Source: Armatimonadia bacterium
GTDB taxonomy: Bacteria; Armatimonadota; Zipacnadia; Zipacnadales; UBA11051
Direction: 5' to 3'
DNA length: 56,460 bases
NCBI GenBank assembly: GCA_039683575.1
Contig: JBDKRC010000331.1
Span: 1-56,460 of the forward strand
Positions within the stretch are counted from its first letter, which is position 1. Every line of letters begins with the position of its first letter. The notes under the pieces were generated by a model. The model was not told the origin of the DNA. It worked only from the letters and a program-made list of their open reading frames with translations, and made no database searches. The position numbers were made by a program, and so were the translations under genes. Below, one piece after another: positions 1-56,460 of this stretch.

Positions 1-34
1 CCCGAGCGGGGGGGTACGTGCCCCCGCCCTACAG
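1..34. repeat. Partial GTAG-type REP doublet (family A), cut by the window edge
   Basis: cccgagcggggggg tacgtgcccccgccctacag matches the right half of the elements at 7941, 28617 and 48811. Confidence 0.7.
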
Positions 35-66
35 TAGACGTGTCACCACCTTCCGGAGGGACCACC

Positions 67-714
67 TTGAACCGAGAAGACATCCTCAAAGCCCTCGCCG
101 AGGCCGTCATAGACATGGACGAAGACCGTGCCCGTGAACTCGCCGAGGCCTCGTTGGTCGCGGGTATGGAGGCCTACGACACCATCGCGCATGGCTTGGC
201 AGCGGGCATGGAAGTGGTCAGCGAGAAGTACGACCAGGAGGAGTATTTCGTCCCCGAAATCCTGCTGTGTTCGGATGCGATGTACGCCGCTCTCGAGATC
301 CTGCGGCCTCACCTGAAGGCCGAACAGACTGGCAGTGGGACCGTGGTGATCGGCGTCATCGCCGGCGACATCCACGACATCGGCAAGAACATCGTCAAGA
401 TGATGCTGGAGGGCGCGGGGCTGCAGGTCCACGACCTGGGCCGCGACGTCCCAGTGCAGCGGTTTGTGGACGAGGCCGAGCGCCTGAACGCCAATATCAT
501 CGCGATCTCCACCCTGATGAGCACCACAATGGAGGGCATGCGGCTGGTGGTTGAGGAATTGACCCGGCGCGGCATCCGCGAGAAGTTCAGCGTCATGATC
601 GGCGGCGGCCCGATCTCCCAGGACTTCGCCATGAAGATCGGCGCCGAGGCCTACGGCCGCGACGCTTCAGAAGCCATCCGCGTTGCGCGGCAACTGCTGG
701 AGGCCGCCTCATGA
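67..714 (+). CDS. Corrinoid (B12-binding) protein of a methyltransferase system, MtaC/MtbC-like
   Basis: B12 cap domain (YFVPEILL), DxHxxG motif (GDIHDIGKNIV), STLM and IGGGP motifs; probable TTG start at 67 after GGAGGG (ORF track starts at 40). Confidence 0.9.
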   Translation: MNREDILKALAEAVIDMDEDRARELAEASLVAGMEAYDTIAHGLAAGMEVVSEKYDQEEYFVPEILLCSDAMYAALEILRPHLKAEQTGSGTVVIGVIAGDIHDIGKNIVKMMLEGAGLQVHDLGRDVPVQRFVDEAERLNANIIAISTLMSTTMEGMRLVVEELTRRGIREKFSVMIGGGPISQDFAMKIGAEAYGRDASEAIRVARQLLEAAS

Positions 715-1745
715 ATACCGACACCATGACCCCCAAAGAGCGTTTCATGGCTTTCCTGAGCGGTCAGGAGACGGACAGGTTGCTGTGTGTGCCGCTGATC
801 CTCAACCATGCTGCCCATGCCGCCGGGATGACCGTCTCGCAGGCCCACCGCGATGGAGAGACGCTTGGGAAGGCCCACGCGGCCTCCTATCGCAAGTACG
901 GCCAGGACCTCATCACGATCTTCAGCGACACCTCGCTCATCGCGGAAGCCATGGGAACGAAGCTGTACTATAGCGAGGACGACGCCCCGCGCGTGCAAGA
1001 ACCGGCTGTGGTCGGACCGAATGACGCCGCAGGTATTGTGCCTCCCGATCCGCACCAGGACGGTCGCCTGCCGCACTACCTGGAGGCCATCCGCACGGCC
1101 AACCGCGAGGTCGGAGAGGAAGTCTTCGTTAGCTGCTGCTTCGCACTGCCTGTAACCATAGCAGCGGCGCTGCTCGGTACCGACATTTTCGTGAAGTCCC
1201 TGCGCAAGAACCCCGACCTCGCCCACCGACTGTTGAAGGTCTCGATGCAGGCCGCGCTGGACTTTGCCGATGCCGTCATCGAGGCCGGAGGCATCCCAGT
1301 GCCAGTGGACCCCGTGGCCTCCTGCAGCGTCATAGGGCCGCGGCAGTACGAGGAGTTCGCCGCACCTTACACGAAGCCCATCATTGAGCGCATCGCGCAG
1401 TCCGGCCTACCGCCTGTGTTGCATATCTGTGGCAGCAGCCACCTGATCTGGGGGCAGATGTGCGACACTGGCGCGGCGGTGCTCAGTCTCGACCGGGTGG
1501 ACCTGGCGGAGGCCAGCCGCAGCGTTGGAGAGCGCGTGTGCCTGCTCGGCAATGTGGCTCCGGCGGAGACACTGCTCTACGGCACACCGGAGACGGTGGA
1601 TGAGCAGACACGGATTTGCATCGAGAAGGGCGCGGGCAACCCCAAGGGCTACATTGTCGGCAGCGGGTGCGAGGTGCCGCTCAACACCCCGCCTGAGAAC
1701 ATCCACGCGATGATGAGCGCGGTGCGAAAGTACGGACGGAACTAG
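711..1745 (+). CDS. Uroporphyrinogen decarboxylase-family methyltransferase, MtaA/CmuA-like
   Basis: MTPKERF N-terminus, EAMG, DPVAS, Zn ligands LHICG and GSGCEV; ATGA overlap with the corrinoid gene. Confidence 0.85.
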   Translation: MNTDTMTPKERFMAFLSGQETDRLLCVPLILNHAAHAAGMTVSQAHRDGETLGKAHAASYRKYGQDLITIFSDTSLIAEAMGTKLYYSEDDAPRVQEPAVVGPNDAAGIVPPDPHQDGRLPHYLEAIRTANREVGEEVFVSCCFALPVTIAAALLGTDIFVKSLRKNPDLAHRLLKVSMQAALDFADAVIEAGGIPVPVDPVASCSVIGPRQYEEFAAPYTKPIIERIAQSGLPPVLHICGSSHLIWGQMCDTGAAVLSLDRVDLAEASRSVGERVCLLGNVAPAETLLYGTPETVDEQTRICIEKGAGNPKGYIVGSGCEVPLNTPPENIHAMMSAVRKYGRN

Positions 1746-1751
1746 ATCACC

Positions 1752-2792
1752 ATGACCCACAAACAACGCCTCCTGGCCGCGCTAAGCCGCGAGCCTGTGG
1801 ACCGCCCGCCGGTCATCTGCCCCGGCGGTATGATGTCCGCCGCCGTGGTCGAGGCCATGGAGCGCTGTGGCTACGCGTGGCCGCAAGCCCATGTAGAGGT
1901 CGAGGCCATGGCCGGGCTTGCCCTCGCCATGTACGACCTCGGAGCGCTGGAGAACCTTGCCGTACCCTTCTGCATGACCATCGAGGCGGAGGCGCTGGGG
2001 GCGCAGGTGAACCTCGGTGACCGAATCACGCAGGCGCGCGTGGACCAAGAGCCCTATCAGAGCGCGCTGGAATTGCTGGAGCAGGCCCATCCCCCTATCG
2101 CGGCCTCGCGTCGCGCGCAAGTCGTGCTGGCGGCCCTGGAACGGCTACTCGCGGAGCGGCCTGAGGCGCCGGTGATCGGCAACCTCGTCGGGCCTGTATC
2201 CCTTGCTACCTCTCTGGTGACGCCGGACGTCTTCCTCAAGCAGATGTTCCGCCAGCCAGAAGCGACGCAGGCGGCGCTGGAGCGCCTGACTGACCTGCTG
2301 CTGGCCTTCGGAGCGGAGCAGATCGCGAAGGGCGTCGAGGTCATCGCCATCGCCGACCCGACGGCCACAGGCGAGATTCTCGGCCCGCGCCTGTTCAGGA
2401 CACAAGCAGCGCCGGTGCTGGCGCGTCTGACGCGTGGCCTGCAAACCCTGGGCGCAAGGGTTATTGTGCATATCTGTGGAAATGTCCACACGATAGCCCC
2501 CCTGCTGGCCGAAATCGGAGCCAATGCCATCAGCGTTGATGACATGGTCGGCCTGCGCAAGCTGCGCGGGCAGGTTCCCAACGCCGCAGTGATGGGCAAC
2601 CTGTGCGCTCTACGGCTGCAGGAGGACCCACCAGAGAGCATCGCCAGTTGGGTCCAGCGTATTGGGCTGCGGCAGGCAGACATCATCGCTCCGGCGTGTG
2701 CGATGGTACCGACAACGCCACTGGCGAACCTGCAGGCACTGGTGCGCTCCGCCGCCGTCGTGTCCGATCCACAAGGAGGGGCCGAGCTTTAG
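1752..2792 (+). CDS. Second MtaA/CmuA-family methylcobalamin:acceptor methyltransferase
   Basis: VDRPPVICPGGMM, VPFCMTIEAEALG, ADPTATGEILGP, VHICG and IAPACAM motifs. Confidence 0.85.
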   Translation: MTHKQRLLAALSREPVDRPPVICPGGMMSAAVVEAMERCGYAWPQAHVEVEAMAGLALAMYDLGALENLAVPFCMTIEAEALGAQVNLGDRITQARVDQEPYQSALELLEQAHPPIAASRRAQVVLAALERLLAERPEAPVIGNLVGPVSLATSLVTPDVFLKQMFRQPEATQAALERLTDLLLAFGAEQIAKGVEVIAIADPTATGEILGPRLFRTQAAPVLARLTRGLQTLGARVIVHICGNVHTIAPLLAEIGANAISVDDMVGLRKLRGQVPNAAVMGNLCALRLQEDPPESIASWVQRIGLRQADIIAPACAMVPTTPLANLQALVRSAAVVSDPQGGAEL

Positions 2793-2860
2793 CCGGCCCG
2801 CCGTTATCACCGACCATCCACCACACCGCCACCACGGGCCGGCTGAAGCTCGGCCCCTCC
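2775..2860. repeat. Palindromic repeat doublet (family C, GGAGGGGCCGAGCTT..AGCCGGCCC) overlapping the methyltransferase stop codon
   Basis: Inverted pair at 2775-2799 and 2836-2860; near-identical copy at 47926-47967. Confidence 0.8.
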
Positions 2861-2883
2861 GAAGATTCGAAGAGGCGCTGCCC

Positions 2884-4317
2884 ATGACCAAACAGGAACT
2901 GCTGCGCAATCTGCCCTCGATAGACCGCCTCCTGAGCGACCCGCACGTTGCCTCGCTTGCCGAGGAACACGGCCATGAACTGGTCGTGTGGCTGCTGCGA
3001 CGCGAGTTGGAGGCACTGCGCGCGCGGATTCTGGGGGGCGAGGACGTCACTGATGTCGCAGCGACGGTCCTGCAGGCACTTGAGGCTTCGCTGCGACTTT
3101 CGTTACGCCATGCCGTGAATGCCGCGGGTGTGGTGCTTCACACCGGTCTCGGGCGCGCGATGCTGGCCCCGGCAGCCGTCGAGGCCGTGCATGACAGCAT
3201 TCGCGGATACTGCACTCTCGCCACCGACGCCGAGCAGGGCAAGCGGATGTCCCGCGATCAACACCTGAGGGACGTGCTCTGCGAACTCACCGGGGCTGAG
3301 TCCGGTACTTTCGCCAACAACAACGCCGCGGCGACCATGCTGGTGCTCAATACGCTCGCCCAGGGCAAGGAAGTCATCGTCTCGCGCGGGCAACTCGTCG
3401 AGATCGGCGGCTCCTTCCGCATGCCCGAGGTCATGGAAATGAGCGGGGCCACCATGCGCGAGGTAGGCACCACTAACAAGACGCACCTGAATGACTACGA
3501 GCGGGCCATCAACGAGAACACCGGCGCGCTTTTGCGTGTCCACCAGAGCAACTACCGCATCATGGGCTTCACTTCCGAGCCGGGGATCGAGGAACTGGTG
3601 GCGCTGGGCGACAAGCACGGCCTGCCGGTGATTGATGACCTCGGCAGCGGAGCACTGATTGACCTCAGCCAGTTCGGGCTGGAGCGCGAGCCACTGATCC
3701 AGGAGAGCGTCAGAGCCGGGGCGGCGGTGGCGTGCTTCAGCGGCGACAAGCTCATCGGCGGTCCGCAGTGCGGCATCATGGTCGGCAAGCGCGAGATCAT
3801 CGAGCGCATCAAGAAGAACCCTCTGGCCAGGGCGCTGCGCATCGGCAAAATGACTGTAGCGGCCCTGGAGGCCACACTGAGGCTGTTTCTCGATGAAGAC
3901 CACCTGTGCGAGAAGCACCCGACGTACCGCATGTTCTCGCTCCCGCTGGAGGGCTTGAAGGCACGCGCGGAGGCACTGGCGGCGAAAATGGGGACTGACC
4001 CCATTTTCACGATCAGCCATGAGGACGATGGTTCCCTTGCGCTGAAAATGGGGTCTGTCCCCGTTTTCGCTCTGCGCATCATCGAAAGCGAGACCGAAGT
4101 CGGCAGTGGCTCGGTGCCGACACAGACCCTCCCGACGTGGGCGGTAGCCGTGCAGCCGCAGGGCATGGCACCGGAAGAGCTGGCCCGTCGCCTCCGCTAC
4201 CACGAGCCGCCCATCTTTGCGCGCATCCACAGAGACAGTGTCCTGTTTGACCTGCGAACCATTCAGCCGGAGGAGGACGAACTGGTGGCGGCGGCTCTGC
4301 GGAGTGTACTGCAGTGA
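2884..4317 (+). CDS. selA: L-seryl-tRNA(Sec) selenium transferase
   Basis: LRNLPSID N-terminus, VNAAGVVLHTGLGRA, NNNAAA, SRGQLVEIGGSFRMP, EVGTTNKTH, PLP lysine motif FSGDKLIGGPQCG; start MTKQ at 2884. Confidence 0.97.
   Translation: MTKQELLRNLPSIDRLLSDPHVASLAEEHGHELVVWLLRRELEALRARILGGEDVTDVAATVLQALEASLRLSLRHAVNAAGVVLHTGLGRAMLAPAAVEAVHDSIRGYCTLATDAEQGKRMSRDQHLRDVLCELTGAESGTFANNNAAATMLVLNTLAQGKEVIVSRGQLVEIGGSFRMPEVMEMSGATMREVGTTNKTHLNDYERAINENTGALLRVHQSNYRIMGFTSEPGIEELVALGDKHGLPVIDDLGSGALIDLSQFGLEREPLIQESVRAGAAVACFSGDKLIGGPQCGIMVGKREIIERIKKNPLARALRIGKMTVAALEATLRLFLDEDHLCEKHPTYRMFSLPLEGLKARAEALAAKMGTDPIFTISHEDDGSLALKMGSVPVFALRIIESETEVGSGSVPTQTLPTWAVAVQPQGMAPEELARRLRYHEPPIFARIHRDSVLFDLRTIQPEEDELVAAALRSVLQ
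3984..4068. repeat. In-frame palindromic doublet inside selA (GAAAATGGGG-N5-CCCCRTTTTC, twice)
   Basis: gaaaatgggg actga ccccattttc at 3984-4008 and gaaaatgggg tctgt ccccgttttc at 4044-4068, 60 nt apart; translated as KMGTDPIF and KMGSVPVF. Confidence 0.8.
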
Positions 4318-5882
4318 TTGATCCCGAAAAGCGCCGCCGCGTGATGGAGCGCTCCATTGCCCTCGGCCACTGTATCTGCAACCCCAAGAAGCCCTGCCCG
4401 TGCGATCTGTTCGCCGAGCGGGACCTCTGCCTCTGCGCCGGTGAGCGGCCCGAGGATGCCCCCGAGACCGTCGCGCTGACTTCCCTCGTAAAGAACGCGG
4501 GTTGTGCCTCGAAGATCAACCAGAACGACCTCAAGCGCGCCCTCGGGGACCTGCCGCAGATCAGCCACCCACGGGTGCTGGTGGGCTCGAATACTGGCGA
4601 TGACGCCGGCATCTACCAGCTCAATGATGAACTCGCACTCGTGCAGACCGTGGATGTCTTCACCCCCGGCGTGGACGACCCCTACACCTTCGGCCAGATC
4701 GCAGCGGCCAACTCCCTGAGCGATGTCTACGCCATGGGCGGCCAGCCCCTGACGGCGCTGGCGATCATCGGCTTCCCTATCGAGAACCTCAGCCCGCGGA
4801 TCATGACCCAGATCATGCGGGGGGGACAGGACAAGATGCAGGAGGCGGGCGTGCCCATCGTCGGCGGGCATAGCATCAACGACCTCGACGTGAAGTTTGG
4901 CTTCTCCGTGACGGGGCAGGTCCATCCGCAGCGCATCGTCACCAATGCCACGGCCCAGCCGGGCGATTCGCTGATCCTGACCAAGCCCCTCGGCGTGGGC
5001 ATCATCAGCTTTGCGGCTCAGCTAGACCGCGCTACGGCCCAGGCAATGGATGCTGCGGCCTATTCAATGAAAACCTTAAATAGATTCGCCGCCGAGTTGA
5101 TGATCGAGCACGGCGTGCGCTGTGGCACGGATGTGACCGGCTTCGGGCTGCTGGGACACCTCAGCGAAGTGGCGCGGCAGAGCGGCGTCACGGCCGAGGT
5201 CTGGGCAGATCGGGTACCGATGTTTGACGAGGCACTTCAATACGCCCGTGAGGGCCTGCTCTCAGGGGCCATGGAGCGCAACCGCGAGTATGCGGGGCAG
5301 TTCGTGCAGGTGGCGCCGGGTGTGGCCGAGGAGCGCGTGAACGTGTTGTACGACCCGCAGACCTCAGGCGGGCTGCTGATGGCGGCCCCGCCGGACGTGG
5401 CGGAGGAGATAGTCCGACGCCTGCACGAGGCGGGCCAGACGACGGCAGCGATCATCGGGCGCATTACCGAGCAGTCGGAGGGCAAGATCGTGATCAAGAA
5501 CGAGGGCGAGCAGGAAAGCTGCTGCTGCAGCGCGGCGGCTGAGAGTTGCTGTGAGGATGAGCCAGTCGAGGAGCCCTGCTGTGCCGAGGGGAGCCCCTGC
5601 TGCGCCGGAGGCGGCGGCGAGTCGAGCCTTACCAGCATCCGCGAAGCTTTCGGGGCGTTCATGGGCGAGGTGAACTCGCCGGGGGCGCTGGGGCTGCGGG
5701 AGAAGGAACTCGTCTCGGTGGCGCTGTCGGTGCTGTCGAAGTGCGAGCCCTGCGTGAAGATCCACGTGAAGAAGGCGTGCGAGGCGGGGCTGACGCAGGC
5801 GGAGGTTGACGAGGCGGTGTGGATGGCGATCGCCTTCGGCGGGGCCCCGACTATGATGTTCTACAACGGCATCCGGAAGTAA
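4314..5882 (+). CDS. selD: Selenide, water dikinase (Cys form) with a Cys-rich N-terminal extension, a poly-Cys linker and a C-terminal AhpD/CMD-like domain
   Basis: AGCASK active site, DDAG, QTVDVFTP, FGQIAAANSLSDVYAMGG, LTKPLG, TDVTGFGLLGH, DPQTSGGLL; C-terminal KELVSVALS..KCEPCVKIH is CMD-like. Confidence 0.95.
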   Translation: MIDPEKRRRVMERSIALGHCICNPKKPCPCDLFAERDLCLCAGERPEDAPETVALTSLVKNAGCASKINQNDLKRALGDLPQISHPRVLVGSNTGDDAGIYQLNDELALVQTVDVFTPGVDDPYTFGQIAAANSLSDVYAMGGQPLTALAIIGFPIENLSPRIMTQIMRGGQDKMQEAGVPIVGGHSINDLDVKFGFSVTGQVHPQRIVTNATAQPGDSLILTKPLGVGIISFAAQLDRATAQAMDAAAYSMKTLNRFAAELMIEHGVRCGTDVTGFGLLGHLSEVARQSGVTAEVWADRVPMFDEALQYAREGLLSGAMERNREYAGQFVQVAPGVAEERVNVLYDPQTSGGLLMAAPPDVAEEIVRRLHEAGQTTAAIIGRITEQSEGKIVIKNEGEQESCCCSAAAESCCEDEPVEEPCCAEGSPCCAGGGGESSLTSIREAFGAFMGEVNSPGALGLREKELVSVALSVLSKCEPCVKIHVKKACEAGLTQAEVDEAVWMAIAFGGAPTMMFYNGIRK

Positions 5883-5888
5883 AGTCAT

Positions 5889-6010
5889 CGCGTGGGAGGC
5901 ATGCTCCGCATGCCGGACTCAGTGAGCATGTTCCGGCACACGAGGTGTGCCTACCACGCGGAGAGATGGAAAGAGACGAGTTCCGGCATGCGGAGCATGC
6001 CTACCACGCG
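5889..6010. repeat. Palindromic repeat cluster (family D) between selD and selB
   Basis: cgcgtgggaggcatgctccgcatgccgga ... tccggcatgcggagcatgcctaccacgcg inverted arms with a degenerate internal copy. Confidence 0.7.
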
Positions 6011-6021
6011 AAGAGGAAACA

Positions 6022-7929
6022 ATGCCAGACGAACTCCAACAAATCATCATCGGCACCGCCGGGCACATTGACCACGGCAAGACCGCGCTCGTGAAGGCGC
6101 TGACCGGCGTGGATGCCGATACGCTTGAGGAGGAGAAGCGGCGCGGGATCACCATCGAGCTTGGGTTCGTATTCATGCCTCAGGCTGCCGGGGATGACAG
6201 GCAGATCGTCTTCATAGACGTGCCCGGCCACGAACGGCTGGTCAAGACGATGGTTGCCGGGGCGAGTAACCTTGACGCCGTGATGCTGATCGTCGCGGCT
6301 GATGAGGGCGTTGCGGCACAGACTCGTGAGCATTTTGACATTCTCAAGCTCCTGGGCATGACGCGGGGGCTGGTGGCGCTGACTAAGGTGGACCTCGTGG
6401 ACGAGGCGCGGCGCGAGCAGGTCACGAACGAGGTCAGAGGCTACCTCAGCGGCAGCTTCCTTGCGGACGCGCCTATCACGCCGGTCTCGGCGGTCACCGG
6501 CGAGGGCGTCCAGGAGCTGCGGACGGCGTTGCAGGCGCTGGCGGCGACCGTTGAGCCGCGGACGGACAGCGGCGTGTTCCGCATGCCTGTGGACCGTGTC
6601 TTTACCATGCATGGTTTTGGCACGGTGATCGCCGGGACGGTGCTGGCGGGGTCAGTGCGGGTGGGCGACCAGGTGGAGATACTTCCGGAGGGGTTGCGGA
6701 CACGCGTACGGGGCATACAGGTGCATGGGGCGAAGACAGAGGTGTCGGGGCTGGGAGCGCGGACGGCGCTGAATGTGCCGGATGTGAAGAAGGAGGACCT
6801 GCGGCGGGGCCAGACGGCAGCGGCGCCGGATTCGCTCAAGCCCACGCAGCGCCTCGACGCCCAGCTATACCTGTTGCAAACCGCAGACGAACTCAAGCAC
6901 CGGGCGCGGTTGCGGCTGCACATCGGCACCGACGAAGTCATCGCACGCGTGGCACTGCTCGATCGCGAGCGGCTCCTTCCGGGCGAGACAACCACCGTGC
7001 AGTTCATCCTTGAAGCCTCAACCGTGGCCGTGCCGCGCGATCGCTTCGTGGTGCGTACCTTCTCGCCGCTGCAGACCATTGGCGGCGGGACGATCCTCGA
7101 TGCCCACCCAGAGAAGCACAAGCGGTTCGATGAGGACGCGCTGGAGGGGCTGACCCAGCTTGAGGGCGACCTCGGGCAGGTGATCGCGCAACAGGCTCTG
7201 AAGGCCGGAGCGGTGCCGCAGAAGCTGGCCGACTTCGTTGCCGCTACGGGAGCGGGTGAGCCGGAGGTGGCTGCAGCGGTCGCTCAGCTTGTTGAGGCGG
7301 GGCGACTGGCAGCGGTGCGAGAGGACTATCTCCATGCAGAAGTGCTCGAGGACCTCGCAAGCAAGCTCCACCATGCCTTCGCCGTCTACTACCAGAGAAG
7401 CCCGCAGAAGCTCTGGATGCCGCTGTCGGACCTGCAGGCGCAGGCGGCGAAGCTGATGCCCAAGCCGGTCTGGGAGGCGCTCTTCAGGCAGATGGTGACT
7501 GAGGGGACGCTCGTGCGCAAGGAGCAGCGCGTGCGGCCTGCTGACCGGCAGGTAGAGCTCAAGCCTCAGGAGCAGGAGTGGGCCGAGCGGGTAGCCAGGG
7601 CATACCAGGCTGCGGCATTCTCAACCCCTTCAGAAGAGGAAGTGCGCGCGGAACTGAAAATCCCCGAGGCGGCGTTTGCAGGTGTAATGACCGCGCTGAC
7701 GGAACAAGAGACCCTCATCCGCGTCAGTGACAAAGTCATCTACCATGTCGAGCCGCTGAATCAGCTTCGCGAGAAGGTAGCGGCACTGATTCGCGAGCGA
7801 GGCAGCATGACGGTGGCGGAGTTGCGTGACGAATTGGGTATCTCGCGCAAGTACGCGCTGGCAGTGATGGAGTACTTTGACGCAGTGGGGCTGACGAGGC
7901 GCGAGGGGGACGCGCGGGTGTTGGCGTAG
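6022..7929 (+). CDS. selB: Selenocysteine-specific translation elongation factor
   Basis: [37 protein letters not shown]-domain motifs; C-terminal SECIS-binding winged helix [14 protein letters not shown]. Confidence 0.97.
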
Positions 7930-7940
7930 AGACGGCTCTG

Positions 7941-8019
7941 CTGTAGGGCGGGGGCTCGTACCCCGCCGGCCGTCGTCCACGATCACCCGAGCGGCGGGGT
8001 ACAAGCCCCCGCCCCACAG
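7941..8019. repeat. GTAG-type REP doublet (family A)
   Basis: ctgtagggcgggggctcgtaccccgccg ... cggcggggtacaagcccccgccccacag inverted pair. Confidence 0.85.
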
Positions 8020-8035
8020 CCCGAGTGCGGCAGAC

Positions 8036-8131
8036 GGAGGAGTCAGGGTTCCGGTGGGCCTCCTGGGCTTCAAACCCAGTGTGGGGCTCGAGAGAGTCCC
8101 GGGTGGGTTCGACTCCCACACTCCTCCGCCA
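8036..8131 (+). tRNA. selC: tRNA-Sec (anticodon UCA)
   Basis: 8-bp acceptor stem GGAGGAGT/ACTCCTCC, anticodon arm CTGGG-CT-TCA-AA-CCCAG (TCA at 8070-8072), long variable arm, T arm GTGGG-TTCGACT-CCCAC, G discriminator then CCA; lies directly after selB. Confidence 0.97.
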
Positions 8132-8191
8132 GATTCAGTGGTCAGTTGGCAGTGGTCAGTTAACGGCGGGAGGCAAAGGCAAGACAAAGGC

Positions 8192-8221
8192 AAACGCCCG
8201 ACCATTGGCCGGGCGTTTTTT
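8192..8221 (+). terminator. Rho-independent terminator between selC and the convergent gene, probably bidirectional
   Basis: AAACGCCCG-accattggc-CGGGCGTTT followed by a T run. Confidence 0.8.
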
Positions 8222-8233
8222 GGTTCTTTGAGT

Positions 8234-8252
8234 AGCGCGCGCACGGCGCGCT
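8234..8252 (-). promoter_or_regulatory. Candidate bacterial SECIS hairpin for the TGA at 8270-8268
   Basis: Minus strand AGCGCGC-CGTGC-GCGCGCT; the stem starts 15 nt and the loop 22 nt after the TGA; GU at loop positions 2-3; distinct from the terminator. Confidence 0.55.
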
Positions 8253-8255
8253 GGG

Positions 8256-8657
8256 TTACTTGCCCCCTCACCCACCGGTCTTCGGCTTAGTAATGAGGAC
8301 TGTGCTGGTTGGGGCTTCCCACTTCACACCGCAGCCCAACCGAGTGCTCATCAGGCGTAGCGGCAGGTAGATGCTGCCGCCAATCGTGAGCCCCTCGGAT
8401 CCGGAGATACGGGCGATTTTACCACACAGGACCACAGTCGCAGATTTGGTGTTGGGGTTCCACTTCACGCTGCCGCCCAGAGCCTGAACTCCGCTGCGCA
8501 GTGGGACATATGTCGTGCCGGCGCGCTCTATGGCTGGCGGAGTGACCGTCACCGCCTTGCCGTCGACATTCATCTTCACCGGCTTGTCAGCAGCCTGTGC
8601 GCCTGCAACGACCACGAGCAACGCGAGCAGCACCAATACCGGCATGAGGCTTTTCAT
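8256..8657 (-). CDS. Exported copper-amine-oxidase N-terminal (stalk) domain protein; predicted selenoprotein ending GG-U-GGK
   Basis: Signal peptide; GTTYVPLR..LGGSVKWN and IYLPLR..LGCGVKWE stalk motifs; the ORF-track stop TGA (8270-8268) is followed by GGG GGC AAG TAA. The domain call is firm, the Sec readthrough is inferred. Confidence 0.7.
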
Positions 8658-8793
8658 GGCGTTACCTCGAACGGATATGCCTTGTCATTCTTAGCGAAGC
8701 GGGTAATCTCCAAGGCATCTTACCAAATGACATGGACTTATACAACCCGCCAGAGTTCGGTTCGTTCCCCAGGAGGAAGAAGATGATGAAGAA

Positions 8794-8819
8794 GGAACCT
8801 TGAGGATGCGCATTTGTCA
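8794..8819 (+). promoter_or_regulatory. Possible ECF sigma-factor promoter
   Basis: GGAACC-N16-GTCA, 45 nt upstream of the ATG at 8865. Confidence 0.3.
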
Positions 8820-8864
8820 GCTATATGTATGCCTTGATGAGTCGCTTGCTGGGAGGGGCCGACC

Positions 8865-10631
8865 ATGCATCGGAAAGCGTTTGTGCTCGTGCTGCTGGCC
8901 GTCTTGACTGCCTGCCTTGCCTATGCCGCTCCTGCCCCTCCTCCCGCACCTCCCCCTCCCGGATACGGGCCCGGAGGCCCCAAAGGCGCCCTGTCCCCCT
9001 CCGGCATAGCCGGGACTGTCGTGAACGCCGCTGGCCAGCCACTCGCCGGCGTGACGGTCTTCAACAACGGCGATGGCCCAGTGGAGCTCAAGGCCCGAAC
9101 CGATGCGGCCGGGCGGTTCCTGCTCAAAGGCTTCGTTCTGACCCCGGGGGCGTTTGTCTTTGTGGAGCAGCCGTGCTACCACTTCTACGGCGGGTACTTC
9201 AGCCTCGGGACCAAGGACGCGAAGATCGTCCTCACTCCCGCCGATGGGCAGCGTCCGGCCGTGACGTTGCAGCCCCAGCGCGAGGATCTCGAGTATCGCC
9301 GCGAACTGGCGCAGAAGCTTGTGGACAAGGGCATGGCCCTTATCAAGAGCGATCCCAAGGACCCGAACTACCTTCTCCTCGCGTACGCGGCAATACAGCT
9401 CGACCCCACCAAAGCCCCTACACTGACCTCCGACCCGCTCAAGCGGCGCACACTCTTCCTGCTGATTGACCGCCTAAGCGACTTGGCCCCCGAGGAAGTC
9501 ATCCAGTCCACGAGCCAGTACAACCGTTGGACCGCCATGTACTACCTGCTGAAGTGGTCGCGGCGGCCGGAGGTGCGCAAGAACCCTGCGGTCGAGGCGC
9601 AGATGCTGCAGGAGGTCATCACCTTCAGCCGCGATGACGAGCCGAGAGTGTTGCAGGCACTGACTTACCGGACGGAGGCGGCAGGACGCCTGCTCGAACT
9701 TGGCTACCCCGAGGCGCGGCAGGTGCTCGACCGCGACTTGCCGCTCGTATCGAAGCTGCCGTTCAGCCTGGACGACTACGAGACGGCACGGGTGGTGATG
9801 GTCTTCGCCCAGGCGTACTACCTCGTGGACCCGGAGAAGGCACTGGCGCTGGTGAAGGGCCCGGCGAACTCACCGTACAATCTGGAAGACATGACGCGAC
9901 AGAAGCTGGGGGTGCGGCGGGCGCGGAAGGACCCCGATGAGGGGCTGAGGGTGTACCCCAGGCGGAGCGCCAACGAGCCGCAGCAACTCAGCGACATCGC
10001 AATGGCAGCGGCCATCGCCGAGACCGATCCGGCTCGCGCCGAGGCTTTTGCGCGAGAGATCGCGGATGCCCAGGTGAAGGCGCTGGCGTTGGGTGAAGTC
10101 GCGGCCGCCCTGATACCGACCGATCGGGAGCGGGCACGCAAGCTGTTTGGCGAGGCGTACCAGATGATGAGCGCCAAGTCCGCGGGGGAGCAACGCGGGT
10201 ATTTCACGCCCGGGCTGATGCTGGCCTCATTGGCGGTCATGATGCGCGATGCCGATCCCGCGATGGCCTACGAGGCGATGATGCGGGGCCTGTCCCGGCG
10301 GTCGCCGGTGGGCAGGAACCCGAACGACGAGTACATGACTTCCGTTCTGGTGCAGGCCGCGCAGAAGGTGGACGCGCCGACGGCGCGGCGGCTGCTGCGG
10401 CTGCCGGAGGACCCCAGCGCCGACCAGGTCATGGCGCTGACGAGAGACAGTTGGGCCTACCCGGGGCTGGCGGCGGATGTACTGTTGGAGGCAAGCCAGG
10501 CGGCCGGGAACGAGGGCCTCAATGCGAGCGTGTATGGCCAGATGACGATGCAATTGCTGCGGGACGAGGCCTTCCAGTGGACGTACTTCGCGGGCGACTG
10601 GACGCAGTACCTGAGTGATTCGTACGAGTGA
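8865..10631 (+). CDS. Exported protein: Pro-rich linker, carboxypeptidase-regulatory-like domain, alpha-helical solenoid C-terminus
   Basis: GGAGG RBS, signal peptide, PPPAPPPP, IAGTVVNAAGQPLAGVTV..TDAAGRF motif, then Ala/Leu-rich helical repeats. Confidence 0.8.
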   Translation: MHRKAFVLVLLAVLTACLAYAAPAPPPAPPPPGYGPGGPKGALSPSGIAGTVVNAAGQPLAGVTVFNNGDGPVELKARTDAAGRFLLKGFVLTPGAFVFVEQPCYHFYGGYFSLGTKDAKIVLTPADGQRPAVTLQPQREDLEYRRELAQKLVDKGMALIKSDPKDPNYLLLAYAAIQLDPTKAPTLTSDPLKRRTLFLLIDRLSDLAPEEVIQSTSQYNRWTAMYYLLKWSRRPEVRKNPAVEAQMLQEVITFSRDDEPRVLQALTYRTEAAGRLLELGYPEARQVLDRDLPLVSKLPFSLDDYETARVVMVFAQAYYLVDPEKALALVKGPANSPYNLEDMTRQKLGVRRARKDPDEGLRVYPRRSANEPQQLSDIAMAAAIAETDPARAEAFAREIADAQVKALALGEVAAALIPTDRERARKLFGEAYQMMSAKSAGEQRGYFTPGLMLASLAVMMRDADPAMAYEAMMRGLSRRSPVGRNPNDEYMTSVLVQAAQKVDAPTARRLLRLPEDPSADQVMALTRDSWAYPGLAADVLLEASQAAGNEGLNASVYGQMTMQLLRDEAFQWTYFAGDWTQYLSDSYE

Positions 10632-10670
10632 TGAGGCGGGGGCTGAGACGGCCGAGACGATGACAAACGC

Positions 10671-10754
10671 TGTCATCCTGAGCGGCGGACGTCCACGTCC
10701 GCAAGCGAAGAGTCTCCGCCACCGCGGGGATGCTTCACTTCGTTCAGCATGACA
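10671..10754. repeat. TGTCATCCTGAGCG...CAGCATGACA palindromic element (family E)
   Basis: Same terminal motifs as copies at 46919-46998 and 47055-47139; degenerate copy at 8683-8731. Confidence 0.8.
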
Positions 10755-10786
10755 GACTTTGGGCTCATTCAATCGGGGGTCACACA

Positions 10787-12133
10787 ATGCGCAAGTACAT
10801 CTGGCTGGCTGTACTGACGGTCTCGGCGGCGCAGGCTGCCGGGTTGCGGTTTGTGGACCAGTGGGAGCGCGATGGGCTCCCGGTGGTGCCCACAAATATC
10901 CTGAACCTCTATGCACAACCGCCGGAGAAGTTCGCATCGCTCCCGCCGGACGCCCCGGCCCAGCGGTACACCCTCTGCTGGCCCATCGGCGCGGGGCAGG
11001 CGGCCGCTGCCCCTGACAAGGACCGCTGGATGAGCTTCATGATGGACGCGGACCCCGCGCATCGGGAGTTCCTGTGGGTTGACACCAATCGCAACTGGGT
11101 CTTCGAGCCGGGCGAGAAGTACGCGCTGGGCGACCTGAAGTGGGGCGACAAGACCATTCGCGGCTTCGAGACCCCAATCGACATCGGCGGTGAGCCGGCG
11201 ACGCGCACGCTGCGGGTGTGGCTCGGGACGTTCCCCGGTACGCTGCTCGTGTCGCTCAGGGGCTACTGCGCCGGGACCGTGGAGCTAGGCGGCAGAGAGG
11301 TCGCAGCGTTGCTGGCCGATGCCGACATGGACGGCCGCTTCGCTACCCTCGGCCGGGACCTGATCTTCCTCGACCTGGACGGCAACGGCAAGTACTTCAT
11401 CGCCACCGAGCGCTACCCGCTGGCCGAGAAGCTGCGGCTGGACGGCAAGACGTACGCAATGCAGTACTCACCCAATGGTGCCAGCGTCGCCGCAACTGAG
11501 ACGTATCTCGGGCAGGGGACGGTGCGCTTTGCGCTCAAGGGTGCGGGCAACAAGCCAGTGATGGCGACGTTGCGGCGTGATGACGGTGAGGTGGTGGCGG
11601 CGGGCAAGCTGGGCGAGCCGGTGACGGTGCGTGAGGGTACATGGACCATGTTCACGCTTGCGAACCTGCGGATGCAGGAGGGCGCGCGGACGTGGTCTTA
11701 CAGCTTCAGCCGCCACTCCGGTGAGTTATCGAACCTCTCGCCGTTGGTAGTCAAGCCGGGGCAGGAGACCACGTTTGACCTGCTCGGGCCGATCAAGCTG
11801 ACCATGAACGGAGTGCAGGCCACAGCGAAGCCGGGGGATCAGGTGAATGCTCAGGTGGGCTTCACGAGCGCGACGGGAATGGACGTGCGGTCGCAAAGCA
11901 GCGGACCGAGCACGCGCGACTCCGATGAGCCGAAACTAGAACTGAAGCTACTGGACGGCAAGTTTGCAGTTAGGGCGCAGGGCCGCATGGGCTTTGGGTG
12001 AGGCGGCGGGTGCAGTGGCTCCCTGGCGTTGCCAGCGGACTTGAAGCCGGGCAAGTACCATGTAGTCGCACTGATACCGACGGGCCCCCTCGCGGGGACA
12101 CTGCGGGCGGAGACGGCGGTGGAGGTGAAGTAG
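10787..12133 (+). CDS. Exported 448-aa predicted selenoprotein with a C-terminal U-G-G-G-C motif
   Basis: Signal peptide MRKYIWLAVLTVSAAQA; DxDxDG-like Ca-binding motifs; in-frame TGA at 11999-12001 followed by 43 codons (GGGCSGSLALPADLKPGKYHVVALIPTGPLAGTLRAETAVEVK), TAG at 12131-12133, then a terminator. Confidence 0.85.
12020..12039 (+). promoter_or_regulatory. Candidate bacterial SECIS hairpin for the TGA at 11999-12001
   Basis: TCC-CTGGC-GTT-GCCAG-c-GGA; the apical loop begins with GU, 27 nt after the TGA. Confidence 0.7.
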
Positions 12134-12154
12134 AAGCAGGGGGATCGCGAATCC

Positions 12155-12190
12155 AAGAGGGGCCGCGCTTCAAGCGTCGGCCCCTCTTTT
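12155..12190 (+). terminator. Rho-independent terminator
   Basis: AAGAGGGGCCG..CGGCCCCTCTT followed by T run, 21 nt after the readthrough TAG. Confidence 0.8.
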
Positions 12191-12203
12191 GTCGTCTACC
12201 ATT

Positions 12204-14207
12204 CTACGGCAGGAAGTTGTACATCCTCATGTGGAGGAAGTTGCCTAACACACCCCAGATCGCCCCGGCGCTGAACTCCCCCAGGATCAGGCCCATGAAG
12301 AACATCGAGGCCGGGCGGAAGGCGCCCATGCCCCCGTAGCGCAATATCAGGACCTTCAGCAGCCAACTCATCAAGATCGAGGGCGCAAACAGCGCCATCG
12401 AGAAGCTCCCCGATACCGCAAATCCCGCCGGGTGCAGCGGCCACCAGGTGAAATTGGTCCGCAGCGCCGCCAACGCCACTGTCACCCCGAGACCCACGAA
12501 TACAGCGATAGTCGCATGCCAATTGGTCGTCGGCGGACTCTCGATCCACGACTGCAGCCGCGAGAAGGCCTCCTGGCCCTTGTAGGCCCAGCCCTCGCCC
12601 CCCTGGCGGAAGAACGCATCCAGCAGTATCCCCCACCCGCAGATCAGCCCCAGGGCGGTGGCGAGCGTCAGAGCAACCGCCAGCCCGCTCTGAGCCGTAT
12701 TGGTAAGGCTCGCCAACTTCATACCCTCGATCTGGTTAGGCATCGGGTGACTGCGGTGAGCGCGGTTAATGGACCAGAAGAACGAGAACATGATGAGGTT
12801 GTTGACCCCAAGACGGCGGGGTCCGGCCATCTCAGTCAGCACGGCTTCGGGACCGATCTTGTGCAGGTCATGCACCGGCGAGCCAAGCTCGGCGCGGATG
12901 CGGGCGACGGCGATTGAGATGCCCAGATAGAGCAACAGGAAGGCCAGCGCGAGCCACAGGCTCATGCCCGCGTGCAGGCAGAAGGCGACCAGCAGCCCCA
13001 ACCCCACCAGCAGCGCCCAGACAGTGAAACGGTACGAGAAGGCCTCGCGGCTGTCGTCCTCGGTGCGCTTGCCCATGGCGGCTTCGAGCGCGGCGACGAG
13101 ATGGTGGCGGCTGGAGTATAGCGAGAAGAACGCCAGCGCCAGGTAGGCGCCAAAGGACTGCTCGTCAATCCAGGGGGCGCGCGGGATGCGCCCCCAGCCG
13201 GCCGCCGCTACTGCCACGCGCACGATTTTCCAGAAGATGTAGAAGAACCACGAACTGAAGGCGAGGTCGGTGGGGATGAAGAACGCGAGACCCACGCCGA
13301 AGGGGAAGATGTTCAGCGGCGTCCAGCCGATGGAGCGCCAGGGCATGGTTTTGATGATCTGGCCGAGGTCATAGGCGGCGCTGCGCTCGCCCATGAGGTT
13401 GGGGACGCGCGGGTAGAGCAGATGCAGGCCGTTGACCGCGTCGATGAAGAAGGCTATCCCGAAGCCGATCCACATGAGCCTGCTGCTCCACAGCGGGGTC
13501 TCCGGGCGGGTCATCTCGAGCGGAAGTTGCACGATCGGGAAGCTGAGCTTGGCCTCCTCGGTCCACTGCTTCCGGAAGAGGTTGTTCAGCGCCAGCATCA
13601 CGAAGATCAGGGTGAACGAGAACCCCGACCACCAGGCAGCCGGCACCATCCATTGCCGCCAGTAGGGGGTGGCGAACAGGGGCTGGTTGCTCTCGAAGTA
13701 GGCCCACAGCGCGCGTTCATCGGTGACGGTCAGCCACGGCGGAATCTTCTGGAGGAATAGCTGCTCCCAATGGTTCTCAGGCGTGGCGTGCCAGAACGGG
13801 TGTGCCACGACCGGTATCATGGTCTGCAGCTGATCGAGGCCGCACACGGCGCTGGAGATGGCGAGCATGGCGTAGATGACCAGCAACTCGCCCTGGCGCA
13901 ACGCCCACCGCGGGGAAATGCGGCGCAGGAGGGCATTGAGCCCACAGACCAAGAGCAGCGTGACGATGACATTGAAATAGAGTGAAACGGTGGTAGGGCG
14001 GCTCTGGCCCCAGATGTAGCCCCAGAGGATGAACCAGGCATTGGGCGGGATGAGCAGCAGGCCGATGACGACCGCGCGGACGGTCACCGGAGCGGGAGCG
14101 GGAGTCGGGGAGGGTGAGGCTGCAGTGGATTGTGGTGTGGAGTGGGCGGCGATGGCCGGAGGCTCCTTTGCCTGAGTGAGCGGCATGCGGTTCGCCACCG
14201 GACACAC
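12204..14207 (-). CDS. Polytopic membrane protein, DUF6785/DUF6784-like (putative peptide transporter)
   Basis: Many hydrophobic segments; ELLVIYAML, KQWTEEAKLSFPIVQLPLEM, WWPLHPAGF and LILRYGG..FFMGLILGE motifs; GTG start after AGGAGG. Confidence 0.75.
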   Translation of the reverse strand: MCPVANRMPLTQAKEPPAIAAHSTPQSTAASPSPTPAPAPVTVRAVVIGLLLIPPNAWFILWGYIWGQSRPTTVSLYFNVIVTLLLVCGLNALLRRISPRWALRQGELLVIYAMLAISSAVCGLDQLQTMIPVVAHPFWHATPENHWEQLFLQKIPPWLTVTDERALWAYFESNQPLFATPYWRQWMVPAAWWSGFSFTLIFVMLALNNLFRKQWTEEAKLSFPIVQLPLEMTRPETPLWSSRLMWIGFGIAFFIDAVNGLHLLYPRVPNLMGERSAAYDLGQIIKTMPWRSIGWTPLNIFPFGVGLAFFIPTDLAFSSWFFYIFWKIVRVAVAAAGWGRIPRAPWIDEQSFGAYLALAFFSLYSSRHHLVAALEAAMGKRTEDDSREAFSYRFTVWALLVGLGLLVAFCLHAGMSLWLALAFLLLYLGISIAVARIRAELGSPVHDLHKIGPEAVLTEMAGPRRLGVNNLIMFSFFWSINRAHRSHPMPNQIEGMKLASLTNTAQSGLAVALTLATALGLICGWGILLDAFFRQGGEGWAYKGQEAFSRLQSWIESPPTTNWHATIAVFVGLGVTVALAALRTNFTWWPLHPAGFAVSGSFSMALFAPSILMSWLLKVLILRYGGMGAFRPASMFFMGLILGEFSAGAIWGVLGNFLHMRMYNFLP

Positions 14208-14240
14208 TCATCCCTCCTGGAGCGGGGCTACTCAAAGCGT

Positions 14241-14266
14241 CAGGGGCCGGCAGATGCCGGCCCCTG
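14241..14266. terminator. GC-rich hairpin after the LTXXQ-repeat gene
   Basis: CAGGGGCCGGCA-ga-TGCCGGCCCCTG; no clear T tract. Confidence 0.5.
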
Positions 14267-14297
14267 TGTATATGTAAACCCTCCGCTGCCGCGAGTG

Positions 14298-15272
14298 CTA
14301 CTTGGCAGGGGCGGGTTGGGCCTTGAGGAGCTCCTGGATGGCGGCGCGGATCTCTTCGCGCTTGGCACCGGCGGCCTTCATCTCCTTGACTTTGGCCTGC
14401 ACCTGCTGGCGCTGCTCGGGGGTGAGGTCCTTCATGAGACCGGCGTCGCGCTGGCCTCCGGCCTTCGGGGTTTCGATGCCCCAGCCCTTGCACAGCTCCG
14501 CGACCGCCGCGCGGATCTCCTCAGGCTTGGCGCCAGCGGCCTTCAGCTCGTCCATCTTTGCCTTGAGCTGCGTCCGCTGGTCTTCGGTGAGCTGGCCGAT
14601 CCAGTCCTGCTTCTGGCCCCGGTTCTGACGTCCCTCGCCAGCCTGCTTCCCCTCGCCGCGCTGCCCCTGCGGCATTTCGATGCCCCAGCCCTTTAGCATC
14701 TCCTGCATGGTCGCCCGGATCTCCTCCGGGGTCTTGTTGGCCTGGCGCATCTCCTTCATCTTCGCCTGCAGCTGCTCGCGCTGTTCGGGGGTAAGCTTCT
14801 CCATCAGGGCCTTGCGTCCGCCACCCTGGCCGCCCTCTCCGTGCGGCATCTCAATGCCCCACCCCTTTAGCATCTCCTGCATGGCCGCCCGGATCTCTTC
14901 GTGCGTCTTATTGGCCTGGCGCATCTCCTTCATCTTCGCCTGCAACTGCTCGCGCTGCTCGGGGGTGAGCTTCTCCATCACAGCGCGCATGCCGGCCCCA
15001 CGGCCGCCCTGGCCCTGCGGGGTCTCGATGCCCCAACCCTTCAGCATCTCCTGCACAGTTGCGCGGACTTCTTCCGGCTTGGCGCCGGCAGCCTTCAGTT
15101 CCTCCAGCTTGGTCTGCAGTTGGGTCTTCTGTTCGTCGGTGAGCTGCTGGAAGATCTTGCCCTGCTGGCCGCCTCCCCGCTGCCCCTTGCCGCCCTGTGC
15201 GAAGGCTACGACGCTGCAGGTAACCAGGGCCAGCGCGAGAAGCGCGGCTGTGATCGTGGTTCTGACATTCAT
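14298..15272 (-). CDS. Exported protein with five tandem LTxEQ (Spy/CpxP-like) helical repeats
   Basis: AAGGAG RBS, signal peptide MNVRTTIT..AFA, five LT.EQ...KGWGIE.P units (the last truncated) joined by G/Q linkers. Confidence 0.8.
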   Translation of the reverse strand: MNVRTTITAALLALALVTCSVVAFAQGGKGQRGGGQQGKIFQQLTDEQKTQLQTKLEELKAAGAKPEEVRATVQEMLKGWGIETPQGQGGRGAGMRAVMEKLTPEQREQLQAKMKEMRQANKTHEEIRAAMQEMLKGWGIEMPHGEGGQGGGRKALMEKLTPEQREQLQAKMKEMRQANKTPEEIRATMQEMLKGWGIEMPQGQRGEGKQAGEGRQNRGQKQDWIGQLTEDQRTQLKAKMDELKAAGAKPEEIRAAVAELCKGWGIETPKAGGQRDAGLMKDLTPEQRQQVQAKVKEMKAAGAKREEIRAAIQELLKAQPAPAK

Positions 15273-15341
15273 GGGATCTACTCCTTGTTGCGAATTGTGC
15301 CGCCCCCGGTGGAGCTCGATGCTGCGGCTTACGTGCATAAG

Positions 15342-15367
15342 GACGCGGCCCAGTCAGGAGTTATTCC
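15342..15367 (-). promoter_or_regulatory. Possible ECF sigma-factor promoter for the LTXXQ-repeat gene
   Basis: Minus strand GGAAT-N17-CGTC. Confidence 0.35.
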
Positions 15368-15384
15368 CATATTTCCGAGTACTC

Positions 15385-18300
15385 TCAGTTGGCCAGCGAC
15401 ACGCTCTCAATCAGGCCATCGGCATGGACGGCGTGGGGAGTATTGGCGATGGTCAGGAACTGCACCACCCGTGACCCGGTCGCGGCGGTGCGACCGAGCG
15501 GTTTGCCGGTCAGGGCATCGAGTAGCTGCACGGTGCCGGCCTTGCCGCCGATGAGGACGCGGCCGTTGTCTGCGACAGACAGAGCGCTAATGCGGTCGCC
15601 GGCGTCGGCAGTCCAGAGCTTGCTGAGTTCCAAGGCCTCATTAGTCTGTCTTACCGCGCGGTAGGCGTGGAGCAGGCCGAGGTCGGTGGCAGCGAGCAGG
15701 ATTGGGGGCTCGCCCGCTGGCTGCCAGAAGGCGAGGTGAGTGAAACAACCGGCCTTGCGGCCCGCGAATTTCTCAGCATACGGGCCGACCGCCCAGAAGC
15801 AGTGCAGATAGCTCGGGCCGCCGACTAGAAGGTTAGGCGGAGTGCCAGCGCCGCGCAGAGCCAGCAGCAGGGCGACTTGAGGGCTGTCGATGTTCAGACC
15901 GGGGTTGCGGTCGTTGTCGTAGTCGGCGGGGACGATGACCTTGCCGGTGTGGTCGAAGATGAGAGCCTTCGGATAGCTGTAGTTGAAGAGGGCGGCGATC
16001 TCCAGTTTCCCGTCGCCATCGATGTCCGCGATGTCCCCCCGCTCGAAGTTGCCGGTGATCGAGCCGCGCGTGAGGCAGAGGTACTTCTCCCACTTTAGTT
16101 GGCCTGCCCCGTCAAGACAGTGCAGCCACGCCGCGCCGACTATGACCTCAGGCTTGCCGTCAGCATCGAGGTCGGCGATGCGTAACCAGTCCACCGCCGG
16201 GGTAGGCATGCGGGTGGGCTTGCAGGTGAACGCCCAGAGTTCTTTGCCCTGCGCATCGAGGGCGCGGACCTGCCCCTCCGCCGTGCCGGTGACTACTTCC
16301 ACCTTGCCATCGGCATTGAGGTCAGCGGCGGCGATGACACCACAGGGGGAGGGCGAAGCAACGTGCCAGAGCAGCTTGGTGCCGTCATAGGCCCGGATGC
16401 CGTCGGAGGCTGCTGTCAACCACTCCGGCTCGCCGTCGCCGGTGAGGTCTGCAGTGGTGACAGCGGCGACAGCGCTGTCGAGCCTGGTTGGGGAAGTTCT
16501 CAGGCCGAAGACCTCTCCCGCCCCTGCTTTGGCTGCATTCGCGGTGTAGGCGGCGGCAAGCGCGTCGGCCTCGCTCAGTCGCTGCTGCAGGAATCGGCGA
16601 ATCAGAGCAGCGCCGTCAACCAGTGCCTGATGCCCCGCGGCAAGCTGCACGGGCTTCTCTCCCGTCACCGTAACCGTGACCGGCTGCGGACATTCCAGAC
16701 TAAGCGACCAGTCCTCCATCGACAGCGTCACCGGCCCCGTGACCTGCAGGAGGGGCTCGTCGGCCGGGCCCAGGCGCGTCAGGCCCGTCAGAAGTGCTCG
16801 TTCCCTCTCCACCACAAAGGCTGTTGTTTCGCCCGTGCCACCAGGCATTGGGCCGACGCCGCACAATGCCTTTGTCCCACCTTCCTCGATGAGGGCTGCT
16901 GCGGCCGATAGCGGCTTCAGTGTCACCTGGGGGGCAGAAGCACCAGCCTCGATGACGTTGATGAAGCTGACGAACTGGCCAGGCTCGAGATGGGCGCTCT
17001 TGTCCTGCTGGAAGATGCGGGCGATGGGCGCGCAATGCGGATAGGCGCTCTTCCACTCGTCGGGGTTGGGCATGGCGAAGTCCACGACATCGAGTCGGGC
17101 GCGGCCGTCGGACGTAATGGTGCAGGACTTGCCCGACTGCGTTAGTTTGAGAGAGGGGCCGTCGAGGCTGGCCTCACCCAGACCACGATAGCTGCAGCGC
17201 ACCACGTAATCCCCCGGCTCGCGAGCGAGTGCGCGGTCGAGGACGATGAAGCGCTTGCCGCGCTGCCAGAAGATGGTGCGTTCCCAGTCCGCGCCTGAGA
17301 AGCCCTCGAAGGTGCTGGTAGTGAGGGCGAGAGCTGGGCTTTGGGCGGCAGCACGTAGCTTTGCCTCGTGGACCTGATAGCCCACCTCACCGTTGCGGAC
17401 GATGTAGAGGCCGGAGTGGTCCTGGATCGAGCGCGTGGAGTAGGTGTGGTCAACCAGCCACATGCGGCCCTGGTCGGTGTAGTTGATGATGGTATTGACA
17501 TCATTGTGCATGTGGCCTGCGGGACCGTTTGGGTAGCCCTCGGGGGTGCCAAACTTGCCGCTCCCATCGAGCAGCAGGTACTGGGCGTCAGGTGACCAGC
17601 GGTCGCGGAAGACTGCTTTGTTGAACCATTCGCTGCCGGCACTCTCGCGCGGGTCGAAGACCGGGTTCTTTGATCCCTGGCCTTTGCGAAGGGTCTGTTT
17701 GAATATCGGGAAGACGGAGAGGCCCGTCCAGTCGGTGGGCTCCTGCTCTGGTATATCCAGGTTCACCGGGATGGCATTCGTGAAGGTTCTCAGGCCGCAG
17801 GCCTGGGGGAGTAGGTTGTGCGCGACCCACGAAAGACGAGGGTCGCGGTAGTACCATGCGGCCGGAGCAATCGCCTCGTACAAGCCCGGCTCCACAAGCG
17901 AGCCGTCGTCGCCGAAGCCCGAGGCGAGCCCGAGGTTATTGACGCAGGCCTGTGCGATGTACTCGGCGTGGCCGAGGGCAATGCCCCGCTTGAGGTACGT
18001 AAGGTCGCCCTCGGCGAAGGCATGCTCCATCGCGTCAATGGGGCAATAGCAGAGGTAGCCGCTGGCGTCTTCAAGCACCTGGTGGCTGGCGGCCTGCCCG
18101 AGGTATGTCGCGCTGGCGACCTGCATCCAGTACTTGCTCTCGGGCAGCTTGTAATAGCGGTCGAAGTACTGCCAGGCCAGGTAATCGTTCTGCGCGGCAT
18201 TGGTGCCATGGTTTTCGTCCACGACCTGCACCATGCCGTCCTTGACCATATCATGCACTGCGCGCTTCTCATGTCCCTGGCGGGCATCGGCCAGGAGCGC

Positions 18301-19227
18301 ATTGGCTATGTCGAGGCGATCCTGGTCCGTCCATACGGGCAGTTCCTCGACCAGATCCCACCACCGAACATGGGCGGCGGTGCCGGGCTCCATCTCAACG
18401 CGACGAGGCATCACCGACAGCAAGGCGCGATTGGCATCGAGGATTTGCTTCATGAGCGGCGGCAATTCAGGGTTGCCGTTCCAGAACCAGGTCTGCGCGA
18501 GCCGCGCGATGGCGCCGGTGACTGTGGCAGCGTTGCCATTGGGACAGGACGCGACCTTCCCCTCGGCATCCATCAGCTTGAGGTCCTGGAGATACTGCCG
18601 GAAGTAGTCGAGGCCGCTGTACTGGGGCTGGCGCTTGGAGGAGAGAGAGTCTGTTGGCGCCGGGTAGAAACGCTTCGGTACGGGGACCGACTGGACCTCG
18701 AGCAGAGGCTGGGCTAACACCACGTCACGACCAGTGACATGTTTGTCCACGAAGACCTGCACCGCCCGGAGCAGCCCATCGGCGTCCGAGGCTGTCAGTG
18801 CGAGGACGTTCGAGCCGTTGGCAAACGGGTCGTGGATGGTGCGCAGGATATACCCACCAGGGCCGGGGAAGATCGAATCACCGTTGGCATACCCCTTGCC
18901 CCACAAGACGGCGAGCAGGCGGTTGTTGTTGATGTTGCCCAGAGCGACGACATTGCGCCCGGCGAGACGGGCAAAATCAGCCTGCCATTCCTCTGAGACC
19001 AGTTTGGAGGCGGGTAGGCTTTCGAGCTTAACCCCTGTGGCCTTCTCGACTGCCGACAAAAAGGCACCGGCAGCGGGACACTCCCCATCGGGCAAGACCA
19101 CGAGAGCGCGGGGCTTCCCGCCCATGCAAATCTCAGTGCGCGCGTAGAGCGGCTTGAGGGCCGTGAGCGGTTGTGCGACGGCAGCCACGACTGCAATAGC
19201 CAGCACGAGCGGCAGGAGATAGCGCAT
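15385..19227 (-). CDS. Large exported protein, heparinase II/III-like core with a C-terminal FG-GAP/PQQ-like beta-propeller
   Basis: Signal peptide; GHMHNDVNTI..WLVD (heparinase II/III-like), WERTIFW; repeated DLTGDG, DLNADG, DLDADG and DIDGDG motifs. Confidence 0.7.
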   Translation of the reverse strand: MRYLLPLVLAIAVVAAVAQPLTALKPLYARTEICMGGKPRALVVLPDGECPAAGAFLSAVEKATGVKLESLPASKLVSEEWQADFARLAGRNVVALGNINNNRLLAVLWGKGYANGDSIFPGPGGYILRTIHDPFANGSNVLALTASDADGLLRAVQVFVDKHVTGRDVVLAQPLLEVQSVPVPKRFYPAPTDSLSSKRQPQYSGLDYFRQYLQDLKLMDAEGKVASCPNGNAATVTGAIARLAQTWFWNGNPELPPLMKQILDANRALLSVMPRRVEMEPGTAAHVRWWDLVEELPVWTDQDRLDIANALLADARQGHEKRAVHDMVKDGMVQVVDENHGTNAAQNDYLAWQYFDRYYKLPESKYWMQVASATYLGQAASHQVLEDASGYLCYCPIDAMEHAFAEGDLTYLKRGIALGHAEYIAQACVNNLGLASGFGDDGSLVEPGLYEAIAPAAWYYRDPRLSWVAHNLLPQACGLRTFTNAIPVNLDIPEQEPTDWTGLSVFPIFKQTLRKGQGSKNPVFDPRESAGSEWFNKAVFRDRWSPDAQYLLLDGSGKFGTPEGYPNGPAGHMHNDVNTIINYTDQGRMWLVDHTYSTRSIQDHSGLYIVRNGEVGYQVHEAKLRAAAQSPALALTTSTFEGFSGADWERTIFWQRGKRFIVLDRALAREPGDYVVRCSYRGLGEASLDGPSLKLTQSGKSCTITSDGRARLDVVDFAMPNPDEWKSAYPHCAPIARIFQQDKSAHLEPGQFVSFINVIEAGASAPQVTLKPLSAAAALIEEGGTKALCGVGPMPGGTGETTAFVVERERALLTGLTRLGPADEPLLQVTGPVTLSMEDWSLSLECPQPVTVTVTGEKPVQLAAGHQALVDGAALIRRFLQQRLSEADALAAAYTANAAKAGAGEVFGLRTSPTRLDSAVAAVTTADLTGDGEPEWLTAASDGIRAYDGTKLLWHVASPSPCGVIAAADLNADGKVEVVTGTAEGQVRALDAQGKELWAFTCKPTRMPTPAVDWLRIADLDADGKPEVIVGAAWLHCLDGAGQLKWEKYLCLTRGSITGNFERGDIADIDGDGKLEIAALFNYSYPKALIFDHTGKVIVPADYDNDRNPGLNIDSPQVALLLALRGAGTPPNLLVGGPSYLHCFWAVGPYAEKFAGRKAGCFTHLAFWQPAGEPPILLAATDLGLLHAYRAVRQTNEALELSKLWTADAGDRISALSVADNGRVLIGGKAGTVQLLDALTGKPLGRTAATGSRVVQFLTIANTPHAVHADGLIESVSLAN

Positions 19228-19346
19228 CGCAAACCTCGTCTCGTTGCGGCGGATGCTGGTAGGTTTGTTCAGTCAGCCCTCTGGTTCCTCCTGGAGAGGG
19301 TTTGCCGGTCGCTTTGGAGAAGTCTGCCTCAACAAACGAGGGAGTG

Positions 19347-19589
19347 ATGTTGATGTCGGCTGTAATGAGCGAACAAGACCTGCTGTTGGCTGCCCAGGCG
19401 TATCTGAAGAGCCACTACGGCGAGGACACGGTACGTATGGACGTATTGAGTAACAAGGTGGAAGGCGGCAACGGAGCGCTGACGGTGGAGTGCACAGTGA
19501 GCATCGGCGGGTCGCGGTCGAACTGGCGCAAGACGTTCACCTTCCGCGACGGGGAAGTAACGAACATGACGTGGCGGCATTTGGGCTAG
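19347..19589 (+). CDS. Small hypothetical protein (~80 aa, alpha/beta)
   Basis: GAGGGAG RBS before ATGs at 19347/19353/19365; globular-looking sequence with typical codon usage. Confidence 0.65.
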   Translation: MLMSAVMSEQDLLLAAQAYLKSHYGEDTVRMDVLSNKVEGGNGALTVECTVSIGGSRSNWRKTFTFRDGEVTNMTWRHLG

Positions 19590-19690
19590 TTGCCGAACCG
19601 CGCACCGAGAGCGCACACGAAAAAAGGGTGAGGGAAAAGCCCCCCGGCTCTCCCCTCACCCCACCTCTTCCCCCAAAGAGGCCCCCTGAC

Positions 19691-20458
19691 CTACGGATTG
19701 CAGACGCTATAGGAGGCGCCCGCCACTTGTCTGCGGGAGCCGGAGGCGCCGAAGGCATAGCTGGCGCCAATGAAGAGGTTATGGTCATCACCAGCGAACA
19801 GACCGCCTGGGGCGGCGTTGGTGAAGCCCGCCTGGATCGTCCAGCGATCGTCATAGCGATACCGGCCGTAGATGGAACTCAGCGGGTCCTCATCGCCGAG
19901 ATCGCCACTGGCGGACTGCAGTTCCACTCCCAGCTCCAGGCCGTTGCTGAGTGTGCCTTCGAGGCTACCGAAGATGCGGAAGGCGTCCTCGTTGTCGTCA
20001 AAGAAGTCCAGCCTCGTCCAGTTGACGCCGAGGCTGCCGCGAATTGGCGTTCGGCTCAAGTTGGCGAGTTGGCGAGTGTGTACGGCGTACACCTGCCAGC
20101 CCTTGGTGTCAATGTCCCTCGCCTTGTCATACATGATACCGACGGCGGTGCCCGCGCCGGCGCCGCTGAGGAAACGCGTTCCTAGTTTCGCGTTCAAGCC
20201 CCAGACGTCGCTGGCATTGTTGAAGCTCCACATGCCGCCGACTTCCAGATTGTCGGTAGCCCCATACAACACCCGCAGGGGGACGGTTGAATCATCGTCG
20301 GTATTCAACCAGTCGAGGGAGACATCGAAGAGCTTTTTGCCGAGCAAGTCAGCCGTGGGCAACACCGCGCCACCAGACCCGCCAAACAGCGTGGTCCCAC
20401 CTTGCGCGAAAAGCGGCCCCACCATTAGCACAGCAAGCAATGGTGCCAGGTACTTCAT
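19691..20458 (-). CDS. Probable outer-membrane beta-barrel protein
   Basis: Signal peptide; FGGSGGAVLPTAD start; alternating amphipathic strands; IGASYAF near the C-terminus. Confidence 0.65.
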   Translation of the reverse strand: MKYLAPLLAVLMVGPLFAQGGTTLFGGSGGAVLPTADLLGKKLFDVSLDWLNTDDDSTVPLRVLYGATDNLEVGGMWSFNNASDVWGLNAKLGTRFLSGAGAGTAVGIMYDKARDIDTKGWQVYAVHTRQLANLSRTPIRGSLGVNWTRLDFFDDNEDAFRIFGSLEGTLSNGLELGVELQSASGDLGDEDPLSSIYGRYRYDDRWTIQAGFTNAAPGGLFAGDDHNLFIGASYAFGASGSRRQVAGASYSVCNP

Positions 20459-20652
20459 CTACTTACCACCACCTCATCCAGCGCACTCTCCGGGTTATTC
20501 CCCGGTTGAACGTGATTGTGCCCTGAATGGGGCTCAACGTGCAATCAGGGCAGGTCCGATTTCACAAGGGCAATCCCCCTAAGTTCAGAGGAAGGTTAGA
20601 AACCGCACGGAAGGGAAAGCAGTGCGGTTTTTCAGGTGAAAGGATCGATAAT

Positions 20653-21957
20653 ATGCGCAAGATCGTGTTCATCGGTGCTGGCAGCGGTTTCGGCCAGCGA
20701 CTCTGCAACGACATTCTCGCCAACGAGGAACTCCAGAACTGTCACATCGCGCTCGTGGACATCAACGAGCGGCACCTCGAGACGGTCACCGACTGCGTGC
20801 GCAGCATGATTGAGAAACACAACCTGCCTGCGACGCTGGAGGCGACTACAGACCGGCGGTCAGTGATGGCCGGTGCGGACTATATAGTGATCTCGGTGGC
20901 CATCGGCGGCCCGGCCTATGACGGCGTGCCCTATTACCATGAGATCACCATCCCCGCCAAGTACGGCGTGCGGCAGGAAGTAGGCGACACGCTCGGGCCA
21001 GGTGGTGTCTTCCGCACACTCCGGTCTGCGCCGGAGATGATGGCGATTGCCAGGGATGTTGCGGAACTATGCCCCAAAGCATGGGTTCTGAACTATACCA
21101 ACCCGATGGCGATGCTGACATGGTTGATGAATGTCACGGCGCCGATCAACGTCGTAGGTCTCTGCCATTCGGTCCAGGGCACGGCAGCGCAACTGGCGGG
21201 GTACTTGGGCCTACCGGCAGATGAGGTGCGCTACTGGGTCGCAGGCATCAACCACATGTCATGGTTCCTGGAGCTTACGCACAACGGCGAGGACCTCTAC
21301 CCGCGGCTGCGGCAGGCGATGGAAGACCCGGAGATCTACGCGAAGGATACCGTCAGGTTCGAGATCTTCCGGCATTTCGACTACTTCGTCACCGAGTCCA
21401 CGCGGCACATGTCCGAGTACGTGCCGTATTTCCGCAAGAACCCCGAACTGATGGAGCGGTTCGGCCTGATCCTGCGCGAGCCGGCGGAGGTGTCGCAAGA
21501 TAAGCGGTGGGGATGGCTGCAGGAGATCAAGCAGCAGCTTCAGGATGCGGACCCGGACACCGAACTCAAGCCGTCAGGAGAGTACGCGGCGCGCATCATA
21601 CACGCCATCGAGACCAACCAGACCTACCGCTTCAATGGCAACATGATGAACGATGGCATCATCAGCAATCTGCCGCCGGAGTGCTGTGTTGAGGTCCCCT
21701 GCCTCACTGACGCGACGGGCGTCCGGCCCTGCTATGTGGGGAGCCTGCCGGTAACGCTGGCGGCGATGAACCAGTCCAACGTTGCGGTACAGCAGTTGAC
21801 GGTCGAGGCCTGCCTTGAAGGCAACAAGCGCAAGGCCTTCCATGCAGTGGCGCTGGACCCGCTGACGGCGGCGCAGTGCAGTCTGGACCAGATTCAGCAG
21901 ATGTTTGACGAGATGTGGGCGGCGGATGCGCCGTGGTTGGGAGACGGCTGGAAGTAG
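20653..21957 (+). CDS. melA: Family 4 glycoside hydrolase (NAD+/Mn-dependent alpha-galactosidase)
   Basis: KIVFIGAGS, GDTLGPGGVFRTLR, NYTNPMAM, VGLCHSVQG, AGINHMSWF, FVTESTRHMSEYVPYF. Confidence 0.9.
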   Translation: MRKIVFIGAGSGFGQRLCNDILANEELQNCHIALVDINERHLETVTDCVRSMIEKHNLPATLEATTDRRSVMAGADYIVISVAIGGPAYDGVPYYHEITIPAKYGVRQEVGDTLGPGGVFRTLRSAPEMMAIARDVAELCPKAWVLNYTNPMAMLTWLMNVTAPINVVGLCHSVQGTAAQLAGYLGLPADEVRYWVAGINHMSWFLELTHNGEDLYPRLRQAMEDPEIYAKDTVRFEIFRHFDYFVTESTRHMSEYVPYFRKNPELMERFGLILREPAEVSQDKRWGWLQEIKQQLQDADPDTELKPSGEYAARIIHAIETNQTYRFNGNMMNDGIISNLPPECCVEVPCLTDATGVRPCYVGSLPVTLAAMNQSNVAVQQLTVEACLEGNKRKAFHAVALDPLTAAQCSLDQIQQMFDEMWAADAPWLGDGWK

Positions 21958-21995
21958 GCGCGGCCTACGCGGCACGCTGGAGTGGAGCAATTGCA

Positions 21996-23081
21996 ATGCG
22001 CTTTGGACTTATCGGTCTCGGGGCTGCCGGGCGCAGCCATCTTGAAGTGCTGGCAAACATGCCGGAGGTGGAGCTGGTCGGCATCGCGGACCTGCAGCAG
22101 CAGTCTGTGGACGCGATGCAGGCGCAGTATGGCGTACCCGGCACGACCGACCCTGCGGATCTCATCAACGACCCGTCGATCGAGGTCATCGCCATCGTCG
22201 CCGGCGACAAGGCTCATCACCCGCTCGTGATGGCCTGCGCCGCAGCTGGTAAGCACGTGGTGTGCGAGAAGCCAATCGCCACCAACGTGGCCGACGCTCG
22301 CGAGATGGTAGGCGCAATGGACGCGAGCGGCAAGCTGTTCTGCATCACCTTCAACAACCGCACCGATGCGGTACAGGGCCGCATCCGCGAGCTTGCCCTC
22401 TCAGGCGCCATCGGCAACATCCGCATGGTACGCCTGGTTGGCCTCATGGCGGCGCCCGACCATAAGAGCCTGCGCGACGAAATGGGCGAGCCGGCGGCAT
22501 ACCGGCGGCTGCTCAACATCTGTGAAGACGGCAAGAATGCCCTCTTTGACTGTGGCGTACACAGCTTCGACTATGCCCGATTCCTCACGGGCAGCGACTT
22601 CGCGCATATCGAGGCCATGGGCTACAGTCTCCGAGGGCTGACCTACCCAGACCACGGCGTGGCGCTGTGCTCTATGGACAACGGCATCTTCGTCATGGTT
22701 GAAAAGGGCTTTGACTACGCCTTCGAGGCCAGCGCACGTAAGGAATACGTGCGTTACGAAGTCATCGGCGACGCAGGCAGCCTTGCCTGGGACCTCGACA
22801 CGCAGACGCTCAAGGTCTATGGGGCCAAAGAGAGCTGGGAAGAGCAGGTTGGCCACGGCGGCAAGGCATCCGTCCGGGAGCTGATCTACCGCGGATTTGT
22901 GGAGAGCGTCAAGGCGGGCAAGCTTCATCCCTGGCTCGCCTCCGGCCTCGACGGCCTGAGGGCAACGGAAGCGGCACAGGCAGCCCTGGATAGCATGATG
23001 CGAAAGGGCGTCGTCAAGCGAGACGTGGGGCCTGTGGTGAACTGGTTTGAGGGAAAGGATTTCGTTACGAAGCGAGACTGA
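21996..23081 (+). CDS. Gfo/Idh/MocA-family oxidoreductase
   Basis: GLIGLGAAG Rossmann motif, GKHVVCEKPIA, DCGVHSFD. Confidence 0.9.
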   Translation: MRFGLIGLGAAGRSHLEVLANMPEVELVGIADLQQQSVDAMQAQYGVPGTTDPADLINDPSIEVIAIVAGDKAHHPLVMACAAAGKHVVCEKPIATNVADAREMVGAMDASGKLFCITFNNRTDAVQGRIRELALSGAIGNIRMVRLVGLMAAPDHKSLRDEMGEPAAYRRLLNICEDGKNALFDCGVHSFDYARFLTGSDFAHIEAMGYSLRGLTYPDHGVALCSMDNGIFVMVEKGFDYAFEASARKEYVRYEVIGDAGSLAWDLDTQTLKVYGAKESWEEQVGHGGKASVRELIYRGFVESVKAGKLHPWLASGLDGLRATEAAQAALDSMMRKGVVKRDVGPVVNWFEGKDFVTKRD

Positions 23082-23109
23082 TGCGACCCGCACGCGAACG
23101 CTGATCGGT

Positions 23110-23197
23110 CAACATGGGGACGGAGCCTTCGCGCCGACGTCTGCATCGGTGGAATCCCTCAAGCCTCCATCGGCGCGAAGGCTCCGTCCCCGTGTTG
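23110..23197. repeat. 88-nt element with long terminal inverted arms (CAA.ATGGGGACGGAG family)
   Basis: 28-bp arms caacatggggacggagccttcgcgccga / tcggcgcgaaggctccgtccccgtgttg; sister copy at 49673-49760. Confidence 0.8.
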
Positions 23198-23247
23198 GGC
23201 CACACGCTTCGGCGCATGGCATAGAGACCAAAGACAAAAGGTACAAC

Positions 23248-25710
23248 ATGACGAGCAATAGGCAGCGGGGGATTTTCTGGGCGAGCCTTGGCTTGTTCGT
23301 GGCGAGCTTTGCCCACGCACAGGCAGAATGGGACTTCGAGGACGCCAAGATCACCTGGCGTCCCCGCTCCGACACCGTGAAGCTCACGCGCGTGGAGGGC
23401 CAGGACCGCACCGGGCAGGGCAAAGCCTGCTTGCGCGTCGCCGGGTCACAGCGGGATGGCTGGAACTATGCCGCCTCTGAGCCCCAGCCCATGACCGCAG
23501 GCCAACTGTACCGTCTCTCCGCGTGGGTGAAGGTGGACCAACTGCCCGAGGGAACCACCGCCCCCTCACTCAAATGCGAATTCCAGGCTGACGACCCTCG
23601 CGAAGTCGGGCGCGTGGTGACCAACACTTACGACACGAGGCGCCTGGGGCAGTGGCAGGAGCTGTCCATCACCTTCCGCGCGATGGCCGGGACCACCGGC
23701 TACTGGCTGGCGGTCGAAAAGGGCGGCAACGCGCCCATGGCCATCGACCTGTTGCTGGATGATGTGACCGTCGAGCCAGCCGACGCCACCAGCATTCTCA
23801 AGCAGTACGGGCTCACGCCGATGCCGGCCCCGCTTGTGAAATACAAGGGCACGCACCCACGCATGTACCTCAATGCCTCGCGCGTGGCCGCCCTGCGCGA
23901 GGCCGTGAAGACTACTCACGCGGCCGTGTGGCAGGAGTGTCAGGCAATAGCGGACCGGCTTGCCAAGAGCGGCCCGCCCAAGTACGTCCGCGAGGACAAG
24001 TACAGCGGCGAGGAGCAGCTCTGGCAGCGCGAGGTCGGCAATGCGATGCCGACGCTGGCGCTGGCCTATGTCGTCACCAGAGATCAGAAGTACCTCGACA
24101 GCGCACGGGCGTGGGCATTGGCCTCGTGCGGGTACGAGACCTGGGGGCTGGGGCGCATTGACGGCATGGACCTGGCGACCGGCCATCAGCTCTTCGGGCT
24201 GGGGATCGTGTATGACTGGTGCTACGAGGGGCTGGGCGAGGAGGCGCGCCGAACGATCCGCGAGACGCTCGTGAAGCGAGCCGGGCGGATGGCCGAGGCG
24301 GCTGCCTGCGGGCAGGCATGGTGGCAGAAGTCGTATATGCAGAATCACCTGTGGGTCAACGCTGCAGGGCTGGCGGCTGCCGGCTTTGCGATCTGTGACG
24401 AAGAGCCCGAGGCCGCGCTATGGATCGGCCTGCCGCTGGACAAGTTCAAACGCACCATGGAGGCCCTCGGCCCCGACGGTGCGAGCCATGAGGGCGTGGG
24501 CTACTGGCAGTATGGCGCGGAATACATGCTCAAGTTCATGTGGCTGGCACGCGACCTGCTCGACGTGGACATGTTCAGTAACGACTGGTGGCGCAATACC
24601 GCGCGCTATGCGCTGTACTTCCAGCTTCCGCGCAACGCCTGGGCCGGGCGGAACTGCATCGTAGACATCGCTGACTGCCCCCGCACCAACTGGTACGGCC
24701 CCGACTATATGCTGCGGCTGCTGGCGACGGAGTACCAGGACCCTTACGCGCAGTGGCTCGCCAGCGAGGTGGATGCCGCCAATATCAGCGCGGCGGGCGC
24801 GCCGTGGCTGAATGTCCTATGGCACAATGCAGCGCTGGCTCCCAAGCCTCCCACTGACCTGCCGACTTTGCGGCATTTCGAGGACATGGGCCTGGTGTCG
24901 GCGCGGTCGGACTGGTCGGGCGACGAATCAATGGTAGTGTTCAAGTGTGGCCCCTTCATCGGCCACAAAGCGGTGCAGGAGTTCGACTACGACCCCGGTG
25001 GCGGGCATGTGCATCCCGATGCCAACCACTTCCTGATCTTCAGTGGCGGGGAATGGCTGATCCGGGACGATGGCTACGCCAGCAAGATGACCGCCCAGCA
25101 CAATACACTGCTCGTGGACGGCAAAGGGCAGATGGGCGAGGCGCATTGGTTCTCGGGCGCGGCGCTGCTGCGCCTGAAGGCCTATCCGAAGGTGGAGAAG
25201 GCGGCGTCCCAGCCAGCGCTGGATCATATTGTGGGGGATGCGACGGCGGCCTATGCGCCGCAGAGTGGGCTGAAGAAGTACCGGCGGCATTTGCTGTTCG
25301 TGAAGCCAAACGTGCTGCTCGTTCTGGATGATATCCAGACGGATAAGCCTAGCAAGCTCGAACTGCGCTTTCACCCCGAGCAGAAGACGGCGGAGGCCGA
25401 TGGGAACGCGTTCGTGTGCCGCAGCGACAAGATGGCCCTCCGCGTCGAGCCGCTGACGCTGGACGGAGTGACCGCCAGCGCCGAAAACACTGACCAGATT
25501 GACCGCAACAACAAGGCCCTGCCGATGTTCACAATCCGCCTGCAGGCCGAGAAGCAGGCCTGGCGCAATGCCACGGCCCTGTCGTGGTGCAAGGCGGGGG
25601 AGGCGCCAGTGGCGGTGAGCCTGAAGGCGGACGGGGACAGGTGGACGTTCCGGGTGGGCGAGACGACTGTATTGTTTGTCTGGGATACGGAGGCGGCGGC
25701 GGTGAGGTGA
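23248..25710 (+). CDS. Exported CBM4/9-like + DUF4962 + heparinase II/III-like protein (putative polysaccharide lyase)
   Basis: Signal peptide; YRLSAWVK..LLDDV CBM-like domain; HPRMYL, QNHLW, DGASHEGVGYWQYG, GHVHPDANHF, HNTLLVDGKGQ. Confidence 0.8.
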   Translation: MTSNRQRGIFWASLGLFVASFAHAQAEWDFEDAKITWRPRSDTVKLTRVEGQDRTGQGKACLRVAGSQRDGWNYAASEPQPMTAGQLYRLSAWVKVDQLPEGTTAPSLKCEFQADDPREVGRVVTNTYDTRRLGQWQELSITFRAMAGTTGYWLAVEKGGNAPMAIDLLLDDVTVEPADATSILKQYGLTPMPAPLVKYKGTHPRMYLNASRVAALREAVKTTHAAVWQECQAIADRLAKSGPPKYVREDKYSGEEQLWQREVGNAMPTLALAYVVTRDQKYLDSARAWALASCGYETWGLGRIDGMDLATGHQLFGLGIVYDWCYEGLGEEARRTIRETLVKRAGRMAEAAACGQAWWQKSYMQNHLWVNAAGLAAAGFAICDEEPEAALWIGLPLDKFKRTMEALGPDGASHEGVGYWQYGAEYMLKFMWLARDLLDVDMFSNDWWRNTARYALYFQLPRNAWAGRNCIVDIADCPRTNWYGPDYMLRLLATEYQDPYAQWLASEVDAANISAAGAPWLNVLWHNAALAPKPPTDLPTLRHFEDMGLVSARSDWSGDESMVVFKCGPFIGHKAVQEFDYDPGGGHVHPDANHFLIFSGGEWLIRDDGYASKMTAQHNTLLVDGKGQMGEAHWFSGAALLRLKAYPKVEKAASQPALDHIVGDATAAYAPQSGLKKYRRHLLFVKPNVLLVLDDIQTDKPSKLELRFHPEQKTAEADGNAFVCRSDKMALRVEPLTLDGVTASAENTDQIDRNNKALPMFTIRLQAEKQAWRNATALSWCKAGEAPVAVSLKADGDRWTFRVGETTVLFVWDTEAAAVR

Positions 25711-25749
25711 CGGCAGGTCGGTGTACATCAGCGGCGAATACTCCCACAC

Positions 25750-26637
25750 ATGAAGACCACAAACCGCTTCATCGTCACCATGGACGACCCCGGCGGGTTG
25801 ATCCAGGACCTCGCCACCTTCGAGCGCGCCCGCAGGTTCTTCGATAGCCAGAATGTCCCGGCCAGCTTCATGGTTGTGCCTCGTGGCGAGGGGGACTGGC
25901 TGCTCGACCAGCAGTCGCAGTGGCTTGAGGCGCTGCACTCAGCGGAGCAGGACGGGCATGACTGCCAGCTTCACGGTCTGGACCACAAGGACTGCGAGTT
26001 TGGGCCCTATCCGGCCATGATCCGCGCTCTGCATGGTACTGACCCCGAATCTGTCCTGCAGTCCGACACCGCTCAGTTCGGGCACACGTGGCACTACGCC
26101 TCATATCTCGGCAAGCTGAGGACCGCGCTCGAGATCTTTGGGCGCGCCTTCGATCGCCGTCCGCTGGTGTTCCGCACGGGGGCGCTCTCGCAGACGCCTG
26201 AGCTTTACGACGCTGCTGCCGATGTCGGCCTGCGGTATACCTCCAACCGCGTAGTTGACCCTCGTGGCTGGGAGTACATCGTCGAGAACTACGACAACCC
26301 CGGCGACTGGGACCCGGCTGTCCCCCCTCTCCCCTATCACCTCAACGACCGCGTCATCAACCTCCCCATGATCAGTGAGTACGCGTGGTACCTGACCGAG
26401 GAGAAGATCGACCGCCACCTGGCCCTCGCCCTCGACGACCTCCAGCGCGTATACGCGACCGGCGGCGTCTACGTCCTCATCTGCCACGTGCAGTGTGTGG
26501 GCGCCGAGGACGGCCTGTCGCAAAAGCTCCTGAGCAGGCTCTTTGAGGCGGCGCGGGCCAACTACGACGTTCAGTTCCAGACGCTCAGTGGGCTGGTTTC
26601 GGATGTGGAATTAGGCGCCGTACCTGTCCTGTCGTAA
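25750..26637 (+). CDS. Polysaccharide deacetylase-like protein (DUF2334/NodB fold)
   Basis: VTMDD, FMVVP, QLHGLDH, FRTG motifs. Confidence 0.75.
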   Translation: MKTTNRFIVTMDDPGGLIQDLATFERARRFFDSQNVPASFMVVPRGEGDWLLDQQSQWLEALHSAEQDGHDCQLHGLDHKDCEFGPYPAMIRALHGTDPESVLQSDTAQFGHTWHYASYLGKLRTALEIFGRAFDRRPLVFRTGALSQTPELYDAAADVGLRYTSNRVVDPRGWEYIVENYDNPGDWDPAVPPLPYHLNDRVINLPMISEYAWYLTEEKIDRHLALALDDLQRVYATGGVYVLICHVQCVGAEDGLSQKLLSRLFEAARANYDVQFQTLSGLVSDVELGAVPVLS

Positions 26638-26682
26638 GACGCAAGACGCCAGACGTAAGACCCAAACACAGGAGGCCTCACG

Positions 26683-27837
26683 ATGGGCGTTGATCGCTTC
26701 GACGGCGTTGAAATCGAGTACCTGCAGGACATCATGAGCCGCGGCGCGCTGTCGGGGCGCGGCGACGGCTATCAGGGGAAGCTGGAAGCGGCCTTCGCCG
26801 AGGCTTTCGGCGTGAAGCATGCGATCTCGGCCAATGCCGCGATGTCGCTGCTGATCTCGGCCGTGTATGCCGCAGGGGCCGGCGCGGGCGATGAGTACCT
26901 GTGCGACCCGCTGGTGCAGTTCCACGCCATTGGCGCGCTGTGGATGAATGCGCACCCGACGTGGGCCGATGTGTACCCCGATACGTGGCTGATGGACCCG
27001 GCCTCGGCGCGGGCGAACATCACGCCGCAGACGAAGGCGATCTGCGTCACGAACCTGTGGGGGCAGCCCGCGGAGGTTGATACGCTGCGGGCGCTGGCCG
27101 ACGAGAAGGGCATCGTGCTCATCGAAGACTGCGCGCACGCGATGTTCCTGCCCTACAAGGGCAAGTACGCGGGCACCTGGGGCCATATCGGCATCTACAG
27201 CTTCTGCCAGGGCAAGCACATGACCACCGGCGACGGTGGGATGGCCCTGACCGACGATGATGAACTGGCCGCCAAGATCCGCGCCGTCACCTGCTTTGGC
27301 GAGTCGCCGCCGCAGCTTGCCACGGTCTTTCGCATGACCGAGATGCAGGCCGCGGTGGGCCTGGCGCAGCTTGAGAAGGTCAAGGGCTACATCGAGGAGT
27401 ACCAGCGGTCGTACGCGCACCTGTCGGCGGCGCTGGAGGGCTGCGAGTGGCTCCAGCCCCGCGCCATCAAGGAAGGCTGCGGCAACTCGCCGTACATCTT
27501 CTCGTTCCTGTACAACGGCGATGAACACGGCATCGACCAGATGGCCTTCCAGCAGGGGCTCTTCGACAGCGGCGACCTGTGGAACACCGGCTTCACGCAA
27601 GTGCCCGCATACAAGTACAAGCTCTTCACCCAGCCGCTGGCCTACCAGAACAAGGGCTGCCCGACCCACGGCTGCCCGTACTATGAGGGCAACTACGAGT
27701 ACCGCGACGGGCTGTGCCCCAACGCCGAGGCGCTGCTCCCGCGGCTGGTCAACACCAATTGCATGATCTCCGAGGAGAACTCGAAGAAGGTCGCCGACGG
27801 GCTTCGCAAGGCCATTGAGAAAGCCGAGAAGGGTTAG
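26683..27837 (+). CDS. DegT/DnrJ/EryC1/StrS PLP-dependent aminotransferase
   Basis: LIEDCAHA, SFCQGKHMTTGDGG (PLP lysine), FRMTEMQAAVG, LCPNAE; AGGAGG RBS. Confidence 0.9.
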   Translation: MGVDRFDGVEIEYLQDIMSRGALSGRGDGYQGKLEAAFAEAFGVKHAISANAAMSLLISAVYAAGAGAGDEYLCDPLVQFHAIGALWMNAHPTWADVYPDTWLMDPASARANITPQTKAICVTNLWGQPAEVDTLRALADEKGIVLIEDCAHAMFLPYKGKYAGTWGHIGIYSFCQGKHMTTGDGGMALTDDDELAAKIRAVTCFGESPPQLATVFRMTEMQAAVGLAQLEKVKGYIEEYQRSYAHLSAALEGCEWLQPRAIKEGCGNSPYIFSFLYNGDEHGIDQMAFQQGLFDSGDLWNTGFTQVPAYKYKLFTQPLAYQNKGCPTHGCPYYEGNYEYRDGLCPNAEALLPRLVNTNCMISEENSKKVADGLRKAIEKAEKG

Positions 27838-27840
27838 CCC

Positions 27841-28071
27841 ATGTCCGACCTCACGCGCCTGACGCAGGAGAACTCGGACCGGATACTCGACATTGTGGGC
27901 GAGTTGGAGCTATGCTCCGCCGAGCAGGTGCAAGAAGAACTGGTGCGCCGGCACGGGCTGGAGGCGCCGGTGGAGCAGGTTGAGCGCTACATGGAGTTCC
28001 TGCGCTCCGGGTTCCCCAGGAAGCTGGCCCACGCCGGACCAGGTCGCTGGATCATGGTTGATCTGGGATAA
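27841..28071 (+). CDS. Small hypothetical protein, possible winged helix
   Basis: 76-aa ORF 3 nt after the aminotransferase; helical core followed by a short GRW beta wing. Confidence 0.55.
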   Translation: MSDLTRLTQENSDRILDIVGELELCSAEQVQEELVRRHGLEAPVEQVERYMEFLRSGFPRKLAHAGPGRWIMVDLG

Positions 28072-28118
28072 TGCTGGACGAGGGGCGGCAGGTGGGCGTG
28101 TACCACTGATTGTTGAGT

Positions 28119-28622
28119 ATGCAGCAACTGACCTGTTACCTGAGCCTCGGGGCTAATCTCGGCGACCGCGCAGAGCAGCTTGCCGAGGCGCTCAAGGCAC
28201 TCAAGGCCCATCCACGCCTTGCCCTGGCTGCCGTCTCGGACGTCTACGAGACGGCAGCAGTGGCAGATGAGCCGCAGCCGGACTACCTGAACCTCGTCGT
28301 GGCCCTGCAGACCGACCTCACGCCCCTGCAGCTTCTTCACGTGTGTCAGGAGATCGAACAGCGGTTGGGACGCACCCGCCCCTACCACCATGCCCCCCGA
28401 ACAATTGACATAGACCTGCTTGCGTGCGGTGATATAATAGCACATACACCCGAACTAACGCTGCCGCATCCCCGGATGCTGGAGCGGCAGTTTGTGCTGG
28501 TTCCACTCGCGGACGTTGCTCCGGAATTGAGCGTAGCTGGCAGCAAACCAGTGGGAAAGCTGGCGAACCGGGCTGATCCGGAGGTCCGGCGGGTGGGACG
28601 GCTGGACAGTATCCAGCTGTAG
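28119..28622 (+). CDS. folK: 2-amino-4-hydroxy-6-hydroxymethyldihydropteridine diphosphokinase
   Basis: YLSLGANLGDR, YET, DYLN, PRTIDIDLL, LTLPHPRMLERQFVLVPL. Confidence 0.95.
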   Translation: MQQLTCYLSLGANLGDRAEQLAEALKALKAHPRLALAAVSDVYETAAVADEPQPDYLNLVVALQTDLTPLQLLHVCQEIEQRLGRTRPYHHAPRTIDIDLLACGDIIAHTPELTLPHPRMLERQFVLVPLADVAPELSVAGSKPVGKLANRADPEVRRVGRLDSIQL

Positions 28623-28695
28623 GGCGGGGGCTTGTACCCCGCTGGACGTTATCTACGACTACCCGAGCGGCGGGGTACAAGCCCCCGCCCTATAG
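28617..28695. repeat. GTAG-type REP doublet (family A); its TAG is the folK stop codon
   Basis: ctgtagggcgggggcttgtaccccgc ... gcggggtacaagcccccgccctatag. Confidence 0.85.
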
Positions 28696-28715
28696 TAGCA
28701 GCGGAGGCGCTTTCA

Positions 28716-29717
28716 TTGCTCTGGGCTTTGCGACTTTCCGAGCGCGCGCGCCTGTTTCGAGAGCTCGCGACGCTGGTCAATTCCGGCATGTCTCTCGGCA
28801 TGGCGCTCTCCGCGCTGGAGGACAGGCCACAGAGCGCCGAATTGCGCGCGATTGTGCAGGATGCGGCCCAGAAAGTCTCGCGCGGCAAGCGCTTTTCGGA
28901 GATAATGAAGGCGTACCCTCGCGTGTTCAGCGAGCTCAATGTGGCGCTGATCGCAGCCGGTGAAGAGGGCGGTCACCTCGACACGATGCTCAAGACGTGC
29001 GCCGAGTACCTTGAGCGCGATCTGGAGTTCCAGCAGAACATCGCGCGGGAGACGTTCTACCCGAAGATCCTGATCGGCGCGGTCTTTCTGATTCCTTTGG
29101 GCGCGAAGATGCTGATCGCGTTGCTCACCGGCAGTCCGGTGGCGGCGTTTGTGATCGGTCTTAAGTTCTTCGCGTCGGTCTTGGTCGTCGCAGCGGTCGC
29201 CTTCGGGCTCTACGTCGCCTTACGGCGCTACAATGAGACCGAAACGGGGCGCCGCAACATCGACCAGTTCAAGCTGCACACGCCGCTGATCGGTCCAGTG
29301 ATCATGAGGCTGGCGTGGGCGCGGCTGTCGAGGGCGCTGGCGGCGCTCTATGGAGCGGGGGTTTCCATTCGCAGCTCAGTGGAGATTGCGGCGCGCACGG
29401 CGGGCAACCGGATCATCTCTCGAGCAGTGATGGCCTCGGTGCCGGCGCTGGAGCGGGGGGAGAAGCTGAGCGACGCCCTCGCCAGAACGGGACAGATGCC
29501 GCCACTGGCGATGAGCATGCTGAGGACCGGGGAACTAACCGGCGGCATTGATGAGACCATGGTCAAGGTGGCGGACTATTTCGAGGCCGAGGCCTTCACT
29601 TCAGTCAAGAAAATGACCATCATGATCATGCCGATCTCGATCATTATCATCGGCATTGTTGTGCTATTCATGCTGCTGAACATGTACGGGGGGTACTTCA
29701 GCCAGTTTACGGAATAG
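28716..29717 (+). CDS. Type II secretion/type IV pilus inner-membrane platform protein (PilC/GspF family)
   Basis: FRELATLVNSG, AGEEGGHLD, TGELTGGID and two T2SSF domains; probable TTG start at 28716 after GGAGG. Confidence 0.88.
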   Translation: MLWALRLSERARLFRELATLVNSGMSLGMALSALEDRPQSAELRAIVQDAAQKVSRGKRFSEIMKAYPRVFSELNVALIAAGEEGGHLDTMLKTCAEYLERDLEFQQNIARETFYPKILIGAVFLIPLGAKMLIALLTGSPVAAFVIGLKFFASVLVVAAVAFGLYVALRRYNETETGRRNIDQFKLHTPLIGPVIMRLAWARLSRALAALYGAGVSIRSSVEIAARTAGNRIISRAVMASVPALERGEKLSDALARTGQMPPLAMSMLRTGELTGGIDETMVKVADYFEAEAFTSVKKMTIMIMPISIIIIGIVVLFMLLNMYGGYFSQFTE

Positions 29718-29792
29718 AGGCAACTGCAGTCAGCCTGGGAGCGTCTTTGCGGCCTCCGTTACAGCCATTGTGTCAAGGAAGTTCGGTATCTT

Positions 29793-30662
29793 ATGCGCAT
29801 CGAGAAACGTATTGGCGGAGTGCGCGCCTTCGTGCAGGCGGCCCGCCGGGAGAACCGGTCGGTGGGGTTGGTGCCGACCATGGGAGCTTTCCACGAGGGG
29901 CATCTCTCCCTCATCCGCAGGTCGGTCAACGATAACGACGTCACCATCGTCAGCATCTTTGTGAACCCGACGCAGTTCGGTCCCAATGAGGACTATCAGG
30001 CGTACCCACGGGATTTGGAGCGTGACGCAGTGCTCGCGGAGCGCCAGGGAGTGGCCGTCGTCTTTGCCCCTGATCCCCAGGAAATGTACCCCCCCGATTT
30101 CAGCACCTGGATCCAGGTGGCTCAGGTCAGCGAGGGACTGTGTGGCTCCCATCGCCCTGGCCACTTCCGGGGCGTCGCCACCGTCGTCTGCAAGCTCTTC
30201 AACATCGTACAGCCGGACCGCGCTTACTTTGGCGAGAAGGACTTCCAGCAGCTTCAGGTCATCCGGCGGATGGTCCGGGACCTCGACTTGCCGGTGGGCA
30301 TCGTTCCGGTGCCGACGACGCGTGAGGCTGATGGGTTGGCCATGAGTTCGCGCAACAAGTACCTGACCGCCGAGCAGCGCAAGGCAGCCCCCAAGCTACA
30401 CCAGGCGCTACAAGCAGGGGCAAAGCTGGTGGCTCAGGGGGCCACAGGGGGACAGGCAGTCGAGGCGGTCCAGGCCGAACTTGCGCGTGAGAAGCTGATC
30501 GCACCGCAGTACGTCGTGGCGGTGGACCCGGACAACCTGACTGACAAGTCCGACCAGGGCAGGCCGCTGGTGCTGGCGGCAGCGGTGCTCGTGGGAAACA
30601 CGCGGCTGATAGATAATGTCAAAGTGAACGGGGATAGCGGCGGGGACACTCGGAACGTTTGA
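29793..30662 (+). CDS. panC: Pantoate--beta-alanine ligase
   Basis: VPTMGAFHEGH, SIFVNPTQF, RPGHFRGV, FGEKDFQQ, GLAMSSRN, RLIDN. Confidence 0.97.
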   Translation: MRIEKRIGGVRAFVQAARRENRSVGLVPTMGAFHEGHLSLIRRSVNDNDVTIVSIFVNPTQFGPNEDYQAYPRDLERDAVLAERQGVAVVFAPDPQEMYPPDFSTWIQVAQVSEGLCGSHRPGHFRGVATVVCKLFNIVQPDRAYFGEKDFQQLQVIRRMVRDLDLPVGIVPVPTTREADGLAMSSRNKYLTAEQRKAAPKLHQALQAGAKLVAQGATGGQAVEAVQAELAREKLIAPQYVVAVDPDNLTDKSDQGRPLVLAAAVLVGNTRLIDNVKVNGDSGGDTRNV

Positions 30663-30665
30663 GGC

Positions 30666-31028
30666 ATGACTATGTTGCGGCATATGGCAAAAAGTAAACT
30701 ACACGGTGCGACCGTTACGCAGACGGAATTGCACTACGAAGGTAGCATCACCATAGATGCCGACCTGATGGACGTTGCCGATCTGGTACCCTTCGAGCGC
30801 GTGCAGGTCGTCAACATGTCCAACGGCAGCCGGCTCGAGACCTATGTCATCGAGGGCGAGCGGGGTTGTGGCACGATCTGCCTCAATGGCCCGGCGGCAA
30901 GGTATGCCGTGGTGGGCGACAAGGTGCACGTGATCTCGTATGCCTTCTATGACGACGCAGAGGCGCGGAAGCTGGATATGAAGAGCATCAAGCTGACCGC
31001 CGAGAATCGCGTAGCTGGGATCGACTGA
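30666..31028 (+). CDS. panD: Aspartate 1-decarboxylase
   Basis: KSKLHGATVT, YEG-SITID self-cleavage site, RLETY, CLNGPAA; true start may be the ATG at 30672. Confidence 0.96.
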   Translation: MTMLRHMAKSKLHGATVTQTELHYEGSITIDADLMDVADLVPFERVQVVNMSNGSRLETYVIEGERGCGTICLNGPAARYAVVGDKVHVISYAFYDDAEARKLDMKSIKLTAENRVAGID

Positions 31029-31030
31029 TC

Positions 31031-31867
31031 ATGGTAAGCCCTGATGTGCGGGAAGTCGTGGCACGGGCCCTGGCCGAAGATATCGGCCATGGCGACCTGA
31101 CCACGCGGCTGGTCATCCCGGCAGAGGCTCAGGGACTGGGCGTCTTTCTCGCCAAGCAGTCCGGAGTGCTGTCGGGCCTGTACGTGGCCGAGGAATGCTT
31201 CCGGCAGGTGGACGAGCGGGTGCAGTTCGCGCCGCTGGTCACCGAGGGTCAGCAATTCGCGGCAGGAGATCATCTGGCCACAGTGGAGGGCCCGGCAGCC
31301 TCGCTCCTGACGGCTGAGCGGGTGGCCCTCAATTTCCTCCAGCGGCTCTGCGGCACGGCAACCCTCACGCGGGAATTTGTCAACAGGATATCCGGCACCA
31401 GGGCACGAATAGTGGATACGAGGAAGACGACGCCGGGGATGCGCGCGCTGGAGAAAGCGGCCGTCCGGGCGGGCGGAGGAAGCAACCATCGCTTCGCGCT
31501 CTATGATGGCATACTGCTGAAAGACAACCACATTGCGATTGCAGGCGGCGTCGCTCAGGCGGTGGAGGCAGCTTTGGCAGGGGCGCCGCACACGGTGAAA
31601 GTCGAGGTCGAGGTTACCAGCTTGCAGCAACTGTCCGAGGCGATGGCAGCCGGGGCAGACATTGCGCTGCTGGACAACATGACGATCAATGACATGGAAC
31701 AGGCGGTGGCGCTGGGGGCCGGGCGGATCGTGTTGGAGGCATCCGGAGGGGTGAATCTCGACACTGTGGCAGCCATCGCAGAGACGGGCGTGGACCTCAT
31801 ATCCGTGGGGGCGCTGACGCATTCGGCGGCGGCGGTGGACATCAGCCTGGAATTGTCTTCGGTATAG
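31031..31867 (+). CDS. nadC: Nicotinate-nucleotide diphosphorylase (carboxylating)
   Basis: ALAEDIGHGDLTT, ERVALN, DTRKTTPG, NHRF, KDNH, LLDNM, EASGG, SVGALTH. Confidence 0.97.
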   Translation: MVSPDVREVVARALAEDIGHGDLTTRLVIPAEAQGLGVFLAKQSGVLSGLYVAEECFRQVDERVQFAPLVTEGQQFAAGDHLATVEGPAASLLTAERVALNFLQRLCGTATLTREFVNRISGTRARIVDTRKTTPGMRALEKAAVRAGGGSNHRFALYDGILLKDNHIAIAGGVAQAVEAALAGAPHTVKVEVEVTSLQQLSEAMAAGADIALLDNMTINDMEQAVALGAGRIVLEASGGVNLDTVAAIAETGVDLISVGALTHSAAAVDISLELSSV

Positions 31868-31934
31868 GGCACGGGCCCGCTCAGAGTCGGAGCCACCAGT
31901 CCCGGGGAGAGCCTTGAGGCAGAGGCAGAGCCAC

Positions 31935-33122
31935 ATGAAGACTTACGTGATCCCACTGCTCGTCCTCATCCTGGCCGCGACGGCACTCGCAGCTGCGCCA
32001 GGGGTCCCTGTCAACCTCGCCCTGGATCGGCCCTTCATATCCAGCTGCAGTACCCTACCCGGCTGGCACGGTCTCGTCGACGGGGAGAAGGAATCGGATA
32101 CTGCGCCGGGATGCTATGCCACGACCAATGATCCCTCCTTCCCCAAGTACGTAGTGATCGACCTTGGCGGCGACTGCAGTATCTCCAAGGTCGTCGTGTA
32201 CAACAGCGGCAATGGCAACACCCGCACCGTCTCCATCTCATCCTCAGTTGACGCCACCAACTACAAGAAGCTCCGCGATCCTGATTTCATCTTTGCCGAC
32301 CGCGATGCCAATACGCTCTCAGTAGGCTTTCAACCGCGGACGGCGCACTATGTGCGGATCACGATGCCGGACACATGGAAGAGCGGCCTGGGGGGCGACA
32401 ACTGCATGTTCCTGCGCGAGGTGGAAGTCTTCGGCGTGCGGCAGGGCCCCGGCGATGAAGAGCCATTTGCGTTTGCGGCGGGGCAGCCAGCGGCCGTCAA
32501 GCCGAGAGTCGTCGATGTTTTCAAGCGCTATTGCCTGCAGACCCCTGGAGAACTCAAAGTAACGGTCGTGGGCGATTACTTCGTCAGCGAAGCCGATCAG
32601 GACAGCCACTGGGCGCGGATCTTGGCCACCGAGTTGGCAAAGCTCTACCCGAACAAGCGCGTCACCCTTACGGCGGTGGGAGGAACTGAGGGCTCAATCG
32701 CATACGCTATGGAGTGGGCCCGGGACAGCCGTTGGGCACTGGCGCCCGATGTGGTGGTCGTGGCCTACGGCGCCCAGGCGGCAAGTGTGAACGCCGACTT
32801 GGGAGAGTTCCGCAGCAAGTACCAGGGCCTGATCACGGAGCTTGTCGAGAACACCGACGCGCTGGTGATCGCGCTGACGCCGCTGCCCTTCATGCAAAAC
32901 AGCTCCCTGCCGCTCTCTGAGCGGACAAAGGGCCGCAGTACGCGCGGGTATGCGTGGGCGGTGGAGCAAGTGGCCCAGACGGCGGGCCTGCCGATAGTGC
33001 GGACGGCGAGTGTGCTGGCGAAAGCGCCGGGCGGCAAGGCCGACCTCTACCAGGACAATATGCACCTTAGCCAGGAGGGGCAATTGACCCTCGGACTGGC
33101 CCTCGCCGACCTGTTGCGCTAG
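31935..33122 (+). CDS. Exported discoidin (F5/8 type C) + SGNH-fold protein
   Basis: Signal peptide; VNLAL, VIDLG, YVRI..LREVEVFG; SGNH-like VVGD and DNMH; the catalytic Ser motif reads GDY. Confidence 0.75.
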   Translation: MKTYVIPLLVLILAATALAAAPGVPVNLALDRPFISSCSTLPGWHGLVDGEKESDTAPGCYATTNDPSFPKYVVIDLGGDCSISKVVVYNSGNGNTRTVSISSSVDATNYKKLRDPDFIFADRDANTLSVGFQPRTAHYVRITMPDTWKSGLGGDNCMFLREVEVFGVRQGPGDEEPFAFAAGQPAAVKPRVVDVFKRYCLQTPGELKVTVVGDYFVSEADQDSHWARILATELAKLYPNKRVTLTAVGGTEGSIAYAMEWARDSRWALAPDVVVVAYGAQAASVNADLGEFRSKYQGLITELVENTDALVIALTPLPFMQNSSLPLSERTKGRSTRGYAWAVEQVAQTAGLPIVRTASVLAKAPGGKADLYQDNMHLSQEGQLTLGLALADLLR

Positions 33123-33206
33123 ATGACGGAGTCGTGGTATTGTTGGAGTATCGGCATCACAGCCCTGTGATGCCTTCGCATCACTTACGAAGTGAGATGA
33201 ACTAAG

Positions 33207-33533
33207 ATGCGAACGATCGGCGGAGTTCTGCTCGGGATCTTCCTGTTCTTCCCCGGTATCGTCCTGCTGCAATGGCTTGCGGTCAACGTGTTGGGCGTCT
33301 ACGACTCCATCACGCTGACTGACGGGTGCCTGGTGATGATCATCATCCTGCTCTGCGTGCACCTGGTGCGCGGGCGCCCGGCGCCTGCCGCCGCCCGGCA
33401 ACGCAAGACCAGCCAGGTGCGGGACTACATCGGCGACCCGCAGCCCGAGTACCTGCCAGGCAATGACCCCAAATCCCGCCGCAGCCGCACCGGTAGACCC
33501 GCGAGAACCAACAGCAGGCGCCCGCGACAGTAG
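33207..33533 (+). CDS. Small membrane protein with two transmembrane segments and a basic tail
   Basis: Two hydrophobic stretches; followed by a terminator. Confidence 0.6.
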   Translation: MRTIGGVLLGIFLFFPGIVLLQWLAVNVLGVYDSITLTDGCLVMIIILLCVHLVRGRPAPAAARQRKTSQVRDYIGDPQPEYLPGNDPKSRRSRTGRPARTNSRRPRQ

Positions 33534-33558
33534 CAGTAAGACGATCACCGCAAATGAC

Positions 33559-33593
33559 AACCGCCGCCGCCCACTCAGGGCGACGGCGGTTTT
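33559..33593 (+). terminator. Rho-independent terminator
   Basis: AACCGCCG.CGCCC..GGGCG.CGGCGGTT followed by T run. Confidence 0.7.
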
Positions 33594-33641
33594 GTTTCGT
33601 GAGCAGAGGGCTCGCCGTGAGCAGCAGAATGTGCTTGAGGC

Positions 33642-36098
33642 TCAGTTAGCTCCTCCGAGACGCCACGTGTACCGCCGACCATTGGTGCGCGGGTCGCTGT
33701 TATCGGAGGCGGAGAAGTACAGGGCCGTGCTCCAGTGTGAGTACCGGCCCTGCCCCTTCTCCCGGATGTCCACGTGGGGGGCATGCGCCGGGCCGATCTC
33801 CTTGCCGTCCTCGAACAGGCGGAGGGTGGACGCCGGGGAGTCCTTGATCCCATCACCAGGGAACAGTGGCCCAAGCTGATACGTGTAGCAGAAGCCCAAT
33901 TCCGGGTTTACCTGCGTCGGCGGGATCGTCCCGCTCTGAGCGGTGAGATAGCGGTAGCCCTTCTCATCGCCGATGGCGTATCCGGCAGCAGGCGCGAAGG
34001 GCTTGGTGGCGGCGATGAGTTCGAGATAGTCCAGGTTGAGGCCTCGCCCGTCCTTGTTGTGCAGCCGGAGGCGATGCGAGCCCTGACTGAGGGACAACGG
34101 CACAGGCTTGCCCTGCGCATCGGTGAGCGTAATCAGGCCCCAGTTGTCAGCCATCTCCGAGCCATAGCCACCGGTCGAGGGGAAGGCGAAGGTGCCAACA
34201 GGCTTGTCATCCACCGTCAGCGCCCGCGCGGCGTCGGCGGGCACGGCATAGCGCGCCAGCAAGTAGTACTTGTCGGCCGCCGGCACCTCGAATTGCCACT
34301 CCAGCCACAGGTCCAGCGGGTCCCAGTGCGATAGCGACATCCCGGACGCGGCGAGCTTGTCGGCGCGGCGATGGATTGTACCGCCGCCCTCGGCCGCAAA
34401 GGCCTCCGCCTCTATTCGCAACACCTGTCCCCACTGCTTCAGGCCGAAGTCGGCAGGCGCTGGCGGGAGCTGCAGCGTGCGGCTGACGGTGTGCGTGTGT
34501 CCCTTCGTGTCCCTGACCGTCAAGGTCACCGGCAGCCTGCCGCCGCCCTGTACAGTCTTCTCAGCCTTCGCCCCCGTCGCTTTCTCCTTGCCGATCTGCC
34601 ATGTCCAAGACGCGATTTTGCCCTCCGCGCAGCGCGAGGGGCTGCCATCCAGCGCCACCTTCGAGCCCGTAGCCGTCCGCGTCACGGTAGCCTCAAAGTC
34701 AGCCAGAACCGGGTTCAGCAGGCTGATGCGCGCATACGAGATGCCGGGCACAGCCGGCGCCTGCCCATAGATATCAAGCGTCGCAGACGGGGCAGAGCCT
34801 CCGCGTTCGGTGGCGGTCATGAAGGCGGTGAAGGGGTGCTCCAGGGCCACGCGGACTGGCTCGCTGTGACTGCCGTCGCGATAGACTTCCATAAGACGGT
34901 TCTCAGAGAAGGTCCTGCCGGAGGCATCGGAGCCGCTGGTGAAGTAGAAGACGAACAGGCGGCCGTCCGGCGTGGCTTGGAACCGGGCGTATCCCGGTAT
35001 CTCCTTGGACTCCTGCTTCTCGCCGCCGAAGGCCAACCGTGACTTGCACACAATCTTACCCTGATCCACGATCCCGTACATCAGCGCGTACGTGATGGGG
35101 ACCTCAGGGAAGAACTTGTCACGCACCAGCGGGTTCCAGACGCTCTGCTCAAGCCAAAGCAGGTGCGCGCGGCCCTGATCGTCGAGCCACATGTCGAGGT
35201 TCGTGATATGCCCGCAGGTCTTGTCGCAGTCAGCGACGAGAATCCACGGCTTCCACGCCTCTTTGGTGATGTCCGGCGTATAGCAGTAATAGAGCCGCCG
35301 GAAATCGTAGTCCCAGGTCTTCCCCTTGTTCAGAATGAGCTTGTACTCCCGCCATTCCCGCACAGGCTCGATGATGTCGCTCACGCCCATGGTATGCGCG
35401 GCGCGGTTCTTGAGGGCCATGTTGTGATAGCAGATGCGGATCGGCTCCGGCTTTTCAAACTCCGCGCCAAAGGGCACGCCGAGTTTGCCAAACTTGGACC
35501 ACTTGCCATCGCGGCCGAGGAAGCTCCAATGGATCGTGTCGTAGCCGATGTTATTGAAGTAGAGCGCCTCGTTGTTCACCCCATCAGCACAGAAGCCGCG
35601 GTAGGAGTGTTCGCTGAAGGGCGGAGTACCGTCCCACTGGGGCAAGGAGACTGTCGCCTTCTTCGACAGGTCCTTGGTGTCAAACACCAGCACTTGCGGC
35701 TGCGCTGAGCCATTGTAGGCGTCTGGCGGGGTCAGCGTCGGATTACTGGTGAGGAGCAACCGCCCATTGGAGAGAATGCCGAGCGGGCAAGGCTCGCGCT
35801 GGCGGCCCGTGGGGTCCGACTGCATGAGTTGCCAGCCCTTGGGCTTTCGCTGGTACAGCATCCATCGGACATTGTTCAGGGGCTTCTGGTTGGGGATCGT
35901 CTCGATACCGCTGGCGAAGACCTCATCGCCCAGGCGCGCCAGGCAGGTAGAGCCATAGCACCAGAGTGGGCCGGCGCCGTTGTCGGCAGGCTGATAGGTG
36001 TACAGCGGCTCTTCAACCTCGACGGCGGGCAGCAGCGGCGGGGCGGCATGGGCGGTCATGGCGATAAACCCTCCGAGGAGCAGCAATAGTCCACGCAT
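33642..36098 (-). CDS. Exported multidomain protein: BNR-like propeller, PKD domain, CBM6/35-like domain, C-terminal SDNSDPRTNGRRY domain
   Basis: GGAGG RBS, start MRGLL at 36098; LDGSPS..W.W..VTLTVRD (PKD); IEAEAF..NLDYLEL (CBM-like). Confidence 0.7.
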   Translation of the reverse strand: MRGLLLLLGGFIAMTAHAAPPLLPAVEVEEPLYTYQPADNGAGPLWCYGSTCLARLGDEVFASGIETIPNQKPLNNVRWMLYQRKPKGWQLMQSDPTGRQREPCPLGILSNGRLLLTSNPTLTPPDAYNGSAQPQVLVFDTKDLSKKATVSLPQWDGTPPFSEHSYRGFCADGVNNEALYFNNIGYDTIHWSFLGRDGKWSKFGKLGVPFGAEFEKPEPIRICYHNMALKNRAAHTMGVSDIIEPVREWREYKLILNKGKTWDYDFRRLYYCYTPDITKEAWKPWILVADCDKTCGHITNLDMWLDDQGRAHLLWLEQSVWNPLVRDKFFPEVPITYALMYGIVDQGKIVCKSRLAFGGEKQESKEIPGYARFQATPDGRLFVFYFTSGSDASGRTFSENRLMEVYRDGSHSEPVRVALEHPFTAFMTATERGGSAPSATLDIYGQAPAVPGISYARISLLNPVLADFEATVTRTATGSKVALDGSPSRCAEGKIASWTWQIGKEKATGAKAEKTVQGGGRLPVTLTVRDTKGHTHTVSRTLQLPPAPADFGLKQWGQVLRIEAEAFAAEGGGTIHRRADKLAASGMSLSHWDPLDLWLEWQFEVPAADKYYLLARYAVPADAARALTVDDKPVGTFAFPSTGGYGSEMADNWGLITLTDAQGKPVPLSLSQGSHRLRLHNKDGRGLNLDYLELIAATKPFAPAAGYAIGDEKGYRYLTAQSGTIPPTQVNPELGFCYTYQLGPLFPGDGIKDSPASTLRLFEDGKEIGPAHAPHVDIREKGQGRYSHWSTALYFSASDNSDPRTNGRRYTWRLGGAN

Positions 36099-36205
36099 TG
36101 GCTTCCTCCGTTGCAGAGGCCCTGGCACTCCTGAGTGCTCAGGCGACAATGGCCCGGCTTTCGCCGAGCCATCGTCGTGTCCCTCCATCCCTGACGCGGG
36201 AATCT

Positions 36206-37126
36206 CTAGCTCATTTCGATCAGCACGTCATTGGCAACCGGGCCCCACATCGTGTAGTCCGTGTTGGTGGTCTGTAGAATGGAGCCGGGGACGTACTTGT
36301 TCGGGTACACATGGGCCGCGAGGCGGGCGATGAAGCGCTGCCAGCTCATGTTGGTGCCGACGCCGCACATGCCGTCCAGCCAGAAGCTGCGGTGCCGCGC
36401 GCCCATGATGTCAGCCGGGGCAATCGAGGCGGCCTTGGGCGGGACCCAGGACCAGTCGCCGCCGAAGCTGTGCAGCGCATTCTGCATGATCGTCATCGGG
36501 TTCAGCTCAACGATCTGCGCTTTGGCCTTCATATAGTCATCGAGAGTGTCATAGTTGTCGCCGAGGTGGGCTTCGAAGAACGCGATGTGTCCGCACCAGC
36601 CGATGCCACCGTAGCAGCAGTCAGCGCCACCGGCATCGGCGATCATGTCGGAGTAGCTGTTGATGTTCCCACTGTTCGGGAAGTGGATATTCTCGTCCTT
36701 CGGGCGCAGTTCCGGGTTCAGCCGCCCAAAGAAGTTGGCCATCATCGCGGTGGCAAAGGAGCCTTCCCAGTCCGCCGGCGCGGTGACGCCGTTCTCATCA
36801 GCATACTCGTCCATGTTAAAGGTCACGAGGTGCTTGCAGTCGATGTTGAGGCGGTTGATGATCCCGGCAGCGATAGCGTACTGCGGCACGGGGCCCACGG
36901 GCAGGATGAGCACACACTTGCGCCCCTCCTGCTGGGCGGTGACGATACGGCCGACGATATCGAGTGCGAACTCAGCATAGAAGATCTCGATGTTCTCGAT
37001 CAGGCGGATCTTGAAATCGGGGTTGGAATGCTTGGTGATGTCTTCCTTCTTGATAGCCCGAACGCGCGCGCACTCGGCGGCATCCTGGAAGGGGATGAAC
37101 TTTGAAAGAGCCGGTTGAAATGCCAT
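36206..37126 (-). CDS. Glucosamine-6-phosphate isomerase/deaminase (NagB) family protein
   Basis: ILPVGPVPQY, FNMDEY, GGIGWCGHIAF; GGGAGG RBS before MAFQ. Confidence 0.85.
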   Translation of the reverse strand: MAFQPALSKFIPFQDAAECARVRAIKKEDITKHSNPDFKIRLIENIEIFYAEFALDIVGRIVTAQQEGRKCVLILPVGPVPQYAIAAGIINRLNIDCKHLVTFNMDEYADENGVTAPADWEGSFATAMMANFFGRLNPELRPKDENIHFPNSGNINSYSDMIADAGGADCCYGGIGWCGHIAFFEAHLGDNYDTLDDYMKAKAQIVELNPMTIMQNALHSFGGDWSWVPPKAASIAPADIMGARHRSFWLDGMCGVGTNMSWQRFIARLAAHVYPNKYVPGSILQTTNTDYTMWGPVANDVLIEMS

Positions 37127-37188
37127 GATAGGCCTCCCTGCAGTAGTTGCATGGGGATAGTTCGACAGAGGGCACGCAGGCACCTCCC

Positions 37189-37811
37189 GGCCCGGGATTG
37201 AAATCCCGGCCTAAGGAGATGAGCGTCCCTCCGGGACGCGGGAGGGGAGGGATGCGTCATACTCGGGAGGGGGTTCCCACGCAGAGTGAGTCTTACCGCC
37301 GCTGTGATGTTCTTCCTGGCGGGCCACGTACTTCATGACGTTCTGTAGGTGCGAGCGGCTGAGGCTGAAGACGCCGTAGCCGGGCTGCCAGTAGAAGCCG
37401 GGCTGCCCCAGTTGCTCCTTGGCGAAGAGGGAACTGACAGCCTTCACTTGTTTCGCCACTTGGGCCGGCGCGATGTCGGTCGGCGCTTGTACGACAAGGT
37501 GGACATGATCGTCAACTCCGCCGATAGCAAGGGCCTTACACCCCATTTGGGTAGCCTGATCTACGATGCAATTGTGCAGACGCCTCCGGACCTCGCACGT
37601 GATCCAGGGCAAGCCGCCTTTGGTGCCCCAAACGAAGTGGAAGTACAGTTCGGCTTTGGTGTCCGACATGTGGTGGGCCCCCGTGTTGGCTGACCGGGGT
37701 TGAAACCCCGGCCTGATGAATGAGCGTCCCTCCGGGACGCAGGAACTACGGCGGGAAATCTCGCGTCCCGGAGGGACGCTCATGCACTAGACCGGCATTT
37801 CAATGCCGGGC
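37189..37811. mobile_element. IS200/IS605-type tnpA flanked by three copies of a ~47-nt palindrome-bearing repeat (REPtron-like)
   Basis: Unit CCGGG.TTGAAA.CCCGG..ATGAGCGTCCCTCCGGGACG at 37189-37238 and 37694-37739 (direct), inverted copy at 37764-37811. Confidence 0.8.
37211..37669 (-). CDS. tnpA: Y1 HUH tyrosine transposase (IS200-like)
   Basis: LYFHFVWGTK, HUH motif DHVHL, KAVSS, FYWQPGYGVFS, catalytic YVARQEEHH; start MSDT at 37669; no tnpB. Confidence 0.92.
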   Translation of the reverse strand: MSDTKAELYFHFVWGTKGGLPWITCEVRRRLHNCIVDQATQMGCKALAIGGVDDHVHLVVQAPTDIAPAQVAKQVKAVSSLFAKEQLGQPGFYWQPGYGVFSLSRSHLQNVMKYVARQEEHHSGGKTHSAWEPPPEYDASLPSRVPEGRSSP

Positions 37812-37916
37812 TGGCGACGTAGTAGTGTTCATTCCCCTCTCCCACCCAACCTCCACACAAAGGACTACCCGGCCCTCAAGACCAATACTCCACCAGTCTG
37901 AGACAGGAGGCTCAAC

Positions 37917-40733
37917 ATGCGTCAGGCCTTCGTTCTGTTCACACTCCTGGCAGCACTCACTGCTGCGCACGCCCAGATCGTTGCCGACAAGCTCTATGTC
38001 TCCCCCCAGGGCCGCGACACCTGGTCAGGGACCCTCGCCGCGCCCAACGCCGCCAAGACCGACGGTCCCCTCGCCACCGTCACCGCCGCCCGCGACGCCG
38101 CCCGCAGACTGCATGCGCGACTGGGGACAACGAAACCAGTCGCCGTCGTCATCCTCGGCGGCACCTACCGCATGGCCGAGCCCCTCGTGCTCACCCCCGA
38201 AGACTCCTTCGTGGCCTATCAAGCCTATCCCGGCCAGAAAGTGGTCCTGAGTGGCGGCCTCCCTGTGACCGGATGGCAGCCGGCTGAGGGCAAGCTCTGG
38301 CGGGCCACCATTCCAGCCGCTGCCAACCGCCAGTGGCAGTTCCAGCAACTCTTCGTCAATGGCCAGCGCCGCCTCCGCGCCCGCACTCCCAACCTCGTCA
38401 AGCCCACGCCCACAACGCCCCTCGGTGACACCACCGGCTACTTCGTCACCGCTGGCAAGGCTCCGCCGCTCGTGGACGCCGCCGGCAAAGAGACATCTCA
38501 AGACAGCATCGCCTTCCGCTTCAAGGAAGGCGACCTCAAGAACTGGCCCAACCTCAGCGATATCCAGGTCAGCGTCTATCACTCCTGGGAGACTTCACGC
38601 CACCGCCTTGCTTCAGTGGACGAGGCTAATCGCGTCGTCACCTTCACCGGCAAAGCCGTCTGGCCTTTTGAGCGCTGGGGGCCTAAGCAGCGCTACTTCG
38701 TTGAGAACCTCCCCGAGGCCCTCGACGAGCCCGGCGAATGGTACTTGGACTGCGCCACGGGCGTCCTCAGCTACTGGCCGCTGCCCGGCGAAGACCTTCG
38801 ACAGGCCGAGGTCATCGCCCCCAGGCTCACCCGCCTCGTCGAACTCCGTGGCGACGCCCGTCTCGGCCAGTGGGTCGAGGGCGTCAGCTTCACCGGCCTG
38901 ACCTTCGGCCATCAGGACTGGGAACTGGAGCCCCAGGGCCACAGCGACGCTCAGGCTACCGTCACCGCCCCAGCCGCGATCATGGCTGATGCCGCCCTGA
39001 ACTGCACCTTCAAGGAATGCGACCTCAGCCACGTCGGCTCCTATGGCCTGTGGCTCCGCGCCGGCTGCAAGAACAACCTCATCGAGGGCTGCCGCATCCA
39101 CGACCTCGGCGTCGGCGGTATCCGCATCGGGGAAGCCCAAATGCCGCCCTCCGACGAGATAACCAGCAGCGGAAACACCGTCCGCAACTGCCACCTCTTC
39201 GACGGCGGCCACGTGTACCCCGCGGGGCATGGGATCTGGATCGGCCAGAGCTTCGGTAACCTCATCGCCCACAATGAGATCCACGATTTCAACTACTCCG
39301 GCATGTCCGTCGGCTGGAACTGGGGCGACAGCCCGACGCGGACTCATGACAACATCATCGAGTACAACCACGTCCACCACTGCATGAATCACCAGCTTAA
39401 CGACGGCGGTGCCATCTACTGCCTCGGCACTTCCCCCGGCAGCATCATCCGCAACAACGTCTTCCACGACATCTGGCCGTTCAGCGGCATCGGCTGGGGC
39501 ATCTACCTCGACGCGACAACCAGCCAGTACCTCGTCGAGAACAACGTCGTCTTCAACACCCTCAGCGGCGACCTGATGTACAACAACGGCGGGCACGAGC
39601 ATGTCATCCAGAACAACATCTTCGGCCCCTGCGCCCAGCAGCAGCTCTGGCCGTACTGGGAGAAGCGGATCAACACCTTCCGCCGCAACCTCATCTACTT
39701 CACGGAGAGCGACCTGTTCATCCCCTTCTCAGAAGGCAGTCTCCGCCAGCGCCTAGAGGCCAACGAGACCCCGGCCGTCTGGGATGAGAACCTCTACTGG
39801 AACCCCGAGCAGCCGGACATCAAGTTCTACGGCTACGACTTCGCCCAATGGCAGAAGCTCGGTCTCGACACCAAGTCGCTCGTTGCTGACCCGCAGTGGA
39901 TCGGCACTGGACCGCACGGCTTCCCCGTCCCTGCGCTGTACCCGGACAAGCCCGGCCAGACGCTCTTCCCCGTCTTCAAACCATCCTCCCCTGCGCTCAA
40001 GCTGGGGATCAAACCCATTGACACCTCGACCGTCGGCATCCAGGCTCCTGCTTCCCTCGTAGCCGAAGCCCGCGCGGTCAAGCATCCCGCGACGGTCTTC
40101 CCGGCTCCCCCGCCTCCTCCTTCACCCACGTCAGTGGACGACGGGTTTGAGATGGCCACGGTAGGCGCCGAGCCTGAGGGGGCTAACGTGAATGGCGAAG
40201 AGGGCGGGGCCTCGATCCGCGTGACGGCGGAGCAGGCAGCCACCGGCCGTCATTCGGCTAAGTTCATCGATAGCCCCGCCGCCCAGCCATCCTGGCAGCC
40301 ACACATGTTCTACCAGCCGCACTTCAAGACCGGCCTCATTCGCGAGAGCTTCGACATCTACCTCGAGCCCCTGGCTCTGATGTACACCGAGTGGCGTGAC
40401 ACCACCCCCTACCCCGCCAACGTCGGACCCAATGTCACCTTTGACGCATCGGAGGGACAGGCGGCTAAGGTGATCGTCAACCAAAACGCCATCACCACCG
40501 TTCCCCTCAGCCAGTGGATCCATGTCGAGATGGAAACCCGCCTCGGCAAGGACGCCCCAAAGACATGGAAGCTCACACTGCAAACCCCCGGCCAGCAGCC
40601 CTGGGTCAGCACCAACATCCCCTATGGCGGCGACCGCTTCGCTGAGGTACACTGGCTCGGCTTCGTCAGCACCGCCACCGTCAAGTCAGTCTTCTATGTT
40701 GACAATGTGAAGATCGCTCAGATTGAGAAGTGA
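37917..40733 (+). CDS. Exported right-handed parallel beta-helix protein (GH141-like) with a C-terminal beta-sandwich
   Basis: AGGAGG RBS, signal peptide, YVSPQGRDTWSG..DGPLAT, QLFVNG..RARTPN, LDEPGEWY, DGGAIY, GWGIYLD. Confidence 0.8.
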   Translation: MRQAFVLFTLLAALTAAHAQIVADKLYVSPQGRDTWSGTLAAPNAAKTDGPLATVTAARDAARRLHARLGTTKPVAVVILGGTYRMAEPLVLTPEDSFVAYQAYPGQKVVLSGGLPVTGWQPAEGKLWRATIPAAANRQWQFQQLFVNGQRRLRARTPNLVKPTPTTPLGDTTGYFVTAGKAPPLVDAAGKETSQDSIAFRFKEGDLKNWPNLSDIQVSVYHSWETSRHRLASVDEANRVVTFTGKAVWPFERWGPKQRYFVENLPEALDEPGEWYLDCATGVLSYWPLPGEDLRQAEVIAPRLTRLVELRGDARLGQWVEGVSFTGLTFGHQDWELEPQGHSDAQATVTAPAAIMADAALNCTFKECDLSHVGSYGLWLRAGCKNNLIEGCRIHDLGVGGIRIGEAQMPPSDEITSSGNTVRNCHLFDGGHVYPAGHGIWIGQSFGNLIAHNEIHDFNYSGMSVGWNWGDSPTRTHDNIIEYNHVHHCMNHQLNDGGAIYCLGTSPGSIIRNNVFHDIWPFSGIGWGIYLDATTSQYLVENNVVFNTLSGDLMYNNGGHEHVIQNNIFGPCAQQQLWPYWEKRINTFRRNLIYFTESDLFIPFSEGSLRQRLEANETPAVWDENLYWNPEQPDIKFYGYDFAQWQKLGLDTKSLVADPQWIGTGPHGFPVPALYPDKPGQTLFPVFKPSSPALKLGIKPIDTSTVGIQAPASLVAEARAVKHPATVFPAPPPPPSPTSVDDGFEMATVGAEPEGANVNGEEGGASIRVTAEQAATGRHSAKFIDSPAAQPSWQPHMFYQPHFKTGLIRESFDIYLEPLALMYTEWRDTTPYPANVGPNVTFDASEGQAAKVIVNQNAITTVPLSQWIHVEMETRLGKDAPKTWKLTLQTPGQQPWVSTNIPYGGDRFAEVHWLGFVSTATVKSVFYVDNVKIAQIEK

Positions 40734-40742
40734 GAACTGGAA

Positions 40743-43700
40743 GTGAATGCTATGCTACGTCTGAACCTGTCGCTCGTCGCCCTGCTGCTCATCACCGCCG
40801 CGGGCGCGCAGCAACCCACAGTGCCGCCAGTCCAGCACGAGACGGCGCTGGTTGACCAGCCGCTGACCATCGCCGAGGCCGCCAAGTGGGAGCGGGAAGT
40901 GGCCCTGCCCCAGATGGAGACGGGAATGGCGCCCGTTCTCTTCGTCCGTGCGCGCGTCCCCGCCGGAGGCGGCTGCAACTTCATCATGCGGATACTCATC
41001 AATGGCCGCCCGCTGACCGAGAACGTCTTCGAGCCGCGCCTGCTCAACAAGCTCCCCTTCTTCGACCCGCCCGGCACCGACTATCACTTCACCTGGTCAC
41101 GCGGCAGCTATGCCGACTACACAGCAAACGCCTGGATGACAATGTTCGCGCCCAACGCCCAGAGCAACTGGGCCGGCACCGGCCGTGACACCGACTACCT
41201 CTTCGCGTTGCCCGGCCTCGCCCCCGGGCAGACCTTCACCCTCGGCGTCGAACACACGTTCAAGGGCCTCGCTGCCGCCATGAAGGTGGAGCAGGCCCCG
41301 CTTATCGTCGAGCGCGTCACCGTTGGCGGCCTCAAAACCACCGACATCGCCGCCATCCGCGAGGAAATCCGCCAGCGCATGAAGATCGCGCCGATCCCCG
41401 TGAACCCCGTTCTCCCGCCTGACGCCGGACCCGGCACCCGCGCTTACGAAGTCGTCTGGTCTGGCCGCCCCGAGCCGCCCGCGCAGGTCACCTTCGACAA
41501 CCTGCAGGGCTGGACCGCCCGCCGCATCGGCGAAACCGAGGCCACGATATCGGCGTCGACCACCCAGCGCATTTGGCGCCCCCGCGTCGCCGAAGTCTTC
41601 ATCCCCAAGAATGAGGGCAAGTCCCTCGTTCTGCAACTCCGCCCGCCGCAACCGATTACGGTCAAGGACACGTTCGACGCCGCTAACCTCTTCGTCTACG
41701 GCCACCGCCATTTCATGTCCCCCGAACACGTGCCGATCCAGGTAACGGCCCTTCTGCAGGACGCCCGTGGCAGCGACCTGACCATGGACCTCGGCCCCAT
41801 CCAAATGGGCTACTGGGTCCTCCTTCATGGCGTCCTGCCCGGCAAACAGGCCGAATACGCCTTCCCGATGAAGTTCACAGGCCTGCAGCTTTCCCTGCCC
41901 CAATCCAAGGGCGACTACCGCCTCTATCTCGAATCTCTCACCTTCTACCAGCAGAACCGCAAGCCTAAGGTCTACCCGCGTCCCTCCAAGCCCGCCTTCC
42001 CGCAAAACGCCAACGGGCTTCTCCCCACTCCGCCCCCAGGAGTGAAGACCCGCATCGAGGCCACGAAGGACGGGGCAAGGTTCGTCTCGCTGGCGCGCGG
42101 GAAGACACTTGAAGTCACCGTCACCCCGGCCAAGGGCTGCCTTGATGGCGTCTCCGCACGCTGGGGCGACGGCAAAACCTTCCAGCCCTGCGCGGGCGGG
42201 GGCATCGGCGACGACAAGGCCGTCTTCTCCGGCAAGCTGCTGAGCCAGCAGGTGAGGAACGGCGCCCTCGTCGCCGACTGGCAGGACGACGCTGGCCGCA
42301 AGTGGCAGGCTACCTATCTTCTGTCCGGCGTCAGCCTCCTCGTGGACCTCAAGTGCCCCGGCGGACAGGCGACCGGTACCCGTTTCGGCGACGTCGCCGG
42401 CCTCCCCAACCCGAAGGGTATTGAGGTCCCCTACCTCACCTTCAGCTACCAACAGCCCGGCGCGCTCATCGCCGCGGCGGACGGCATCTTCGTCTCGGTC
42501 CTTCCCGATCTCTACAACTCCGACTACTCCTCCATGGACACCGCCACCAAGGAGCCGACCGCCGACCGCATCGGCCTCATCGCCTCAACAGTCTATACAC
42601 CTCTTACCAACGGCCGCCGCAACGACCTCAGCGACCGCCTGATCATCACCATCTCACCGGAATTCGCCGACACCCTCCCGAACCATCAGAATCCACCCTC
42701 GCCCAACCGCGAGCGCCTCGCGCCCTACATGTTCGTTATGGACCGCGCCAAGTCGCTCCCGCGCTGGGAAACCATGAAGCGCTACGGCCTCGATCACGTC
42801 ATCGCCAATGACTTCGCCGGGATCTTCATCAAGGACTACTCCGAGGGCTTCGGAGGCCGCTGGCGCCCCCATCCCGACTACACCATCAAGGAAGTTCAGG
42901 GCTGGCGCCAGCAAATCAAGGACCTCGGCTTCATGTTCGGCGCCTACATTGACGTAACCGACTACTACCCCCTCAACGAGTGGTGGGACGAGAACAACGT
43001 CTCGCTGACCACCACCGGCGACCTCTGCGACGCCTGGTGGGGCAGCTACGCCCCCAAGACCAGCTTCATGCGCCCCTTCACCGAACTCACCGGCCGCAAG
43101 ATGAAAGAGTACTACCCGCCTGATTGCGTGTATCTGGACGTCAGCACCAACCGCGGTCCCCGCGCCATGGACTTCGAAGCGGGCGTGCCCGGCGCCGGGA
43201 TGGCAAGGGGCATGGTCATTGGCAACGGTGACAGCCTCGTCGAGGCGCGCAAATGGTATGGCTCGACGGTCAGCGAGGGCATCTTCCGCTGGATGTACGC
43301 CGGGGTGTGCGACATGGACTACGCGCAGGTTCGCATGAAGCAGCCTATGCCGGTGCCGCTGGACTTTGACCTGCTCAAGCTCCACCCCTTCCAGCACGGC
43401 ACCATGATGGGCTACGGCCCCAGTTGCCTTCTCAATGCCGAAGAGATGAAGCAACTGCATAGCAGCGACCAACCCGGCTCGCAGGCCTACTACCGCTACG
43501 TTTCCACGAGCCTCGCCTTCGGGCACATGCTCCTGCTCGGCTATGGCTACTTCCCACCGATGCAGGACATGATCCAGTACTATGCACTGATGCAGGGCAT
43601 ACAGAAGGAGTATCTGACAGACGCCGCAACGCAGATCGAGTACCACAACGAGGAGAAGTTCCTCGCCACCAGCCCCGCCCTGCAAGAGGGGGCCCACCTG

Positions 43701-44237
43701 CAGGGACGCGTGCGGGTGAAGTACTCCCGCGGCCTCACCGTCACCGCGAACCTCAACCCCGAGAAGCCCTGGGAAGTCACCCAGGATGGCCAGACATACA
43801 CGCTGCCCCCATATGGCTGGGTCATCAGCAAGCCCGGCGAGATTCTCGGCTACAGCGCCCTCGTGGATGGCAAGCGCGTTGACTACGTGCAATGCCCCGA
43901 GTACACCTACCTCAACAGCGACGACCAGCCCCGCCAGCGCGGCGCCATCGAGGTCCAGGGTGCGGCCTGGCTGAAAAAGCGCCCCGAAGGCTTCGAACTC
44001 GTCCCCTGCGGCCGCCTCGGCTACTGGCAACCGGACCTGACCATCGGCCAGATCCCCGACAACCGCGGCTGCCCGGTCCTCATCATAGACACCGGCAAGC
44101 TCGGCTTGCCGACCGCCACAATCACCGCCCTCGGCGACAAGGGCCAAACCGCAAAGCCCCAGACCGAGCGTCTGCCAGACGGCCGCACGAAGCTCACCGT
44201 CACCAGGGACACAGTCAGCTTCCTGATCCGCAGGTAA
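40743..44237 (+). CDS. Large exported protein with a probable glycoside hydrolase TIM-barrel domain
   Basis: Signal peptide (start may be ATG 40752); aromatic-rich central region with VYLDV and SEG motifs; family uncertain. Confidence 0.6.
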   Translation: MNAMLRLNLSLVALLLITAAGAQQPTVPPVQHETALVDQPLTIAEAAKWEREVALPQMETGMAPVLFVRARVPAGGGCNFIMRILINGRPLTENVFEPRLLNKLPFFDPPGTDYHFTWSRGSYADYTANAWMTMFAPNAQSNWAGTGRDTDYLFALPGLAPGQTFTLGVEHTFKGLAAAMKVEQAPLIVERVTVGGLKTTDIAAIREEIRQRMKIAPIPVNPVLPPDAGPGTRAYEVVWSGRPEPPAQVTFDNLQGWTARRIGETEATISASTTQRIWRPRVAEVFIPKNEGKSLVLQLRPPQPITVKDTFDAANLFVYGHRHFMSPEHVPIQVTALLQDARGSDLTMDLGPIQMGYWVLLHGVLPGKQAEYAFPMKFTGLQLSLPQSKGDYRLYLESLTFYQQNRKPKVYPRPSKPAFPQNANGLLPTPPPGVKTRIEATKDGARFVSLARGKTLEVTVTPAKGCLDGVSARWGDGKTFQPCAGGGIGDDKAVFSGKLLSQQVRNGALVADWQDDAGRKWQATYLLSGVSLLVDLKCPGGQATGTRFGDVAGLPNPKGIEVPYLTFSYQQPGALIAAADGIFVSVLPDLYNSDYSSMDTATKEPTADRIGLIASTVYTPLTNGRRNDLSDRLIITISPEFADTLPNHQNPPSPNRERLAPYMFVMDRAKSLPRWETMKRYGLDHVIANDFAGIFIKDYSEGFGGRWRPHPDYTIKEVQGWRQQIKDLGFMFGAYIDVTDYYPLNEWWDENNVSLTTTGDLCDAWWGSYAPKTSFMRPFTELTGRKMKEYYPPDCVYLDVSTNRGPRAMDFEAGVPGAGMARGMVIGNGDSLVEARKWYGSTVSEGIFRWMYAGVCDMDYAQVRMKQPMPVPLDFDLLKLHPFQHGTMMGYGPSCLLNAEEMKQLHSSDQPGSQAYYRYVSTSLAFGHMLLLGYGYFPPMQDMIQYYALMQGIQKEYLTDAATQIEYHNEEKFLATSPALQEGAHLQGRVRVKYSRGLTVTANLNPEKPWEVTQDGQTYTLPPYGWVISKPGEILGYSALVDGKRVDYVQCPEYTYLNSDDQPRQRGAIEVQGAAWLKKRPEGFELVPCGRLGYWQPDLTIGQIPDNRGCPVLIIDTGKLGLPTATITALGDKGQTAKPQTERLPDGRTKLTVTRDTVSFLIRR

Positions 44238-44248
44238 CTACTCAAGCA

Positions 44249-44280
44249 ACAGGGGCTTGCGGATATCCGCAAGCCCCTGT
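44249..44280. terminator. Perfect 32-bp palindrome between convergent genes (bidirectional terminator or repeat)
   Basis: ACAGGGGCTTGCGGAT-ATCCGCAAGCCCCTGT. Confidence 0.65.
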
Positions 44281-44303
44281 CTCTCTGCATATACGCAATT
44301 GCC

Positions 44304-45401
44304 TTACTTCCCGTAGAACCAATCCATCCCGATCCTCGCCACCCGGATCCCATCGCGGCAGTGATAGCCCACCAGCACCGTCCCCTCGTCCAGGAACTCC
44401 ACGCACTGGTACCCGAAGTCGTCCTCCGGGTCGCTCGCGATATTCCGATAGTTGATAAGCGTCGCCCCCTCATCCTTCGAAATCGCTGCGGTCAGCGTAC
44501 ACCGCCGGTGAATCTTGGGGTTCACCTTGTCCTGCGACCGCTCGGTGATCCAGATGAACAGCAGGTCCCCGTTGGGCATCCGCCGTACCGTCGGCAGCCC
44601 GGCATAGGGCAGCTTGATGTCCGTGCGCTTGATCCCCGGCCCCCACGTCGCGCCTTTGTCCTCGGAGTATGCAAAGACCGGGAAGCCGCTGTAGGTCCGC
44701 GCAAACATCAGCAGCCGGCCGTCCTTTAGCTCCACCACATCCGCCTCCTGCACCTCCACATGCTCCCCGTACAGGTCCACGACGTTGCCGCTCGGATGCC
44801 AGCTTACCCCATTGTCGTCCGAGTAGAAGCTCAGCCCGACGAACCCGCTGTGATCTTCACTGCTTGGCAAGTACATTTTGTACTCCGCCGCCGCCATGAT
44901 CCGTCCCGTCGAAAGCAGACTCACTCGATCATTATGTACCAGCACATACCCCGGATAGGCCGTGTAGCACATGGGGTCGCTCCACGTCTTCCCCTCATCA
45001 CTCGACCGCCGCAGGTAGTTGTGCGCAAAGTACGGCGTCGCCGGGTGGGTGCTGTAGATGTACGTCAGCAGGATCTGCCCGTCCGGCAGGCGCAAGAAGG
45101 AGGGATGCGCGATATATGCCTTAGCCTGCGGCACCGGCCGCTTGACCAGCACTTCCGCTTTCCCCCAGGTCTTCCCCTGGTCCGTCGAGCGCATGACCAT
45201 GATGTCGCCGTCAGTGTACGACATGAGCAGCGAACCATCTTTGAGCGCAATGAAGTCGCCCATGATCCCCCGGTAGCCATGGTCTCCCCGCGGCTTCTTC
45301 ACCACCAGCGTCTCCTCAAACAGCCCCTCAGCCACGCTCTGCGTCACAAACACTAGCAGCAGCACCGTCACCAGCAGGAAACTAAGCGGCATCGCCATCA
45401 T
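44304..45401 (-). CDS. Exported sialidase-like BNR/Asp-box protein
   Basis: Asp boxes STDQGKTW, SSDEGKTW, SDDNGVSW, SEDKGATW, SKDEG; signal peptide. Confidence 0.85.
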   Translation of the reverse strand: MMAMPLSFLLVTVLLLVFVTQSVAEGLFEETLVVKKPRGDHGYRGIMGDFIALKDGSLLMSYTDGDIMVMRSTDQGKTWGKAEVLVKRPVPQAKAYIAHPSFLRLPDGQILLTYIYSTHPATPYFAHNYLRRSSDEGKTWSDPMCYTAYPGYVLVHNDRVSLLSTGRIMAAAEYKMYLPSSEDHSGFVGLSFYSDDNGVSWHPSGNVVDLYGEHVEVQEADVVELKDGRLLMFARTYSGFPVFAYSEDKGATWGPGIKRTDIKLPYAGLPTVRRMPNGDLLFIWITERSQDKVNPKIHRRCTLTAAISKDEGATLINYRNIASDPEDDFGYQCVEFLDEGTVLVGYHCRDGIRVARIGMDWFYGK

Positions 45402-45467
45402 TCCCTTCCATGGTCATATCGCTGCTAACACAAGCCGTATGAGCGGCTTCCACCCGCTCTTCGGAGC

Positions 45468-45650
45468 AGGACAAGAACGGATGGACAGGATGGACGGCAT
45501 TGATTGTGAGGGTCGGCTGGCGTGGCCCGCCCGGCTGGAAGCCGGGCTCTGTTGGCGGAATCCCGCGTGGCGACCGCTGCGGTCGCATGGATGCCGCTCG
45601 TGCGGCTGATTACGGGCACAGGTGTGGGTGCGAGACGCACCCACCTACGC
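45468..45650. repeat. Mixed intergenic repeat cluster (CAGGATGGA repeats, GGCTGGAAGCC palindrome, GTGGGTGCGAGACGCACCCAC)
   Basis: CAGGATGG units recur at 46866-46905, 47012-47045 and 48748-48786; GCTGGAAGCC recurs at 52363-52415. Confidence 0.6.
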
Positions 45651-45664
45651 GGGAGACGGAGTTA

Positions 45665-46840
45665 CTAGCGCATGGCCTGATCGAGGTCTTCGATTATGTC
45701 TTCTACGTCTTCGAGGCCTACTGACAGGCGGACCAGGCCGTCGGTTATTCCGGCTTTGAGGCGATCCTCGCGGGGGGCCATGGCGTGGGTCATGGAGGCT
45801 GGATGCGAGATCAGGGTCACCACGTCGCCGAGGCTGACCGCTATCGTGCAGAGCTTCACGTTGTCCATCAGCCGCGCGCCGGCTTCGATGCCGCCGCGTA
45901 GCTCGAAGCAGACCATGGCGCCGAAGCCGCCGGTCATCTGCTTCTTGGCGAGCTCATATTGCGGGAAGGACGGCAGGCCCGGATAGTAAACCCGCTCCAC
46001 CGCCGGATGCTGTTCCAGGAACTCGGCGACCTGCTGGGCGATCTGGTTGTGAGCCCTCATGCGCAGGGGCAGGGTCTGCATGCCGCGGGCGATCAGGAAG
46101 GCGTTGAGCGGGGCCAGCGTGCCGCCGAACTGGATGTACTTGTGCCAGAGTTTCTTGATGAGCTCCTCGCTACCGCAGATCCCCCCGCCGATGCAGTCCC
46201 CGTGGCCGTTGAGGTACTTGGTGGCGCTGTGTACTACCACATCGCAGCCGAGTTGCAGAGGACGCTGGTTGATCGGGGAGGCGAAGGTGTTGTCCACGAT
46301 CGTCAGGATCCCACGCTCTTTGGCGAGGGCCGCGACGGCGGCGAGGTCCACCAGCTTGAGCGAAGGGTTGCCCGGCGTTTCGAGGTAGATCACCTTCGTG
46401 TTCGGACGAATGGCGGCGGCGACGTTGTCAACGTTCGAGGCGTCAACGTAGCTGCATTCGATGCCAAGCTCCGGCATGGTCTCGGTCAGCATGAGGTGAG
46501 TGCCGATATAGACGGCATCGCTGCTCAGAACGTGGTCGCCGGCCTTAGCGAGACCGAGGAGGGCGGTGCTGATCGCGGCCATGCCAGAGGCGACGGCCTG
46601 CGCGGCCTCGGCGCCTTCCATGCAGGCGAGCTTGTCCTCGAAGACCTTGATAGTGGGATTGCCGTAACGGGTGTAGGTGTAGCCGTCCTCCTCGCCGGAG
46701 AAGCAGCGGGCGCTCTGGGCGGCGCTTTCGAAGCCAAAGGTGGAGGTCTGGTAGATGGGAACAGCCACTGCCTGGCAGCCCGGCTCGGGGCCGTACCCGG
46801 CGTGGATGGCCTGGGTTTGGAGACCGTGGGATTTGGACAT
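45665..46840 (-). CDS. Methionine gamma-lyase / trans-sulfuration PLP enzyme
   Basis: PIYQTSTF, YTRYGNPT, SGMAAI, YLETPGNP, DNTF, HSATKYLNGHGD, AVSLG, HPASMTH, RLSVGLE. Confidence 0.9.
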   Translation of the reverse strand: MSKSHGLQTQAIHAGYGPEPGCQAVAVPIYQTSTFGFESAAQSARCFSGEEDGYTYTRYGNPTIKVFEDKLACMEGAEAAQAVASGMAAISTALLGLAKAGDHVLSSDAVYIGTHLMLTETMPELGIECSYVDASNVDNVAAAIRPNTKVIYLETPGNPSLKLVDLAAVAALAKERGILTIVDNTFASPINQRPLQLGCDVVVHSATKYLNGHGDCIGGGICGSEELIKKLWHKYIQFGGTLAPLNAFLIARGMQTLPLRMRAHNQIAQQVAEFLEQHPAVERVYYPGLPSFPQYELAKKQMTGGFGAMVCFELRGGIEAGARLMDNVKLCTIAVSLGDVVTLISHPASMTHAMAPREDRLKAGITDGLVRLSVGLEDVEDIIEDLDQAMR

Positions 46841-46865
46841 TGGGGTGGACCTTCTTTGAGAGCTT

Positions 46866-47178
46866 GTCAGGATGGACAGGATTAACGGCGGATGGACAGG
46901 ATGAGACGGCTATAGGGTTGTCATTCTGAGCGAAGCGAAGAACCGACACGTGGGGATTCTTCGCTTGCCGCACGAGTACGTGCGGGCTCAGAATGACAGA
47001 GCATTTTCGGAGCAGGATTAGCGGCGGATGGACAGGATGGGACGGCTATAGGTTTGTCATTCTGAGCGAAGCGAAGAATCTGCAGCGTGGGGAGAGATCC
47101 TTCGCTTGGCGGACGCGGACGTCCGCGCTCAGGATGACAACAAATGTGGGAGGTCGGTGCGGGACGCACCGACCTCCG
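46866..47178. repeat. Two tandem composite units: CAGGAT repeats + GGCTATAGG + family E palindrome, then a further hairpin
   Basis: gcggatggacaggatg.gacggctatagg.ttgtcattctgagcgaagcgaagaa is repeated at about 46888 and 47024. Confidence 0.8.
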
Positions 47179-47186
47179 CGAGACTG

Positions 47187-47882
47187 CTAAGGAGTCTGCA
47201 GGGCGTCGGTGATTACTTTGGAGACCAGTTCGGCCTGGACGACCTTCCCGGCCTGGTTGTAGTGGTAGCCGTCGCCGTTGTTGCGGTACTCGGGGTGGTC
47301 TACTGAGATGCTGTAGAGGTCGGTGATGGGGATGCCGAGTTCGGCCATCACTGGGGCGGCGGTGGCGTTGCGGCGCAGGACGGTGGCGTTGCCGGGTGCG
47401 AGAGTGGCGACGTCGTTGGCGACGACTACGGGCGTGCAGTTGGCCCAGAGGAGCTTGGCCTGTGGCTGGAGCTCTTGCAGGAGGGCGACGAGGCGGCGCA
47501 GGCCGGCTTCGTAGTCGGCGTCGGAGAGATGGAAGCCGTGGAGGCCGTTGTTGAAGTGGATGACCTTGTAGTTGTAGCCGGTGACCATGGTCTCGACCTC
47601 GCGGAGCAGGGCGGGATCGCACATGCTTTTGGAGGTGGCGAGGAGGTCCACGTTGGCCTTGCCGGCGAGGCGCTTGCGGGTTTCGGCGGAGTATTGATTG
47701 GCGATGGAATCGCCCATGAGCAGCACGCGGGGGAGGGTGGTGTCGGGCGCGTGGTCCCACCACATGTTGCACCATTCCATGGTTTCGCGGGTAGTGTTGT
47801 CCAAGGGTTTGATCTCCTGTTGGGCGCAGAGTGGGAGGGCGAGGGTGAGAAGCAGTAACGGCAGGGCGAGATGTCTGAGCAT
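47187..47882 (-). CDS. Exported SGNH/GDSL hydrolase
   Basis: LLMGDSI, FNNGLHG, DGYH; signal peptide. Confidence 0.88.
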   Translation of the reverse strand: MLRHLALPLLLLTLALPLCAQQEIKPLDNTTRETMEWCNMWWDHAPDTTLPRVLLMGDSIANQYSAETRKRLAGKANVDLLATSKSMCDPALLREVETMVTGYNYKVIHFNNGLHGFHLSDADYEAGLRRLVALLQELQPQAKLLWANCTPVVVANDVATLAPGNATVLRRNATAAPVMAELGIPITDLYSISVDHPEYRNNGDGYHYNQAGKVVQAELVSKVITDALQTP

Positions 47883-47925
47883 GGTAGTCACCTTTTGCCG
47901 ATGGAGGCTGGCGATTCACCGGGCT

Positions 47926-47967
47926 GGTCGGTGATGACGGCAGGGCCGGCTAAAGCTCGGCCCCTCC
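47926..47967. repeat. Family C repeat overlapping the ThuA stop codon
   Basis: Reverse complement matches 2775-2815 with one indel and one substitution. Confidence 0.8.
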
Positions 47968-48699
47968 TTTCGGAGACGGCAACGGCAGCGGTTCCAGCGG
48001 CTGGACGTTGCCGCGGAGTGGCTCTGGGTTGCGGGTCTTAGCGGCCCATTTGGTTGCGTTGGCGATTATCTTCAGGACGTTCTGGTCGTGGTAGACCGGA
48101 TAGGTCTCGTGGCCGGGGGTGAAGAGGAAGATCCGGCCCTGGCCGCGGGTGAAGCAGGTGCCGCTGCGGAGTACTTCGCCGCCGGGGGACCAGCCGATGA
48201 AGATCAGCTCGTCGGGGGCGGGGATGTCGAAGTGCTCGCCGTAGGTCTCGTCCTGGGCGATCTCAAAGTGCTCGGGAACGCCCTCGGCGATAGGATGGCC
48301 GGGAGCGACGGTCCAGTGGCGCTGGTGCTCGCCGGACTCGCGCCATTTCATCATGCCGGTGGTGCCGAGCATTCGGCAGGCGATTTTCGAGATGCAGGCG
48401 GAGTGCAGGATTATGAGGCCAAGGCCCTCCAGAATGTGGCGCTGGAGGCGGTCCACGATCTCGTCGGGGATCTCATTTTGCGCGATGTGGCCCCAGTAGA
48501 TGACCACGTCGGTCTGGCTGAGGCGGTCAGCGGAGAGGCCGCGCTCCGGCTCGTCCTGGGTGGCGGTTTGGACGTCCAGGCCGGGGACGGTGCGGAGATG
48601 GGAAGCGAGGGCGCCGTGGATGCCGTCGGGGTAAAGGGCGGCGATGTGCGGGCTCTGCTTTTCGTGGCAATTCTCGTTCCAGACGAGGACGCGGGTCAT
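47950..48699 (-). CDS. ThuA-like (trehalose utilisation) domain protein
   Basis: VWNE..HE, YPDGIH, YWGH, LHSA, WRE, ETYGEHFDIPAPDE, PGHETYPVYH. Confidence 0.9.
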   Translation of the reverse strand: MTRVLVWNENCHEKQSPHIAALYPDGIHGALASHLRTVPGLDVQTATQDEPERGLSADRLSQTDVVIYWGHIAQNEIPDEIVDRLQRHILEGLGLIILHSACISKIACRMLGTTGMMKWRESGEHQRHWTVAPGHPIAEGVPEHFEIAQDETYGEHFDIPAPDELIFIGWSPGGEVLRSGTCFTRGQGRIFLFTPGHETYPVYHDQNVLKIIANATKWAAKTRNPEPLRGNVQPLEPLPLPSPKGGAEL

Positions 48700-48810
48700 G
48701 GGTGGAGGTTCGATATTGGGAGGGGAGGGACCTTAGCAGACAAGGCATACAGGATGTGCAGGATAGAGGCACGGATGGATAGGATGGGAAGAGAGGGAGA
48801 GGGAAAAGGT

Positions 48811-48890
48811 TGTAGGGCGGGGGCTCCGTACCCCGCCGCTCGGGAAGGTCATAGATAACGGCAGGCGGGGTACGGAGCCCCCGCCCTACA
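48811..48890. repeat. GTAG-type REP doublet (family A)
   Basis: tgtagggcgggggctccgtaccccgcc ... ggcggggtacggagcccccgccctaca inverted pair. Confidence 0.85.
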
Positions 48891-48982
48891 GCGGACGTCG
48901 CTTCGCGCTCCATACGGCCCTTCACCGACGCAGACCCATTCTGGTGTTTGACGGGAGGTGTTGAAGGGGGTTACTATTACTG

Positions 48983-49009
48983 GTAACACGATTTGGAACT
49001 TCGTGCTAC
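48983..49009. promoter_or_regulatory. 27-bp operator-like inverted repeat, NikR/ribbon-helix-helix type
   Basis: GTAACACGA-N9-TCGTGCTAC (GTAACAC-N13-GTGCTAC), 22 nt before the ATG at 49032 and next to sigma70-like TTGACG/TACTAT. Confidence 0.55.
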
Positions 49010-49031
49010 GAGGTGTGGTCAAAGGATCATC

Positions 49032-49652
49032 ATGTACCGACGACAGGGCTTTACGTTGATTGAACTGCTCGTGGCGATTGCGATCATCGCGATCCTGGCC
49101 ACGATTCTCTTTCCGGTCTTTGCCAAGGCGCGGGAGAAGGCGCGGCAGACTTCGTGTTTGTCGAATCTCAAGCAGATCGGGCTGGCGCTGAAGGCGTACT
49201 GCCAGGACTATGACGAGACCAACTGCCGGGCGTATTACGGCGGATCGCGGGTGGTGCGCTGGCATCAGGCGATTGCGCCTTATGTGAAGAACGACGACCT
49301 GTTTCGGTGCATGAGTTCCGGGCAGGAGATTGACCCCTATAGCGGGCTGTACATGTCGTACGGGATGAGTTCGTTCAACTTCGCGCCGGGGGCGTACCCG
49401 TCGTTTTGGTATGGCCCCGGGGATGAGGAGATTGGGGATGCAAGCGGGACGATCTGGGTCACGGATAGCAAGCACCCGACCGATCCGACGCAGGGGAGCT
49501 ACTATGTGGGCGGTGGAGCGGTGTTCAGCGAGCCGGTGACGCGGGTGGCGTACCGGCACAATGAGGGGTTCAATGCGCTGTACTATGACGGGCACGCGAA
49601 GTGGGCGCGGAGTAGTGGGAAGAGGAACTGGAGTACGGACCCGGGGGACTAG
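49032..49652 (+). CDS. DUF1559 prepilin-type protein with an H-X9-DG domain
   Basis: [14 protein letters not shown] cleavage/methylation site, [35 protein letters not shown]. Confidence 0.92.
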
Positions 49653-49672
49653 GGTGGGCGAAGGTAGGTGGT

Positions 49673-49760
49673 CAAAATGGGGACGGAGACTTGGCGCGAG
49701 GGTTGGGAGGTTGGGTTCTGACGAGGGCTGGTGGCGCGCTAAGTCTCCGTCCCCATTTTG
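49673..49760. repeat. 88-nt inverted-arm element, sister of 23110-23197
   Basis: caaaatggggacggagacttggcgcg ... cgcgctaagtctccgtccccattttg. Confidence 0.8.
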
Positions 49761-49770
49761 GGCGAGGAGT

Positions 49771-49946
49771 TGGTCGGGGATAACGGCACGGGCCGGATGC
49801 GCGGTGAGGCTGCGCATTCGGCCCCTCCAGGGAGAGACGGAACGTATCGGTGATGACGGCATGCGGGCGAGACGCCCGCACTACGCGACATTGGGGAGGG
49901 CGGTTGGTCGGGGATAACGGCATGCGGGCGAGACGCCCGCACTACG
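49771..49946. repeat. REP cluster: GCGGGCGAGACGCCCGCACTAC (family B, GTAG on minus strand) twice plus a family C-like hairpin
   Basis: Copies at 49864-49885 and 49924-49946; third copy at 53417-53439 with a similar GGGCCGGATG..CATTCGGCCCCTCC hairpin. Confidence 0.75.
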
Positions 49947-49958
49947 CGGAGGAAAGAC

Positions 49959-50672
49959 GTGGCGTTCTATAAGCTGACTTACTCGGAGCAGTACCGGCGG
50001 GCTACGGTGCATAATCTGGGGTGCAATTTCCGGTGCCGGGGGTGTGCGTATAAGCTCAAGGGCGGGCACCCGAAGCCGGAGAGGATACCGGCTCTGGAGG
50101 AGTTCAAGGAGGCGCTGGCAGGGCTGGAGTGTGACCGGGTGCACTTTATGGGCGGGGAGCCGACCACTTGTGCGGACCTGGACGAGATGCTGCAGTTTTG
50201 CCGGGAGGAGCTGGGGCTGACGGCGGGGCTGGGACACTCCAACGGGTCGAAGCTGCCGGGGGTCAGGTATGACTTCACGAATGTCTCGTTCAAGGCGTGG
50301 GAGCCGGAGAGGTATCTGGATTACACGGGGCAGCCGGGGCAACCGATCTATGACAACTTCCGGCTGGCGTTCGATCGCGGAGTGGCGATGAAGGCCAGCA
50401 CGGTGTATATCCCGGAGTTCTGCGAGACGGACCAGATACTGCGGATGGCGGAGTTTGTGGCGGCGGTGTCGGCGGAGATACCGTTTCACATTATGGGGTA
50501 TATGCCGGTGCCGGGAGCGCCGTGGCGGCGGCCCACTGACGAGGAGATGGCGGCAGTCGTGGCGGCGGTGAAGGAGATCCTGCCACAGGTGGGGTTCTCG
50601 CATCTGAGCTCTGAGCAGGGACGGGACTTGTCGGCGCGGGATGACCGCTTCAAGGTTGTGCAGGTGCTGTGA
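49959..50672 (+). CDS. Radical SAM protein (activating-enzyme-like)
   Basis: CNFRCRGC (CxxxCxxC), FMGGEPT, SNG; GGAGG RBS before GTG. Confidence 0.9.
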   Translation: MAFYKLTYSEQYRRATVHNLGCNFRCRGCAYKLKGGHPKPERIPALEEFKEALAGLECDRVHFMGGEPTTCADLDEMLQFCREELGLTAGLGHSNGSKLPGVRYDFTNVSFKAWEPERYLDYTGQPGQPIYDNFRLAFDRGVAMKASTVYIPEFCETDQILRMAEFVAAVSAEIPFHIMGYMPVPGAPWRRPTDEEMAAVVAAVKEILPQVGFSHLSSEQGRDLSARDDRFKVVQVL

Positions 50673-51913
50673 GGCGGCTTTGGCTGCTGATGGCGGGGGG
50701 CTTGCTGGTGTGCTGCGCAGGGTGCGCGGTCAGGCCGACGGGGACTGACCGGCCCCTGCGTTTTGCGTTCTGGGCTCTGAACCCGGCGGAAGTGACGCTT
50801 ACGCAGGAGTTGGTGCGGGAGTTTGAGGCGGCCAATCCCGACCTCAAGATTGAGATTCTCGAAATCCCCAGCGGGTACTATGAGAAGCTCTCGACGATGT
50901 TTGCCGGAGGGACGCCGCCGGATGTGATGGTGCTCAACCACGGGCGGCTGAGGGACTTTGCGCAGCGGCGGGTGCTGGCTGATCTGGCTAAGGAGAGCGA
51001 GGGCGTCGAGGCAGTGAGGCTGGAGGACGGGTACTGCCCGGCGTGGCTGATTGAGTGTAACCCGACGAATTTGCTGCTGTATGACCCGGAGGCGCTGGCG
51101 GAGGCGGGAGTGGGGCTGCCACCGGAGGAGGGGTGGACGTGGGGGGAGTTTGAGGCGGCCTGCCGGGCTCTGAAGGCGGGGCTCGGGGAGGGGAAGCGGG
51201 CGGCGTCGGTGTGCCTTTATCCGTATGCGGCGATGGCGTGGCTGTCCCAGGGCGGGGTGGATATGGCGGCGGCGCGGAGCGAGGGGCTGGGAGCGGTGCT
51301 GCGGGATCAGCGGAGCCTGCGAGGGGTAGAGTATTTGCTGCGGCTGGCGCGGGGGGGGCTGATCATGCGGCCCGATCCGGCGCAGGATAGCTCGATGGAG
51401 GACTTCCGCGCGGGGCGAGTGGCGATGACGTTCGTGACACCGTATTCGCTGGGGATGCTGAAGAAGGGGAACTCGCGGCCATGGCGGCTGGCGGGGCCGT
51501 TGCGCGACCGGGGGACGGCGACGGGATGCCTGCCCTCGGCGGTGGCGATGGCGGGGAGTTGCGCCAACCAGCGCGGGGCGCTGCGGTTCATGCGGTTCTA
51601 TGCCACGGAGGGGAGCCGGCGGCGGACGGCGGCAGGCTTCTGCGTCCCGGCGGCGAAGGAGCTACAGAGGGGGGAAGCGCTTGAGCAGGGCTTTGGGGCG
51701 CAGGCGGCGGAGGTGCTCAGGCTCGCGGTGGAGAGGGCGGAGCCGTATCCGGTGCCGGCGGAGGGGGCGTACTTGAGCTATGAGCAATCCAGCGGGATCT
51801 TGAGGAAGGCGTTGGAGCGTGTCTTCAGCGGCGGGATGGAGCCGAAGAAGGCACTGAAAGAGGCGGCGGCGGAACTTGAGGCGGCGCTGCCGCGTCAGCA
51901 AGCAGGCGGTTAG
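50669..51913 (+). CDS. ABC transporter substrate-binding lipoprotein (family 1-like)
   Basis: Lipobox-like CAGC; FEAANPDLKIE, YYEKL..GTPPDV, WTWGEF; GTGA overlap with the radical SAM gene. Confidence 0.85.
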   Translation: MRRLWLLMAGGLLVCCAGCAVRPTGTDRPLRFAFWALNPAEVTLTQELVREFEAANPDLKIEILEIPSGYYEKLSTMFAGGTPPDVMVLNHGRLRDFAQRRVLADLAKESEGVEAVRLEDGYCPAWLIECNPTNLLLYDPEALAEAGVGLPPEEGWTWGEFEAACRALKAGLGEGKRAASVCLYPYAAMAWLSQGGVDMAAARSEGLGAVLRDQRSLRGVEYLLRLARGGLIMRPDPAQDSSMEDFRAGRVAMTFVTPYSLGMLKKGNSRPWRLAGPLRDRGTATGCLPSAVAMAGSCANQRGALRFMRFYATEGSRRRTAAGFCVPAAKELQRGEALEQGFGAQAAEVLRLAVERAEPYPVPAEGAYLSYEQSSGILRKALERVFSGGMEPKKALKEAAAELEAALPRQQAGG

Positions 51914-51933
51914 CAGCGGAGAGGGGTAAGGAA

Positions 51934-52347
51934 ATGGAAGACCAACTGAAACTCCTAAAGGGGTTCCATGGGCATCTGGGGCCGTATGTGACGGCGGGGC
52001 TGCGGATGGGGCGGTTTGCGCTCAAGCGTCTGCAGGCGAAGCCGCACCAGGGCGTGGAGGCCGACGTGTGGTGCCCGGCTTCGCCGCCTGCCTCGTGCAT
52101 CATGGATGGGATACAGGTCGCCACCGGGTGTACGCTGGGGAAGCACAACCTGCGGCATCATGTGGATGATGAGATGCGGGTGCTGTTTCGCAACAGGCAT
52201 ACCAATGAGGTGGTCATGCTGGGGCTGCGGGCGGAGGCGATGCAGCGGGCGATGGCGATCCTGGAGGAGGAGTCGGATACGGCCGCGTCGGAGTTTGTCG
52301 CCAACATGCCGGAGGGGGAGTTGTTGGAGGAGTTGCGGGGGGACTAG
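51934..52347 (+). CDS. FmdE (formylmethanofuran dehydrogenase subunit E) family protein
   Basis: FHGHLGP..GLRMG and SCIMDGIQVATGCTLGK Zn-site motifs. Confidence 0.9.
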   Translation: MEDQLKLLKGFHGHLGPYVTAGLRMGRFALKRLQAKPHQGVEADVWCPASPPASCIMDGIQVATGCTLGKHNLRHHVDDEMRVLFRNRHTNEVVMLGLRAEAMQRAMAILEEESDTAASEFVANMPEGELLEELRGD

Positions 52348-52442
52348 CCGGTCGCGGTGCCGCCGGGCTGGAAGCCCGGCTCCGTTGGCGCTACCCTCGC
52401 GGCTGGAAGCCGCTCGTACGGCGGGAAAGGCGGCGTTGTTTG

Positions 52443-53363
52443 CTAGTCGGCGCGCTCGGGCTCTCCGCGCCAGAGGCGGTACTGCCACGCGTACTGTTCG
52501 GGGACGGCCCGGACTTTTTGTTCGAGCACTGCCATAAGGCGGGCGGTGTTCTCCACCAGATCCCCATCACGATCCTCGCTCTCCCTCATCTCCACCGGCG
52601 GGTCAATCTCTATTACGAAGCGGCCATCAGGGCGGCGCAGGGCGTGCGCCGGCAGTACGGGCGACTGCGTGCGGGAATGCAACAGGGCCGGGGTGTGCCA
52701 GACGTTGGTTTTCAAGCCGAAGAAGGGGACGACTACGCCCTGGCCTTTGGCATAGCGGTCGGGCATGACCGGCACGATACAGTTGCTCTTCAGCGCGCGG
52801 AAGATGCCGCGGAGGCCCTCGGAGACCGGGATTACTGGGAAGTTTTGCCGGGCGCGGATCTCTTTGAACTTGCGACCGATGCGCGGACTGCGCGGCGGAC
52901 GTGAGAGCGGCAGGACGTTGTAGCCGCCATGAATGAAGCGAACGGCTCCTACCTCCTGATTCCCCAGATGCCCCGTAAACAGCACCACACCGCGGTTTTG
53001 CTCCAGCGCCGCCTGCAGGTGCTGCTCTCCCTTGATGTCACAGATCTCCAGACACTCCTCCCGCGACATGTCCGCCAGCCGCAGAGCCTCGATGAAGAGC
53101 ATCGTGACGTTCTGCAGGCAGCCCTTGGCGATGTCGTGGGCGGCCTGTTCTGACAGGGCGTCGCCGTAGGCCAGCGAGAGGTTGTGCAGGATGATGTCGC
53201 GGTGGCGGGCGTCGTGGCGGTAGCCCCAGGCGCCGAGCTTGCGACCGAGCTGCTGCGCGCCATACCAGTCGCGGCGGCTGACGAGCCAGTGGAGGGTATC
53301 TATGACCGCCGGGCCGAGAGCGGCGCGGACGGAGCGGCGAAAGTCAGTGGAGGAGAAGCGCAC
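52443..53363 (-). CDS. Lipid A biosynthesis (LpxL/HtrB-like) acyltransferase family protein
   Basis: TGHLGNQE, MPD, VPFFG, PEQYAWQYRLW. Confidence 0.85.
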   Translation of the reverse strand: MRFSSTDFRRSVRAALGPAVIDTLHWLVSRRDWYGAQQLGRKLGAWGYRHDARHRDIILHNLSLAYGDALSEQAAHDIAKGCLQNVTMLFIEALRLADMSREECLEICDIKGEQHLQAALEQNRGVVLFTGHLGNQEVGAVRFIHGGYNVLPLSRPPRSPRIGRKFKEIRARQNFPVIPVSEGLRGIFRALKSNCIVPVMPDRYAKGQGVVVPFFGLKTNVWHTPALLHSRTQSPVLPAHALRRPDGRFVIEIDPPVEMRESEDRDGDLVENTARLMAVLEQKVRAVPEQYAWQYRLWRGEPERAD

Positions 53364-53549
53364 GAATCAGGTACCTCGTGAGGTGATGGAGACATTATAC
53401 CACAGTGCGGGTCGGAGCGGGCGAGACGCCCGCACTACGCGGGAGGGTAGTCGCGGATGTTGGCGGGCCGGATGATCGCAGACGGCGCGATCATTCGGCC
53501 CCTCCGAAGAGGCGAGGCAACAGCATGGAGTGTCGAGCATACGCGTCAC

Positions 53550-54440
53550 TCAAGGCTGAACTCGTTTTACTTCTATCGCGTAGTCATCCTCGTTGTACTG
53601 CACTCTGAGGTAGTGGTAGAGACCGCCGGCGTCTGGGTTGGCGTACAGGGGCGCGCCGCCGCCGGCCGTTATGAAGTAGTGGACCTTGTCGCGGACCTGG
53701 TGGTTGTACAGGTGCTCGTGACCCGCGAAGACCGCGTTGACTTTGGCCCTGGCGAACAGCAGGTGGAGGCGGTCGCGGTACTTGGGGTACTTGTCGAGCG
53801 AACTGCCCCGGTGGACGCTGACCGGGAAGAGTGGCTGGTGGAGGGTCACGAAGATGAGCGACTTGTCCTGGGCCTGCGTCAGGTCCTGGTAGAGCCACTG
53901 CCATTGTGTGCCGTCAATCCGGCCATACTGGCCGGGCTGCTGAGTGTCGAGGATGACGAAGTGCGCGCAGCCGACGTCGAAGGAGTAGTAGCGGCGTCCG
54001 AAGTACTGCTCGAACAGGCCGCCCAGGCCCCCACCCAGGTCGTGGTTGCCAGCGGCCGCGGCCAGGGGCACGGGGCCGAACTTCTGGAGCGGCAACAGGG
54101 CCTCGAAGAAGCGCTGGTATTGGCGGCGGACGGCGGCGGCGTTGTTGGCACCATCAATGTAGTCGCCGGTGCCGAGGGTGAAAGCGGGGCGTTCGGCGGC
54201 CATGGCGCGGGCTACGGCAGAGACGATCTTGAGGCGCTCGGGCTTGCCACCGGGGCGGGTGTCACCAAAGACGCAGAAGACGGTGGAAGGGGGCGCCGCG
54301 GGCTGCGCAACGGGGCGGGGCTTGGGGCGTGAGGCCCTGGGCACGCTTTGATTGGTCTGGGCGGAAAGGGGAGCGAGACACAGGAACAGCAGGATTTTGA
54401 GGGTGAGAGGGTGTCTCATGCGCTTGGGCCGGTTTCTCAT
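53550..54440 (-). CDS. Exported calcineurin-like metallophosphoesterase
   Basis: FGDTR, TGD, GNHD, HQP, GHEH; signal peptide (start at 54440 or 54419). Confidence 0.88.
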   Translation of the reverse strand: MRNRPKRMRHPLTLKILLFLCLAPLSAQTNQSVPRASRPKPRPVAQPAAPPSTVFCVFGDTRPGGKPERLKIVSAVARAMAAERPAFTLGTGDYIDGANNAAAVRRQYQRFFEALLPLQKFGPVPLAAAAGNHDLGGGLGGLFEQYFGRRYYSFDVGCAHFVILDTQQPGQYGRIDGTQWQWLYQDLTQAQDKSLIFVTLHQPLFPVSVHRGSSLDKYPKYRDRLHLLFARAKVNAVFAGHEHLYNHQVRDKVHYFITAGGGAPLYANPDAGGLYHYLRVQYNEDDYAIEVKRVQP

Positions 54441-54492
54441 GATCCAGTGAACGGCGGGTGGCCCCGTTGGGGTCAAGAAGCACGAATGGCGG

Positions 54493-55503
54493 TCAGAATA
54501 GCCGGGCTATTTCGTCCTGATCGAAGCGCGGCAGCGGTTGCTCCCGGCCATCGCGTACCAGGACGCTGCCCTCGGTGAGCTCGGTGGCTCGACCGATGGC
54601 GGTGCAGGCGATGGCGGCTTTGGTGCAGGCGGCGACGGCGGCTTCGGCGTCGGCGAACGCGACGGCGGCGAGGAGGGAGCCCGAGGCTATCAGGCCCAAC
54701 GGGTCAAGATCGTACTCGTCGCAAAGGCGTTGGGCTTCCGGCAAGAATGGGATTGCTTCGTATTCCAGGCGAATTCCGACTTGTGAGCCCTCGGCCATCT
54801 CCCAGACAGCAGTGGCCAGGCCGCCCTCAGTCGGGTCGTGGAGGGCGTGCGGGCGGATGGCCCCGCAGATCGCCCGCGCCTCGGGCAGGACCATGATTCC
54901 GGGATCGTAGAGCATGTTGGCGCAGCGGTCCAGGAAGGCGGGCTCGTAGCCGCGCTGCAGGAGTTCCTCGCGCTGTTCGCGGGCGATGAGCGAGGTGCCC
55001 TCGAGGGCTACGCCCTTGGTCAGGAGCAGCACGTCGCCCGGCCGCATGCCGTCCGGGTGAATCAGTTCGTCCCGGCGGACCTGGCCGAGCATCTGGCCGA
55101 TCAGGAGCGGCCGGTCGAGGCCGTGGGTGACTTCGGTGTGGCCTCCCACCAGGGCGATGCCGAGGCGCTGGCAGGTGTCCTGTAGTTGACCGTAGATGGT
55201 CTCGACGAGTTCCGGCGTGGTTGCAGCCTCGGGCAGGAGCAGTGTGGCCAGGAACCAGCGCGGGAGGCCGCCGCTGGTGGCGATATCGTTGCTGTTCACC
55301 GCCACCGCGTAATAGCCGATGGCAGCGGTGGCGAAGGTGATGGGGTCGGTTTTGGCGAGCAGGAGTTCGTCGTGCCCGAGGTCTATGACGGCGACATCGC
55401 GCCCAATGCCGGGGCCTACCAGGACCTCCGGCGGAGTTGGGAGGTCCCGGAGGAGGCGGGCGAGGAAATCGGCGTCGAGCTTGCCCAGCGGGAGGGTGTT
55501 CAC
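54493..55503 (-). CDS. AIR synthase (PurM-like) family protein, HypE/ThiL/SelD superfamily
   Basis: LPLGKL, GPGIGRD, KTDPIT, NDIA, GGHTEVT, LTKG, HDPTEGGL, DPLGLIASG. Confidence 0.88.
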   Translation of the reverse strand: MNTLPLGKLDADFLARLLRDLPTPPEVLVGPGIGRDVAVIDLGHDELLLAKTDPITFATAAIGYYAVAVNSNDIATSGGLPRWFLATLLLPEAATTPELVETIYGQLQDTCQRLGIALVGGHTEVTHGLDRPLLIGQMLGQVRRDELIHPDGMRPGDVLLLTKGVALEGTSLIAREQREELLQRGYEPAFLDRCANMLYDPGIMVLPEARAICGAIRPHALHDPTEGGLATAVWEMAEGSQVGIRLEYEAIPFLPEAQRLCDEYDLDPLGLIASGSLLAAVAFADAEAAVAACTKAAIACTAIGRATELTEGSVLVRDGREQPLPRFDQDEIARLF

Positions 55504-56177
55504 GCTTTGTCACCGCACAGGGCCGCCACGAAGGCCGGCACGTCCTCATAGGCGGCATTGGCGCCCAACTCCGCGAACTGCCCGGCAGTGGTGCCGGTCA
55601 GGAACACGCCGACGGTGCAGCATCCGGCAGCCTGGCCGCACTCGATGTCGCTCTTGTGGTCGCCGACCATGATCGCCTCGGCGGGGTCCACCACCAGACG
55701 TTCGAGCGCCGCGAGCAGATGGGCGGGATCCGGCTTTACGAGCTGCACGTCATCGCGGGTCAGGCACACCTCGCACGGCAGGGGATGCCGCGCGAGGAAG
55801 TGTTCGACGCACTCGCGGCAGTTGCGGGTGACGATGCCGAGCCTATAGCCGCTTTGGACGAGACGGTCGAGAGCTTCGACGACGCCGGCGTAGGGCGCGG
55901 CGTTGGCGACGGTCTCCATCTCGACATCAACCAGTACCTGGGCGGCCTGACGGTCGAATTCGGCCTGCCGCTCAGGATCGGCGGCGAGTTTGGCTTTGGC
56001 AGCGTCGATCACTTCGAGCACGTAGCGGCCGTCGCCCATGTGGTCTTCCCACAGACCCCACTGGTGAATGAGTTCATAGATGCGGCGGCGCATCTCGGCG
56101 AAGTCGATATTGGTCTCGGCGAGAGTGCCGTCGAAATCGAAGACTATGGCTTTGAGGGTTTGAGGGCAGCAGGTCAT
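55500..56177 (-). CDS. HAD-family hydrolase (phosphoglycolate phosphatase-like)
   Basis: FDFDGTL, VTRN, KPDP, MVGD..SD motifs. Confidence 0.9.
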   Translation of the reverse strand: MTCCPQTLKAIVFDFDGTLAETNIDFAEMRRRIYELIHQWGLWEDHMGDGRYVLEVIDAAKAKLAADPERQAEFDRQAAQVLVDVEMETVANAAPYAGVVEALDRLVQSGYRLGIVTRNCRECVEHFLARHPLPCEVCLTRDDVQLVKPDPAHLLAALERLVVDPAEAIMVGDHKSDIECGQAAGCCTVGVFLTGTTAGQFAELGANAAYEDVPAFVAALCGDKA

Positions 56178-56460
56178 GTGACGGTTCCGTGGATGAGGTG
56201 TGTGTGGTTTGTGCACGGCGGGCGACCCCTTTGGGGTCAAGGACAGGTAAGGCGGCAGTCTACCAGGGGTTTCACCCCAATACGCGCTAACCTATACCAG
56301 GGCGGGCGGCTCGCCCGCCTTGGGGTGGCTACTGGCGGGCGAGCCGCCAGTAGTGTCTCATAAAAACTTGGGGGAGAAAGAGGGGTGGGAGAGCTCCGGC
56401 AAGAAGTGATTGTTACCAGACAACCTTCTGTGGAGGCTCTCCCGATGGCTCATTTCTCCG

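Follow-up and report, generated by a model that had tools for sequence, protein, structure and literature searches.

A selenocysteine-decoding locus in an Armatimonadia bacterium and its likely exported selenoprotein clients

Bacterial selenoproteomes are described mainly as redox enzymes, formate dehydrogenase foremost. Here we report on an Armatimonadia metagenome-assembled genome that apparently lacks an FdhA-type client and carries a complete bacterial set for selenocysteine (Sec) decoding (selA, selD, selB and tRNA-Sec). The window, meaning the whole stretch of DNA analysed, is 56,460 nucleotides long, and the Sec set is followed by three genes whose products begin with signal-like hydrophobic stretches. 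We consider it likely that exported selenoprotein genes surround the decoding set and that SelB reads their UGA codons by way of a minimal SECIS. The decoding genes and those upstream are as follows.

1-714, plus strand: B12-binding protein gene (Pfam PF02310/PF02607), open at the contig start
711-1745 and 1752-2792, plus strand: two URO-D/MtaA-like methyltransferase-family genes (PF01208), directly upstream of selA
2884-4317, plus strand: selA, L-seryl-tRNA(Sec) selenium transferase (TIGR00474, 547.9 bits against a cut-off of 267.9, E 1.8e-164; PF03841)
4314-5882, plus strand: selD, selenide-water dikinase (TIGR00476, 385.5 bits, E 1.7e-115)
5947-7929, plus strand: selB, Sec-specific elongation factor (TIGR00475, 373.4 bits, E 2.2e-111)
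8036-8131, plus strand: selC, tRNA-Sec with anticodon UCA (ARAGORN; Rfam RF01852, 73.7 bits, E 2.5e-14)
8192-8218, both strands: bidirectional intrinsic terminator, with a 12-bp stem on the minus-strand listing and a plus-strand T-run read directly

SelB carries the winged-helix SECIS-binding domains (PF09107, PF09106). SelD has Cys, not Sec, in its active site, and its reading frame (4314-5882) holds no in-frame TGA; its C-terminus is a fused AhpD/CMD domain with a CxxC (PF02627, residues 444-515), and the sequence reads as having a Cys-rich N-terminal extension and a Cys-rich linker. In a genome of the same genus (G002, locus L064) the B12-binding and methyltransferase genes lie upstream of selA in identical order. 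The features downstream of the Sec set, among them two genes in which a TGA may encode Sec, are listed next.

8256-8657, minus strand: candidate 1, a 133-residue secreted Cu_amine_oxidN1 protein by readthrough translation (PF07833, E 7e-16)
8234-8252, minus strand: putative SECIS of candidate 1, lying in the 3' UTR 15 nt past the UGA and made up of a 7-bp GC stem and the pentaloop CGUGC
8865-10631, plus strand: 588-residue signal-peptide protein (CarboxypepD_reg PF13620, E 1.7e-6, under the Pfam cut-off)
10787-12133, plus strand: candidate 2, a 448-residue secreted all-beta selenoprotein of family A, from homologue comparison and readthrough translation
12020-12038, plus strand: SECIS of candidate 2, stem CUGGC/GCCAG and loop GUU, within the coding sequence
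12158-12191, plus strand: terminator-like GC stem and T-run 3' of candidate 2, read directly

A sequence-only reading of this DNA had described the sel genes as followed by three signal-peptide genes; all are present, and the first of them (8657-8256) is on the minus strand, which that reading did not mention. Its two TGA contexts (GG-U-GGK and FG-U-GGGC), with in-frame TAA or TAG beyond, are as it gave them, and so are the GC hairpin with a GU-containing loop behind each TGA (CGUGC in candidate 1, GUU in candidate 2) and the separate terminators, at 8218-8192 on the minus strand and at about 12158-12191 for candidate 2. The latter stem is missing from a terminator scan because its loop exceeds the limit of the scan. 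The 588-residue gene (8865-10631) contains no internal TGA; beyond the weak CarboxypepD_reg match its product has a long remainder with no family match, and tblastn found no significant matches to it beside the family-A genes of relatives.

Candidate 2 places Sec at U405 (codon 11999-12001, motif GFG-U-GGGC) and ends at an in-frame TAG (12131-12133). A frame that stays open when TGA is read as U is not evidence in itself. The closest entry in databases is listed as a 'hypothetical protein' of 404 aa and so is cut at the TGA. RNA-library contigs from one study cover both candidate genes, and one of them spans 11908-12140, across the candidate 2 UGA, with no differences, DNA carry-over being possible in either observation. 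The hairpin has a 5-bp stem and its GU at positions 30-31, counted from the U of UGA; its single-sequence fold is not better than shuffles (z +0.99). Because that fold does not stand out and the G-TGA-G context is not rare (196 of 13,304 ORF-ending TGAs in the genome, all frames), the case leans on relatives and not on the window alone.

Candidate 2 has a match in 9 of 41 genomes searched (G000 and 40 relatives), and seven of the eight relatives concerned have TGA in the same column, exactly one each, with the match continuing as far as residues 445-447; G006, the remaining one, has Cys-Cys at the Sec site, and no selA match was found in this genome (96% complete). TGA or Cys in one column, with conserved residues beyond it, is the pattern that the sequence-only reading had looked to for a genuine client. 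The 40 residues 3' of the TGA are conserved among the relatives, and S-V-R-[VI]-P...PG.Y...GP motifs are kept after U across phyla (alignments A1, A4). In a phylum sample of 301 genomes, 34 of the 36 listed matches that reach profile position 419 or beyond contain one TGA and two contain none. The 34 are distributed over 29 genomes, and TGA forms accompany selA, which was found in 28 of those 29 against 156 of the 301 overall; the exception without a selA match is G218 (86% complete).

The family extends well beyond this phylum, to Verrucomicrobiota, where it occurs in tandem arrays, Planctomycetota and others. Its members are signal-peptide or membrane-anchored all-beta proteins that bear, in a beta-sandwich domain at the C-terminus, the motif [FY]-G-U-G-G-x-C, whose Cys stands four residues after Sec, and some are fused to membrane sensors that we take, from an HExxH...H motif, to be of BlaR1/M56 type. 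A profile search returned 2078 clusters (50% identity) at E<=1e-3 and 146 at E<=1e-30. Among the best 150 clusters, 80 stop exactly one residue before the Sec column, a further 35 end no more than 16 residues from their own end, and 12 continue past; 10 of the 12 full-length database representatives carry Cys in the motif, as judged by eye. Candidate 2 has no Pfam or NCBIfam match (searched at E<=0.01), and neither database holds a model for the family. As these searches read, family A is very large, unmodelled and mostly cut at the TGA in databases. The proposal of an envelope selenoprotein locus whose clients pass as truncated hypothetical proteins is supported by the homologues, by the co-occurrence of TGA forms with selA, by the hairpin covariation given below, by the 404-aa nearest entry and by the lack of a family model for candidate 2.

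The hairpin is shared as well. In the family-A consensus a stem of 6-7 bp carries a pentaloop of the CGUG[C/A] type; the G-U of this loop lies some 25-26 nt beyond the U of UGA, and the element overlaps the post-Sec codons, typically S-V-R. The candidate 2 hairpin is shorter and displaced by about 5 nt. Across 34 distinct aligned family-A sequences (A2) the stem co-varies, with compensatory change in seven of seven pairs (31 cells); the observed values were reached by none of 500 shuffles, and every slid register scores lower. A covariance model built on the family recovers two family-A genes from contig C343 on which it had not been trained (54.2 and 39.0 bits), and gives 32.6 bits to the SECIS of candidate 2, which was among its training sequences. 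On this comparative evidence candidate 2 is almost certainly a genuine selenoprotein, whose UGA SelB would decode through a mini-SECIS lying within the next codons. We find a variant genetic code, SECIS-independent readthrough or gene decay extremely improbable: TGA terminates most genes here, including selB, the 588-residue gene and thousands of ORFs; family-A members have one TGA each, in a constant column, with a co-varying hairpin and selA present; and purifying conservation persists past the TGA across phyla.

AF2 models candidate 2 as all-beta sandwich (pLDDT 88.9 for the whole protein, 89.6 for the Sec domain), with Sec in a turn that joins two strands, and the last macroglobulin/Ig-like sandwich domain of family A would present Sec in such a tight turn. 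The best structural match is Salmonella alpha-2-macroglobulin (Z 10.9, rmsd 2.7, 98 residues), and fold searches return generic Ig/macroglobulin-like sandwiches only, which are uninformative on chemistry. Two identities were considered and rejected. An alpha-2-macroglobulin/thioester protein does not fit, the likeness being of a single domain in a protein of 448 residues with no A2M family in Pfam; nor does a thioredoxin-fold redox selenoprotein, as AF2 models all-beta sandwiches, not alpha/beta.

Candidate 1 lies convergent with tRNA-Sec, sharing with it the terminator at 8192-8218. Its PF07833 match (58.6 bits against a cut-off of 24.2) falls in two stretches, and its tail reads ...KTGG-U-GGK, with the Sec codon at 8270-8268 and TAA at 8258-8256. 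Here Sec, in a glycine-flanked C-terminal tail, would be decoded by the hairpin past the TAA, which has its GU at positions 27-28 from the U of UGA and a CGUGC loop identical to that of the family-A SECIS. As readthrough adds just three residues, the gene offers almost no downstream protein conservation. The same distance of three codons between TGA and TAA would suit an ordinary stop, the hairpin then being a stabilising or REP-like 3' element before the shared terminator. Under the family-A covariance model this hairpin scores a non-significant 12.2 bits (E 1.2, the level of background hits), GC-rich palindromic repeats are frequent in the genome (e.g. at 7940-8020 and at contig ends), and such hairpins were seen behind 5 ORF-ending TGAs where about 2 are expected by chance, a rough estimate.

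The homologues point in both directions. Ten of the 20 homologous loci inspected lack a Sec-like tail and stop at TAA or TAG, an ending that the sequence-only reading held would speak against a Sec codon; four homologues keep a UGA tail and hairpin. The orthologue in G002, at 35% identity, has the ending SAGG-U-GG-stop, a stem changed by compensation and the same loop; in G004 the ending is PT-U-GG-stop, and its hairpin scores 22.2 bits (E 0.01) with the model of family A, a different family; G022 and G027 have ...C-x-P-S-G-U-... tails, with the hairpin in both. No Cys-for-Sec homologue was seen in the 20 loci, glycine-rich tails without Sec are present among the homologues, and no selA match was found in G027 (84% complete), one of the TGA-tail versions. 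What tells against an ordinary stop is that orthologues at about 35% identity retain UGA-GGG-GG and an in-frame stop two to three codons on, that their hairpins are equidistant, with compensating stems and a constant CGUGC loop, that this loop is the one found in verified SECIS elements of the same genomes, and that the gene adjoins tRNA-Sec. We regard the ordinary stop as rather unlikely, and candidate 1 as probably a selenoprotein on this pattern of tails and hairpins.

Our observations are consistent with canonical SelB/SECIS genes, of which E. coli fdhF (SECIS loop positions G23 and U24) is the archetype: an in-frame UGA, an apical-loop G-U some 20-30 nt downstream, SelA, SelD, SelB and tRNA-Sec present, Cys homologues, and clients adjoining the machinery. 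The hairpins differ from the canonical SECIS in being very small (6-7 bp, pentaloop) and, in candidate 1, in sitting past the true stop in the 3' UTR; and where canonical clients are cytoplasmic or Tat-exported redox enzymes, these are exported beta-sandwich or tail-tagged proteins. Of the 'new system' that the sequence-only reading proposed, the adjacency of clients and machinery holds, the decoding is that of ordinary SelB/SECIS genes, and any functional tie beyond adjacency is inferred.

That adjacency recurs. Family-A genes adjoin selA in loci L060-L064, and 12 family-A loci contain selA, including records from Verrucomicrobiota, WS1 and Planctomycetota. The neighbouring contig C343 carries two more family-A members, a protein with a CPT-U tail and a NapH-like polyferredoxin, and cassettes of this type recur beside sel genes in other genomes, the CPT-U protein in seven loci and the polyferredoxin in seven. 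The latter combines PF12801 (Fer4_5; E 8.1e-18 at L065:1956-2723, E 2.4e-16 at L061:4039-4821) with a 4Fe-4S dicluster domain, as in NapH/CcoG-type membrane polyferredoxins, and its sequence shows motifs that we take to be those known as CX3CP. From this gene content we tentatively suggest that the U...C pair, the CPT-U protein and the polyferredoxin may form an extracytoplasmic selenol/thiol redox relay, for which the membrane polyferredoxin would supply electrons.

Animal thioredoxin reductase ends in the Sec tail GCUG, and redox selenoproteins with CxxU or UxxC are known. The proteins described here resemble them in placing Sec within a few residues of the C-terminus or of a partner Cys (CPT-U; U-GG-x-C), and in the exchange of Sec for Cys in homologues; they differ in lacking a thioredoxin or pyridine-nucleotide-disulfide-oxidoreductase fold, in being extracytoplasmic, and in having a NapH/CcoG-like polyferredoxin as partner, not a flavoenzyme. 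The selenoproteins could also be real and their clustering mere co-regulation, as with fdhA beside selAB in Proteobacteria, family A being surface/adhesin-like or metal-binding and the U...C pair binding metal or locking a loop, a possibility that we hold to be somewhat doubtful. Generic macroglobulin/filamin/Ig-like sandwiches are known from adhesins and S-layers, the tandem arrays of Verrucomicrobiota are typical of surface-protein expansion, some members are fused to the presumed BlaR1/M56-type sensors, and many have no adjoining polyferredoxin, only seven loci having one. Yet the U-x3-C spacing and the Cys-for-Sec homologues resemble redox systems, a CxxU tail protein and a NapH-type CX3CP/4Fe-4S membrane protein share the cassette across phyla, and Sec is costly and seldom retained for purely structural roles.

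A further idea departs from the glycine-flanked tails. SoxY is described as carrying its substrate on the Cys of a C-terminal GGCGG (PMC6067878). Like it, candidate 1 would be a small periplasmic beta protein with a reactive chalcogen residue between Gly-Gly pairs at the extreme C-terminus; the G002 tail, GG-U-GG-stop, is exactly the Sec analogue and that of the window, GG-U-GGK-stop, a near one, the likeness being of the tail only. The selenoproteins might then be chalcogen carriers that hold covalent S/Se intermediates in the envelope and possibly feed SelD, in keeping with the tight cross-phylum linkage with selD and selA and with the apparent lack of an FdhA-type client. This is improbable: in candidate 1 Sec replaces Cys and the domain is Cu_amine_oxidN1, not SoxY; neither candidate matches SoxY models, nor are there matches to SoxZ or other Sox families (Pfam/NCBIfam, E<=0.01); no SoxZ or other Sox genes were seen near the locus; and Sec-less glycine-rich tails occur in homologues.

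It is equally a long shot that the sel operon works together with its neighbours as a single unit, an envelope relay for selenium or chalcogen handling. In such a relay the CPT-U protein, anchored in the membrane, would be reduced by the NapH-like polyferredoxin and would itself service the G-U-GG-x-C beta-sandwich proteins and a GG-U-GG 'swinging-arm' carrier, the selenocysteine counterpart of SoxY; these two would bind and reduce external selenium or sulfur species, and selenide would pass on towards the Cys-rich SelD-AhpD fusion. If this were true, the selenoproteins would serve to acquire selenium for their own synthesis.

The decoding is canonical, and the client families appear to be undescribed in print. 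In this lineage the Sec machinery is seemingly retained for exported, non-enzyme-looking beta-sandwich and tail-tagged proteins, which gene callers truncate at the UGA and leave unnamed. Because the family-A profile finds 2078 clusters, most of them cut off at the Sec column, the use of selenium in Armatimonadota, in the Planctomycetota-Verrucomicrobiota group and in related uncultured phyla has probably been badly undercounted, and annotation pipelines need a family-A and mini-SECIS model. The cassette of CPT-U protein, NapH-like polyferredoxin and family A, often beside selA, selD and selB, offers a testable module and a candidate for extracytoplasmic selenium chemistry with no described counterpart.

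Candidate 2, a 448-residue protein whose frame continues through a UGA, is almost certainly a genuine selenoprotein, judging from comparison with its homologues. Its gene lies downstream of genes for the selenocysteine (Sec, U) machinery, in a region laid out as follows; NCBIfam and Pfam both recognize selA, selD and selB well over curated cut-offs.

2884-4317: selA
4314-5882: selD
5947-7929: selB
8036-8131: tRNA-Sec, found by ARAGORN and Rfam
8657-8256, minus strand: candidate 1 gene, convergent with tRNA-Sec; one bidirectional terminator serves both
8865-10631: middle gene, 588 aa, no internal TGA
10787-12133, plus strand: candidate 2 gene, containing the UGA

The G+C content of the region is 65%. 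SelD carries Cys rather than Sec at its active site and is a fusion that runs from about 50 Cys-rich N-terminal residues (motif H-C-I-C-N-P...C-P-C, also found in the SelD of relatives) through the SelD core and a linker with several CC pairs to an AhpD/CMD domain (CxxC); NCBIfam matches mark AhpD-like domains as a known selenoprotein family. All three genes downstream of the sel genes encode signal-peptide-like N-termini. The 588-aa middle gene does not come out as a conserved partner, its best tblastn match beside relatives' genes of candidate 2's family reaching only E 0.004. Directly upstream of selA are a B12-binding gene and two URO-D/MtaA-like methyltransferase-family genes (1-2792), an arrangement also seen in the same-genus genome G002 (L064 2580-5356); as pure speculation, these might carry out corrinoid-dependent methyl transfer linked to the metabolism of selenium, perhaps of methylated selenium compounds.

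The sequence-only reading had proposed that such clients would be annotated as truncated hypotheticals, and the nearest database protein, 97% identical and from an Armatimonadia metagenome-assembled genome (MAG), is indeed a 404-residue "hypothetical protein" corresponding to candidate 2 cut at its TGA. A protein database search with candidate 2 gave only two close matches. When the readthrough product (P0001, U405) was searched against the source genome and 40 relatives, nine of the 41 genomes matched, eight of them relatives at about 28% identity. Seven of these eight matches contain exactly one TGA, in a column common to all seven and within [FY]-G-U-G, with Cys four residues on in most and alignments extending to residues 445-447; the eighth (genome G006) has no stop and carries Cys-Cys at the Sec column. 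The 40 residues past this column are conserved in the alignment.

A profile built from the nine sequences of this family (family A, exported all-beta proteins with the motif [FY]-G-U-G-G-x-C) was then run against 1.84 billion cluster representatives; 2078 clusters reached E<=1e-3, of which 738 reached E<=1e-10 and 146 reached E<=1e-30. Among the best 150, 80 stop precisely at positions 400-404 of the profile, on the residue preceding the Sec column; a further 35 matches end within 16 residues of the representative's own end, 12 pass the Sec column, and 23 are fragments or other cases. By eye, ten of the 12 that pass have Cys in the motif (e.g. F-G-C-G-A-F-C) and two have another residue. In an evenly drawn sample of 301 genomes from the phylum, 34 of the 36 listed matches reaching at least profile position 419 hold one TGA (29 genomes) and two hold none. 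We found selA in 156 of the 301 sampled genomes versus 28 of the 29 that bear the TGA form, the sole exception being G218, which is 86% complete; the Cys-form genome G006 (96% complete) gave no selA match. The residue at the column, the conservation downstream of it and the co-occurrence with selA were the refutation tests set beforehand, and all therefore favour Sec in candidate 2.

The hairpin 3' of the UGA that SelB would read (SECIS) was compared across the family. In relatives, a stem of 6-7 bp bears the pentaloop CGUG[C/A], whose G-U occupies positions 25-26 counted from the U of UGA, and stems differ through compensating changes. An alignment with 34 distinct sequences of the family shows two-sided change at each of the seven pairs (31 cells), values that none of 500 shuffles attains, and each slid register scores lower. 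A covariance model from this alignment detects two family genes absent from it, both on contig C343 of the source genome (54.2 bits, E 2.5e-9; 39.0 bits, E 3.4e-6). Candidate 2's own hairpin is a weaker, shifted version (stem CUGGC/GCCAG, loop GUU, G-U at 30-31). Folded as a single sequence, it does no better than shuffles. The only Rfam match at E<=10 within 7500-12600 was tRNA-Sec, with none to a SECIS family. Across the source genome, 145 hairpins have a CGUG[ACU] loop on a stem of 6 bp or longer; five of these sit 21-28 nt past a TGA that closes an open frame of 80 codons or more, and three of the five belong to candidate 1, to a gene for a small protein with Sec in its C-terminal tail (CPT-U protein) and to a family-A gene.

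Contigs from three metatranscriptome libraries of a wastewater study cover both candidate genes, with DNA carry-over possible and expression levels not derivable from them. One of 233 bases spans 11908-12140, running across the UGA as far as the TAG, with no difference from the window; those over candidate 1 reach 8253-8548.

Candidate 1 is probably a selenoprotein as well, though with less assurance than candidate 2. This secreted protein of 133 residues has a Cu_amine_oxidN1 domain (PF07833, E 7e-16) and the tail ...KTGG-U-GGK-TAA; readthrough adds just three residues, so that the usual test of protein conservation is unavailable. Its hairpin, a 7-bp GC stem 15 nt past the UGA and between the TAA and the terminator, has the same CGUGC loop as the family-A SECIS. 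The first stop is TGA in ten of 20 homologous loci inspected, and five of those ten, the window included, show a Sec-like tail and a 6-7 bp hairpin at equal distance. The G002 homologue (35% identity) ends SAGG-U-GG-stop, with an identical loop on a different, compensating stem; tails in other relatives read PT-U-GG-stop (G004) and C-x-P-S-G-U... (G022 and G027). The family-A covariance model gives 22.2 bits (E 0.01) at the G004 site and only 12.2 bits (E 1.2, not significant) at candidate 1's own. No homologue with Cys in place of Sec was found among the homologous loci.

Further clients occur on C343 (L065 338-3085), in a cluster of four genes, each with a UGA and a hairpin.

First: CPT-U protein, small and membrane-anchored, tail ...ACPT-U-L-stop
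Second: polyferredoxin, NapH/CcoG-like membrane protein (PF12801, E 8.1e-18)
Third: family-A protein, two-helix-anchored, SYG-U-GGSC
Fourth: family-A protein, secreted, GFG-U-GGSC

We suggest that C343 probably adjoins the window's start, because both contigs have the same GC-rich palindromic repeat at their start and because G002 has the order two family-A genes, B12-binding gene, two URO-D-like genes, selA. One type of such repeat is present at window 1-40, at L065 1-120 and in the gap between selB and tRNA-Sec (7940-8020), and these repeats probably break the assembly at both contig starts. Paralogous DUF6785+DUF6784 membrane proteins adjoin both selenoprotein clusters (window 12204-14207, 667 aa; L065 4726-6723, 665 aa), and DUF2334/deacetylase-like genes lie near both (window 25750-26637; L065 3072-3932).

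The cassette of CPT-U protein, polyferredoxin and family A directly adjoins selA, selD and selB in three relatives (G221, G247, G295), and family-A genes adjoin selA in G004 and G002. Proteins ending CPT-U-[LGI]-stop occur in seven loci, as does the polyferredoxin. In five loci (L061-L063, L086, L103) the hairpin after the UGA of the CPT-U gene extends over the region of the start codon of the polyferredoxin gene that follows; from its position, one stretch of RNA would serve as both SECIS and translation start. A DNA pattern was scanned for in one genome per species, and 44 loci yielded 52 matches. Of these matches 34 pass a family-member filter; a few others are family members interrupted by contig ends, and the remainder were set aside as chance, among them Collinsella, Paenibacillus, Rhizobium and a Poribacteria repeat. 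The 34 come from records of Verrucomicrobiota (tandem arrays), Kiritimatiellota, Omnitrophota, Victivallales, WS1, Planctomycetota/Brocadiaceae and Armatimonadota. Twelve of the family-A loci examined contain selA, among them records of Verrucomicrobiota, WS1 and Planctomycetota. In L067, L079, L094, L100 and L106 (Verrucomicrobiota and unclassified MAG records), 2-5 short paralogues (about 250-310 aa, F-G-U-GG-x-C-G-Y-S-V-R-I-P-K-G) stand in tandem arrays, some of which directly adjoin selA, selD and selB. The Atlas yielded only unnamed clusters of 363-411 aa, commonest in Planctomycetota.

Elsewhere in the source genome, a PF00384 search gave a single match without an internal stop, and thus no FdhA-type selenoprotein was found. 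Two crude genome-wide UGA scans, too noisy or insensitive to describe the full selenoproteome, returned 622 and 23 candidates. One of these (C202:5170) consists in fact of two separate genes. The ORF C302:37607 (minus strand; L066), of 550 codons and with a DUF1559-like C-terminal region, has the tail PGGG-U-GG-stop and, after it, an 8-bp hairpin whose loop is GGU; it resembles a second GG-U-GG protein, but the tail appears in none of nine homologous loci of relatives, and it is at most a candidate. In C154:27463 (plus strand), which encodes a protein of the prepilin N-terminal-methylation type, GFG-TGA-GS precedes an open frame rich in proline, and an 8-bp hairpin lies 26 nt downstream; this may be one more gene that contains a UGA.

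Decoding directed by a hairpin, SelB and Sec-tRNA(Sec) is established, and we infer that the window's client genes use this canonical route: SelB with Sec-tRNA(Sec) would bind the mini-hairpin and insert Sec at the UGA. What the clients do is less readily read. Neither Pfam nor NCBIfam holds a sequence relative of candidate 2, and the domain profile, searched against PDB sequences, gave nothing below E 0.68. The AlphaFold2 model of candidate 2 (64-sequence alignment) is all-beta (pLDDT 88.9, pTM 0.80) and not a thioredoxin fold. In the C-terminal 116 residues, modelled separately (51 sequences, pLDDT 89.6), Sec sits in a turn between strands 63-71 and 77-82, and the partner Cys starts the next strand. 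Foldseek and VIA-align matched this domain only to macroglobulin/filamin/Ig-like sandwiches (Z 10.9 and rmsd 2.7 over 98 residues for Salmonella alpha-2-macroglobulin; TM 0.67 for MG2 of human alpha-2-macroglobulin), and the whole model only to generic tandem sandwiches. So common a fold carries no information on chemistry. The clients may be metal-binding or structural surface proteins. A carrier arm like that of SoxY, whose C-terminal end is given as GGCGG in PMC6067878, may be another alternative. Tentatively, we suggest an extracytoplasmic selenol/thiol redox relay, because U-x3-C lies in a turn and Cys forms occur in Sec-less genomes, because a CxxU tail protein and a NapH-type membrane polyferredoxin are found in one cassette, and because a positive-inside reading of the anchors puts the Sec domains outside the cytoplasm.

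The mechanism of decoding is known. No Pfam or NCBIfam model covers the client families, which appear solely as unnamed, truncated clusters. A 2026 review (PMC13188914) has no mention of Armatimonad-, periplasm, secreted, signal peptide, SoxY or copper amine, and deep-Sep (PMC12013277) and BSepDB (PMC13326102) have none of Armatimonad-. The client families go unmentioned in the literature searched, which included these three and PMC4807772 and did not extend to BSepDB's 111-family supplementary list; family A may already be catalogued in BSepDB. In P0107 and P0112 a Cys-form family-A domain is joined to a membrane domain at the N-terminus that, on our reading of its HExxH...H motif, resembles BlaR1/M56 signal-transducing peptidases; the fusions hint that a family-A domain can serve as an extracytoplasmic sensor module. 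New here are the occurrence of these proteins in Armatimonadota, the pairing of the Cys form with absence of selA, two tail-type candidates (GG-U-GG and CPT-U) and a recurring polyferredoxin partner.

Follow-up and report, generated by a model that had tools for sequence, protein, structure and literature searches.

The stalk gene and its neighbourhood

The stretch of DNA analysed here (56,460 nucleotides; hereafter, the window) contains selA, selD, selB and the gene for tRNA-Sec. All four lie directly upstream of a small gene encoding a stalk-domain protein. The relevant features are listed below.

2662..4317, plus strand: selA (SelA, E 1.6e-142; Se-cys_synth_N)
4314..5882, plus strand: selD with a fused C-terminal CMD (AhpD-like) domain (TIGR00476, 387 bits)
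5947..7929, plus strand: selB (GTP_EFTU, Beta-barrel_SelB, SelB-wing_2, SelB-wing_3)
8036..8131, plus strand: tRNA-Sec gene, selC (RF01852, 73.7 bits), convergent with the stalk gene
8192..8218, minus strand: hairpin and T run resembling an intrinsic terminator, distinct from the putative SECIS and 16 nt beyond it
8234..8252, minus strand: putative SECIS hairpin in the 3' UTR; 7-bp stem pairing 8252-8246 with 8240-8234, loop CGUGC at 8245-8241
8256..8258, minus strand: TAA, the predicted true stop after Gly-Gly-Lys, from in-frame reading past the TGA
8268..8270, minus strand: UGA, predicted to specify selenocysteine as residue 130 (TGA invariant in 11 of 11 tail-bearing loci, next stop variable)
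8256..8657, minus strand: predicted stalk-domain selenoprotein CDS, 133 codons plus stop (translation with TGA as U, Pfam and AF2)

The stalk gene is flanked by the sel operon, a gene for a CarboxypepD_reg-like protein and a second selenoprotein gene. As called, its ORF begins with the ATG at 8657, ends with the TGA at 8270-8268 and encodes 129 amino acids on the minus strand. The 3' end reads AAG ACC GGT GGG TGA GGG GGC AAG TAA. With TGA translated as selenocysteine (Sec, U) the C-terminus becomes KPKTGG-U-GGK. Contigs from the metatranscriptome libraries of one study match positions 8253-8548, with 10 differences, and 8439-8658, with none; such matches are no proof of transcription. These contigs stop short of the hairpin at 8234-8252 and are uninformative about it.

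The protein matches Pfam family Cu_amine_oxidN1 (PF07833) with a score of 58.7 bits against a cut-off of 24.2 (E 6.2e-16). An AF2 model, built from a 39-row alignment, had a mean pLDDT of 89.4. The model superimposes on amine oxidase chains (PDB 1OAC and others) with an rmsd of 1.9 Å over 74 columns. In a Foldseek search the first match was a hypothetical protein of Synechocystis. Matches 2-10 were chains of the E. coli amine oxidase (rmsd 1.9-2.3 Å, probability 0.99-1.0), with weak E values of 0.06-0.2. The tail, residues 124-133, is without secondary structure in the model and pLDDT falls to 51 at its end. Two cysteines, C78 and C109, are present in the precursor. At the N-terminus, approximately residues 1-22 are hydrophobic and, judged by eye, resemble a signal peptide (...AGAQA/ADKP). 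Neither a lipobox nor an anchor was found in the protein. Hence, it can be called exported at most, and we consider that it probably is.

The hairpin behind the ORF has the sequence AGCGCGC-CGTGC-GCGCGCT, with the loop beginning 22 nt downstream of the UGA and no sign of a bulged U. A scan of positions 7800-8900 against Rfam at E <= 10 returned tRNA-Sec and chance matches; there was no match to a SECIS family. Folding of the single 46 nt sequence was not significant (z = -0.98; 31 of 200 shuffled sequences folded equally well). We defined a detector for hairpins of this kind: a 7-position stem whose six inner pairs are all formed, a loop of 5 nt carrying G at its second position, and a loop start 18-24 nt after the stop codon. 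In the same genome, which is 63.5% G+C, among ORFs no shorter than 100 amino acids the detector matched behind 56 of 8421 that end in TGA, 43 of 6785 that end in TAG and 20 of 1967 that end in TAA. The base rate is thus 0.6-1.0%. Taken alone, the tail and hairpin in the window are not above chance. It is only through comparison with relatives that the feature stands far above it.

These results bear on an earlier note made from the sequence of this locus. The tail, the hairpin at 8252-8234, the convergence on the tRNA-Sec gene, the two internal cysteines and the stalk domain are all as it described. Its caution that a four-residue extension arises easily by chance holds for the window considered by itself. 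The note also placed a separate terminator at 8192-8221; this is present on the minus strand, but spans 8218-8192. Finally, it proposed an envelope-anchored protein. With a signal-peptide-like N-terminus but neither a lipobox nor an anchor, export is as far as the sequence goes.

Homologous tails and their hairpins

We searched 67 whole genomes from the order, 79 from the class and 401 in a sample of the phylum. The same layout is shared by 11 homologous loci encoding small secreted Cu_amine_oxidN1 proteins, nine of them in Armatimonadota genomes and two on metagenome contigs. These are the window and the ten loci below. For each, the residues and codons around the TGA are followed by the hairpin or its loop.

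L040 (metagenome contig, 86% identical): ITGG TGA GGG GGC TAA; GGCGCGC-CGTGC-GCGCGCT; tRNA-Sec adjoining
L041 (metagenome contig, 64% identical): TAGG TGA GGG GGC TAA; GGCATGC-CGTGC-GCATGTC
L017 (G002, same genus): GSAGG TGA GGG GGC TAG; GGCCTGC-CGTGC-GCAGGCC
L021 (G004): VPVPT TGA GGG GGG TAG; loop CGGGT
L012 (G027): NCAPSG TGA AGG CCC TGA; loop AGTTT
L018 (G022): NCGPSG TGA GGC GTG CGG TAG; loop AGTTG
L053 (G408): RCSAPG TGA TAG; loop CGTAG
L054 (G424): NCYG TGA GGC TAG; loop AGGTT
L055 (G404): PCAIGGG TGA CAC TAA; loop AGGTT
L101 (G368, an A+T-richer genome): PPAASG TGA GGA ATA TAA; AGTATGC-CGTGC-GCATGCT

The first stop is TGA at all 11 loci. The second follows after 0-3 codons and is TAA in five cases, TAG in five and TGA in one. 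Each locus has a hairpin with a 6-7 bp stem and a 5-nt loop, in which the G at position 2 is followed by G or U. The loops are CGUGC (five loci), AGGUU (two), CGGGU, AGUUU, AGUUG and CGUAG. They start 18-24 nt after the UGA, as computed for ten loci and read by eye for L101. With TGA read as Sec, the tails are GG-U-GGK, GG-U-GG (three loci), PT-U-GG, CAPSG-U-RP, CGPSG-U-GVR, CSAPG-U, CYG-U-G, CAIGGG-U-H and ASG-U-GI. Gly precedes Sec in 10 of the 11. Exactly two residues follow it in six (L040, L041, L017, L021, L012 and L101), three (GGK) in the window, and 0, 1 or 3 in the remaining four. A Cys is found 2-5 residues before Sec in L012, L018, L053, L054 and L055 only.

Protein identity is 29-43% for the eight genome loci (L017 and those listed below it). 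No orthologue closer than L040 and L041 was found in the order, the class or the phylum sample. Among 53 genomes searched in the class of G424, matches were confined to the three known carriers. Relatives from Paenibacillus, Eubacterium and Syntrophomonas are distant (24-43% identity) and were useless for analysis of the tail. All seven close protein clusters (57-95% identity) end in KP[KI]TGG as called. Of 37 small representatives, 14 end as called in Gly-Gly and three in VPT. Two relatives carry the NCBI name 'copper amine oxidase N-terminal domain-containing protein [Armatimonadota bacterium]'; one, of the L021 type, has 163 amino acids and is cut at the TGA. Public annotation ends the protein at this codon and, as the earlier note had anticipated for ORF calling, the predicted extension is missed.

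Three checks proposed in that note were made on these relatives, and on the whole they support its reading. Covariation of the hairpin is evident (see below). For the stop codon and those that follow it, TGA GGG GGC is kept in all four GG-U-GG genes for which there is DNA, with TAA or TAG as the predicted true stop, but two more distant relatives, L011 and L028, have a GG end followed by TAG or TAA and no hairpin. Thus, a GG end alone does not imply Sec. The suggested GGCGG variant was absent from the seven close clusters and the 37 small representatives, and no Cys homologue aligned at the Sec position. The nearest Cys candidates were P0049 (...GQGCCG) and L013 (...PPCEDAC..., a C-x3-C in a longer tail, from a SelB-negative genome). 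A maximum-likelihood tree with 48 small members of the family placed the Sec-tailed genes in four clusters close to the midpoint root and requires three state changes. Sec-tailed stalk genes may have a single origin; the tree is unrooted and we claim no direction of change.

We applied the detector to 48 small stalk loci, a set without L101. Long or multidomain loci (L003-L006, L019, L027 and L029-L031) were left out, as were distant loci of other lineages (L036-L039 and L042-L047), L051 (a fetched piece without a stop) and L058 (a duplicate of L032). Ten of the 48 were positive, and all ten hairpins follow a TGA with an in-frame stop 0-3 codons on. Conversely, the detector was negative at all 22 TAA- or TAG-terminated relatives, at all 10 TGA-terminated relatives in SelB-negative genomes and at all six other TGA loci in SelB-positive genomes. 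An extension of no more than three codons occurs at 10 of 10 hairpin-bearing loci versus 2 of 38 negatives. The stem covaries: 98.6% of 70 cells pair and five of the seven pairs show double changes. None of 500 shuffles reached the observed covariation score, and slid controls pair in 21-56% of cells. RNAalifold, run on a TGA-anchored MAFFT alignment, recovered the identical helix. The detector and the frames for covariation were fixed after the first examples had been seen, and L101 is the sole prospective case. A model built from the ten other loci with L101 held out (R1) scored this later-found locus at 26.9 bits (E 7e-4), compared with 15.1 bits for the best of 41 tail-less loci.

SelB (PF09107) is encoded by nine of nine carrier genomes (G000, G002, G004, G022, G027, G408, G424, G404 and G368) versus 23 of the 67 genomes of the order; the carriers are related, so that counts across them are not independent, and G368 was checked for SelB only after its L101 tail had turned up. 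Three genomes with tail-less stalk relatives (G200, G241 and G074) lack SelB. The sel genes adjoin only two of the 11 tail loci, the window and L040, and the pairing of stalk gene and tRNA-Sec is likewise found at L040.

Other candidates in the genome of the window were also considered. Here, R1 matched the window itself and C302 (25 bits, E 0.1); nine further matches fell outside credible ORFs. The C302 tail, GGG-U-GG, was seen in none of 15 related loci read and stays a singleton. Tails of similar shape at C243, C321 and C62 were spurious, with a composition like that of an antisense reading. A genome-wide search for internal Sec codons with a GC3 filter gave 80 candidates, nearly all of them off-frame artefacts.

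An internal-UGA family in the same lineage

A scan of the same genome identified two tandem genes on contig C343 with the sequence [FY]G-TGA-GGC GGC and some 40 codons beyond the TGA. A further member of this family lies in the window, at 10730-12133, 2 kb from the stalk gene. A search with one of the C343 genes gave nine matches in six genomes, each with one in-frame TGA. All six genomes are SelB-positive, and in three of them selB is on the same contig. The family, which we refer to by its motif [FY]G-U-GG...YSVR, had no match in Pfam or NCBIfam. Coding sequence is conserved beyond the UGA and, hence, read-through is not in doubt. Alignment of ten copies placed a hairpin, GUACUC-CGUGC-GAGUAC, 17-20 nt downstream of the UGA, with CGUGC as the loop in seven copies, CGUGA in two and CGGGC in one.

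The two families share G-U-GG, the context UGA GGN GG, the CGUGC loop, a signal-peptide-like N-terminus and an occurrence in SelB-positive genomes only. They differ in that the [FY]G-U-GG protein is unrelated to the stalk protein, its Sec is internal, with approximately 40 residues after it, and its SECIS is in coding sequence. As judged from these genes, the lineage is one that decodes UGA with a loop, stem length, spacing and UGA GGN GG context that match those of the stalk gene. We also trained a model on the [FY]G-U-GG family alone (R2) and used it to score the stalk loci. The sole significant match was L040 (20.2 bits, E 6e-4). R2 found the correct site with sub-significant scores in L041 (9.7 bits), L021 (8.1 bits), the window (6.4 bits) and L017 (5.9 bits), and gave off-site matches of up to 9.6 bits in tail-less loci. 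As support for the stalk SECIS, this cross-detection is weak at best.

Proposed decoding of the UGA and possible role of the tail

We consider it highly probable, from the comparison of homologues, that the stalk gene encodes a genuine selenoprotein, with Sec three residues before its end and the SECIS wholly beyond the true stop, as the earlier note proposed. SelB carrying Sec-tRNA(Sec) would bind the 7-bp hairpin with its CGUGC loop in the 3' UTR, 22 nt past the UGA. Sec would be inserted at 8270-8268 and followed by Gly-Gly-Lys, with termination at the TAA. The predicted product is an exported stalk domain of approximately 110 residues with the disordered tail KPKTGG-U-GGK.

Could the TGA instead be an ordinary stop? 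The protein would then end KPKTGG and the hairpin would serve mRNA stability, termination or the binding of a regulator in the 3' UTR. Several observations fit: the 0.6-1.0% of long ORFs that precede such hairpins in this G+C-rich genome, the unremarkable single fold (z = -0.98), the termination of the protein at the TGA in public annotation, and the relatives whose genuine end is GG, with TAG or TAA as the stop. We nevertheless regard this as improbable. It leaves unexplained why the hairpin is restricted to TGA (none of the 22 TAA or TAG loci has it), why it is confined to SelB-positive genomes (nine of nine) and why an in-frame stop is constantly present within 0-3 codons. Loop and spacing are common to the SECIS of the internal-UGA family, and a separate terminator is already present 16 nt further on. 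A different possibility is that the UGA is rarely recoded. Most of the product would have 129 amino acids, and UGA and SECIS would form a selenium-responsive switch, acting on isoforms or mRNA fate, rather than provide a functional selenol. Release factor would compete at a UGA that has the stop just three or four codons beyond it, the 129-residue form is still a complete domain and the stalk gene converges on tRNA-Sec. However, sel genes lie beside the window and L040 loci only, and Cys is conserved beside Sec in the C-x2-5-U subfamilies, which points to selection on the chemistry of the tail. We assign this possibility a very small probability.

Granted that Sec is inserted, the tail may present an exposed selenol outside the cytoplasm that forms reversible Se-S bonds or tethers; we advance this role tentatively. 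In the C-x2-5-U subfamilies, the tail Cys could pair with Sec as an intramolecular selenenylsulfide. For tails of the GG-U-GG type, the Se-S partner would be C78, C109 or another protein. The tail could, equally tentatively, be a ligand for soft metals or metalloids (Cu, Hg, As or Zn) rather than an arm for redox chemistry or tethering. In favour are the apparent export of the stalk protein, the similarity of the C-x2-5-U tails to short chelating motifs and a passage of PMC13188914 that proposes a possible metal-binding Sec in UXX-star, SaoB and SaoC. Against this, no metal-handling genes were seen adjoining the stalk gene in the window.

The bSECIS model quoted in PMC13188914, a review of 2026, has G in the first two loop positions, in many cases with G or U next to it, and a distance of 16-37 nt; the hairpins of all 11 tail loci fit the model in this form. 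Compared with the consensus bSECIS (bSECISearch; E. coli fdhF type), the loop G and the distance fit, whereas the stalk element is wholly in the 3' UTR. The table of PMC13188914 includes the UXX-star, GUXX-star and KCU-star families, whose members end a few residues after Sec; the UXX-star and GUXX-star entries are NF041114, NF041211 (GxGU) and NF041212. As far as that table describes them, UXX-star and GUXX-star resemble the window protein in having a Gly-preceded Sec with two or three residues left before the stop, and in being routinely truncated by gene callers. At this distance from the stop, the SECIS of all these genes must sit behind it. As seen through the same table, the stalk family differs in its Cu_amine_oxidN1 domain, its apparent export and its occurrence in Armatimonadota. 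An hmmscan against NCBIfam 20.0 at E <= 0.01 returned no family for the window protein (with U as C), P0039, P0031 or P0050. Hence, the stalk protein is not a member of a named star family.

Our full-text literature searches, judged on titles and the openings of abstracts, returned no relevant paper on a Sec-tailed stalk family. The terms 'amine oxidase', 'stalk' and 'Armatimonad' are absent from the main texts of PMC13188914, BSepDB (PMC13326102) and deep-Sep (PMC12013277), and 'PF07833' is absent from the main texts of PMC13188914 and deep-Sep. In the main texts of the catalogues that could be searched, the family was thus found in none. Very probably, the arrangement is of a known kind, a bacterial C-terminal Sec with its SECIS behind the stop, and what is new is the non-enzymatic exported host domain.

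The stalk protein can also be compared with better known proteins. Relative to the N-terminal stalk of the E. coli copper amine oxidase (PF07833), the fold is alike; here it stands alone, with a Sec tail and no oxidase body. The tail of mammalian thioredoxin reductase, a flavoenzyme, is Gly-Cys-Sec-Gly. The earlier note drew this analogy, and the Gly-flanked Sec on a flexible C-terminal tail is indeed common to both; C-x2-5-U tails could also form a selenenylsulfide. The analogy does not extend to the chemistry. GG-U-GG has no Cys next to Sec, so the tail is not of the thioredoxin reductase type, and the stalk protein lacks a flavoenzyme body and looks exported. For rat thioredoxin reductase made in E. 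coli, an engineered SECIS of bacterial type placed past the stop codon reportedly supports the insertion of Sec. SELENOK and SELENOS are eukaryotic membrane proteins with a disordered Gly-rich C-terminus, Sec a few residues from the end and a eukaryotic SECIS. In these, the tail and the non-enzymatic scaffold recall the stalk protein, while the fold is unrelated.

Bacterial selenoprotein catalogues rely mainly on Cys/Sec pairs in alignments or on SECIS elements within coding sequence. The stalk tail escapes both approaches because its Sec would be three residues from the stop, it has no clear Cys homologue and its SECIS would be in the 3' UTR. If our reading is correct, it adds a selenoprotein family whose members are truncated in public annotation, and many database entries lack their last few residues (compare the 14 Gly-Gly and three VPT ends among 37 representatives). 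It would also be a compact and testable natural case of a bacterial SECIS acting behind a stop codon, unusual in its host domain, its missing Cys homologues and its position beside the sel operon. A formate-dehydrogenase-type selenoprotein was not found in these Armatimonadota, and the stalk gene would offer a purpose for the sel operon there. More speculatively, G-U-G-G may be a portable, lineage-specific module, and the Sec machinery may be kept chiefly for exported, non-enzymatic proteins with a Gly-flanked selenol. Members would be the stalk family, the [FY]G-U-GG family and perhaps an H-X9-DG-like protein ending GGG-U-GG. Such proteins would act outside the cytoplasm, either tethering envelope proteins through covalent Se-S or Se-Se bonds or capturing soft metals or metalloids. 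Were this so, the selenoproteome of these bacteria would be built on extracellular chemistry and not on cytoplasmic redox enzymes.

A second UGA-containing gene and the C343 family

The window probably contains a second selenoprotein gene, 2 kb from the stalk gene.

Window 10730-12133, + strand: probable second selenoprotein gene, UGA at 11999-12001.

The open reading frame up to the TGA encodes 423 amino acids, and the last residues are ...GRMGFG. The frame remains open past the TGA (GGGCSGSLALPADLKPGKYHVV...) for 43 further codons, and ends at a TAG (12131-12133). Downstream of the UGA we identified, by eye, the hairpin CTGGC-GTT-GCCAG. The start of the protein resembles a signal peptide, and Pfam holds no family for it. 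A GFG-U-GG motif is common to this protein and to a family with two tandem members on C343, a contig of the same genome.

C343 224-1012, - strand: family member (locus L071).
C343 1114-1932, - strand: family member (locus L092).

Relatives were found at loci L093-L100. The proteins have a signal-peptide-like N-terminus and an internal [FY]G-U-GG...YSVR motif; they match nothing in Pfam or NCBIfam. All nine family matches, from 6 genomes, contain one in-frame TGA. SelB is present in each of these 6 genomes and, in 3 of them, selB and the family gene share a contig. The SECIS of the family is GUACUC-CGUGC-GAGUAC.

The sel operon and its surroundings

Window 40-2792, + strand, upstream of selA: genes for one B12-binding (corrinoid) protein and for two members of the URO-D family.
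Window 4314-5882, + strand: selD with a fused domain; the product has the domains AIRS and AIRS_C and scores 387 bits against TIGR00476.

The gene set upstream of selA is arranged as in corrinoid-dependent methyltransferase systems. The C-terminus of SelD, within the same single 522-aa open reading frame, is a carboxymuconolactone-decarboxylase (AhpD-like) domain. Despite the complete sel operon, a search with Molybdopterin-oxidoreductase (PF00384) found no formate-dehydrogenase-type selenoprotein in the genome, because the single match in the whole genome has no in-frame stop in its matched part.

Tails of C302 and of small stalk-domain proteins

A candidate tail was found on C302, another contig of the genome.

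C302 37599-39230 (1000-2631 of locus L070), - strand: open reading frame of 541 aa from the first start codon.

The C-terminal part is similar, by eye, to H-X9-DG-type proteins. The frame ends ...MPGGG TGA GGC GGC TAA, followed by the hairpin GGTCTCC-CGGTG-GGAGATC. With a score of 25 bits (E 0.1), this was the genome's second-best match to R1, a SECIS model built from 10 stalk-family hairpins. A tail of this type was absent from all 15 related loci read.

Among 37 cluster representatives of small stalk-domain proteins (P0008-P0154), the called end is Gly-Gly in 14 and (A/V)PVPT in 3. Up to their called ends, two of the representatives (P0022 and P0044) are very similar to L053 and L055, stalk relatives with a Sec tail. 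Judged from these sequences, P0022 and P0044 are probably also truncated at a Sec codon.

Follow-up and report, generated by a model that had tools for sequence, protein, structure and literature searches.

A very probable selenocysteine codon in an exported protein with a macroglobulin-like domain from an Armatimonadia bacterium, and the apparently undescribed selenoprotein family to which the protein belongs

On the forward strand of a 56,460-nucleotide contig from an Armatimonadia bacterium (hereafter the window, by which we mean this whole stretch of DNA), an open reading frame at positions 10787-11998 ends, after the residues RMGFG, at a TGA (11999-12001), beyond which the same frame continues for 43 sense codons (12002-12130; GGGCSGSLALPADLKPGKYHVVALIPTGPLAGTLRAETAVEVK) to a TAG (12131-12133). 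The question raised by this locus is whether the TGA terminates the protein or encodes selenocysteine (Sec). Read as Sec, it would give a gene of 448 codons (10787-12133) whose product consists of 404 residues, U405 and a 43-residue tail, with the motif GFG-U-GGGC and a cysteine, Cys409 (TGC, 12011-12013), four residues past the proposed Sec. The initial annotation of this DNA, made from the sequence alone, had given the end of the frame, its continuation and the position of Cys409, and all of these coordinates were borne out. Codon usage in the extension is normal, as had been stated there, the G+C fractions at codon positions 1, 2 and 3 being 0.70, 0.57 and 0.83 in the extension and 0.64, 0.49 and 0.84 upstream. 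By itself, a 43-codon open stretch is weak evidence in DNA of 64% G+C, where frame +2 of the same stretch is open too. The weight of the evidence for Sec comes instead from comparison with homologues.

Two further features frame the gene. A predicted Sec-type signal peptide (MRKYIWLAVLTVSAAQA, 10787-10837), recognized from its sequence rather than by a predictor, is likely cut after AQA, and a similar hydrophobic leader is found at the start of all 11 homologues inspected. At the other end, a terminator-like hairpin (12156-12187) followed by UUUUGU, together occupying 12156-12192 on the forward strand, lies 3' of the TAG and not directly after the TGA, in agreement with the initial annotation. 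The 67-nt stretch that contains it folds at -35 kcal/mol (z -4.3), and none of 200 shuffles folds as well. This hairpin was found by folding; a simple terminator pattern scan of 10500-12400 listed nothing.

To place the TGA in a family context, a profile of the C-terminal domain was searched against 301 genomes of the phylum Armatimonadota. The search returned 71 domain matches in 44 genomes, 68 of them with an in-frame TGA and three with none. A search of 61 related genomes gave 11 other matches, eight of which contain exactly one in-frame TGA. All eight of these TGA relatives, at 25-30% protein identity, carry the triplet at [FY]G-U-G. The context is [FY]-[GA]-U-G in every translated family case, and 28 distinct Sec forms were counted among the family loci examined. 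In an alignment of 20 sequences, including 11 full-length homologues that lack the TGA, just two columns, D191 and U/C405, are invariant, and column 405 is occupied by Cys in all 11 of those homologues. The same pattern appears in existing gene calls: 128 of the 151 representatives listed stop at [FY]x, one residue short of the U position; of the rest, 11 have Cys and are full-length, and fragments or other sequences make up 12. The closest three database entries (97%, 91% and 39% identity) are all called one residue short of the Sec.

Conservation of the extension had been set beforehand as one of the points on which the Sec reading could fall. Mean identity is 32.1% in the 43-residue tail and 22.9% upstream, so the tail is the better conserved part of the protein, and it retains the family's characteristic residues (the P after the hairpin codons, PG.Y, GPLAG and V.V.K). 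The Cys that follows the Sec is more variable. Of 33 Sec-form domains, 24 have it at +4 from U, three have it at +5 or +6 and six lack it, and the Cys forms L010 and L012 carry C-x5-C. A metagenome contig scan with the window protein gave 57 pattern matches, none of which was confirmed. On these sequence comparisons, TGA 11999-12001 very probably encodes selenocysteine, and the initial claim of a hidden Sec codon with a translated tail is strongly supported by the predominance of TGA, its pairing with Cys and the conservation of the tail. The window protein thus appears to belong to a large and apparently undescribed selenoprotein family, often encoded beside Sec-synthesis genes, that is found mostly or wholly in Armatimonadota, the phylum sampled, with Sec in about nine-tenths of its members and Cys in the rest.

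We then examined the DNA downstream of the UGA for a stem-loop. In 14 homologues, a 6-bp hairpin begins 17 nt past the UGA, with 91.7% of cells paired and with changes on both sides in five of its six pairs. Its covariation score is 0.476, as compared with 0.164 in shuffles (0 of 500 reach 0.476) and 0.016-0.152 in slid controls. Covariation was used as the hairpin test because MFE z-scores are weak in G+C-rich DNA; those of the family hairpin regions are modest, with a mean of -0.9 and 12 of 37 below -1.5. A covariance model, R1, built from the same 14 homologues recovers the U sites of 15 further members outside its training set with E values of 2e-11 to 2e-5, and it finds no match at two Cys forms. 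The R1 scores are 31-55 bits at 15 other members, among them 52.3 and 41.8 bits at the two paralogues of the same genome. A SECIS stem-loop downstream of the UGA therefore appears, from the aligned sequences, to hold across the family.

The window itself departs from this pattern. The initial annotation had described a hairpin whose loop lies 27 nt after the TGA, and such a SECIS-like hairpin does exist (UCC-CUGGC-GUU-GCCAG-(C)-GGA, 12020-12039, forward strand), made up of TCC (12020-12022), CTGGC (12023-12027), the loop GTT (12028-12030), GCCAG (12031-12035), a bulged C (12036) and GGA (12037-12039). Its loop begins at the 27th base after the TGA as against about 21 nt in the family, a displacement of about 6 nt. 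Its stability is not above that of shuffles (z +1.05 for an 81-nt fold and -0.15 for a 36-nt fold), and in the 81-nt fold it is present in the centroid structure but missing from the MFE structure. R1 scores 15 bits there (E 0.17), and noise matches in the same window reach 13 bits. The window hairpin is thus an atypical, displaced version of the family element, and the earlier description holds for its existence and position. Two other family loci, L038 and L056, likewise show a short GUU-loop stem in their sequences and MFE folds. At gathering thresholds, a search of the whole window with Rfam returned tRNA-Sec only, with no curated SECIS family.

The genes needed for Sec insertion are present in the same window, on the same strand and 2.7-8 kb upstream of the selenoprotein gene. 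The three protein genes were identified with Pfam and NCBIfam models. The set comprises selA, for L-seryl-tRNA(Sec) selenium transferase (2662-4317; PF03841, 1.6e-142; start codon uncertain); selD of the Cys type, fused to an AhpD/CMD domain (4314-5882); selB, for the Sec-specific elongation factor (5947-7929; 373 bits against a cut-off of 242); and a tRNA-Sec with anticodon UCA (8036-8131), found by three programs (73.7 bits against a gathering score of 47). Across the phylum, selB exceeds its curated cut-off in 40 of the 41 genomes that have the TGA form and in 154 of 301 overall, a comparison that overstates independence because the genomes are kin. At E <= 1e-30, selB was not found in G006, a 96% complete genome with a Cys form, or in G037. 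No tRNA-Sec was found within 1.5 kb of 28 other family members, and the present genome gave no match to formate dehydrogenase alpha. The retention of Sec machinery by many Armatimonadota may be due in large part to this family. As for other neighbours, the 588-aa upstream protein and the DUF6785, metal-resistance-like and FG-GAP proteins were considered as conserved partners and rejected, as tblastn placed none of them within 1.5 kb of other members.

We next considered what the tail contributes to the protein. The C-terminal domain (residues ~330-448, 11774-12130), which carries the Sec loop, was modelled with a pLDDT of 90.3, and in the predicted structure the tail supplies the strands 409-414, 422-431 and 438-447, which are three of the domain's seven strands; without the extension the domain is incomplete. 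Mean pLDDT in 10-residue blocks from residue 411 is 95, 96, 94 and 96, and that of block 401-410 is 68. The top structural match is 4u48_A, a macroglobulin (MG) domain of Salmonella alpha-2-macroglobulin (Z 10.1, rmsd 2.5 Å, 97 of 122 residues aligned, 19% identity), and 2p9r_B follows with Z 9.1; models without a clear match usually have best scores of Z 7-8, and the match at rank 50 here has 7.5. Pfam MG2 (PF01835) scores 14.7 bits on the window protein, under its gathering cut-off of 32.8, and matches five of 20 members weakly at E <= 0.01 (best E 3e-5). Foldseek with the full-length model returned only generic and uninformative multi-Ig matches (TM <0.25), and a profile search of PDB sequences gave nothing below E 0.07. 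The modelled C-terminal domain thus appears to have a macroglobulin-like beta-sandwich fold, a likeness of fold only. Together with the leader, the domain model and its MG-domain matches strongly support the initial proposal that an exported protein bears the Sec on an Ig-like beta-sandwich.

Several other explanations of the TGA can be weighed against these data. Gene callers end the protein at ...RMGFG, which is where it would end if the TGA were a plain stop and the open frame beyond it a product of chance or the relic of a nonsense mutation; such frames are common at this G+C content, as the open frame +2 illustrates. The comparative data already contradict this reading, since nearly all domain matches, drawn from 44 genomes, show the TGA at one column, where other homologues have Cys, the fold depends on a tail that is itself conserved, the downstream hairpin covaries and the terminator-like hairpin follows the TAG rather than the TGA. 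We therefore regard a plain stop as highly improbable. It is scarcely credible that the TGA is read as a standard amino acid, whether through a reassigned code (such as NCBI codes 4 or 25) or through SECIS-independent near-cognate read-through. The full-length frame would be the same whatever the form of read-through, and the sequence alone cannot name the inserted residue. However, TGA is an ordinary stop here as well, ending three of nine neighbours in the window (selA, the FG-GAP gene and the gene for the 588-aa upstream protein) and eight of 28 family members. In addition, a tRNA-Sec with anticodon UCA is present along with selA, selB and selD, the homologues' alternative residue is always Cys, and the TGA form accompanies selB in all but one of its 41 genomes.

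A further alternative accepts that the family is Sec-decoded and holds that this copy is weakly decoded or decaying, its SECIS element having drifted (SVRVP to SLALP), so that most ribosomes would stop at the UGA and the product would be cut short at 404 residues, its last domain unfinished. The low R1 score at the window, far below the range at the 15 other members, and a hairpin no more stable than shuffles are what this alternative would predict. Against it, the tail, which is better conserved than any other part of the protein, keeps the conserved residues, its third-position G+C (0.83) is intact, and the hairpin that is present (5+3 bp, with its GUU loop 27 nt from the UGA) has counterparts in the GUU-closed stems of L038 and L056. 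Moreover, gene calls for the homologues of 97% and 91% identity also stop at ...MGFG, so the TGA has been kept. We judge decay of this copy to be improbable. In our assessment it is highly probable that 10787-12133 encodes a 448-residue exported selenoprotein in which UGA-405 is decoded as Sec and the tail completes the last beta-sandwich.

Comparison with known selenoproteins bears on the novelty of the family. Table 1 of a May 2026 publication contains 119 prokaryotic selenoprotein families and subfamilies, none of which could be matched to the present family as judged by the name, domain accession or motif in that table (PMC13188914). Like the predicted bacterial families treated there, the present one combines an in-frame UGA, a hairpin just downstream, Cys homologues and a full Sec machinery; unlike the families given there with UxxC or CxxU, it has the motif [FY][GA]-U-G-x-x-C (U-x3-C) in a Gly-rich loop (PMC13188914). 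Two entries of the table deserve comparison, namely YeeE/YedE and a DUF1573 (PF07610) selenoprotein with a UGC motif, in which Sec is followed by Gly and a nearby Cys as it is here, the motif here being U-G-x-x-C and not U-G-C (PMC13188914). At E <= 1, PF07610 gave no match to the window protein, and at E <= 0.01 it matched none of the 20 members. The DUF1573 domain itself is small, folds as a beta-sandwich and occurs in secreted proteins. Among curated families in general, Pfam gave none above cut-off for the window protein (two matches were sub-threshold), and NCBIfam release 20.0 gave none at E <= 0.01 for the window protein and no relevant family at E <= 0.1 for 20 members.

Most characterised selenoproteins have a thioredoxin-like fold, whereas the present family is exported, has an MG2-like beta-sandwich and strongly favours Sec over Cys (128 versus 11 among the representatives listed and 68 versus 3 in the phylum sample). 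Alpha-2-macroglobulin, bacterial or human, and complement C3/C5 contain MG domains that resemble the C-terminal domain in fold, which is a common one, and no MG domain is known to have a catalytic Cys or Sec at the corresponding loop. The N-terminal Ig-like domain of DsbD is periplasmic and carries a redox-active Cys-x5-Cys, two Cys only a few residues apart, a spacing shared by the Cys forms L010 and L012; at the level of function, it offers a precedent for an Ig fold that supports thiol chemistry. It was not among the best 50 structural matches and had no Pfam match, an absence that does not exclude a relation. As things stand, automatic annotation misses the family, and the called proteins lose almost half of a domain. 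A domain profile combined with a SECIS model would repair hundreds of gene calls. The present family would add to the known selenoproteins an exported, Sec-dominated family that lacks a thioredoxin-like fold.

From the comparison of homologues and established knowledge of bacterial Sec decoding, we infer the following scheme. SelB with Sec-tRNA(Sec), both decoding factors (selB and tRNA-Sec) being encoded 2.7-6 kb upstream, would be recruited by the mRNA hairpin just 3' of UGA-405 and Sec would be inserted, after which translation would proceed for 43 more codons and complete the last beta-sandwich domain. The N-terminal signal peptide would take the protein out of the cytoplasm. Sec405 would then be displayed on a Gly-rich loop between two strands of the MG2-like domain, with Cys409 four residues on. 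The exposed selenol would likely be the reactive group at an extracytoplasmic site of redox chemistry or of chalcogen/metal exchange. The initial annotation had proposed a selenenyl-sulfide or metal-binding loop. Given that the +4 Cys is not present in all Sec-form domains, a U-C selenenyl-sulfide cannot, on the sequences compared, be the universal mechanism.

The most specific candidate role is possibly extracellular selenium handling, which is suggested because family members repeatedly adjoin selA-selD-selB. In 11 of the 41 genomes, selB has a family member no more than 10 kb away, and short family forms with two membrane helices lie directly 5' of selA-selD-selB. This repeated position suggests a selenoprotein in extracellular selenium acquisition or sensing. 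Genes of selenium metabolism such as YedE and YedF are likewise clustered with selD and sel genes. Proteins of this type are located in the membrane or outside the cytoplasm, include some selenoproteins and are encoded next to Sec/selenophosphate genes. They have no sequence or fold relation to the window family, and the link to selenium handling here is one of gene order alone. A bolder and doubtful version is that the Sec-bearing MG2-like domain is a dedicated extracytoplasmic selenium-handling module that evolved with the Sec pathway, its soluble exported forms capturing or reducing environmental selenium on the selenol, in a form such as a Se-Se or Se-S adduct, and feeding uptake and SelD. 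If so, the selenoprotein would be part of the cell's own selenium supply line, and a UGA in the operon's first gene would make sel-operon expression sensitive to Sec availability.

The remainder of the window protein would consist of an N-terminal beta domain with Asp-rich loops resembling Ca-binding loops, followed by a middle Ig-like domain. The conserved Asp/Gly loop residues are D99, D178, D191, D196, G201 and E208, and EF-hand_5 matches two of 20 members weakly (best E 0.0015). These loops may bind Ca, as the initial annotation proposed.

The open reading frame under study (window 10787-11998, plus strand) ends with RMGFG at a TGA (11999-12001) which very probably encodes selenocysteine (Sec) as residue 405. 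As proposed in the initial annotation, the frame stays open for 43 further sense codons to a TAG (12131-12133), and read-through gives a product of 448 residues with U405 and C409. The codon usage claimed to be normal in this tail is so, with codon-position G+C of 0.70/0.57/0.83 versus 0.64/0.49/0.84 in the upstream frame. By itself, the open 43-codon frame is no better than chance, and a second frame over the same stretch of this 64% G+C DNA is likewise open. On the 3' side of the TAG, a strong hairpin leads into a U-run (12156-12192, plus strand; z -4.3, 0 of 200 shuffles as good), which fits the proposal of a terminator after the TAG rather than the TGA; a simple terminator pattern scan reported nothing for this hairpin and U-run. 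TGA also serves as an ordinary stop, both in the window (three of nine neighbouring genes checked: selA, a 588-aa gene and an FG-GAP gene) and in the family, where it ends 8 of 28 members.

A six-frame search of 61 related genomes returned 11 other matches, eight with exactly one in-frame TGA and three without any. Translation of the TGA-bearing matches (25-30% protein identity) places the TGA at [FY]G-U-G in all of them, and the DNA downstream of the FG or YG at which these eight relatives would end encodes a conserved tail of approximately 44 residues. Two of the TGA-less matches (loci L010 and L012) have Cys at the U position, and the third (L020) stops short of the C-terminal domain. Searched exhaustively with phmmer, 1.84 billion representatives yielded 318 matches at E <= 0.001. 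Among the 151 matches listed (query excluded), 128 terminate in [FY]x, one residue short of the U position, 11 run to full length and have Cys there, and 12 are fragments or other; public annotation wrongly truncates members of this family. Across an alignment of nine Sec and 11 Cys forms (20 sequences), D191 and U/C405 alone are invariant, and mean identity to the window protein is 32.1% in the tail versus 22.9% upstream, so that the extension is the better conserved part. The comparison shows, as far as sequences can, that the UGA is decoded, that Sec alternates with Cys, and that the tail is part of the fold.

The AlphaFold2 model generated with the 20-sequence alignment is all-beta (mean pLDDT 85.0, pTM 0.69), with strands after U405 at residues 409-414, 422-431 and 438-447. 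Mean pLDDT is 68 for the Sec-loop block (401-410) and 95, 96, 94 and 96 for the 10-residue blocks from residue 411 on. Modelled alone (122 residues, 35-sequence alignment), the C-terminal domain has seven strands (pLDDT 90.3), with Sec in the loop that joins strands 5 and 6. According to these models, a product stopping at the TGA would be without three of the seven strands, leaving the domain incomplete. The Ig-like beta-sandwich that had been predicted is recovered, in that the C-terminal domain matches macroglobulin domains, the best match being a Salmonella alpha-2-macroglobulin domain (Z 10.1, rmsd 2.5 Å, 97 aligned); human alpha-2-macroglobulin MG2 also matches (Z 9.1), and the structural result agrees with Pfam, where 5 of 20 members match MG2 weakly. 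The beta-sandwich fold is common, and the macroglobulin matches carry no functional information.

The homologues have a hairpin 3' of the UGA with a stem of 6-8 bp and a loop of 3-5 nt, usually with GU or GG in it. Among 37 distinct sequences, 24 have the loop starting 21-22 nt downstream of the UGA; 27 different stems occur. We measured covariation in an ungapped alignment of 14 of these hairpins, using 500 shuffles and slid partners as controls. Pairing is present in 91.7% of cells, both-sided changes occur at five of the six stem pairs, and the covariation score is 0.476, compared with 0.164 for shuffles (0 of 500 reach 0.476) and 0.016-0.152 for slid partners. The stem pairs the codon that precedes a conserved Ser with the codon at position +2 from that Ser. 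The two amino acids so encoded change jointly because their codons form the stem, the observed pairs being His/Val, Gly/Val or Ala, Cys/Ala or Thr, Gln/Leu, and Tyr/Val or Ile. A covariance model built from the 14 sequences recovers the U sites of 15 members outside its training set (E 2e-11 to 2e-5), two of them paralogues in the window's own genome, and gives no match at the two Cys forms scanned.

The window's own hairpin is the weakest link of the Sec case. The element originally described, UCC-CUGGC-GUU-GCCAG-(C)-GGA (12020-12039, plus strand), is present with its loop 27 nt after the TGA, but it is no more stable than shuffled sequence (z +1.05 and z -0.15 in two folds) and scores 15 bits with the covariance model (E 0.17); by itself, it is no better than chance. 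In this gene, SLALP replaces SVRVP and the hairpin lies approximately 6 nt further downstream. A short stem closed by a GUU loop is also seen in the sequences and MFE folds of loci L038 and L056.

The window contains a complete Sec set on the plus strand: selA (2662-4317), a Cys-type selD fused to an AhpD/CMD domain (4314-5882) and selB (5947-7929), identified with Pfam and NCBIfam, and tRNA-Sec (8036-8131; Rfam, 73.7 bits, and ARAGORN). The gene under study lies 2.7 kb downstream of tRNA-Sec, with one unrelated 588-aa gene between them. By analogy with established bacterial Sec decoding, SelB-GTP with Sec-tRNA(Sec) would bind the hairpin and deliver Sec at UGA-405. The SelD has an NAGCASK motif and is rich in Cys both in an N-terminal stretch and in a linker; its C-terminal AhpD/CMD domain has a CEPC motif. 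At six further sel loci of the phylum, tblastn aligns it over nearly its full length (up to residue 520 or so).

We searched 301 sampled genomes of the phylum with a domain profile and obtained 71 matches, spread over 44 genomes; 68 have an in-frame TGA and three have none (genomes G006, G037 and G063). selB exceeds its curated cut-off in 154 of the 301 genomes overall and in 40 of the 41 with a TGA form, an association that is no clean statistical test since the genomes compared are relatives. The sole exception is G220 (93% complete, 450 contigs), and neither G037 nor G006 (Cys form, 96% complete) gave a selB match at E <= 1e-30. The window's genome (G000, 96% complete) has three members, the gene under study and two Sec-bearing paralogues in tandem on contig C343 (locus L057, 1938..1111 and 1051..221, minus strand). 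One paralogue is a short form with two membrane helices and FSYG-U-GGSC, the other has a signal peptide and LGFG-U-GGSC, and the family hairpin is canonical in both, scoring 52.3 and 41.8 bits with the covariance model. A search of this genome with TIGR01553 found no formate dehydrogenase alpha, as a rule the most frequent selenoprotein of bacteria. The feature is real: it is a bacterial selenoprotein decoded in the known way.

The recurrent placement of members beside Sec genes is the most interesting lead. Eleven of the 41 TGA-form genomes have a member within 10 kb of selB on the same contig, and we inspected gene order at nine of these loci besides the window. At seven of them (L050-L055 and L058; genomes G004, G035, G240, G244, G265, G049 and G218), one to three members, including a short Sec-bearing form, lie directly 5' of selA-selD-selB and share its strand. 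In the five of these loci examined to the N termini, the member furthest 5' of selA is this short form of 250-300 residues; it bears the motif [FY]G-U-GG[ST]C.YSG and is predicted to have two membrane helices. One or two further members sometimes stand between it and selA, and G049 has three members in a row. The order in G090 is selD, member, two URO-D genes, selA, selB; its URO-D pair before selA (L059 3699-5784) is shared with the window, where two tandem URO-D-family genes (711-1745 and 1752-2792) lie directly 5' of selA. In G311 the member is downstream of selB, as in the window. This G311 member (L056, contig C87, 6894..3592, minus strand) is an open frame of 1100 residues with an internal Sec domain (PG-U-GGGC) and about 250 residues beyond it; by eye, its N-terminal part resembles a carboxypeptidase-regulatory-type domain, as in the window's 588-aa upstream gene. 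No further neighbour of the window gene is conserved beside family members. Convergent to it is a DUF6785/DUF6784 membrane protein gene (12204-14207, minus strand), a 30%-identical relative of which adjoins the two paralogues in G000 (L057 about 4768-5997); this shared neighbour may be due to chance.

The family appears to be undescribed so far. The window protein matches no Pfam family over cut-off (GEVED at 15.3 bits and MG2 at 14.7 bits are sub-threshold) and no NCBIfam model, and 20 members give only weak GEVED, MG2 and EF-hand matches in Pfam and nothing relevant in NCBIfam release 20.0. Table 1 of a May 2026 review (PMC13188914), with 119 prokaryotic selenoprotein families and subfamilies, has no entry matchable by name, domain accession or motif. 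The passages retrieved by term search from the deep-Sep (PMC12013277) and BSepDB (PMC13326102) articles do not mention Armatimonadota, and the supplementary tables or the BSepDB site may yet contain an entry. Full-text literature retrieved for selenoproteins or selenocysteine with Armatimonadota or Armatimonadetes concerns planctomycete genomes, hydrogenases and HdrA only, and no paper listed for Armatimonadota genus names uses "selenoprotein".

The family is unusual in three ways: it is exported, as judged by a predicted signal peptide, it has an MG2-like beta-sandwich, and Sec is commoner in it than Cys. The signal peptide would take the protein across the membrane, and a loop rich in Gly holds the Sec. 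Of 33 Sec forms, 24 have a Cys at +4 and three have it at +5 or +6; six have none. The selenenyl-sulfide suggested with Cys409 is therefore accessory at most, and the selenol alone is the constant feature. Our best guess at function is an extracytoplasmic site for redox chemistry or chalcogen/metal exchange; selenium handling, to which the gene order points, is the most specific version of this guess and one we consider rather unlikely. The N-terminal 250 or so residues (10787-11540) form a beta domain with Asp-rich loops that also occurs in roughly 90 other open frames of the phylum (260-1250 aa, mostly 400-600), which are without TGA and, judged by match extent, have different C-terminal parts.
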